From a virus (Duplodnaviria > Caudoviricetes): a stretch of DNA of 34,342 bases. The position numbers and the translations under genes are program-made. The notes under the pieces are model-generated. The model was given only the letters and a program-made list of their open reading frames with translations. It did not search any database and was not told where the DNA came from. This document shows positions 1-34,342 of the stretch, in pieces (positions within the stretch are counted from its first letter, which is position 1; each line of letters opens with the position of its first letter). The stretch lies in IMG/VR virus record IMGVR_UViG_3300042480_000339, positions 1-34,342 of that record; one strand, given 5' to 3'.

Positions 1-104
1 TTGTATTACTTGCATTCAAATCAGAAGCTATATTTGTTGTGTTTTTGTATAGTCTATGCACATTTGAACTTGTACGTGTGCCAACAAACAAACCTTGTCC
101 AGAT
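1..104. repeat. Terminal direct repeat, copy 1 (circular assembly overlap)
   Basis: Bases 1-104 are identical to 34239-34342, and a reading frame continues through the junction. Confidence 0.97.
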
Positions 105-688
105 GTTTGATTTGTTGTTATTTGATTTGCAGCGCTGTAATGATTAGATATACTTGCTTGTGATCCAGAAAATTCACCTCTAATGACTAACTGAATTACA
201 GGTATAGTTCCTGTAAAAGAGTTGAGCGCTCCTATATCTACTCCTGTACTTATACCAGGCACCCCAGAGGCAGCTGCTGTACGTGAATAGTACGACAAAT
301 GTGTGCTGTTGTTTGTTAAAGACGTACTGGCCGTGAGATTTGTGTCTGCAAATGCAGTTGTACCATTAGGCAGCACACCATTATTGCTATGTGTCCACCC
401 ACCGAAAAACTGTAATCTAAATGCTGCGCTCAAATCACGAGGATCTTTAAGATTGAACTTATGCGTGGTCGCCGTTCCACCCACGAATGGGTATATAGCT
501 TTCATTTTTGACCAAAGCTGCGCATGTTTTAATTCACGGACAAGCTGAATTATAGCGCGTTGTTGCTGTGATGATCTTATCTGCGCATTATCAAGAAAAG
601 CCCACGCATCGCGCTCCTCAGGTATCACCGTTAATCCTTTTGGATTACGCAATGAAAGCAGGTTATATCGTGCTGATCTTACGCTCAC
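1..688 (-). CDS. N-terminal part of a 289-aa putative virion fibre/spike protein spanning the circular junction (688->1, then 34238->34057)
   Basis: Not in the ORF track. Manual translation from GTG at 688 (GTGA overlap with upstream stop) gives MSVRSARYNLLSLRNPKG...LWSKMKAIYPFVGGTATTHKFNLKDPRDLSAAFRLQFFGGWTHSNNGVLPNGT..., open and in frame with ORF 34057..34329. I recognise the motif from uncultured freshwater phage structural modules; function is inferred. Confidence 0.85.
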   Translation of the reverse strand, partial: MSVRSARYNLLSLRNPKGLTVIPEERDAWAFLDNAQIRSSQQQRAIIQLVRELKHAQLWSKMKAIYPFVGGTATTHKFNLKDPRDLSAAFRLQFFGGWTHSNNGVLPNGTTAFADTNLTASTSLTNNSTHLSYYSRTAAASGVPGISTGVDIGALNSFTGTIPVIQLVIRGEFSGSQASISNHYSAANQITTNQTSGQGLFVGTRTSSNVHRLYKNTTNIASDLNASNT

Positions 689-1023
689 GTGATTTCACAG
701 CCAAATGCAGAAAAAGCAATCGTATCAGCGACCGAACTACGAACCGTTATTACATCAGTTGCTGCCAATGTAATACCTAACACAAGCGTAACAGTATCGT
801 TTGCAGATACATTGACGTCATAGGCAAGGTAATGCTGGTTGGCAAGTGTTGCGCCTGCTGGCCTTATTGCAATTCTATATTGCGCAGTAGTGCCGCCCGT
901 AGTAATGTTAGCCACAGTGATAGCTGATACAACAGTTGATGTTGCACTAGGTACTGTGTACAAAGTTGCGGCTGTTGTATTAGCAGGGGCTAACTGTCCA
1001 AGAACTTTATAGGTATTCGGCAC
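685..1023 (-). CDS. Putative virion structural protein (112 aa, beta-rich, Thr/Ala-rich)
   Basis: Start re-called to GTG at 1023 (TAGTG overlap): MPNTYKVLGQLAPANTTAATLYTVPSATSTVVS...AFSAFGCEIT. Lies in the post-capsid cluster. Confidence 0.75.
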   Translation of the reverse strand: MPNTYKVLGQLAPANTTAATLYTVPSATSTVVSAITVANITTGGTTAQYRIAIRPAGATLANQHYLAYDVNVSANDTVTLVLGITLAATDVITVRSSVADTIAFSAFGCEIT

Positions 1024-1262
1024 TATGCCCCCATAAGTAAAAATGGATGTAATGGCGTATCTGTACTTCCACCACCACCAGAAGGCACGGCCCACGTCTG
1101 GTCACCACGCAAAAACGTCGTGTTATTCGCAGTACCAGTAGCGAGCCGTGCTGTATCAACAAGTCCGGTAGTAATGTCAGTTGCTGCAATGTTGATGTTA
1201 TCACCGCTTTGCAGTTCCTGAATCTGACCAGACGTTATAACTAAAGGTTTCTTGACTGGCAT
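1023..1262 (-). CDS. Short fibre-like structural protein (79 aa)
   Basis: Contains the fibre-type motif ARLATGTANNTTFLRGDQTW and a GGGGS linker; coupled to neighbours. Confidence 0.7.
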   Translation of the reverse strand: MPVKKPLVITSGQIQELQSGDNINIAATDITTGLVDTARLATGTANNTTFLRGDQTWAVPSGGGGSTDTPLHPFLLMGA

Positions 1263-1265
1263 AGA

Positions 1266-1775
1266 TTAGGCAAGCGTAATTGGTTGCTGTTCTTCAAAGT
1301 TGATTTCGGTTGCTGACAAAGCAATTCCGATTTCCTGTGAAATATAGCTTGCTGTTGTCGGAGCCGTTGCAGAGGCAGCGCCCGCTGTTGAACCGCTTAA
1401 ATAGTAAGGAGCACCAGGCGTTAAACCTGTGAGCCCTGTGATTGTACCATCGAGGTACACCGTTGCGTTGTTAGGCGATGTGGAATTTGTAATCACAAAG
1501 CCAACAGCACGGCGTCCGTTGCTTGCGTCTGCCTTGCGTGCCTTGATGGTGCCGCCATCGTTAAACAGATTTACGAGGTTGCCAGCCGATAGGTTCTCGG
1601 TTGTTGCCGCAACCTTAACAGTAGCCCCAATACCTGTTGGCAATACCGAATTGTCCAGCTTGCCCGATCCGTCGAGAGCTATGATTTTGCCCGCTTCCGT
1701 TGCGCCTGATGATGATACGGTAGCTTCGACTTCTGCGAGCTGGCCGCTGTTATTCTTGATATACTTTTCTGCCAT
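1266..1775 (-). CDS. Putative capsid decoration/cement-like protein (DUF2190-like), paralog A
   Basis: Pattern ENLSAG..V...ADAS....AVGFV......ATVYLDG...GLTPGAPYYLS....G.ALSATEI; similar to the upstream 157-aa ORF. Confidence 0.6.
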   Translation of the reverse strand: MAEKYIKNNSGQLAEVEATVSSSGATEAGKIIALDGSGKLDNSVLPTGIGATVKVAATTENLSAGNLVNLFNDGGTIKARKADASNGRRAVGFVITNSTSPNNATVYLDGTITGLTGLTPGAPYYLSGSTAGAASATAPTTASYISQEIGIALSATEINFEEQQPITLA

Positions 1776-1776
1776 G

Positions 1777-2250
1777 TTACACCGTTTGAATGATTGTGTC
1801 TATGTCGATGATTAGTTGCGTCGCTGTTAAGGCCTTGCCTACGTGAACGACGATAGCGCCGCCAGTTGGCACAGTCTGTGTTAGTGTTCCGTTGGTGCCT
1901 AGGTAAACCGTGCCCTTTGTCCAGTTCCAGTTGGCATCTGTTAAGATACCCGAGATCTTAATCGTTACGTTCGCCCCTAAGCTTGCGGCCGTGTATACGA
2001 TGCCCACAACCTGTGCATTAGCAAGCGTGTTATTGCTGGCGTAGACAGCCTGACCCGAGGAGTTTGTAGTAACAGCACGAAGTGCAGACAGATTCTCACC
2101 AGCTACTAATGTGAGGTCATCAGAAATAGGCACCAAACCACCCGATGCAACATCGAGTGTGATAGTAGATTGGTCGACGTTCAGTTTTACGTCTTCGTCT
2201 GCAATGTTCAGACTAATCGTCGACTGATCTACGTTGATGGTGTAACTCAC
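1777..2250 (-). CDS. Putative capsid decoration/cement-like protein (DUF2190-like), paralog B
   Basis: AGENLSALRAV...VYASN...VVGIV...VYLGTNGTLTQTVP...VGKALTATQLII aligns by eye with 1266..1775. Confidence 0.6.
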   Translation of the reverse strand: MSYTINVDQSTISLNIADEDVKLNVDQSTITLDVASGGLVPISDDLTLVAGENLSALRAVTTNSSGQAVYASNNTLANAQVVGIVYTAASLGANVTIKISGILTDANWNWTKGTVYLGTNGTLTQTVPTGGAIVVHVGKALTATQLIIDIDTIIQTV

Positions 2251-2591
2251 TGGGTCACCTCACCAAGAACCGTCACGTAGCCACGTAGTAGTTCATTCGT
2301 TGAACTCGAGACCGTCTGCTCCAAATCCCAGACGTACACCTCGCCCACCGTCAACGATGACGTAGTCGCTGCACTTAGTGCCACCGAGAACGTGCCTTGC
2401 GAAGCGTTGACAGTCGTGATCGTGAACGTTGCAGCCAGCACGTTGTCGATGGTCCTAATCTGGCCGGCGAAGGTGTAACCTGTTATGTTGGTCACCACCC
2501 CGTTCGTCTTATGTGTGAAGGTACGTGCAAAGGCTGCCCCCTGACGGAGCTCTAAATCAACACGTGCACCTGATGATGATAGTATGACCAT
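2247..2591 (-). CDS. Ig-like/BppU-N-like structural protein
   Basis: LELRQGAAFARTF...NITGYTF.GQIR...G.F.VALSAATTS.L.....VWDLEQ...LLRG.VTV pattern of phage adaptor domains. Confidence 0.6.
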   Translation of the reverse strand: MVILSSSGARVDLELRQGAAFARTFTHKTNGVVTNITGYTFAGQIRTIDNVLAATFTITTVNASQGTFSVALSAATTSSLTVGEVYVWDLEQTVSSSTNELLRGYVTVLGEVTQ

Positions 2592-2614
2592 TGGAAACCT
2601 TTGCTGTGCTCACC

Positions 2615-2634
2615 ACTGGGCCCGTGGGCCCAGT
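2615..2634. terminator. GC-rich hairpin after the capsid and post-capsid gene pair
   Basis: ACTGGGCCC-GT-GGGCCCAGT inverted repeat in the 2592-2654 gap. No clear U-tract on the minus strand, so it may be a stabilising hairpin. Confidence 0.5.
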
Positions 2635-2654
2635 CGTCAGAACAACTTTGTTAG

Positions 2655-3092
2655 TTAGTCCTTGATGATGTTTGCAGCAAGACCGCGCTCGGTAGCGTCG
2701 TTGATGCCTTCGCCGTTGTAGAGAACAGCGATGCACGATCCGAAGGTACCTGTCGATCCGTCGCCAGCTGTAGCAACAACGTCGATATAACGCTTGCGAC
2801 CTGCAAGATTCACGAAGAACCCGAAGACCTTGTTGTCATCGTTAGCCGTTGGCAGTGCCGGTGAACCCGATGCTCCGTAAACACAGCCTGTTATGTCAGC
2901 ATAGCTGGAATCTACATCTGACTCCTGCAGCTTAAGGGCTGCCATTGCGATGTCAGTAGCACCAAGGCTGAAGTAAACAGCGAGCTTACCAAAGCCAGCC
3001 GTGTCGATGCTGTTAGTTGTAAACGATGCATTGTCAACGATTGCAGCTGGTGGCGTAACGTTGACAACCTTCACATTTTGTAGTGCGTTCAT
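2655..3092 (-). CDS. Conserved post-capsid structural protein (probable head decoration/cement)
   Basis: Immediately follows the capsid gene; IDTAGF...LGATD...KLQESD...YADITG...KRYI pattern. Confidence 0.65.
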   Translation of the reverse strand: MNALQNVKVVNVTPPAAIVDNASFTTNSIDTAGFGKLAVYFSLGATDIAMAALKLQESDVDSSYADITGCVYGASGSPALPTANDDNKVFGFFVNLAGRKRYIDVVATAGDGSTGTFGSCIAVLYNGEGINDATERGLAANIIKD

Positions 3093-3101
3093 GTTGTCAC
3101 C

Positions 3102-4451
3102 TTATGAGTTAATAGTTACGAAACCAACAACAGGGCCTGTTGTGCGTGATGCTGCTGTAGCATTGTAGTTGCCCATCTCATGCACCTTGATGTCGAGGTA
3201 CTGTGTAGCCTTGACATAGATCGTATCTGTGTCGAAGCCCTTGCTTGCGTCTTGCTTGATCGATGTTGCCATACGATCACCAAGAGTTGCAGCCTGTGTA
3301 AGGTTACCGAAGTAAGCGAACACCTGGCTGTTAGCATCTGCTGATGGCATCACGTCGACGAACTCGACAGGATAGCCGAAGAGGCGCTGACCGAATGAGC
3401 CAGCAAGTTCTGCAGCTGTTGATCCGCCTTGTGCGTATGCGAGGCGCTCTGCTGTCTCACCAAAAGCTACCTTGTTGAAGTACCACTTGGCACCTGTGAG
3501 TGCGTATGTTGGAACCTTGCGCATACCAGCAATCAGGTTGCCCATCGTTACCTCAGCGAAGGTGTTGCCAGCGCATACCTGTGCTGATCCGAGGTAGCCC
3601 TTGTGTGTGTCGTTTGTCCATGTTCCGCCGCCATCCTCGAGAACCTTGCGGAGCTTGCCAGCAAGACCGAGAACACCGCCGTATGTAGACGTACCATCAC
3701 CCAAGAACCCAGCTTCGTCTTCCTTCTTTGCGAATTGGCGTGCTACCGATTCAGCAAAGCGAAGGCCAAGATTTTGTGTGCTGTTCATTACAAGTTCTTC
3801 AGAGAGAACAGCGAGGGCATACATCTTCTTGGCATTGAGCGTGACAGCGTCGAATGTCATGTCAGATGATGACAGTGTGCCTTGCTCAGATCCCCAGTAT
3901 GCCGTCACGTCATCGCCTGTGCGGAAGATGCGGATTGATTCCGATCCCATAGGCTCAACACGTGTGTTGCGACGGAATGATCCGTATGTGTCCTTCAGGT
4001 TGACGATAAGGCTTGATGTCTCCGTAGGAACGAAGATACCGCCTGTGGCGTCGTTGCCTTGTGTGTGTGACTTGTACTCAACACCTGTTACTTCGGCGTA
4101 CTTTTGACGTGCTGTCTCATTAGCAAGACCACCTACAAACAAGCCTGTTACATATGCTTTGTACTCAGCATCTGGCATGTTGGCCTTTGCTGATGATTCG
4201 CCGACCTTGATGTCGTTTGACTTTGGCAGCTTGTTTACTGCTGTCTTCACTTCTGTCTGGCGTTGTGCGTTCTTGGCCTTGATAGCTTCGAACGACTTTA
4301 CTTCGTTAGCCTGCTCATTGAGCGCGTCGATTTCAGCGTTCAATGTCTGTGCAGACTTTACTTCGTCCATCGTTGGCTCTGTCTTAGCAAGGAGCGTTTC
4401 AAGCTCTGCAGACTTCGCGCTGATGGCGTCGTTGATCTGTTGCAAATTCAT
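3102..4451 (-). CDS. Major capsid protein, HK97 fold, with N-terminal coiled-coil delta (scaffold) domain
   Basis: Helical N-terminus; GGIFVP, VTLNAKKMYALAVLSEELV, KEDEAGFLGDG, RLFGYPV and YFGNL motifs; follows the protease. Confidence 0.95.
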   Translation of the reverse strand: MNLQQINDAISAKSAELETLLAKTEPTMDEVKSAQTLNAEIDALNEQANEVKSFEAIKAKNAQRQTEVKTAVNKLPKSNDIKVGESSAKANMPDAEYKAYVTGLFVGGLANETARQKYAEVTGVEYKSHTQGNDATGGIFVPTETSSLIVNLKDTYGSFRRNTRVEPMGSESIRIFRTGDDVTAYWGSEQGTLSSSDMTFDAVTLNAKKMYALAVLSEELVMNSTQNLGLRFAESVARQFAKKEDEAGFLGDGTSTYGGVLGLAGKLRKVLEDGGGTWTNDTHKGYLGSAQVCAGNTFAEVTMGNLIAGMRKVPTYALTGAKWYFNKVAFGETAERLAYAQGGSTAAELAGSFGQRLFGYPVEFVDVMPSADANSQVFAYFGNLTQAATLGDRMATSIKQDASKGFDTDTIYVKATQYLDIKVHEMGNYNATAASRTTGPVVGFVTINS

Positions 4452-5197
4452 GATTGTTTCCTCTTGTTTACTAATGCCCGCAGGGCTTCCATTTCCATGG
4501 CAGCCTTTGCGGAAACCGGTTGTGCCGCCTCGATAAGCATTTTGATATTGCCCACCGCTGCAGTCAGTGTGTCCATCAATTCGGTCAAGCGTGCCACGTT
4601 AGCCGACGATAGCGTGCGCCCTTCCTTTTGCCTAATTTCTGCGCGTTCGTTCAACCTTGTGATGATACGGCCGACGTCAGCTCCAACGTCTTCCAAGTCA
4701 TCGTTAAGTCCCTTAGCGCTAATAAGTGCCGTCTGTGAGTTAGCACCGAAGAGCACGGGTGACCACTCGTAAAGTTTGCCCTTTACCAGTTCACGTGCTC
4801 CATCCTGTGCAAATGTTTCTTCGACTACAGAATAACCGATCGAGAACTCGTCGATGATACCTTCCTTGATGTCGGAGTAGGTCTCACGTCCTCGCTGTGT
4901 GTTCATGTTGAACTGGCCCCTGATATACAGGCCACCAAGGTCTTTCAAGCTATCAGGCAGCATGGCGTCGCCTGGCATTAGCTCACGTGCTTCTAATGTC
5001 TTCGCCACTGGTGTCTTCCAGTCGTGAGCCCAGACGCCCTTTGGCAGTTTGGTCTTCAGCGAGTCGTCGAAGAAACCGTATTTCACACGGTCGCCGTAGC
5101 TGTCGACGTTGTTAAACACGGAGACAATGGCCTCGATTACGCCACTGTCACCTTCTGCCTTAGCTTGAAATTCGAAAGTCTTACGTTCAATTTTCAT
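4448..5197 (-). CDS. HK97-family prohead protease
   Basis: SVFNNVDSYGD, WAHDW, FSIGY (catalytic Ser) and LYEWSPVLFGAN motifs. Confidence 0.95.
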   Translation of the reverse strand: MKIERKTFEFQAKAEGDSGVIEAIVSVFNNVDSYGDRVKYGFFDDSLKTKLPKGVWAHDWKTPVAKTLEARELMPGDAMLPDSLKDLGGLYIRGQFNMNTQRGRETYSDIKEGIIDEFSIGYSVVEETFAQDGARELVKGKLYEWSPVLFGANSQTALISAKGLNDDLEDVGADVGRIITRLNERAEIRQKEGRTLSSANVARLTELMDTLTAAVGNIKMLIEAAQPVSAKAAMEMEALRALVNKRKQS

Positions 5198-5226
5198 GGT
5201 GTGTTCCCCATACCATACGAATTTGG

Positions 5227-5253
5227 GTTATGCTGTTGTTTAATTATCCACAA
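5227..5253 (-). promoter_or_regulatory. Perfect DnaA box plus AGCATAAC element upstream of the protease-capsid genes
   Basis: TTATCCACA at 5244-5252; the minus strand reads TTGTGGATAA-N9-AGCATAAC immediately after the portal stop codon. Confidence 0.7.
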
Positions 5254-5254
5254 G

Positions 5255-7180
5255 TTAGGCTTGCCTTGCACGTGTGAAGCATCGGCAGTTGACGGCATTC
5301 CATGCCGATAGTCCATCGCCTGCTGGATAAGGTGTTGTTTCACCACCTACCAAGAAAAGCCCAGGGCCTGCCTTTTCCCCTTCGAGTTGGTCATGCGCTG
5401 CCATATGCTCGTCACGTGCCCCTGACAAGGCCACCCACGACCGTCTGATCCCGCCCAATTCATCCCAGACGGATTTCTGCACAGTGCCTGTGGTGGCTGT
5501 GGCTGTAGTCCTTGCGATGGCGTTAGCACGTGATACCTTGAGGTCGGAAAATTTTTCCTTCAAAAGCCTTGCCAGTTCCTCCTCGCCTACGCCAGCGTTC
5601 TGTCGTAGTAGAGTCTGTATGTCGGTTCTGATGGTTCCTACGGAATCCGCTATCTTATTTGCGCTCTCTGTTATACCAGCCTCACGGCCCCGTGTGAACT
5701 CGCCCTCAGCGTCGACCTCTTCTTGTGCCAATGCCAGCACGATCTCTGTAAGCTCGGTTCGGCTGTCCTCGGTTCCGTCAACGAAGTTCTTTTCCCACAC
5801 GTCGAGGCTGAACTGGTCGTCAATCTTGGTTTCAATGCGGAGCGCCTTAACGTCAGCCGTGATGGTATCGTAGAGATCATCCAGCACACGCCCCCACTCT
5901 TTGGCGATGTTTTCGGATTGCTTGTTCAGCAGATCGTCGTAGGCTTTGGCGTAGACCTGTGAGTCGGGATGCTTTAGCCAGGCTTTCGTTTCGGGGCCTA
6001 TGGTAACGCTGTAGTTTTTGTGAAAGTATTTGTCCGAAGACACGCCACCTCCGAGGCTGAGTGTCTCCGGTGAATCGTCGATATTATCAGCATCGCTGTC
6101 GTTGTCTGTAGATACCGCCTCCGTTGCCATAGCCTCGCCAGCAAGGGCCTGAACCGTAGATAGGTCGAAACCTAACTGCACGCCATATTCTGGGATTGCC
6201 AGCTGTGCGTTGATCTGATCTGCGATCATATTCCAGAACGGAACACGCACCATATTGGTAAAGTCTTTGCTTGCCTGTTCAAAATTGCTGTAGGTAGCAG
6301 ACGACAAGCCCATGTGCGTCCCTGCAATAATCGGGTGCACCTTATAAGCACCACAGATGCGCGTCTCGTACTGTCCAAACGTGTCTGATAAGCCCAGTTC
6401 ATTCCAATCAAGAGCAAGGCGTTTTACATCCCTAACTCCCCAGACGATACCCACGCTACCACGACGTTCGCCTCCGTACTTGCGAGAAAAAGATTTTTGT
6501 GCAAGTGAAGCCTGTTCGCTGCTGAGTTCCTCATCGTACACTAGCAACGTTTTGGGCATGGCGTCGTTCTTGTGGATGTTAAACACAGTCGATGTGGCTT
6601 CGTTGTAGCCCTCGATAGACTGCGCTGCTAACTCAACAGGGCTGCCACCCCCAAGGGTTTTCTCGGGGTCGTACCAAAATCCTTGAATGTGTACCACGTC
6701 TTCCTTGCGTACGGTGTAGGCTACCTGTCCATCGTAATACAGGTAATGTTCAACATCACCATACCCATCGTTGACAGGGGCGAAGTTTTTATCTGAATAC
6801 CAGCGCATGCCGATGATAGCACCCGAGGCGTTGCGTAGCTTGTAACCGTAGGCGTTGCCACCGATGCACAGGATCGTCATGATCTCACCAAAGGTCACAC
6901 GCCATTGGTTACGTGTTAGCATCCCCACGATAGGCGATTCGAAGTCGTAACCATTGGGCGTAATCACACCTATCTGCGCTTCCGGCATCATCAGCGAATA
7001 GGTCAGAGTGCACGCCACAGCCACGGGGTTCGCCTTCCACATCTGGTAAGCACCACGCCAGTTGACGATAGGTGTGAAGTTATGCTTGTTCCACAACTCC
7101 GTCACTGGTATAGGGAGGTCGTTCTGTGCGACCTCGCCAGTAGGGGAGATATACTGCTTAATCCGAGTTAGTATGCTCAT
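5255..7180 (-). CDS. Portal protein fused to a Mu gpF/SPP1 gp7-like head morphogenesis domain
   Basis: The N-terminal ~345 aa carry HK97-type portal motifs (NPVAVAC, GNAY, DVVHI, SPVE, ATYSNFEQA). An acidic linker follows, then RANAIART...W...AR.EH..H...YPA......NAVNCRC. Confidence 0.9.
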   Translation of the reverse strand: MSILTRIKQYISPTGEVAQNDLPIPVTELWNKHNFTPIVNWRGAYQMWKANPVAVACTLTYSLMMPEAQIGVITPNGYDFESPIVGMLTRNQWRVTFGEIMTILCIGGNAYGYKLRNASGAIIGMRWYSDKNFAPVNDGYGDVEHYLYYDGQVAYTVRKEDVVHIQGFWYDPEKTLGGGSPVELAAQSIEGYNEATSTVFNIHKNDAMPKTLLVYDEELSSEQASLAQKSFSRKYGGERRGSVGIVWGVRDVKRLALDWNELGLSDTFGQYETRICGAYKVHPIIAGTHMGLSSATYSNFEQASKDFTNMVRVPFWNMIADQINAQLAIPEYGVQLGFDLSTVQALAGEAMATEAVSTDNDSDADNIDDSPETLSLGGGVSSDKYFHKNYSVTIGPETKAWLKHPDSQVYAKAYDDLLNKQSENIAKEWGRVLDDLYDTITADVKALRIETKIDDQFSLDVWEKNFVDGTEDSRTELTEIVLALAQEEVDAEGEFTRGREAGITESANKIADSVGTIRTDIQTLLRQNAGVGEEELARLLKEKFSDLKVSRANAIARTTATATTGTVQKSVWDELGGIRRSWVALSGARDEHMAAHDQLEGEKAGPGLFLVGGETTPYPAGDGLSAWNAVNCRCFTRARQA

Positions 7181-8283
7181 AGGTCCAAAGTGTTTTGTTT
7201 GTTCTTGAAAGCGTGCTCAATCCTTGCACGTGCTATGTCTACATATTCGGGTGTCATGTCTATACCGATAAACTGGAACCCTTCTAAGATGGCAGCCTTG
7301 CCTGTGGAACCACTGCCCATGAAAGGGTCGAGAACTATGCCATCCGGTGGTGTTACCAGCCTGCACAGGTAGCGCATAAGCTCGGTAGGTTTGACGGTGG
7401 GGTGGTGGTTGGCAACAGGCTTACGTTGCACATCTGGAGTGTTGCCCATGTTTTGTCTTGACCATTCGTCTTGTGCATATGTACCTGTATGCTTTGTAGG
7501 CATCCCCTCGCACCCCTCGTCCCTATCTCGCTTGGAAGCTTTGGCGCAGTAGAAGTACCTTGCTGACTCCCCCATGCCGAAGACGGCCTCATCACTCCCG
7601 TCGTGGATAAGGTTGGCGGGGAAGCGGCCTTGTCCAGATTCGCATGGAACGCGAGACCCGTCCACATTAACGCCACCCGTGCCCCATTGCAGTACGTTCG
7701 CCGCTACCGTTCCCGTGAATGGCTTGCGTGCCACAGTAATAGGCTCCAGCGCAGGTTTGAGCGCAGTGCCCCAGCCTTGCCATTGTTTGGCGGCGGGAGT
7801 GGCGGGGGCGGGCAGCGGGCATTTGCATGATGTGCCATTGCGCGATTTGTTGCAAACACCACAAATAACAGCGGCGCAACCATCCGATAAGGCGTTTCTT
7901 TGCTTGGTTTTGCGCTTCTGATGTGGGTCGTCCTCACGTTCCGCCCCCGCGGCCTTATCTATCGCCTTGCTTATATCGTGCGACTTCGGGAAACCGCTGC
8001 CATACACCCACGCGATCATGTCCCGTATCTCAAACCCTGCATCCTCGATACGCACTGCCATACGGTGCTGTGTTCGTGTTCCCGCGAATGCGAGCAGATG
8101 CCCGCCAGGTTTAAGCACACGGAGGCATTCACGCCAGATCTCCTCGCTTGGAACGTCATAGTCCCACTTCTTGCCCATGAACGCCAGACCATAGGGCGGG
8201 TCGGTGACGATAGCGTCCACGCTGTTGTCTGGCATTGTAGCCAGAACATCTAAACAGTTGCCCGTGTGGAGTTCAAAACTCAT
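7177..8283 (-). CDS. N6-adenine/N4-cytosine DNA methyltransferase (beta class)
   Basis: N-terminal DPPY catalytic motif, HPTVKP, and C-terminal LDPFMGSGSTG SAM-binding motif. Confidence 0.93.
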   Translation of the reverse strand: MSFELHTGNCLDVLATMPDNSVDAIVTDPPYGLAFMGKKWDYDVPSEEIWRECLRVLKPGGHLLAFAGTRTQHRMAVRIEDAGFEIRDMIAWVYGSGFPKSHDISKAIDKAAGAEREDDPHQKRKTKQRNALSDGCAAVICGVCNKSRNGTSCKCPLPAPATPAAKQWQGWGTALKPALEPITVARKPFTGTVAANVLQWGTGGVNVDGSRVPCESGQGRFPANLIHDGSDEAVFGMGESARYFYCAKASKRDRDEGCEGMPTKHTGTYAQDEWSRQNMGNTPDVQRKPVANHHPTVKPTELMRYLCRLVTPPDGIVLDPFMGSGSTGKAAILEGFQFIGIDMTPEYVDIARARIEHAFKNKQNTLDL

Positions 8284-9452
8284 AGAAAAACAACCCCTGC
8301 ACCTTGCGACTTAACAGCCGCCATCTCAGCGTAAACGAGAGCATCCACCATGTCGTCGTGGTTGCCCTCTGGGAAAGAAAGTAGTTCCTGTTCGAATGAA
8401 GGTTCCAGCCCACGTACATGTGTTACCAGTAGCTGCTCATACCTTGCCAGCAAAGCGTGGAAACGTGTTACCTTGTCACGGTCTGGTTTAACAGCCTTGA
8501 CAGGTAGGGAGGTTTTGCGGAGTAGTTCCTGCACTACTGCCACCTGATACTGGACGGCCTCGATGTTGATACGTGATGGGTTCCATTTTGCCGCCAGGCT
8601 TTGTACGCCTTGGACGACTTCATGAAACCCCACCTTGCCCCTCCACATGTCCAGCACGTACCTACGCCCCGAGTCCTTGTCGTAGCCCACAACAGCGATG
8701 GCGGTGTAGTCAGCCGTGTCTGATTTGGAGATAGCAAGGTCAACCCCCATACCAATCTTCAGATCTCTAGGCACCTGGTCGCTGTTGACGTAGGTTATCA
8801 TCTCACGTTTAACCAGAGCACCCTGCACGTCTACAAACTCAGCCAAGTATTCCTGATTGAACACCACGGTAGGCAGTTCACGCTGTGCAGCGTCGATTTC
8901 ATCCTGTGCGATGTAGGGATTCACGCTCGTAGGCATACGGAAGGACGCATACGTCTCGTCCAGCCGTGCACGTTCGTACATCGCGTGGAAATCGTTGCGT
9001 CCCTTTGGCGTGCTGAAGAAATACCCGTCACCCTTGTAATCCGTCAACGTCGGACGGATCGCTTCGTTCCATGCGTCCATGAAGTTCCTGACCATCGCCA
9101 CCTCATCACAGACGACCCGTGCATACTTACGGCCCCGAACACTATCGAAAGCGTCTAATGACCAACAATCGATGATACCACCGGTCTCGATGGTAAGGCG
9201 TTTTTCCTGTTCACTTACACCCGTGATTATAGGATGCAACGTTGTCTTGAGGGCCTTCCAAACATCAGATAGCATCTTGTAAGTGGGGGCGAAGTAAGCC
9301 GCCGGTTTGCCCATTATAGCCGATTCGATAAGCAGGGCTTCCGCCATCACGGTCTTGCCAAACCTACGACCACAGGCGACCGTGTTGAATCGCCTCCGGT
9401 TACGGAAGATTAGCTTTTGACCGTCATGTAGCTGTGCGTCAATCGTAATCAC
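8280..9452 (-). CDS. terL: Terminase large subunit
   Basis: Walker A GRRFGKT, Walker B VVCDE, STP coupling motif; RNase H-type nuclease motifs GVDLA and HDDMVDAL. Confidence 0.95.
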   Translation of the reverse strand: MITIDAQLHDGQKLIFRNRRRFNTVACGRRFGKTVMAEALLIESAIMGKPAAYFAPTYKMLSDVWKALKTTLHPIITGVSEQEKRLTIETGGIIDCWSLDAFDSVRGRKYARVVCDEVAMVRNFMDAWNEAIRPTLTDYKGDGYFFSTPKGRNDFHAMYERARLDETYASFRMPTSVNPYIAQDEIDAAQRELPTVVFNQEYLAEFVDVQGALVKREMITYVNSDQVPRDLKIGMGVDLAISKSDTADYTAIAVVGYDKDSGRRYVLDMWRGKVGFHEVVQGVQSLAAKWNPSRINIEAVQYQVAVVQELLRKTSLPVKAVKPDRDKVTRFHALLARYEQLLVTHVRGLEPSFEQELLSFPEGNHDDMVDALVYAEMAAVKSQGAGVVFL

Positions 9453-9838
9453 AACGAAGCGTCCTTTGGCCCTATGGCGATAATCTCGGCATCCTCGATG
9501 TGCTTGGGTTCCTCATGTGTCGGGGCAAGGACAATACGTATATCTGTCTTGCCTGAAACCTCGGTAGCCGCCTTGTCTGTCTGTGCGAGGTGTTGTTTGC
9601 CCAGCCAGATCAGCATCGTGTTATCACCTGACAGGGCTTTGTCGATCTGTGTCTGTGCCAGCTGGAACCTGACGTCGTTACGTTCGTTCTCGATCATGAG
9701 GGCATAGTCAGCCTTCAACTCACTGACAGGCACGTCACGGTTCAACAGAACCGAGCACCACCGTGACAGGGCAGTCCAGCCCATCATGGCGCGTGCACGA
9801 CGTTTCAGTTCGGCCTCTTGTGAAGGTGTTAGGTTCAT
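9449..9838 (-). CDS. Putative terminase small subunit
   Basis: Overlaps the terL start; KALSGDNTMLIWLGKQHL motif is typical of TerS-position proteins. Confidence 0.7.
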   Translation of the reverse strand: MNLTPSQEAELKRRARAMMGWTALSRWCSVLLNRDVPVSELKADYALMIENERNDVRFQLAQTQIDKALSGDNTMLIWLGKQHLAQTDKAATEVSGKTDIRIVLAPTHEEPKHIEDAEIIAIGPKDASL

Positions 9839-9842
9839 TCAG

Positions 9843-9881
9843 CTATTAAGTTATGCTTAATAGTTGGCCACTTATCCACAA
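9843..9881 (-). promoter_or_regulatory. Perfect DnaA box, AGCATAAC element and palindrome upstream of TerS
   Basis: TTATCCACA at 9872-9880; minus strand TTGTGGATAA-N14-AGCATAAC; CTATTAAG-N5-CTTAATAG inverted repeat at 9843-9863. Confidence 0.7.
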
Positions 9882-9883
9882 CA

Positions 9884-10183
9884 TCACAGGCCCCGCATAA
9901 GGCTAGCATAATTGATCTGCTGTATGTCAGTCACCACCGACCTCACGTCGCTGTACATAAGGTAGGCATCCTCGATGCTGGCGATGCCGTGCAACACCGT
10001 AGCATGGTGCTTTTGGCTGTGCTTGGCTATAGAGGTCAGCGTCCAGCCGTAGTGCTTGCTCAGGATATACCACGTGATAGAACGCGCACGTACCACGTCA
10101 GCACGTCGTGTGGCACTGTAGGCATCCTCGAGTGTGACACCGCACAATGTGCATACGTCAGATAGGATCAACTCGTATAACAT
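9884..10183 (-). CDS. Stand-alone DnaA C-terminal (domain IV) helix-turn-helix protein
   Basis: ILSDVCTLCGVTLEDAYSATRRADVVRARSITWYI...TLTSIAKHSQKHHATVLHG matches the DnaA domain IV basic loop and DHTTVLHA recognition helix. No AAA+ domain. Confidence 0.85.
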   Translation of the reverse strand: MLYELILSDVCTLCGVTLEDAYSATRRADVVRARSITWYILSKHYGWTLTSIAKHSQKHHATVLHGIASIEDAYLMYSDVRSVVTDIQQINYASLMRGL

Positions 10184-10191
10184 AAAACCCC

Positions 10192-10623
10192 CTAATTCTT
10201 TTTGACGAACTCGATGGCATCGTCAACAGATCTGACGATCCCATAGGGTACGCCATAACGCAGACAACAGTCCGAGAACCTGTCTTGCGTTTCCGACACC
10301 CTACCTTTGGCAGCCTTAACTTCTAACATCCATGCGCGGCCGTCACGATAGACAGCCAGGTCAGCATGGCCTGATGTGGCGTTAATGTTTACCACACGAT
10401 ACGAGGACAGCCGTGTGCCATGTTCCAGCTGTTGCGTTGAACTGTTGACACGGACAACCATATACCCTAACATGCACAGTTGGTCAGCTATGGCCTTTTG
10501 CACTACGCGCTCCGGTATAACACCCGAGGCTTTCTTGGCAGCCTTGGCACGCTTGGCAGCCTTCAGTTCATCCAGCAGCCTATGCTCGCTCGCATCCCAG
10601 TCCAGATCGTCTATCTCTCTCAT
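10192..10623 (-). CDS. VRR-NUC domain nuclease (candidate Holliday-junction resolvase)
   Basis: E..VQKAI...L...GY, GHADL, LEVK..KGRVSETQ..F and VRSVDDA motifs. Start re-called to ATG 10623 (ATGA overlap). Confidence 0.88.
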   Translation of the reverse strand: MREIDDLDWDASEHRLLDELKAAKRAKAAKKASGVIPERVVQKAIADQLCMLGYMVVRVNSSTQQLEHGTRLSSYRVVNINATSGHADLAVYRDGRAWMLEVKAAKGRVSETQDRFSDCCLRYGVPYGIVRSVDDAIEFVKKN

Positions 10624-11294
10624 TGCATCCCTTGGTTGTTGTAACAGTGCCACAGTCCGTCGGTACCTTCGAACCATGTGTATCCGTCGACGTTATGCTC
10701 ATACATCAGGGACAGCATGGTCTTGCCAGCCTTGACCCGTTGGCGCTCGATCATGGCCGATTCCAGCACCTCATGGCGTGAGATAAGTCTGGCCTCGGTA
10801 GCGTTGAATTGGGATAGGTCGGGGCCGTCATCGGGTAGGACGCCATCCCACGCGTCGCCTGGGGGGTGTCCAAATCGTTTATAGAACTCCCAATCCTTAG
10901 CAAGCACGTCGTACAAATACGTACCTCTGGTTGCCTCGACGACGGCATCTATCGTTTCCGGTTGCAAGGTGCCGCCTAACGTAGCAACCGATGCCAAATC
11001 GTCGCAACTGTAACGATACCATTGACTTACGAGAAAATCCAGCATCTCCTCGGTTGCTAGGTTGCAGGGTGAAACTATAGTTTTCACTCTATACTTTTCA
11101 TTTATTTCTCCTTCTACTTCTAATATATTCTTACAACCTAGCAACCTAGAGAAGTATATATATATAAATAAAGGGGTTAGGTCGGTTGCCACCTGTTCGT
11201 CCGAACTGACAACCTTCTGGCAATCCGGCAACCTAGGTGTGGCAACTGGACTCAGAAGCCCCATCTCTACCAATTCGTCACGTGTGAATAGCAT
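10620..11294 (-). CDS. Hypothetical protein; 5' half overlaps the putative origin
   Basis: 224-aa ORF coupled at both ends (TAATG and ATGA); no recognised family. Confidence 0.6.
   Translation of the reverse strand: MLFTRDELVEMGLLSPVATPRLPDCQKVVSSDEQVATDLTPLFIYIYFSRLLGCKNILEVEGEINEKYRVKTIVSPCNLATEEMLDFLVSQWYRYSCDDLASVATLGGTLQPETIDAVVEATRGTYLYDVLAKDWEFYKRFGHPPGDAWDGVLPDDGPDLSQFNATEARLISRHEVLESAMIERQRVKAGKTMLSLMYEHNVDGYTWFEGTDGLWHCYNNQGMQ
10929..11247. other. Putative replication origin (GCAACC/GGTTGC iterons around an AT-rich core)
   Basis: About 10 GGTTGC/GCAACC-type hexamers in both orientations; 14/15 inverted repeat 11052-11066 vs 11132-11146; TATATATATATAAATAAA tract near 11155-11172; directly downstream of the primase-helicase. 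Confidence 0.7.
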
Positions 11295-13435
11295 TAGAAC
11301 TCCCCTTCCTCATCTACGTTAAACGGCAAATGCGCTGAGGACTTCGTGCCTATAATCACGTTGTAGCCCCTTCTCGTGCCCGTTGTGGTCTTTTTAGCTA
11401 TTCGGGGTATGTTGGCCTTGGCTAAGGCTCTGCCAAGCCCGTAAATGAACTTATCGTTGATTTGCAGGGAGATCTTCTCTTCGTCGTAGACACGGTTCGC
11501 CAGCTGTGAGGCCACCTCGGATGTGGTCAGGAACGGCACGTGAGCCCCCGAGCCCTCCGGCTTGTGGGTTATGTACTTGGACACTAGGTCATCGTACTGT
11601 GTCAACACCTCAAAGTGCTTATTCCAGTCGTTGATCTTGCCTATCTCACGATCATCAAACCAGTAACGCTTGCCCTCACGATAATAGGCCACAGCCTGCG
11701 ACCATAACCCATCGATGTCAAACTGCCTTATTGAGGTAATGTCGATGTTGCCCCCTACCGGTATGACAGGGAACCGGCGCGATCCGGTCTCGTCGTTCAG
11801 GAACGTTCGCCTATTAACAGATCCGGCAAAGGAGCACCTCCTGGCGTACGTCGTCTCATACTTATCGTATGGCGACCGCAGGCGCATCGTGTCTGACGTG
11901 ATTATGGCCTTGATAGATTCGTGCTGTTTTTTGGTCATTGATTCCAGTTCGTCGTCTACGACCATGAAAGACCTGGCAATGATCAGTTTGACGTCCTTGT
12001 CATCCGAGATGCTGCCCTCATGGTAATAGTCTTGCCGAAGTTCCACAGGGCATAGGTGCCGTAGATAGGTCGTCTTGCCTATACCTTGCCCGCCCTGCAG
12101 AATTAGCATGATATGGTTCGGTTTGTGATCCAAAGCACCCGCCACGGCCCCGATAAGCCACTTCTCGATGATCATTTCGAATATGGCATGCTGTACTTCG
12201 GCTGAATTGTGCTTACCATCGTCGATGTCGGCATCATGTGGCAGTAACTGGACGTAATCACGGATGAAATTGCGATCGCCTGCTTTCCATTCGGGCAAAC
12301 CCTCGAAATACGACTTGATAGGGTCGTGCTTAGGTACGAAGTCACTATCGAGCACTTCGTTCATGCGCTCTTTGGTAATCTTGATTCCTATCTTCCGCAT
12401 CTTACGAAGCTGACTGTGCACCCAGTAGTCCGTCAGGGCTTCAAATTTTACGTCGTTGTCGCCCCTGAGCTCAATTTTGCCTGTGATGACGTTCTTGCGG
12501 AACTCGTAACCACTGGAGAGGTACGATTCAACCTTGTCGAGGATCTCGGTGGGGTCTTTGGTCTCAAGTTTGATGATGTCCTTGGGAACCTCATACCCAT
12601 GTAGCTTGGCGTAATAGTACAGCGTGGCAGTGGTCACCCGTGTTAGCTTATTCTTGAGAACATCGGCATACGTCAGGCCTCCAGACATCGGTGACCACTC
12701 CTCGAGGAGCTGTGCTGCCATCTTATCGTCACCCAGGGCGTGCGCCACAGCTGCCACTACTTTCTTCCACTGGATGTGATCCTGCTGCTTAGGTATCACA
12801 CGTAGCATTGCCCTAATCTGGTCGACGTTAGGCTTGGTACCTCCAAAGGCGTTAAAAGCGATCTCCAGATCCCGTGCCTCCTCATGGCCGTCTGTCATGT
12901 CCGCGATCTGATCCATGGTCAGGATGTTACCCCAGACGTGGATCTGTGCGTTCTTAGCACCAAACCAGATGCGTACTGCATCACGTGCGTTGGTATCGCC
13001 TCCGAAGCGTTCAGCCAGGGCGGTAGTAATGGCCTTGTAGTCTTTGGCATTCCGTATGGGCTCTTCGGTTATGAACATAACCCTATAACGTGGGTTCTCT
13101 GCCGTGTGCGAGGCTGTCGTGTATGCGAAGGAAGCGTACTTGCGGAAATAGGGATCTGCCTCGATGTCGTCGAAGCTATGCTTGCCATTGTCGACGTCGA
13201 CACCTACAATCTGTGCAGACTTGAAAGCGTCCCCGTTACGCTTGGCAAACCCTGTCTTCTGATCTACGTGCAAGTCAGCACAGCAGATAGGCCAGCCGTG
13301 ACCTACAAGGTGGTTGATGATGTCATCGCTGACCATCTCGACAGGTGACAGCTGGGCGCTTAGTGCCACCCAATCCTGACGTGTTGCAGCCTTATTGACA
13401 ACGGTTTTGTTAATCGACAGACGTATCACTTGCAC
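11294..13435 (-). CDS. Primase-helicase (prim-pol-like N-terminus, PriCT-like domain, VirE/VapE-type helicase)
   Basis: VDVD and YTTASH...PRYRV primase motifs; WKKVVAAV...EWS helical domain; Walker A GGQGIGKTT, Walker B VVDDE, FLNDETGSRRF. Confidence 0.9.
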   Translation of the reverse strand: MQVIRLSINKTVVNKAATRQDWVALSAQLSPVEMVSDDIINHLVGHGWPICCADLHVDQKTGFAKRNGDAFKSAQIVGVDVDNGKHSFDDIEADPYFRKYASFAYTTASHTAENPRYRVMFITEEPIRNAKDYKAITTALAERFGGDTNARDAVRIWFGAKNAQIHVWGNILTMDQIADMTDGHEEARDLEIAFNAFGGTKPNVDQIRAMLRVIPKQQDHIQWKKVVAAVAHALGDDKMAAQLLEEWSPMSGGLTYADVLKNKLTRVTTATLYYYAKLHGYEVPKDIIKLETKDPTEILDKVESYLSSGYEFRKNVITGKIELRGDNDVKFEALTDYWVHSQLRKMRKIGIKITKERMNEVLDSDFVPKHDPIKSYFEGLPEWKAGDRNFIRDYVQLLPHDADIDDGKHNSAEVQHAIFEMIIEKWLIGAVAGALDHKPNHIMLILQGGQGIGKTTYLRHLCPVELRQDYYHEGSISDDKDVKLIIARSFMVVDDELESMTKKQHESIKAIITSDTMRLRSPYDKYETTYARRCSFAGSVNRRTFLNDETGSRRFPVIPVGGNIDITSIRQFDIDGLWSQAVAYYREGKRYWFDDREIGKINDWNKHFEVLTQYDDLVSKYITHKPEGSGAHVPFLTTSEVASQLANRVYDEEKISLQINDKFIYGLGRALAKANIPRIAKKTTTGTRRGYNVIIGTKSSAHLPFNVDEEGEF

Positions 13436-13459
13436 GTGGTTGTTCTCCGTGTCTAGATG

Positions 13460-13663
13460 TTAAAGAATTATGAAAGCTAACAACTTGATAGCCACGTAAG
13501 CTATCCCCAGTGCTACGGCACCGATTCCAGCCACCGCAGCCACAAAGGCCAGCGTTGTAGTGTATACGACAGCCTGACGTGCCCAGGGGGGCAGAGGCGA
13601 AGGACGTGATATGATTAGCTCACGTTCAGCATCGAGGGCTTTGCGGAAGTCGTCGCGGTTCAT
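13460..13663 (-). CDS. Small membrane protein
   Basis: 67 aa with a hydrophobic C-terminal half; AAGGAG RBS; overlaps the upstream stop. Confidence 0.7.
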   Translation of the reverse strand: MNRDDFRKALDAERELIISRPSPLPPWARQAVVYTTTLAFVAAVAGIGAVALGIAYVAIKLLAFIIL

Positions 13664-13893
13664 GGTATGTCTCCTTTTGATTTATCGCGTGTTGCAATCA
13701 ATTTGTCTGCTGCATTGTAACAATACTCACCTACTAAACTCCATTCTTTTTCAGATCCTATTTTTCCTACAAGGCCAGCTAGTGCCTGCCCCGCAAACCA
13801 ATCTCGCAACGTCATGCCAACGTAGGCATGGTAAGCATGAACAGAAGGGAAAGCAGGCCCGCCTGTCTTGTCAATTAATTCTTGTTCGTTCAT
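13660..13893 (-). CDS. Conserved phage hypothetical protein (GGPAFP...GMTLRDWFA family)
   Basis: Widespread phage early-region motif GGPAFP...GMTLRDWFAGQALAG...Y..AD. Confidence 0.8.
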   Translation of the reverse strand: MNEQELIDKTGGPAFPSVHAYHAYVGMTLRDWFAGQALAGLVGKIGSEKEWSLVGEYCYNAADKLIATRDKSKGDIP

Positions 13894-14099
13894 TGCTCAC
13901 TGCGTGTTGTTGGCATAAAATAGAAACACCCATCGTCGTATGTGAACGGTGGGGTGGTGATTATGACTCGCGGGTCAAAATCTGTTTTGCCGTCGTCTTT
14001 GGCTCTGACCATGCTATCGTAGACAACCCAGCGGGCGCACTTGTCTTTCTGAGCACAGGGGCCGCCAATGCAGACGGCGATGTCGAGGGGTAGGTTCAT
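13890..14099 (-). CDS. Small Cys-rich phage protein
   Basis: DIAVC.G..C..KD.C.RW...C.YF; coupled to the downstream gene. Confidence 0.7.
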   Translation of the reverse strand: MNLPLDIAVCIGGPCAQKDKCARWVVYDSMVRAKDDGKTDFDPRVIITTPPFTYDDGCFYFMPTTRSEQ

Positions 14100-14102
14100 A
14101 GA

Positions 14103-14864
14103 TTATACCGTCCAATTTTTGTGTGGAAAATCATGAAACATGTTCCTAATTGCGTAAACATCTAAATCATCATCGTAACTCAAAATCTTCTCTTGTACCA
14201 TTGCGCCCAAAATCGCACGCATCGCATCCTGGCTTACTCTATAACCTGGGGGACGTTGCGGCATGTTATGACAATACCATTCTAGTGATTCTGAAATTTT
14301 CGATACAATACACTTACCAAAGTGTTTAGTGATATCATCATAACTGGCTTTGTTCTTTTTCTTTTTTATGTATTCACAGATAGTTTGTTTGGACAAAAGC
14401 ATTCCAGGCAATTTCACACCGTATGAAATACCCCATTCATATAATGGCACAGGTTCATGTTGGTATGAATTTTCAAATGCTTTGAATAACTGATCTATCA
14501 TTTCACGTTCGGCAAGCCCACGCTGGCCCTCATCCAATGTATCTTCAAATCTAATACCTCTGCTGATAAACCACTCATGGCCCTTGTGCTTATCTAAAAT
14601 TGATATTGCACCGAATAGCTTTTTAAAGAACAATTCAAACAGTGCTGTCTCTTTATATCCATTTAACCATTGACAAGCTATCTCGTCTTCATGGTATCCA
14701 ATTTCAAGATAATTCTCAACTCTCTTAATTAAATTTTTTGATCTACCAACTTTCACAATCAATTGGTTCCAATCTTCTCGTTCTATCTTTGATGGGTCTA
14801 ATTTGTATGGTCTGGCAATCATGTATATGCCTTCCATGCCATCATTTAAGTCATCATATTTCAT
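14103..14864 (-). CDS. T5orf172/GIY-YIG-like nuclease domain protein
   Basis: GIYMI...VKVGRSKNLIKRV..Y...E.FF......HEWF; visibly AT-rich relative to the genome. Confidence 0.65.
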   Translation of the reverse strand: MKYDDLNDGMEGIYMIARPYKLDPSKIEREDWNQLIVKVGRSKNLIKRVENYLEIGYHEDEIACQWLNGYKETALFELFFKKLFGAISILDKHKGHEWFISRGIRFEDTLDEGQRGLAEREMIDQLFKAFENSYQHEPVPLYEWGISYGVKLPGMLLSKQTICEYIKKKKNKASYDDITKHFGKCIVSKISESLEWYCHNMPQRPPGYRVSQDAMRAILGAMVQEKILSYDDDLDVYAIRNMFHDFPHKNWTV

Positions 14865-14877
14865 AGTGTTCCCGTGT

Positions 14878-14912
14878 AAAAATTAAGGGCCGGCCTTCCA
14901 CAACCGGCCCTT
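14878..14912 (-). terminator. Probable intrinsic terminator/attenuator
   Basis: 9-bp stem AAGGGCCGG/CCGGCCCTT (14885-14912) followed on the minus strand by AATTTTT. Confidence 0.6.
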
Positions 14913-14986
14913 GTTCCAAACTCCACCACAGGCGTTGCTGTGTTGGTATTTACTACCGACACGCAGGGGCATACCCTGCTTATTGG

Positions 14987-15490
14987 TTAGTAAAAAAACT
15001 TCTCTACTGGCCGCCCGTATACGTTAACGTATGCGAACTGATCGACAACGGGTCGGTACCTGTTCAGCACGTAGTCAATCATAGGGCGAACCTTGCCAAT
15101 GGTCTTGCTAATGTGGATCTCGTGTGCCAGCCTTTTGGCAGCCTCGGTTTCGGCGTACTCAGCACGTTTCTTGTCAAGGTATTTCTTGATGACGGTGATT
15201 TGGCGCTGTTCGTAGTTTGGATTCTTAGGTGGCACAACGGCCCCGTTGGATTCTATAAACGTTGCCAGTTCTTCCTGCAGCTTGTTGAATGCACTTACGA
15301 AGGCGATAAAGTTACCACAGGCAAGAGTTCGCGTACATCTTACGCTATTGCGTATTATCTGCACCTTCAACTGTACACAATTTCCTTGCTTATAAGCTGA
15401 AATGTACTGTACGATCGGAACGTAAGCCATCTTGTTCGGGTCGGTATGCTCAGACAGTTGTTTCCAGATGTCAGAAAGGGAGCGTTGCAT
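14987..15490 (-). CDS. Hypothetical protein
   Basis: 167-aa ORF overlapping the upstream gene end; no recognised motif. Confidence 0.6.
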   Translation of the reverse strand: MQRSLSDIWKQLSEHTDPNKMAYVPIVQYISAYKQGNCVQLKVQIIRNSVRCTRTLACGNFIAFVSAFNKLQEELATFIESNGAVVPPKNPNYEQRQITVIKKYLDKKRAEYAETEAAKRLAHEIHISKTIGKVRPMIDYVLNRYRPVVDQFAYVNVYGRPVEKFFY

Positions 15491-16124
15491 CGTCGTATCC
15501 TAGGGATGGTGGTAACGTTTCGTTGACGGCAACAACACGTTCGTTGCGTTGTAGCTTGGGGCTTACCTTAGCTTGGAACTCAGACAGTAGGAAGTCCATT
15601 TGCTTCGTGTCGTCCCAAATCTCCTGGCCTCGTACCTTGACTTTTTCCAAGTCCGGTAGAATGATCTTGCCATCGACGGGGTTGATGGAACTACAATAGA
15701 GGCGCTCGATCTTCTTGCCACGCTGTGAGACAGTGCAGCCGGTGATGACTCTGCTGGCATCGTCCTTTGGGCTGAAGCTATAGGGCTTGACTGTTGTGTC
15801 CAGCGTTGCATCCCACTCGGGATTGCAGAGCGCCTGTATGAGTGTTCTGGCATAATTACTAGAGTATTTTAGTGTCAAAACATAGGTATAAGGCGCATCG
15901 ACGAAGGTGATCCGCCACTGCTTACCGAAGTCGGTATCGGCAACCTCGATGGCCCGCACGAGACCTGTGAACTCATCGTGCACTAATTCGTGCACAGTGT
16001 TCCCGTCTTTGGTTACACGGGATACAGACTCTGTTGTGGCCTCACGAAGGCGAATGCGGCACTTGCCGTCACTGAGGGTGAAGTAAGTGGCATTTGTTGC
16101 CACGGATGATGATTGAAAACCCAT
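15471..16124 (-). CDS. Putative ssDNA-binding/recombination accessory protein
   Basis: Beta-rich core with an acidic C-terminal DDATLPF tail like SSBs; follows the exonuclease. Start re-called to ATG 16124. Confidence 0.6.
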   Translation of the reverse strand: MGFQSSSVATNATYFTLSDGKCRIRLREATTESVSRVTKDGNTVHELVHDEFTGLVRAIEVADTDFGKQWRITFVDAPYTYVLTLKYSSNYARTLIQALCNPEWDATLDTTVKPYSFSPKDDASRVITGCTVSQRGKKIERLYCSSINPVDGKIILPDLEKVKVRGQEIWDDTKQMDFLLSEFQAKVSPKLQRNERVVAVNETLPPSLGYDDATLPF

Positions 16125-16219
16125 GGTAGGTGTTCCTGAAAAGGTGAAAAATGTGGGTTGTGTGGTTGGTGTAACAATACGCACCGGTGCCCGTCAACCA
16201 CAACAGACACCGGCACGGT

Positions 16220-17077
16220 TTACGAATGGCCCACGGAGAGAAGCCAGTCGTCGTCAGTCAGTGTTTCGTCATTCTTTGCCAGCCGTTCGTAAGCAGCCCT
16301 TGCTATGTCTTCAGGGCGCACAATCTCGATAGTTGCTTGTCCAGGTAAAGTTCCCGTGTAGATTTTCTTTTCTCTTGGTGTGCGTAGTGTGCCGTTCATG
16401 GATTTAAACAGCAGGCACCGTGCAGCAATCTCGTTTAGACTTACCTCGCCTGTCTGACGTTTCCAAGTCCACGTTGGATCGGTTCGCCAGTCTTTCGGTA
16501 GCCAGTTGTATATCTCGGTCACGACAGGCCAGCCGTGTGCTTCGGCGTGTTCGTTCCATGCAAGCCTGTACATCTCCAGTTGCACGGCATAGTCGTCGTA
16601 TACAGACGATCCGCTCTTGAAATCAACTATGGCGATTTTGCCATTATTGAGCTTGCATACGAGGTCACAGGTGCCAGCAAACTCATGCCGGTCGCTGTAT
16701 AGTAGCATCTCAACAGCGTACACTTCCGCCACATCCTTGCGAAAGAACTCATCGAATGACATGAGGGCCTTACTGTGGAACTCGGACAATCCTGTCATCT
16801 CGATCGTCTGACCTGCCATATAACGCTCAAACAAGATGTGCATCTGTGTTCCACGTTCGGCGGCTTCGTCTCGTAACTGGTTGGCGCCTTCGACGCCATG
16901 CTTGGCATACCATGCAATCAGCCCTTGCGGTGTTGGTGAGGTCGCCTTGATGATGCGTGTGACGGAAGGATACCACTTAACATCGACGTCATTCACCCGT
17001 GCGTAGAACCGGTCGCCTCCGTCGTCATAACGGAACAAAGGTGCCGGCCGTTCGTGGTTGTGTAGGTTCCAGATCAT
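16220..17077 (-). CDS. PD-(D/E)XK exonuclease (phage Cas4-like/RecB family)
   Basis: YPSVT, AAERGTQMH, VEM, FAGTCDL, IVDFKS and QLEMY motifs. Confidence 0.9.
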   Translation of the reverse strand: MIWNLHNHERPAPLFRYDDGGDRFYARVNDVDVKWYPSVTRIIKATSPTPQGLIAWYAKHGVEGANQLRDEAAERGTQMHILFERYMAGQTIEMTGLSEFHSKALMSFDEFFRKDVAEVYAVEMLLYSDRHEFAGTCDLVCKLNNGKIAIVDFKSGSSVYDDYAVQLEMYRLAWNEHAEAHGWPVVTEIYNWLPKDWRTDPTWTWKRQTGEVSLNEIAARCLLFKSMNGTLRTPREKKIYTGTLPGQATIEIVRPEDIARAAYERLAKNDETLTDDDWLLSVGHS

Positions 17078-17265
17078 TAGTTGTTCTCCGTGTAATAATT
17101 GATGTACTCAATTACGAGTTGTCGCAGCAGTGCCGACTTGGTTACGCCTTCGGCCTCTGCAATGCTCTTCAGGTGGTTGTTATGCTCTTCAGGTATGCGG
17201 AATATAACGTTTGGGTTGTAACATGGTTTCCGGCCCCGTGGGCGTCCGCGTTTACTTTGTGACAC
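17077..17265 (-). CDS. Ribbon-helix-helix DNA-binding protein with an AT-hook-like N-terminus
   Basis: KRGRPRGRKP...VIFRIPEEHNNHLKSIAEAEGVTKSALLRQLV. Start re-called to GTG 17265. Confidence 0.75.
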   Translation of the reverse strand: MSQSKRGRPRGRKPCYNPNVIFRIPEEHNNHLKSIAEAEGVTKSALLRQLVIEYINYYTENN

Positions 17266-17446
17266 GGTACCCCTCGATATATTCATCGTCGATAGCAGAG
17301 GCCACTTCCCATATTTCGTTCATCTCCCTACGGCATTCCTGCAGCGTCTTGGCCTTGTCGATGCTGTCAACAATTACCCCGAGGTCGTCTACCCACTTGC
17401 GGAGCACTGAGATAGGGATCTCACGTGTGATGGTTTTGTCAGTCAT
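17252..17446 (-). CDS. Hypothetical protein
   Basis: MTDKTITREIP..., overlapping both neighbours; start re-called to ATG 17446. Confidence 0.6.
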   Translation of the reverse strand: MTDKTITREIPISVLRKWVDDLGVIVDSIDKAKTLQECRREMNEIWEVASAIDDEYIEGYRVTK

Positions 17447-17786
17447 TGAAGATCTCATTAAGATTAGCACAGGCACGTTCGGCGTCCGGCTTATTGCTAA
17501 AGAAGGAAGTTGTTTTCAGGACATCGCCATTGCCATATACCCTATGTATAGTCCACTGGGGGCGAGGTGGCACGTATGCGGCTTCGTCTGTAAACTCAAC
17601 GACCTGGTATTCAAACTGCGATGCCTTGATGCTATTGACAAAATGCAGGCAGTTCTCAAGCTCACAGTGTAGCTTGTACGTAACGTTTTCATCAGGGCCG
17701 TGGTTGACGTAATAGTCTTCCCAGTATGCCTGTGCAGCTATTGCCAGCAGTTTATAGGCATTCAACAGTTTATCTTGCTTATTCAC
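17439..17786 (-). CDS. Hypothetical protein
   Basis: Start re-called to GTG 17786 (GTGA overlap): MNKQDKLLNAY... Confidence 0.6.
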   Translation of the reverse strand: MNKQDKLLNAYKLLAIAAQAYWEDYYVNHGPDENVTYKLHCELENCLHFVNSIKASQFEYQVVEFTDEAAYVPPRPQWTIHRVYGNGDVLKTTSFFSNKPDAERACANLNEIFND

Positions 17787-17998
17787 CGCTGCCCCCACAG
17801 TGTTACGGTCTGGTTTGGTTTGATCATTGGATCTGGCGAAATAGTACCAGCCAGGGCGAACATGCCGATTGTTAGAACTGTCAGGAACACGCCAACAGTC
17901 AGCAGGCGTTGACGATGTGATCCCTCGATGCGAGGTGTGACGCGGAACCATAGGTTCCCATCGTAGCGTCCGGTTTTGAACTCAATGCTGAGTCGCAT
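17783..17998 (-). CDS. Small protein with one transmembrane segment
   Basis: ACACGGAG RBS; hydrophobic stretch LLTVGVFLTVLTIGMFALAG. Confidence 0.65.
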   Translation of the reverse strand: MRLSIEFKTGRYDGNLWFRVTPRIEGSHRQRLLTVGVFLTVLTIGMFALAGTISPDPMIKPNQTVTLWGQR

Positions 17999-18049
17999 GA
18001 AAAACTCCGTGTAAATAAGATTGTGGTTGACGTAGTAGTTGACTACGTT

Positions 18050-18709
18050 TTATTGCATTGCAAGATTAACGAAATCTTTTCGATTTTCCAACAGCCACTC
18101 CCGAGAATTTTTTGCATCCTCCTCGTAGTTAGCCACTCCGAGCGTCTGCGATCCGACATGATGCACGTATGACCTGGACACAAACACCTCATACCCACGC
18201 TGGCGGATGTCGAAGCACTGCACATCGTCACTGTAAAAATTGATCGGTGGGAAGTCTACCCACGTCTCCCGTGTGTAGACAGCCAGCAGAGGAGCCACGC
18301 TTGGCACTGCGATGATTTGCAGTTCCTGCTGGTTCTGGATTGTCCTCTGTTGTTCCATGCCGTAGGTAAACCGTATGTTCTGCGGGCTCATCCTCACGTA
18401 GTCAGCACGTGATGCTATGACTCCCCAGTGCCGTTGTTCTCCCTGGCAAATCTCGATGTCTTCGTTAAGCAGTTGGAAACTATCAGGGCGAAGCACGATG
18501 TCGTCGTTGGCGATGGCAAAGGTTCTATGCCCTCCTCGGATCATCGTATCTACCAGGGCATTGTAGCTTGTCCCGAAGTTACCGAGCGAGTGCTGGCGGA
18601 ATACTTCGACATCGCGTGGTTTGTATTCTTTGAGCGAAGCTAAAAACACGCGTTCGTGTGGCGTGTAATGGGCTTTGGATTTGTGGCAGTATCCAAGGGC
18701 GGTGATCAT
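18050..18709 (-). CDS. GT-A fold (GT2-like) glycosyltransferase, early region
   Basis: NFGTSYNA, FAIANDDIVL (DxD-like), FYSDDVQC and VHHVGSQT match GT2 motifs. Confidence 0.8.
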   Translation of the reverse strand: MITALGYCHKSKAHYTPHERVFLASLKEYKPRDVEVFRQHSLGNFGTSYNALVDTMIRGGHRTFAIANDDIVLRPDSFQLLNEDIEICQGEQRHWGVIASRADYVRMSPQNIRFTYGMEQQRTIQNQQELQIIAVPSVAPLLAVYTRETWVDFPPINFYSDDVQCFDIRQRGYEVFVSRSYVHHVGSQTLGVANYEEDAKNSREWLLENRKDFVNLAMQ

Positions 18710-19131
18710 GGCATCACCTCGTTGTAGATGTCTGCGATACGTTGGGCAGCGTCTGCGTGTTCGCGAAACAACATTGGCAAGTAATAAGAAAACTTACCTG
18801 AATCGAACAGAGCAAAAAAGTCAGCATCATCACCGCCCCACTTTACCGTCCATCGTTTTGGTTTGACATACATATCTGGTTTCGGAATTGGCATCCACGG
18901 CTCGCCTGCTTCAATCTTATACCATTGCAGTAGGTTAATGTGCCCCCATCGACAACATATAACATTGCCACTTACTGCCTCTTGTTTTGTAGGCAATCTA
19001 TCTGTTATCCATTTCGAAGATTTAGACATAATCTGATCCTCAACAACCATTTGAAGTTTATATGTATCGTGCATATCTATGATTGCTCTTCTTCGGTTCT
19101 TCCAATGACCGCCTGTTTTTTCTTTACTCAT
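18706..19131 (-). CDS. DUF551-like hypothetical protein
   Basis: KWITDRLPT...PWMPIPKP; start re-called to ATG 19131 with an AAGGAG RBS. Confidence 0.7.
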   Translation of the reverse strand: MSKEKTGGHWKNRRRAIIDMHDTYKLQMVVEDQIMSKSSKWITDRLPTKQEAVSGNVICCRWGHINLLQWYKIEAGEPWMPIPKPDMYVKPKRWTVKWGGDDADFFALFDSGKFSYYLPMLFREHADAAQRIADIYNEVMP

Positions 19132-19315
19132 GGCTGCTCTCCTTTGGCTTTGGTTTGAAGTAGGGATTGGGCTTAGGAATGGGCTGCCATGGTTGGCCTT
19201 CATTCACAGCATCATAGGACCACACTAGAACACCATCGTCCTCATCCCATAAAAGCACACAATAATGCAACGCATCCTCTACAGTCGGTAGCCTCTCTGT
19301 TACCCATTCACTCAT
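19124..19315 (-). CDS. DUF551-like hypothetical protein (paralog)
   Basis: MSEWVTERLPT...PWQPIPKP; start re-called to ATG 19315. Confidence 0.7.
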   Translation of the reverse strand: MSEWVTERLPTVEDALHYCVLLWDEDDGVLVWSYDAVNEGQPWQPIPKPNPYFKPKPKESSHE

Positions 19316-19337
19316 TGCTGCTCTCCTTTTGCTTTGG
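19126..19337. repeat. 28-bp direct repeat (26/28 identical) at 19126-19153 and 19310-19337
   Basis: Minus strand CCAAAGC(C/A)AAAGGAGAGCAGC(C/A)ATGAGT at two consecutive gene junctions. Confidence 0.85.
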
Positions 19338-19641
19338 CGATGGCTGCATCGATCATTGCAATTGCTTTGGGGTCGTCGTGTTGCCACCCGTACTCTTTAC
19401 AGGTGCACCCATTTAGTGTGCATACATGAGACATTGTTGATCTAGTATACTCCAACGCCTCCAGCATGTCAGGGGCGGCGGCGATCAATTGGGCGTGTTC
19501 TTTATTTAACACTTTCGCAATAGGAACATCCCATGTGTAAAACACTAAATAGCTTTGGCTATTTTTAAGATAGGCAAAAGACCAATCATGCATTTTATCA
19601 TTGTTCCAATCAGTAACATACCATAAATTTTCATCACTCAT
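19312..19641 (-). CDS. Conserved phage hypothetical protein (LIAAAPDMLEAL family)
   Basis: AQLIAAAPDMLEALE...AAIAKAKGE motif, common in phage early regions. Confidence 0.8.
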   Translation of the reverse strand: MSDENLWYVTDWNNDKMHDWSFAYLKNSQSYLVFYTWDVPIAKVLNKEHAQLIAAAPDMLEALEYTRSTMSHVCTLNGCTCKEYGWQHDDPKAIAMIDAAIAKAKGEQQ

Positions 19642-19781
19642 TTCGCACCGCCTTTCGTCTTCGCCATCGCCTCTGCTTTGGCCTTGGCATCAAGACAGGC
19701 TGCCATCATGGTTTTCCCGTAGCCTTCAACTTTCTTGCCTGATGACGTCAGGATAAAAGCCTTGTAAATAGGTGTCTTCAC
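19638..19781 (-). CDS. Small basic protein (47 aa, not in ORF track)
   Basis: GTG start with ACACGGAG RBS; MKTPIYKAFILTSSGKKVEGYGKTMMAACLDAKAKAEAMAKTKGGAK; ATGA overlap with the next gene. Confidence 0.7.
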   Translation of the reverse strand: MKTPIYKAFILTSSGKKVEGYGKTMMAACLDAKAKAEAMAKTKGGAK

Positions 19782-19801
19782 TGTGGTCTCCGTGTGGTTG
19801 G

Positions 19802-20020
19802 TTAAAATGCCATTTCTGAAATGCTAATATATTCCCCTGTCTTTGCTGCTTGAAATACCAGATGATACTTTTTGCCATTTGGACGCTTTGCTTGAAATAG
19901 CACCGGCACCCAGTTGTTGCTTACCATGTGAGCAGCTGAATTTGCTAATGCTTCTTTCTGCGATACAACTACCATGCTGACTTGCTGGCCTTTTACATTT
20001 ACATTGATTAGGTTGCTCAT
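19802..20020 (-). CDS. First early gene, hypothetical (72 aa)
   Basis: Start re-called to ATG 20020 (MSNLINVNVKG) with ACACGGAG RBS, just downstream of the promoter. Confidence 0.7.
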   Translation of the reverse strand: MSNLINVNVKGQQVSMVVVSQKEALANSAAHMVSNNWVPVLFQAKRPNGKKYHLVFQAAKTGEYISISEMAF

Positions 20021-20058
20021 CGTCGTCTCCGTGTATAGTGTGGTTGTTTGTTGTGTGC

Positions 20059-20087
20059 AATCTAAGGGATATTTATTTGCAATGCAA
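20059..20087 (-). promoter_or_regulatory. Sigma70-like early promoter
   Basis: Minus strand TTGCAT (20087-20082), 17-nt spacer, TAGATT (20064-20059), with AT-rich upstream sequence. Confidence 0.7.
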
Positions 20088-20136
20088 GTAAATAACAAAA
20101 AACCCGAAAAAATTTTTTCGGGCTTTCTATTTACTT
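20086..20136 (-). terminator. Intrinsic terminator ending the late transcript (probably bidirectional)
   Basis: Perfect 20-bp palindrome CCCGAAAAAATTTTTTCGGG (20103-20122) followed by TTTTTT on the minus strand; outer arms AAGTAAATA/TATTTACTT. Confidence 0.8.
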
Positions 20137-20262
20137 AATTGTCTTCAGCCGTTCCGTCCACACCTTATGCTGGTTTAATAACTCAGCACGGCGCACAGGT
20201 TCCATCTGATAGTTAAGCAACGCCTCGATAGCCTTCAGCATCAACACTACGTGTTCTCTCAT
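20131..20262 (-). CDS. Small last late-operon protein (43 aa, not in ORF track)
   Basis: ATGA-coupled start; MREHVVLMLKAIEALLNYQMEPVRRAELLNQHKVWTERLKTIK; stops just before the terminator. Confidence 0.65.
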   Translation of the reverse strand: MREHVVLMLKAIEALLNYQMEPVRRAELLNQHKVWTERLKTIK

Positions 20263-20798
20263 AATGCCGTCAGTGCCTCCGTAAACACGCGTATACGAGC
20301 CGCAGCACTTGCGGCATAGGTCACACTGGTAGCTGAGTTTGAAAGCACCACAGCGTAGAACGTCGAACTTGTCGAGGTCGTACCTGTTCGAACGTACTTG
20401 TCAGGATTGATGCCAGCAATCCAGACGGTATCCGATACCCGCTTATAGTCGGTATCAGCAATAGTAAACGCCCCCAGTAGGTTTGTCGTCGATCCGTTAT
20501 AGACGGCACCCGATGTAGGCGTCGTCGGCGCTGTCGAGTTATACAGCAGAACAATCAGAGGGCATTTCTTGATGTTAGCAGAGCTTGATGCCGTCTCTTC
20601 AAACTCGATTTGACGGATGATCGCGTGCTGTTGTGTCGTCTGGGCTAGACCCGTGAGGGTAATAACAGACGCCATGACTGGGTAGTATTGGCTCAATGCC
20701 GTCGTTATGACCGTGCCGGTGTTTTGCCAGCCATGATCTGTTGAGTTCGTAGCTGTTAGCACATTGGCAGCTACTGGGGTATTGGGTAAGCAGGACAT
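20259..20798 (-). CDS. Putative tail tip/structural protein (Ser/Thr-rich)
   Basis: Position at the end of the tail module; beta-rich composition. Confidence 0.55.
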   Translation of the reverse strand: MSCLPNTPVAANVLTATNSTDHGWQNTGTVITTALSQYYPVMASVITLTGLAQTTQQHAIIRQIEFEETASSSANIKKCPLIVLLYNSTAPTTPTSGAVYNGSTTNLLGAFTIADTDYKRVSDTVWIAGINPDKYVRTGTTSTSSTFYAVVLSNSATSVTYAASAAARIRVFTEALTAL

Positions 20799-20813
20799 TG
20801 TGTACCTTAAATT

Positions 20814-21617
20814 TTACGGTTGATTACCTTTGGCGAAGACGTACAATCTACCACTTGACGGGAGATTGTCTGTGTTGTTTAACTCGCAGTTCTCACGGTG
20901 GCCTGTGATGTAGGCATAGACGGACGAAGGGTAGATGACACCAGAGTCCTCGGATGAGGGGGCTTCGGAAAGCATCTTCACTTCTAACTTATCGCCAGGC
21001 CTCAACGGCACGTGACAACCACCCTGCAACCTACAATCGTTGATGTGGGGGCCGTCACCCATCATGTGATGGTCTACCATGTCAATGATACGGAAGAAAA
21101 CACCATTCACATAGTATGCCAGACGTGCTTCGTTGATCTGACCACTACCAGGAAAACGGATCTGAAGGTATGTATACACCCACCATACGCCAGAATTGGC
21201 ATCCGTTGGCCTGAACGACCACGTATCGTCGTAGTCAAGAGACTCATTCTGGACACCTTGGGTGCGTAGGATCTCATTGTTGAACGGAACCGGCGTCCAG
21301 ACGTCACTCATGAACTGCCAGTTACCCGTCAGATCCCACTGGAAACTTTGCTTGTAATCGGCCACCCAATGCTTCGACCTGTGTTCAGCATTGCCTATGG
21401 ATTTCATCACCTTGTTTGTTTCACCGAACAGGTACTGCTTATTGACGATGTTGTTAACGGTCGTGTTGAAATTCAACTCGATGTAATACTGGTAATTGTA
21501 AACATCGCCATCAGTGTCTTCCCCTGCATAGTACGTGCCGAAGGTCTGCCTACGACGTTCGAATGCCAGCGAAGCCGGTGCTATCTTGCGATTGTTAACG
21601 GGGTCGTTGATAGGCAT
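20814..21617 (-). CDS. Putative tail/receptor-binding protein with a C1q/TNF-like C-terminal domain
   Basis: F.P....GVWWVYTYLQ...YYVNG...VPLRPGDKLEV...AYITGH resembles the C1q jelly-roll pattern. Confidence 0.55.
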   Translation of the reverse strand: MPINDPVNNRKIAPASLAFERRRQTFGTYYAGEDTDGDVYNYQYYIELNFNTTVNNIVNKQYLFGETNKVMKSIGNAEHRSKHWVADYKQSFQWDLTGNWQFMSDVWTPVPFNNEILRTQGVQNESLDYDDTWSFRPTDANSGVWWVYTYLQIRFPGSGQINEARLAYYVNGVFFRIIDMVDHHMMGDGPHINDCRLQGGCHVPLRPGDKLEVKMLSEAPSSEDSGVIYPSSVYAYITGHRENCELNNTDNLPSSGRLYVFAKGNQP

Positions 21618-23362
21618 TACGTGAGTTCCTTGGAATCGCTAGGCTTAAACAGAAAGTATTTAATCGTCGACGTGCCTGCAACCCAGTTCTGCGTTATCGA
21701 CACCGGAAGGGCATAATCCCACGCAAGGCTTGTGAAGGTACCTACCACGTTATCTGTTAATGTGTGACGCCCTGGCAATGCACTAGGCAGTAGTGCCGTG
21801 CTTCGTGTGTAGTCCCACTCCGTTTCACAGGTGGCGTTGTCAGGATCTGCGAAGACGTGCAAGTGCAGCAAACAAAGTGCAGCAGGCATCGACGTTTGAG
21901 CCTGCATAGCAGCCAGCTGGACACGGTATTTTTCTTGCGATTCATCGTCTTGATATTCTGGCTTATCCGATGCAGGCGAAGAAATCTTCAACCATTGCGT
22001 CGACTTGGGGCCGTACCAGTATTTCGTGGTTTCGTGCACCTTGATTAATGACCCACCCGATTCCCTAAACAGCACCTGATTTGTCTGCTTATATAGGTCG
22101 GTTCGTCCTTCAACGTCGTCGTATTCCCGCATGTAAACAGGCACGTTGTGGATAATCGGTTCTATGTTCATAGAACGAGATGAACGCGCCCCCTGCTGCA
22201 GGCGCACTATTTCGGTGGCGTCTTCCTGCTGTGTTGTTTCGTAGCGACTTTCGACTTTGGCGATGTTATCACCACGCTTGACAATCGATGGCAGCTGCAG
22301 TGAGTTGTTTAGTGACAAGGTTGCATCGGTCGTGTCTACATTGTTGGCATATCCCTTGGACGATGCTATGCGTTTAACTGTCCAGTTGGCAATAATCTTA
22401 TCGTCAAAGGTAAAGTATTCGAAGGAATACGAGGCTTTCACCCCGAACGTTTCGCACAGATCCCTGATGATGTCGTATGCCGTAACATCACGGCGTCCCC
22501 ATGCGAAGTTGTCACCGACGGAATAAAGCCCACCAATGGTAGATGTGGCTGTTGAGTCTTTGTAGATGTTGCTTGTTAGGTATGCCGTCGACGCTGTTAC
22601 GGCCGTCGATGGCGTCCTCGGGTCGGTGTCTATGTTCGTCGTATACAGTTCGATAGCGGCCGTGATTAGACTATCGAGCGTGTTGAGGTCAAACAATCCT
22701 ACGGCCGTTGCTGATGTCCTAGCGTAATTCGTTTTTATGTGCGTGCCCAGTGCCGTTCGTAAGTGAGTCAGCACCTGAGCGAAGGTATCAGCTAAGACTA
22801 AACCAACACTGATATGCTTTTGATTCCTACCGACTAGGCTTCTAAGTAGGAACTGGAAAACTGCAAACTCTGGGGGACGATGGGCGCCTATTTTGCCGTT
22901 GAAGATCTGGTATCCTGTCAGTGTCTTAGCAGCATGGAATATGTAATCGACAAGTTGAACGTTGTAGGCATAGCTGCCATCGTCCAAGGGCTCCAATTCG
23001 ACAGCTTCGACGTTATCCTCGACACCTGCAAACTCGACTGTGTAGGTCGCCCCGTTCGTGCCACGGTCTGACCACAGGATCCACAGGTTGCACTTGTCCG
23101 GGGCAGACGGGTCTACGCTGTCCTCGATGTAATCTTGCACTGCTGCGGGCAACATCGACCATGCCAGTTTGAAGTTCAGAGTTTGGGGCTTTACAAGCCC
23201 GTAGGGGAGCGAATCAAATTCGGCCGTCTGTTCACCCAGTTCAAGCAAACAAACGTCACCTAGCGTGGTTATGGTGCCACCGAGGGCCGTGTCATACGGC
23301 AGCAGTTCCAGCCGTACGTTCCAGCCATTAGGCAGCTTCCGTTGTATTCTGTAGTGCGGCAT
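21617..23362 (-). CDS. Putative tail tip/hub protein
   Basis: 581 aa, second gene after the tape measure; positional inference. Confidence 0.6.
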   Translation of the reverse strand: MPHYRIQRKLPNGWNVRLELLPYDTALGGTITTLGDVCLLELGEQTAEFDSLPYGLVKPQTLNFKLAWSMLPAAVQDYIEDSVDPSAPDKCNLWILWSDRGTNGATYTVEFAGVEDNVEAVELEPLDDGSYAYNVQLVDYIFHAAKTLTGYQIFNGKIGAHRPPEFAVFQFLLRSLVGRNQKHISVGLVLADTFAQVLTHLRTALGTHIKTNYARTSATAVGLFDLNTLDSLITAAIELYTTNIDTDPRTPSTAVTASTAYLTSNIYKDSTATSTIGGLYSVGDNFAWGRRDVTAYDIIRDLCETFGVKASYSFEYFTFDDKIIANWTVKRIASSKGYANNVDTTDATLSLNNSLQLPSIVKRGDNIAKVESRYETTQQEDATEIVRLQQGARSSRSMNIEPIIHNVPVYMREYDDVEGRTDLYKQTNQVLFRESGGSLIKVHETTKYWYGPKSTQWLKISSPASDKPEYQDDESQEKYRVQLAAMQAQTSMPAALCLLHLHVFADPDNATCETEWDYTRSTALLPSALPGRHTLTDNVVGTFTSLAWDYALPVSITQNWVAGTSTIKYFLFKPSDSKELT

Positions 23363-23874
23363 TAGATTAAACTCGATGCTTGGCGGAAACGATGCTTAAA
23401 CGCTAGGGTCAAATTACGGTTCCCGAATTCCTTATTGAGCGATCCCTGCCATGACTCCAGCACGACAGGGTAGACATGCCCCGATGTCGTGGGGCTTGTT
23501 CGTGATCCTGCCGTGAAACGAACCCAGAGGTATTTCTTGCCGTTGATGCCATCGGACAAGGCGAAGTAATCATCAAGATCTGTTTCGGTAGTTGAGGCGT
23601 CAAACAGGAACGGCCAGCACTCGACAGTCCAGATCGTGCGCCTGTTCGCAGTGCCGATGGTGCCACCTCCGATGTCGACTAGAGTGCTAGTTTCAAACTC
23701 CGCATCTTCAGCCGGTGCAAGGATAGGACACGAACCACCTGGGAATCCAGTTGTGATGTTGACGTACCCTGAGAGGGCCGTCAGCGACGAAGCCGCCACC
23801 GTGTCGTATGCCGTCGATGATGTGTCAGCATTGGCAGCATACAACCACATCTGCCATGAACTATTCCCTGCCAT
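23362..23874 (-). CDS. Putative distal tail protein
   Basis: 170 aa directly after the tape measure; positional inference. Confidence 0.55.
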   Translation of the reverse strand: MAGNSSWQMWLYAANADTSSTAYDTVAASSLTALSGYVNITTGFPGGSCPILAPAEDAEFETSTLVDIGGGTIGTANRRTIWTVECWPFLFDASTTETDLDDYFALSDGINGKKYLWVRFTAGSRTSPTTSGHVYPVVLESWQGSLNKEFGNRNLTLAFKHRFRQASSLI

Positions 23875-23875
23875 A

Positions 23876-26800
23876 TTAACCCCTTAAACCACGCACAGCG
23901 GCGCGGTATCTGTTACGTTCGTACAAATATGTGTCCATGCCTACGTCTACAGCCACGGCCATCTGTCCCTGTATTCCGTTCGGCATCGAGTCCAGACGGC
24001 GCCGGATTGCAGCAAGTTCTTGCCTCATACCCGACATTTCACCGCTTAGGTCAGGGGCCACGGCCGGAGCATTAAACGCTAGCGGGAATTTGCCATCGTT
24101 CATCTGTTCCAAGATGCCTCGATACTTGCGAGTGTTTTCTTTGTTGATTACGAACTCGCCCTTGTGGACAATGCCGGCCGGTGTGTACTTGCCACCGTCA
24201 CCAGTGTAACCACCTTCGGCGAAGCCCGAAGCCGATGCTTTTGCGGATGCGAGAAGAGCCAGCAAGGTTGCCGTTGCCGCTGCAGCTATGGCAGCGCCCG
24301 CTAGTGACTTCTCCACAAATTCTTTACCGAAAATTTGAGCAATGAAGATAGGCACCAATGCCGTCAACACATCGAGTGCCAACAATACAGTTGCTTTGCC
24401 GAAGTCCTTTTGTTCAGTTAGGATCTGGGCAAATGCAGAGCCAGCGACGGTGGCCAGTTCGTCGTAGATGTCAGCAAAAGCCGTAGCACCTTCGGCAGCC
24501 GTTGCAAGAACGTTAATGTTTTCCTGCGTCAAGGCTGTAAACTTTTCGTTTAGTTTGCCTAGGATCTTATCAAACAAACTAGGCACTTCGCCCAATGAAC
24601 CCGCTAGTTCGTCAACTGCATCTTGGTATGCTAGTGTGCCAGATGTGATGTCGTCAACTATTTTCTTGGTTGCCTCTTCAGATGCTTTTTCGGGCTTCTT
24701 GAAAACAGCATCCCAATCTATGCCCTGTATTCCCTTGATTGCTGTTTTGCCGAATGACTTAAAAGCCGTTTCATCAAGTGTAGGCTTTAACTGCAGTTCC
24801 TGCGCTGTCAACTTTAAAAACTCGACTTGCCGCTGTAGCGCTTTGGTTATATTCTGTTGAGACCTACGGACTACGTTTACCTCGGTAATCTCAACGTCAG
24901 CAGGGCCCTTTAACTTAAGACCCTTTAACTCCGCCTCGATTTGCAAATCGCGAAAATCATCGAGGATAGCCTGCTTAGACTCGTCTTTCAACAGGCGTAG
25001 CTTCGTGTTTACTGGTAATCCATCGGGGCCTAACTCGATGCGGAGAAGTTCCTGTGCTTGTGTTATCCTATCCTGCAGCTGGGCAACGTCAAACTTCTCG
25101 AGTTCAAACTTAACGTTAACAGCTTCGCCTGCAGCCTCACGTCGTGCGAGTGTTAACTCAAATTCCTTGCGTGCTGTTTTCTGGCTGTCGATATACTGAT
25201 CGAGTGCTTTCTTGGCTGCTTTGTATTGTGAGGTTTCCTTCTCTGCTTTCTTATCGCCGTCTTTGCCATCAGGTGGTGGCACTACAGGTGGCGGCGGCGT
25301 GTTTGCTGCAGCCTGTGCTTCTTCGACCTTACCAAGTGCTTTTAACTGAGCGTTGAGGGCGTTGTTGTATTTCGTGATACCATCGAGGCGTTCTTTGGCA
25401 TCCTTGATATTCTGGTTTGCAAACTCAGCAAAGGCGATCCGTAGCTTGTCCGCCTGTTCTTGTGTCTTGACTGAATACAGACGGTTCGCAAAGTCGATGG
25501 CGAAGTTGTCGACGTTGCCCAGAATATCACTGAATACGTCCTTAAACTCCTCGAGTGCCACGTCACGCTGTGCAGCAAGCAACGTCTGATTAGCCTGGCG
25601 GAGTTTATTCTGCAAACCTATTGCCTCATCGCCTAACTTATTTAATTCGTTAGTCGTGAGTTTAGAGATCTTCTGCACACCATCGAGGTTTTCCGAGAAC
25701 GTCTTGGTTTGATCGATAAGGTCTGGATATTGCTCATCCAGCTTGCCCTGAATCTGCTGGAGTTTCTTGTCCTCTTCGACCGTTCGGTTTGTTTTCTTGG
25801 CAAGTTCAGTGAACTGTTCAGCCAATGACTTGGTTTGTTTCACCGTCGTCTGGCGTTCTTTGTTGCCCTTGATTTGTTGCTCGACAAGGTTCTTTTCGGC
25901 CTCTGCGTTTTCTACGGCCTCCTCAGCTGATACGTTCAACGCATCTGCTAAGTAATATACACCAGCCGCCAGTGCAGCAATACCGGCAATGACAGGCCCT
26001 ATCGGGTTTGCTAACAAAGCCGTTGTAAATGCTTTTAACGAAAAACCAGCAAGGGCTGTAGATGCTGCTGATATACCCATGGCTATTCCGTAGGCTGTAA
26101 TACCAGCAGCTGCAATGATCAGCACAGGCGCGATGTCTTCGAAGTTGTCGAAGACGGCTTTGACGATTGGAGACAAGGTTTGAAATGCGTTGATCAAACC
26201 CACCTCAATAGCGGCCTTGAACTTATCAAACCGAGCCGCTAGGGTATCGTTATTCTTTGCCGCCTGATCGAAGGCCTCGCTGGTACCTGTTACACCTTCG
26301 GTGAACGCTTCGATATTGCCAATGTTGTCTAACAAGATACCAGCCGTAGCGGCGTTTTCCGTACCGAACAAGGTAGCCTTAAACGCTGCTTTCTCCGCAT
26401 CGGTGCCGAGCTTGTCGATTCCGCCTTGCAACTTAGTAAGTGCAGCCGACAGGCCTTCCTTTGTAAGTGTTTCCCCGAGATCCTTGATAGACAAACCGAC
26501 GCCTTTAAGCGCTTCTTCTCCAGGGCCTGACTGTTTAACAAGCATACCCAGAACATTACGGAGCCCGACACCAGCCTCGGAGCCTACCTTACCACCAACG
26601 GCCAAAGCCTGGATAGCGGCATTGGTTTCTTCGAAGGAAAGATTGGCACCCTTAGCAGCGACACCAGCCTGCAGGATAGCGTCTGCCACCTGTGGGATTT
26701 CAGCGGCACCGACCTTGGCAGATGCAGCGAGAACGTTGATGAAACGCCCCGACTCTTCAGCGAGCTTTGCGGGGTCACTAGCGTCGATGCCAAACTGTAG

Positions 26801-27394
26801 CATCGAGTTTGAAAGGGCATCTACCGACGCCTTCGCATCGAGGCCTGCAGCCTTAGCAAGAACGTTAACGTTCTCGGATACCGCAGACAATGCCTCGGGT
26901 GTGCTTGCCAGATCAGGGCCAAACTTAGACAGCACAGTCTGGAAAGCCTCCAGCTGTGTTGTTGCTGATCCTCCAAACTGTTCAGCGAGGCCTTTTGCAC
27001 GTTCGCCCAAATCGTTGAGCCCGTCGCCAGTTACACCTGTAACAGCTGACACCGACTGCAGGGCAGTCTCGAAATTAGAGCCTGCTGCTATGGCCTGTGA
27101 AAGACCTTCCTGCAGCACGCCCCCCAGTTGTGCAGCAACGCCTCCAATAAGACCGCCAGAAAACGCACCCTTGAAAGAATCCGACAGCGAAGACGCTGCA
27201 TTTTTACCTGTTGTCTCCGCTACGTTTTCAAGGCTTTTGAGGCTCTGTTTGGCACCGTCGGTATCGACAACAGCGTCGATGTTTAGGGCCTTGCTTATCT
27301 GATCTGCTGACGTCTTGGAATCACTAGCGGCCTTCTTCAGTGACGATGAAAAGTCGCTAGTGTCCAGTTGTAGTTCATTCTTGAAAACTGCCAT
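23876..27394 (-). CDS. Tail tape measure protein
   Basis: 1172 aa, Ala-rich and helical; TP901-type core ([23 protein letters not shown]), hydrophobic segments, C-terminal [26 protein letters not shown]. Confidence 0.95.
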   Translation of the reverse strand: [1172 protein letters not shown]

Positions 27395-27723
27395 TATCGT
27401 TTCCCGATTCGGCGTTCGTGCCTGTTCTTAGCTATCTGTGAATCGGTCGGCTGATCCCATGAGTGAGCCCGCACAAGTGCGACCCTTCGCAGGAACTCCG
27501 ACGCTGTGAGGGAAACTACCACTTCGTCGGGTGTCATTTTCCACAACTTGCCTATTTCGATGGCCATGAGAACGTCGTGCTCATGTGCTGGCACTACGTC
27601 GGTTCCTGTGATGCGCTTGGGGTAAGTTTTGCCTGTGTCGTCAACAGGCGTTTTCGTCAGCACGTCGTAGGCTTCGTATATCTCAGCGACTGCTGCGACC
27701 TCAGAGTTTAGCGACGCCTCGAA
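27394..27723 (-). CDS. Tail assembly chaperone C-terminal extension (gpGT-like), probably reached by +1 frameshift
   Basis: Frame is open from 27729 to the stop overlapping the tape measure ATG; overlaps the 3' end of 27701..28237 at TGG TTT CGA. Confidence 0.7.
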   Translation of the reverse strand, partial: FEASLNSEVAAVAEIYEAYDVLTKTPVDDTGKTYPKRITGTDVVPAHEHDVLMAIEIGKLWKMTPDEVVVSLTASEFLRRVALVRAHSWDQPTDSQIAKNRHERRIGKR

Positions 27724-28237
27724 ACCACTTTACCGATTCGACCACCTCCGTCAGGTCTTGGTCTTCCCAGAATTCGGAAACGGACATGAGTGTCTTTTGT
27801 TCTTCGGTCAACTGGTTGGTGTCCATAATGACCTTGAGCACCTCAATGCAGGCGTTGATGGCGTCGTCATTGTCGAGCGGAAACTCTGTAATTGGGTTGT
27901 TCAGGGCTTGCCAGATGTTCGGAAATGATTCCAGCAATTCGGATTGTATGCGCTGTGTTACCATCGACTGCAGATCGGAGTCTGTGATGTTTGGGATAGC
28001 TTCCCGAATTTCCTTGCCAATCTGTGCAGCGTGCACCGAGTTAGCACCACCAGACAAGGTAACGATCTTGGCAGCATTGGGCGATTCCTGCAGGGCCTTC
28101 TGGAAAGCCGCGTTCTGGCCTAAACTGCGGAGTGTTGCGATGGGGTTCTCAACAGCCTTGATAATTCGGCGGGAGATGATGTTCTTTAGTGGGATCTCTT
28201 TCTGTTCGCCCACGAAATAGAGTTTAATCGACGGCAT
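27701..28237 (-). CDS. Tail assembly chaperone (gpG-like)
   Basis: Helical 178-aa ORF between the tail tube and tape measure genes. Confidence 0.7.
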   Translation of the reverse strand: MPSIKLYFVGEQKEIPLKNIISRRIIKAVENPIATLRSLGQNAAFQKALQESPNAAKIVTLSGGANSVHAAQIGKEIREAIPNITDSDLQSMVTQRIQSELLESFPNIWQALNNPITEFPLDNDDAINACIEVLKVIMDTNQLTEEQKTLMSVSEFWEDQDLTEVVESVKWFRGVAKL

Positions 28238-28279
28238 GACAAATCCTCTTATTACGCGGCATGTGAAACAAAATAGGCA

Positions 28280-28305
28280 GGGGCCGCCATGCCGCGAACG
28301 GCCCC
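28280..28305 (-). terminator. Hairpin/terminator after the tail tube gene
   Basis: GGGGCCG-N12-CGGCCCC; the minus strand continues TGCCTATTTTGTTT. Confidence 0.55.
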
Positions 28306-28325
28306 CACCAGGTAACCTCGGAAGG

Positions 28326-28892
28326 TTACTTATAGACTACAGTTCCGTAAGGGATTGTGCCGAACAGCGTTACAGCCGATGCTGTCGTCATGAAGTCACC
28401 AAAGTAGCCAGACGAGAGTGTGACTGGGTTTTGGAGTTTGAAACCTTCAAATGACAGCGTGACACGGTTGTATGTTTCGCCGGCTTGTGCCCAGCCACCA
28501 GATTCGTTTGTCAGGCGTTGTGGGAATACGCCAACCTTACGAGCACCACCAGTTTGACCTCCTGCAAAACCACCGCGAACAGCGACGATCAGCTTCTGGT
28601 TCTGTGCAGATCCCGTTTCGTTAGTGCCGTTCTCAAGAAGCAAATCCTCGATAGAACCAGCACCTACGTTTGTTGCTGACTCGATGAACGTCTGGAGTGC
28701 CTGTGTATCTTCGACATGTTCGATAGATACCGCATAAGCACCCGATGCAGCATCGCGTGTTACATCTGTTGAGATGATGTTATCAGCAAGTTTGTAAAAG
28801 TATGTGGAACCAACAGCAGGTGTGCCGGTATCTTCCACAGTCCATGCGCCGAAGACGTTACCGCCCGCGACGACGCGACGTGATAGTGACAT
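28326..28892 (-). CDS. Putative major tail (tube) protein
   Basis: 188 aa, beta-rich, upstream of the chaperones and followed by a hairpin; positional inference. Confidence 0.65.
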   Translation of the reverse strand: MSLSRRVVAGGNVFGAWTVEDTGTPAVGSTYFYKLADNIISTDVTRDAASGAYAVSIEHVEDTQALQTFIESATNVGAGSIEDLLLENGTNETGSAQNQKLIVAVRGGFAGGQTGGARKVGVFPQRLTNESGGWAQAGETYNRVTLSFEGFKLQNPVTLSSGYFGDFMTTASAVTLFGTIPYGTVVYK

Positions 28893-28893
28893 G

Positions 28894-29646
28894 TTATTTG
28901 TCCTTTGTTACGTAATACATGAATGATCCTGAGTCGCGGTGTATCATCTGCGTCCAGTATACGAGCTGGTCGTCATCGGTACAGTCCGCGATCTCACGTG
29001 CGAGCCCCTTCACATTACGCCTCACCTTGGCCATCATCGAGTCGGCGTCGACTTCATAGCCTACGTGGTGCACTAACAGTGAACAGGTCTCTAATGTTAG
29101 CCCCTGCTGTTCTATTGACCAGGTGATCTGTTCGTGTGCAGCACCTTTGAAAGCAAATGCTTTGTTGTTGCGAAACACCCTTGTCTGTGGATGATGGTAT
29201 CGCATAACATTGCTATTGCCTTCGTGCTTCGGTTGTACTCCAACACATCCGCACACAAGCCCGCCAACACCGGCGGGGTATATCGTCAGGTCGTCAAACC
29301 AACTATGCTGGTGAGTCAGTAAACGGTCGTCGGCGTCTATCCACATGACCCACCCTCGAGAACAGAGACCAATGCAAAGGTTGCGAAGATTGGCGAAGTG
29401 CAAATCTTGCCACTGTGTTTCGTAATAACGAACAATGCTGCCGTTGTTTAACGTTATCTTTTTACGTTCTACAACCTCTGAATTGTCGCCCTGTTCATTC
29501 CAAAGCACGACCACCTCGCAGCCACTCGGTAGCGTTGAGATCATCTGCATCACGTGGTGTGCTTCGCTCTTGTGTGCTATGCAGGCGAAGCTGACGTCGA
29601 CGTGTTTAGGCTCGGAGCTTTGGTTCGTTGCCAACATAAAGAACAA
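28894..29646 (-). CDS. GT2 glycosyltransferase (SunS/TPR-GT-like catalytic domain) in the tail operon
   Basis: W..LHFANLRN, WVMWIDADDRL (DxD), RVFRN...FKGAAHEQI, VHHVGY, KVRRN. True start may be ATG 29637. Confidence 0.88.
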   Translation of the reverse strand: MFFMLATNQSSEPKHVDVSFACIAHKSEAHHVMQMISTLPSGCEVVVLWNEQGDNSEVVERKKITLNNGSIVRYYETQWQDLHFANLRNLCIGLCSRGWVMWIDADDRLLTHQHSWFDDLTIYPAGVGGLVCGCVGVQPKHEGNSNVMRYHHPQTRVFRNNKAFAFKGAAHEQITWSIEQQGLTLETCSLLVHHVGYEVDADSMMAKVRRNVKGLAREIADCTDDDQLVYWTQMIHRDSGSFMYYVTKDK

Positions 29647-29845
29647 CTTTCGCTTGTGATGGTTCGCTCAAAAATTGACCAATGATGATTTCCTGCACGT
29701 CGCGCACAAAGAACTCCTGCACGGTCGTACTGGTCACATCGCGTGGCCTGTGATCCGTGAACAGATCCGAGTCCACCCTGACGTCGATGTCGCCATAGAC
29801 GCTGTGGATCTGGCGAAGATGTCTCATCAGTTCAGATACAGTCAT
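29606..29845 (-). CDS. Hypothetical protein
   Basis: MTVSELMRHLRQI...YGDIDVRV; ATGA-coupled. Confidence 0.6.
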   Translation of the reverse strand: MTVSELMRHLRQIHSVYGDIDVRVDSDLFTDHRPRDVTSTTVQEFFVRDVQEIIIGQFLSEPSQAKVVLYVGNEPKLRA

Positions 29846-30315
29846 GCTTGCTGGAGATAAGATATTGTTACTTCGTACAACAGGCCCACCTTGTCTGACT
29901 TGTCGTCGACGTAGCCGGTAACGTTGCCAGTTTCGATGCTGTGTAGTGTTACAGTATATCCTGCACTAGTGACGTCTGAATAGGGGAGCGTAGCTTCCAC
30001 AGCGTCCATCGCTTTGTCGATCTTCTCGCTGAGTTGCCCGTGCATGATGGCAGCCGTGCCGAGCTCTTGAGAGTCAAGGGTGTTTTTCTGCACAGCATAG
30101 ATACCCAGCAATAGACGACGTATTGAGGTTCTAAACCCTGACTCCGTGTTCAGAGGTGTTAACGTGTCGCTAATGACGTTAACGTAAACGTTGGCCTTTG
30201 TGTTGGACAGGGCCGTTTCTTTGGTGAAGACGTTGATGACGTTGAAGGTCTTATCGTCAGACAGTTTGTCCTTGACAAGATCCAACGCCATAGCGTATTT
30301 CGAAGTTGTGCTCAT
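29842..30315 (-). CDS. Putative tail terminator/completion protein
   Basis: Size, position after the neck genes, and C-terminal YEVTISY strand. Confidence 0.6.
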   Translation of the reverse strand: MSTTSKYAMALDLVKDKLSDDKTFNVINVFTKETALSNTKANVYVNVISDTLTPLNTESGFRTSIRRLLLGIYAVQKNTLDSQELGTAAIMHGQLSEKIDKAMDAVEATLPYSDVTSAGYTVTLHSIETGNVTGYVDDKSDKVGLLYEVTISYLQQA

Positions 30316-30779
30316 GACGAAGCCTCCGCTAGTTTACGTAGCATGATGTCGATGATACGCGGGAAATTTCCGTCTTGAAACGATTTCATAGCAGGCCAAA
30401 TGTAGGGCCGTGGTGGGATAGTTGCGGCGTAGTTACGGCCTGTCTGTCCACCGTATTCATGAATGCGAGCGTATGGTATGACGTTTAAGTCCACACCCCA
30501 TACGAAGGCGTAGGTGTCGCCTCGCTGTTCAAATGCCGTAGCGTTGCCCTTCGCCCTGTATACGGTCGCTGCTTTAAACAACGATCCTGTTACGAGTTGC
30601 AAAGTTTTACCTTCGGGTTGCCTAGGGTATTTAGGTGCTCGGTTCGTTTCGCCGTAGTTCTTCGAAATATCGACAGCAAGTGCAGTCTGCATTCGCTGAG
30701 GGTCGAAGGCGTCCTTCGCCAGCACTGGCAAGTTCAGCAGGATATTACGGACGTACTGGTCAACCGTAATCACAGCCAA
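30312..30779 (-). CDS. Phage virion morphogenesis/neck protein (Mu gpG-like)
   Basis: LVTGSL...PYARIHEYGG...IPPRPY motif. Confidence 0.8.
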   Translation of the reverse strand: MAVITVDQYVRNILLNLPVLAKDAFDPQRMQTALAVDISKNYGETNRAPKYPRQPEGKTLQLVTGSLFKAATVYRAKGNATAFEQRGDTYAFVWGVDLNVIPYARIHEYGGQTGRNYAATIPPRPYIWPAMKSFQDGNFPRIIDIMLRKLAEASS

Positions 30780-31348
30780 GCCCTGACGATATACGGTGCC
30801 AGCCGTGCACGGAATCGGTTTGTAAGGTCACGATATACTGTCGTTACTGTCGTGCCGCCCTCTGACGAAGCCACCGACTGAAGCCCGATTCTGTTTTCAC
30901 GCCCTGAATAATCGGTGTTTTTGAATAACTCCACGACCATTTCGGAGCAAACACTTTTAATATCAGCAGGTGTGTTGGCGTCTGTATAACCGACCGTAAC
31001 ATTTGCACGCCACAAAACGTAGTTGAGTCCTTCGGCATAGTACACCTGATAAACACCGTCTGCCTTGACTACGATAGCACCTGTGGCTGTAGTCCAGGTT
31101 GCATCGTCTACGTGTTCCTTGTACTGCAGTGATGTCAACGTAACAGGCACGGTGTACGGTAGGATATAGGTCTGCATCCTGTTCCCTACGAAGTCCAGCG
31201 CTACGGTCTCGGTTTCGATAGGTTGTTTGCAGATGCCCTTGATAATTGAACCGGCCTGCAGGATAAAGCCCAGTATGCGCGTGTCTTGCGTGCTGTCCCC
31301 AATGTTGAGATAGCTTGTTTTGATTTCGGAGACAGTTACGAGTGCCAT
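30770..31348 (-). CDS. Head-tail connector (gp6/gp15-like)
   Basis: LVTVSEIKTSYLNI...D..I...I..A...I...C.Q, VGY....PADIK.V..EMV, RLAPY. Confidence 0.8.
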   Translation of the reverse strand: MALVTVSEIKTSYLNIGDSTQDTRILGFILQAGSIIKGICKQPIETETVALDFVGNRMQTYILPYTVPVTLTSLQYKEHVDDATWTTATGAIVVKADGVYQVYYAEGLNYVLWRANVTVGYTDANTPADIKSVCSEMVVELFKNTDYSGRENRIGLQSVASSEGGTTVTTVYRDLTNRFRARLAPYIVRAWL

Positions 31349-31809
31349 TACTTAATTCCCACAACGTCAAAAATTGCTTGGTCGGTTTCGTTCAATTCCG
31401 TTGGAAAACGTGTGGACAAAATTAGGTCTTTCTTGTATAAAGTTACGCACACCTTGTCCGACTGGTTACCTCCGAGAAGATACACGCTGTCACCCTTCTC
31501 GCCTGTGTAGAAACCGACGTGGTGGCCACCCTTGCGTTTCAAGACTACAACACATCCGTACTGCATAGGCACCTCGCGCCCCCACTTCAGCCATGACTTA
31601 GCCGCAGCGGAGCGTGTGATGGGGTAGCCTGACTTATTGAATACCCAGTTCACGAACGACGAACACCATGGCACCTCGTCTGCTTTGGCTTTCAACGTAG
31701 TTAAGGCGTGGTATTCGAGGATCCTCGGAGTGTGCGATGAGATGCCAGTGATTTCCTTGACACCTTTCTCACCTTCGGCAATCTTTAGCCAGCTGTACTT
31801 ATTAGACAT
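31348..31809 (-). CDS. Endolysin, CHAP/NlpC-P60-like (TIGR02594-type)
   Basis: W..IA..E.GVKE, DEVPWCSSFVNW (Cys), GHHVGFY (His), LLGGNQSDKV. Confidence 0.88.
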   Translation of the reverse strand: MSNKYSWLKIAEGEKGVKEITGISSHTPRILEYHALTTLKAKADEVPWCSSFVNWVFNKSGYPITRSAAAKSWLKWGREVPMQYGCVVVLKRKGGHHVGFYTGEKGDSVYLLGGNQSDKVCVTLYKKDLILSTRFPTELNETDQAIFDVVGIK

Positions 31810-32092
31810 CTAATTGGTTTCCCTTCGCTGTTTTGTAGGATTGCCAGGCCATTTCTTCAAACAACCTTGTCCGTTCTTCGTTATGGTCTTGCCCCGTGGC
31901 AGCCTCAAAAGCGTGGTACCATTCGTGCAAGAACGTCTTGAGTTGAGTTTCTATGGTCGTAAGCCGGCCGTCTACGTGGGTTGCTATGCGGATGGTGTGT
32001 TTTTCAGCGTCGCACTCGCCATAGGCACCGCGCATCTTGCACATCCGCACACGCCATGTGTGGCCTCCGAGTTTGAACGACGTGGGGATCAT
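31802..32092 (-). CDS. Small HEXXH zinc-metallopeptidase-like protein
   Basis: YGECD....IRI...TFLHEWYHAF...E motif. Confidence 0.75.
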   Translation of the reverse strand: MIPTSFKLGGHTWRVRMCKMRGAYGECDAEKHTIRIATHVDGRLTTIETQLKTFLHEWYHAFEAATGQDHNEERTRLFEEMAWQSYKTAKGNQLDV

Positions 32093-33159
32093 CTCACTTC
32101 TCCGTCAATTATCATCTTGTTATAAACTGTGAAGCGTCCCGAGTCCTGCAGATCAACAATAGCGAACCCGTGATTCCAGCCGTTACGGGCCGCGTAGAAC
32201 GGGTTTAAGTCGCACAGGCACCCAACAGACCACCCTGCTATGAAAGACCCGTCTAAGGGCCTGCGAATCATGTCCGTGGACGTTCTATGCACGTGCCCCA
32301 CTAGTATATTGTCGAGGGCTTTCATTCGGTAGTTTCGCCCTGGGGTTACACCACCACCGCCGAACCATTCGTGCCCGTGGTCTATCCACAACTGCCCAGC
32401 CTGCATCTTGCCCCGTTTTGATACCCACTCGATACCGAGCTCACGTAGTTTTAGGAACTCTTCGAGGTGGACGGTGCCGATAAGTTCCTTCGCCTTACGT
32501 GCAAGGTATCTCTGGTAACGCTCTTCGTGGTTGCCTTCTCTGTACACGATGCGTACCTTATCACCAAAGAAAGCCCGCAGGTGTTTCAGCATCGCGATCG
32601 CAACATCCAATTCCCACTTCCACGACCGTTTTCCTTCAACCTTCTCATGATCTGACAGGTTGTAGACGTCCAACATATCGCCGTTTAATACGAGCGTGTC
32701 TATGCCCTCATCACGGAGTGTTTCTATTGCCGTCCAATAAGCGCCGTAGAAATTACCGGCTGAGTCTTTGCGTAGATCATGGAAAGGCCAGTGAGCATCC
32801 GAGATAATGCCAATCTTACCAGGTCTAATTTCGCATATTTCGTCGTCACGTAATTCGCCTGCTATGGCATCGTCGAATGGAACCGCCCCGTATTCGGTAG
32901 CTGGTGCTTCGGCTGTTCGTAGTTTCTTAAGTGCTTCGGCCTCGCGTTCATGGACGCTGTTTAGTGCTGCCTTTGCCTTTTGAATTTTCGTTTTTATTAC
33001 CTCGGGGTTCTCAGCAGCGAAGGCGTGGGCGTTCTTGATTTCAGCGCCGCGTATTATGCCACCCTTTATTTGGGATTTTTTCATACGAGCCGCGCGGTAA
33101 TCTTCGATAATTTCCCGCACGGCATCGTACTCTACATCGGACAGGCGTAAACGCGGCAT
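32089..33159 (-). CDS. Calcineurin-like metallophosphoesterase
   Basis: ISDAH, NGDMLD, EGNHE, HGH and GHVH motifs; ~110-aa helical N-terminal extension. Confidence 0.9.
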   Translation of the reverse strand: MPRLRLSDVEYDAVREIIEDYRAARMKKSQIKGGIIRGAEIKNAHAFAAENPEVIKTKIQKAKAALNSVHEREAEALKKLRTAEAPATEYGAVPFDDAIAGELRDDEICEIRPGKIGIISDAHWPFHDLRKDSAGNFYGAYWTAIETLRDEGIDTLVLNGDMLDVYNLSDHEKVEGKRSWKWELDVAIAMLKHLRAFFGDKVRIVYREGNHEERYQRYLARKAKELIGTVHLEEFLKLRELGIEWVSKRGKMQAGQLWIDHGHEWFGGGGVTPGRNYRMKALDNILVGHVHRTSTDMIRRPLDGSFIAGWSVGCLCDLNPFYAARNGWNHGFAIVDLQDSGRFTVYNKMIIDGEVR

Positions 33160-33175
33160 GTCTGGCCCTGTCTAT

Positions 33176-33532
33176 TTACTTGGAATCTTCAGCGAAAAAA
33201 CCGATGATGAAGATAGCAACCGCAGTGATCGCTTCCTGTGGGATAGTGTAACCAGTAACCGAGTTCACCACTAAGGCAATAGCAGACACGACGCCTGCAA
33301 CGGTTGTTTTCCAGTTCTTCATGAGAAGACCTCGGGAGATAGTGAATAAGTGAGGTATCAGTCGCAACATAATCCACGCATTGTGGATTTTATCAACAAT
33401 GTTAGTGCTCGGCTGTTCTTCATCATCGACGACAGGCAACGGCTGAACAGGTCGTACTTTCTGGAATACGTTCGGCCGTTCTATACGCCTCGGAAGTACC
33501 TTCGTAATTATCGGGTCTTCACTTAGTGACAC
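33176..33532 (-). CDS. Holin-like membrane protein
   Basis: C-terminal MKNWKTTVAG module with two hydrophobic segments; internal ATG at 33322. Confidence 0.6.
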   Translation of the reverse strand: MSLSEDPIITKVLPRRIERPNVFQKVRPVQPLPVVDDEEQPSTNIVDKIHNAWIMLRLIPHLFTISRGLLMKNWKTTVAGVVSAIALVVNSVTGYTIPQEAITAVAIFIIGFFAEDSK

Positions 33533-33803
33533 GCTTGTATGCCTTACGTGGTTTTGGTTCTGTGTTGCCTGTGCGCTCTTCTAATCTTACCAAGCGCTCG
33601 ATAATCTCAACAATACGCTGCGTAATTAGCTCATCTGATTTCTTCAGTGCAATTATCTCGTTTGTCGTATTGCTCATGACTTCATGCATAGCAATCACGT
33701 TATCACGTGTCTCGCGGAAGTCATTCACTAGCGTCTTAACCCAGAAGCCGATGATAGCTAGCATGGTGCTCATGATGATGCCGAACATTGTCTCAACGGT
33801 CAT
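33519..33803 (-). CDS. Single-TM coiled-coil protein (lysis-cassette type)
   Basis: N-terminal TM, coiled coil ending ERLVRLEER, basic tail. Confidence 0.6.
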   Translation of the reverse strand: MTVETMFGIIMSTMLAIIGFWVKTLVNDFRETRDNVIAMHEVMSNTTNEIIALKKSDELITQRIVEIIERLVRLEERTGNTEPKPRKAYKRVTK

Positions 33804-34060
33804 GCTTCAACTCCGAACAACGGCGGCGCTGGCTTTGGTACGAATGGTATCATCGGCAAATCCTTAATCCATAGGAACTCTGGGTTAGCACAATACGCCA
33901 CTTCCTGCGCTGAGATAATCCAGTTGTCTTCGATGTCTTGGATAGGATTGAAATACGAATCCTGCAAGAACACCTGACCACGCAATGAGTCCGCCTGCTC
34001 TAATGTTAGCTTGGCACAGTAGTTGCCCAAATCCTGAATTGGTATCTGTGTTAGGTTCAT
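33800..34060 (-). CDS. Conserved small partner of the junction-spanning fibre protein (possible chaperone)
   Basis: LT.EQ...L.GQ....DSYFNPIQD..DNWIIS..E...C.NPEF.W.KDLP motif; ATGA-coupled. Confidence 0.65.
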   Translation of the reverse strand: MNLTQIPIQDLGNYCAKLTLEQADSLRGQVFLQDSYFNPIQDIEDNWIISAQEVAYCANPEFLWIKDLPMIPFVPKPAPPLFGVEA

Positions 34061-34342
34061 ACCTGTCTTCCGAGTGAAGTTTGGTAGCGTTGGACGATGT
34101 TGTAGAGGGCTGTTACATCTGTGCCAGTCAGGCCGTCGCCTATGCTAATAAATCCGGATTCTTTGTTGCTATACTGAAAAGCAGACCCTTGATCGTTTCT
34201 TGCAGCTATATACAATCTGCGAGCTACGCTCGAAACGTTTGTATTACTTGCATTCAAATCAGAAGCTATATTTGTTGTGTTTTTGTATAGTCTATGCACA
34301 TTTGAACTTGTACGTGTGCCAACAAACAAACCTTGTCCAGAT
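34057..34342 (-). CDS. C-terminal part of the 289-aa junction-spanning protein
   Basis: In frame with 1..688 across the repeat; ends SIGDGLTGTDVTALYNIVQRYQTSLGRQV. Confidence 0.85.
   Translation of the reverse strand, partial: SGQGLFVGTRTSSNVHRLYKNTTNIASDLNASNTNVSSVARRLYIAARNDQGSAFQYSNKESGFISIGDGLTGTDVTALYNIVQRYQTSLGRQV
34239..34342. repeat. Terminal direct repeat, copy 2
   Basis: Identical to 1-104. Confidence 0.97.

What the first reader, a model, noticed from the sequence alone, without database searches (positions are those of the whole stretch)
5227..10183. Phage mini-DnaA (domain IV only) with perfect DnaA boxes at the entries to the packaging and capsid genes: candidate late-gene switch
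Seen: the last early gene (9884-10183) encodes only a DnaA DNA-binding domain, keeping the basic-loop arginines (TRRADVVRAR) and recognition helix (HHATVLHG vs DHTTVLHA). Three nt past its stop lies a consensus box TTATCCACA (9872-9880), upstream of TerS. A second box in the same orientation lies 2 nt past the portal stop (5244-5252), upstream of protease-capsid. Both extend to the 10-mer TTGTGGATAA and are followed by AGCATAAC (spacers 14 and 9 nt). A given 10-mer is expected about 0.07 times here under a uniform base model, and intergenic DNA is scarce. Established: DnaA domain IV binds TTATCCACA, DnaA also regulates transcription, and lambda Q-type late regulators occupy this position. Inference: the phage uses a DnaA-derived HTH as late regulator or packaging-site factor, possibly competing with host DnaA, linking virion synthesis to host replication state or blocking host oriC.
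Basis: partly seen in the sequence, partly recalled or inferred. Interest (0 to 1): 0.85.

Follow-up and report, generated by a model that had tools for sequence, protein, structure and literature searches.

The report
Phage mini-DnaA late-gene activator
An uncultured phage carries a small protein built like the DNA-reading end of the bacterial replication starter DnaA and puts DnaA's binding word at one fixed distance before predicted promoters of its packaging and capsid genes; in related phages the protein's predicted reading helix and the word differ in step, so the protein likely switches these late genes on.

Summary
Observation confirmed, with corrections. The 99-aa ORF is a stand-alone DnaA domain IV (Pfam 1e-14; model matches 1J1V/3PVP, TM 0.80). 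TTGTGGATAA lies before terS and before protease-capsid and is kept in all 32 near and 11 sister loci. AGCATAAC is not the partner element: it is lost in the sister lineage. The real partner is a TAnnTT(T/C)G-like word exactly 18 nt downstream, resembling the Bacteroidota sigma-A -7 box. Placed at -12..-5, it puts the predicted transcript start on the terS ATG in 8 of 17 sites and the box at -40..-31. Three further terminase lineages keep the gene in the same place, but with another recognition helix and another box at the same two positions. Candidate hosts (likely Kapabacteria) have an invariant DnaA helix. Best reading (0.7): a phage late-gene activator overlapping the upstream promoter element, like Mu C or Ltr in geometry and like GTA GafY in fold. 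Binding, activation and host are untested. Pelagiphage homologues lack a conserved box. This scan reported the same kind of system on other genomes before (five notes); my literature searches found it only in gene transfer agents.

The parts
9884..10183 (-). Stand-alone DnaA domain IV gene (99 aa), last gene before terS; predicted late activator
   Evidence: Pfam PF08299 1e-14; AF2 pLDDT 95.9; Foldseek 3pvp and 1j1v TM 0.80, rmsd 1.4-1.5; orthologue at the same place in 4 other genomes
9872..9881 (-). Box 1, TTGTGGATAA (DnaA box), predicted position -40..-31 of the terS promoter
   Evidence: kept in 32 of 32 near and 11 of 11 sister loci
9846..9853 (-). Predicted -7 promoter element TAACTTAA, 18 nt after box 1; predicted start 3 nt before the terS ATG (near-leaderless)
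   Evidence: likeness to TAnnTTTG at -12..-5 (PMC9723704)
9449..9838 (-). Putative terminase small subunit, first gene after box 1
   Evidence: position before terL; no family hit
8280..9452 (-). Terminase large subunit
   Evidence: Terminase_6N/6C
7177..8283 (-). N6/N4 DNA methyltransferase, in a variable slot
   Evidence: PF01555 1.5e-36; no tblastn hit in the 4 related genomes
5255..7180 (-). Portal protein with a C-terminal head-morphogenesis-like part
   Evidence: PF04860; phrog_2468
5244..5253 (-). Box 2, TTGTGGATAA, predicted -40..-31 of the protease-capsid promoter
   Evidence: kept in 20 of 20 near and 4 of 4 sister loci that reach it
5218..5225 (-). Predicted -7 element CAAATTCG, 18 nt after box 2; predicted 16-nt leader with a Shine-Dalgarno-like word
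4448..5197 (-). Prohead protease
   Evidence: Peptidase_S78
3102..4451 (-). Major capsid protein
   Evidence: Phage_capsid
33366..33399 (-). Site 3: TTGTTGATAA, 18 nt, TATGTT; inside ORF 33176-33532, ahead of the phosphoesterase, CHAP and neck genes
   Evidence: perfect box with an unrelated spacer in sister genomes G001 and G002; no lineage-type box found there in lineages C, D, F
27513..27546 (-). Site 4 (doubtful): TTGTGGAAAA, 18 nt, TAGTTT; inside the ORF before the tape measure gene
   Evidence: kept in G001 and G002; but it encodes a conserved peptide motif and does not change with the helix in lineage C
22147..22155 (-). Third exact TTATCCACA, antisense orientation, inside a tail ORF, no phased element; probably incidental

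Best explanation
The 99-aa DnaA-domain-IV protein likely binds the 10-mer that lies 18 nt upstream of a predicted Bacteroidota-type -7 promoter element, and so likely activates transcription of the terminase-portal and protease-capsid genes by host RNA polymerase. Shown: the fold, the two boxes, the fixed 18-nt spacing, their conservation, and the joint difference of helix and box between four terminase lineages. [quoted passage not shown] The host is likely a Kapabacteria-type member of Bacteroidota.
For: Fold and residues. R26 (DnaA R399) and H60 are at least 90% conserved in 125 homologues. Footprint: the box is kept while the spacer diverges in the sister lineage. Complete sister genome G001 has exactly 4 phased sites, all sense and at the same four places; reversed-pattern control 0. 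In the window 4 of 6 sense and 0 of 3 antisense near-matches carry the phased word (background 0.006 per site). Covariation: helix KHH[ATS]TVLHG goes with TTGTGGATAA, RERQPVMR with TGGTGCAAAA, WRLATVHRG with ATATCAYGWT, and WNRITVTMG/QSRLTVRYG with a TGTYRR-type word. The terS-site and protease-site boxes agree within a lineage at 10, 10, 10, 8 and 6 of 10 positions, against 1-7 between lineages. In 5 whole genomes a foreign lineage's box gave no phased sense site. Over 169 loci, 94 of the 96 with a helix and full flank had their own box type, 0 had another's, and 2 had none. Predicted +1 is the A of the terS ATG in 8 of 17 sites and within 2 nt in 11. Candidate-host DnaA helix is GGRDHTTVLHS in 29 of 29, so it does not explain the three non-canonical boxes if the hosts are of this group. 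The window's two other predicted regulators had no tblastn hit in the 4 related genomes. Precedent: GafY, a stand-alone domain IV, activates the GTA cluster and binds RpoD (PMC9632790, PMC11150451).
Against: No binding, transcript or host data exist. Only four independent helix/box pairs, and the box patterns were written after seeing the sequences, so only the empty off-diagonal is a test. Lineage D agrees at only 6 of 10 and also 6 of 10 with F. Lineage G (L209, L216) has the gene but no shared phased word was found. Site 4 stays A-like in lineage C. No close relative with the gene cleanly lost was found, so the loss test is missing. The window's helix departs from DnaA at two places (DHTTVLH to HHATVLH). 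Four pelagiphages with a domain IV protein share no box before terS (1 of 4). In a collection-wide sample only 4 of 120 loci with the exact motif carried the gene, all from this group. The host rests on one binned 4.8-kb contig and one partly related contig.
Confidence: 0.7

Rival explanations
1. Host DnaA reads the canonical boxes of this lineage (activating or repressing the late promoters), and the phage protein only competes or does something else.
For: The boxes are perfect DnaA boxes and candidate-host DnaA is canonical. Host DnaA acts on lambda transcription (title of a reference listed in PMC8477408).
Against: Three related lineages have non-canonical boxes at the same two places together with other helices. 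In 201 genomes of the candidate host order, box-to-promoter-word spacing shows no peak at 18 (6 of 79 matches; 4.6 expected if uniform).
Confidence: 0.1
2. The protein binds the same boxes but represses: it covers the upstream promoter element and delays or limits late transcription.
For: The box overlaps the place where sigma region 4 would bind. Sequence alone cannot give the sign of the effect.
Against: The gene is the last of the replication block, where Ltr activators lie (PMC3753634, abstract). The promoters have a -7-like word but no shared upstream consensus apart from the box, as at Mu late promoters that need activator C (PMC2582627, abstract). The one tested relative, GafY, activates.
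Confidence: 0.08
3. The protein is a packaging or origin factor that marks a pac site or a replication start near terS.
For: Box 1 lies directly before terS, where pac sites often lie (recalled). Pelagiphage homologues were proposed to act in replication initiation (PMC8477408).
Against: The boxes are single and dispersed, not an array. The second site and the fixed 18-nt phasing to a promoter-like word, with +1 on the terS ATG, are not needed for packaging. The protein has no AAA+ domain, and the phage has its own primase-helicase.
Confidence: 0.05
4. The main role is against host replication (blocking oriC boxes, or HdaB-like titration of an Hda protein), and the phage boxes are secondary.
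For: This lineage keeps R399- and L422-equivalent residues (roles from PMC7049699) and would be predicted to recognise the host's own box word.
Against: Orthologues in lineages C to H have helices unlike DnaA yet keep the gene in the same place. PMC9632790 reassigns HdaB/GafY from replication control to GTA activation.
Confidence: 0.05
5. The boxes are read by another phage factor, or the two sites were homogenised without function.
For: Covariation is a correlation over four lineages. ORF 10620-11294 has no family or atlas hit.
Against: The lineage with the most DnaA-like helix is the one with the exact DnaA box. Spacers diverge while boxes do not. The window's other predicted regulators were not found in relatives.
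Confidence: 0.02

Closest known systems
GafY (= HdaB, CCNA_01111) of Caulobacter crescentus and the N-terminal domain of GafA of Rhodobacter capsulatus (gene transfer agent activators)
   Same: Stand-alone DnaA domain IV fold; acts at a promoter upstream of terminase to switch on virion genes; GafY binds RpoD domains 3-4 (PMC9632790, PMC11150451, PMC9638019).
   Different: GafY is chromosomal, lacks the R399 equivalent (PMC7049699), binds an ACTATG-containing element at -123..-113, and works with IHF and the antiterminator GafZ. Here the gene is in a phage next to its first target, keeps the arginine, the site is a canonical DnaA box predicted at -40..-31, and no GafZ-like (DUF6456) hit was seen among 51 ORFs.
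DnaA domain IV on the DnaA box (E. coli 1J1V, M. tuberculosis 3PVP)
   Same: Fold (TM 0.80), basic-loop arginine, H-x-T-V-L-H helix, and the TTATCCACA word.
   Different: No domains I-III, so no ATPase or unwinding; DHTT is HHAT; single dispersed sites rather than an origin array; relatives have changed helix and word.
Ltr/RinA late activators of Gram-positive siphophages and Mu C
   Same: [quoted passage not shown] Mu C binds over the -35 region of promoters that have a -10 but no -35 (PMC2582627).
   Different: Different fold; Ltr proteins bind repeats and C binds a dyad, whereas here the site is one asymmetric 10-mer. This protein is near neutral (pI 6.95), not basic.
DnaA_C proteins of HTVC010P-type pelagiphages and Cellulophaga phi19:3-like phages
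   Same: Phage-borne PF08299 domain without AAA+ (PMC8477408).
   Different: Longer (131-177 aa), not adjacent to terS, annotated as replication initiators, and no box shared before terS in the four pelagiphages checked (1 of 4).

Membership tests
DnaA domain IV (PF08299) | Profile match above the curated cut-off | tested here: met
   54.7 bits against 31.5
DnaA domain IV (PF08299) | Fold of the DNA-binding domain | tested here: met
   pLDDT 95.9; 3pvp and 1j1v TM 0.80
DnaA domain IV (PF08299) | Box-reading residues (R399; DHTTVLH helix) | tested here: inconclusive
   R26, H60, T62, V63, L64 and H65 are kept; D is H and the first T is A. E. coli numbering is partly from PMC9638019 and PMC7049699, partly recalled.
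DnaA domain IV (PF08299) | Binds TTATCCACA | not testable with these tools
   needs EMSA or DAP-seq
DnaA initiator (TIGR00362) | AAA+ domain and full length | tested here: not met
   99 aa; 40 bits against a cut-off of 344
GafY/GafA GTA activators | Stand-alone DnaA-domain-IV protein | tested here: met
   weak hits to NCBIfam PRK06030 models far below cut-off
GafY/GafA GTA activators | Adjacent or fused GafZ-like (DUF6456) partner | tested here: not met
   no such Pfam hit among 51 window ORFs; the next gene is terS
GafY/GafA GTA activators | Loss of the R399 equivalent; far-upstream site with IHF | tested here: not met
   R26 kept; site predicted at -40..-31; IHF sites not looked for
GafY/GafA GTA activators | Contact with sigma domains 3-4 | not testable with these tools
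   needs a pull-down or two-hybrid test
Ltr/RinA late activators | [quoted passage not shown] | tested here: met
Ltr/RinA late activators | Sequence family, basic protein, repeat-type site | tested here: not met
   only DnaA_C hits; pI 6.95; one asymmetric box
Lambda Q-type antiterminators | Terminator between the late promoter and the first late genes; Q-family fold | tested here: not met
   no sense-strand terminator-like site called between the gene and terS; predicted +1 at or near the terS ATG; fold is DnaA
Bacteroidota sigma-A promoter | TAnnTTTG at -12..-5 | tested here: inconclusive
   perfect in lineages D, E, F and L184, 2 mismatches in the window; no transcript starts mapped

The most novel reading that the evidence does not exclude
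A widespread phage family of late activators was domesticated from DnaA domain IV and retunes its specificity by joint change of helix and box; it is the phage form from which GTA GafY/GafA came. In this lineage the activator reads the canonical DnaA box, so one 99-aa protein would both turn on virion genes and occupy the host's oriC and DnaA-regulated promoters, tying assembly to shutdown of host replication.
Probability: 0.2. Interest if true: 0.85.

Novelty: new variant of a known kind. Interest (0 to 1): 0.66.

Why it matters
Stand-alone DnaA domain IV proteins are common in uncultured phages: 613 clusters at 50% identity match this one (no context known for most), and 43 viral models match the fold at E up to 0.001. 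They are annotated as replication initiators. This phage group gives a compact, testable case that at least some are late-gene activators, with natural helix/box pairs that form a ready specificity-swap experiment on one of the best-studied DNA-reading domains. It also offers a true-phage counterpart of the GTA regulators GafY/GafA, and predicted promoters for phages of an uncultured Bacteroidota group.

Tried and rejected
AGCATAAC as a conserved element: rejected. HTVC010P's single perfect box before terS as an independent replicate: rejected, 1 of 4 pelagiphages. The exact bipartite motif as a collection-wide marker: 4 of 120 sampled loci carry the gene (80 with up to 10 kb flanks, 40 with less; 6 of 64 parts scanned), so the rest look like chance. 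L220's match lies inside an unrelated ORF. Search for loci of P0015: none confirmed. The broad alignment was too variable to seed a locus search. No cultured relative by capsid protein (best 23-27% identity). Complex prediction with a candidate-host sigma 3-4: no answer. Sequencing runs: no RNA holder listed. Cluster look-up of phage proteins gave no host names. G071, G086 and G100 contigs carry more distant terminases and no domain IV hit in the stretches fetched. Atlas search for ORF 10620-11294: no usable hit. Earlier-findings look-ups by sequence or place showed nothing for this phage group.
Full report
Setting. The window is a complete circular phage genome: 104-nt terminal repeat, virus record 100% complete, all called genes on the minus strand. 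The order around the finding is primase-helicase, unknown ORF, VRR-NUC nuclease, the 99-aa ORF, putative terS, terL, methyltransferase, portal, protease, capsid. No cultured relative was found by capsid protein.

The protein. It matches Bac_DnaA_C above the cut-off and solved DnaA sequences by phmmer. It folds with pLDDT 95.9 onto the DnaA DNA-binding domains 3PVP and 1J1V (TM 0.80). It has no AAA+ part. Against candidate-host DnaA, the basic-loop arginine and H-x-T-V-L-H are kept, while DHTT reads HHAT. Related short proteins are many: 613 clusters at E up to 0.001 and 43 viral models.

The boxes. Both stated boxes are real and unlikely by chance (0.066 expected per genome). They are kept in 32 of 32 near loci at terS and in 20 of 20 that reach the protease. 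A sister lineage (protein 64-66% identical in the loci) keeps them in 11 of 11 and 4 of 4, while the flanks diverge and AGCATAAC is gone. Aligning on the box shows a second word exactly 18 nt on (TAACTT, CAAATT, TATTTT, TATCTT, CAAGTT, TATATT). In the window 4 of 6 sense near-matches and 0 of 3 antisense ones have it; two of the four defined the rule, and two (33399, 27546) were found with it. Sister genomes G001 and G002 each have exactly four phased sites, sense only, at the same four places, with zero in the reversed control. Site 4 is doubtful: it encodes a conserved peptide and stays A-like in lineage C.

Promoter reading. The downstream octamer resembles the Bacteroidota sigma-A -7 box TAnnTTTG, which PMC9723704 places at -12..-5 (two passages seen). 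With that placing, +1 is the A of the terS ATG in 8 of 17 terS sites examined, within 2 nt in 11, and 3-4 nt away in two lineage A sites. In L025 the first long ORF opens at +21. The three D/E sites have a 19-20 nt leader with a Shine-Dalgarno-like word. The box then spans -40..-31. These 17 sites were picked by me as representatives, not drawn at random. No transcript data were available.

Covariation. Terminase relatives at 66-70% identity form four groups in a tree: A/B, C and D/E are each well supported, and F is a single row (L319 dropped because its motif did not match). All keep a domain IV gene just before terS. The helix and the word at both sites differ by lineage: A/B KHH[ATS]TVLHG with TTGTGGATAA; C RERQPVMR with TGGTGCAAAA; D WNRITVTMG with CTGTTAGGTT and GTGTCGGGAT; E QSRLTVRYG with ATGTTAATAT (terS site only); F WRLATVHRG with ATATCATGAT and ATATCACGTT. 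Within a lineage the two non-orthologous sites agree at 10, 10, 10, 6 and 8 of 10 positions (A, B, C, D, F); between lineages 1-7. Spacers agree at 7, 4, 9, 9 and 9 of 18, so the motif may extend in C, D and F. In five whole or near-whole genomes only the own box gave phased sense sites. Of 169 loci, 72 had none of the helices and 1 was dropped for a short flank; 94 of the other 96 had their own box type, none another's, and 2 (lineage G) none (patterns written after the fact; 49 distinct flanks; some loci are the same contig). Of 53 loci with the clade's terminase motif, 9 lack a helix: 7 are cut short, and 2 more distant ones lack both gene and box. No clean loss inside the clade was found.

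Host. One contig with domain IV gene and terL (L184) is binned in genome G011, whose proteins cluster with Bacteroidota and Candidatus Kapabacteria entries. G100 of the same family holds a contig with several structural homologues. In all, 4 of 201 genomes of the order had a terminase match. The family has a short primary sigma (open frames mostly 288-327 aa) and an invariant DnaA helix (29 of 29). This is a lead, not an assignment. In that order the DnaA box shows no preferred 18-nt spacing to the promoter word (6 of 79).

Against the reading. Nothing is measured. The covariation rests on four lineages, D is weak, G is unresolved, and site 4 does not follow. Pelagiphage homologues share no box (1 of 4), so the mechanism cannot be extended to all phage domain IV proteins. 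The sign of regulation is inferred.

Known systems. GafY of Caulobacter is homologous to DnaA domain IV and activates the GTA cluster (PMC9632790, passages). It binds at -123..-113, needs IHF, contacts RpoD 3-4 and works with antiterminator GafZ (PMC11150451, parts 1-3 of 9). GafA's N-terminal domain is DnaA-like (PMC9638019, passages). HdaB/GafY lacks R399 (PMC7049699, passages; its supplementary alignment was not seen and bears on this comparison). Ltr activators and Mu C give the same gene position or promoter geometry with other folds (PMC3753634, PMC2582627, abstracts only). PMC8477408 (passages) notes PF08299 in pelagiphages and suggests replication initiation. Four searches aimed at a phage-encoded domain IV late activator listed no such paper; the library lacks most subscription journals. 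The system works like GafY or Mu C, but it is not a member of the GafY, Ltr or Q families by the features tested.

Earlier notes of this scan describe the same kind of switch on five other genomes; look-ups by sequence and place found none for this phage group. I did not check their loci. One supplied the host-DnaA spacing test and the name HdaB.

Verdict. A real, conserved regulatory unit; best read as a DnaA-derived phage late activator (0.7); new variant of a known kind; interest 0.66.

Noticed in passing
window 7177-8283; L046 11889-12944; L188 11167-11179: The slot between terL and portal holds an N6/N4 methyltransferase here, a different methyltransferase-like ORF in the sister genome, and nothing in L188.
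   Followed up: no
window 28894-29646: Glycosyltransferase-like ORF (SunS family 1.7e-7, phrog_13126) inside the tail module, kept in lineages B, D, F; possibly modifies virion proteins.
   Followed up: partly
window 32089-33159: Metallophosphoesterase in the late region, kept in all four related genomes.
   Followed up: no
window 5255-7180; L046 12928-15555: Portal carries a C-terminal head-morphogenesis-like part and varies from 641 to 875 aa by an internal insert.
   Followed up: no
window 9845-9865: 8-bp inverted repeat CTATTAAG/CTTAATAG overlapping the predicted -7 element; present in lineage A only.
   Followed up: partly
L025 1170-1230; L270 7109-10000: An extra gene is inserted between the box promoter and the terminase genes in some isolates.
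   Followed up: no
L186, L188, L285, L300 (lineage C): The terS box and promoter lie inside the 3' end of the domain IV gene, whose frame runs on into terS.
   Followed up: partly
L209 7933-8348; L216 465-900: More distant phages with a domain IV gene (helix RTRSNVYDS) near terL; TGTCAC repeats follow, but no shared phased word was found.
   Followed up: partly
P0007, P0008: Proteins of 673 and 994 aa with 5 and 14 matched domain IV-like stretches: tandem arrays of this domain.
   Followed up: no
L327-L330 (G011, G088, G108, G073): A host DnaA box conserved 24 nt before TATTTTTG in four related genomes; a candidate DnaA-regulated host promoter.
   Followed up: no
L055 667-675: HTVC010P's only perfect DnaA box lies before its terminase genes but is absent at that place in three relatives, one having a one-mismatch form.
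   Followed up: yes
window 14885-14912: Strong terminator-like hairpin (11 pairs) in the early region, with TTGTGGAAG partly in its loop.
   Followed up: no
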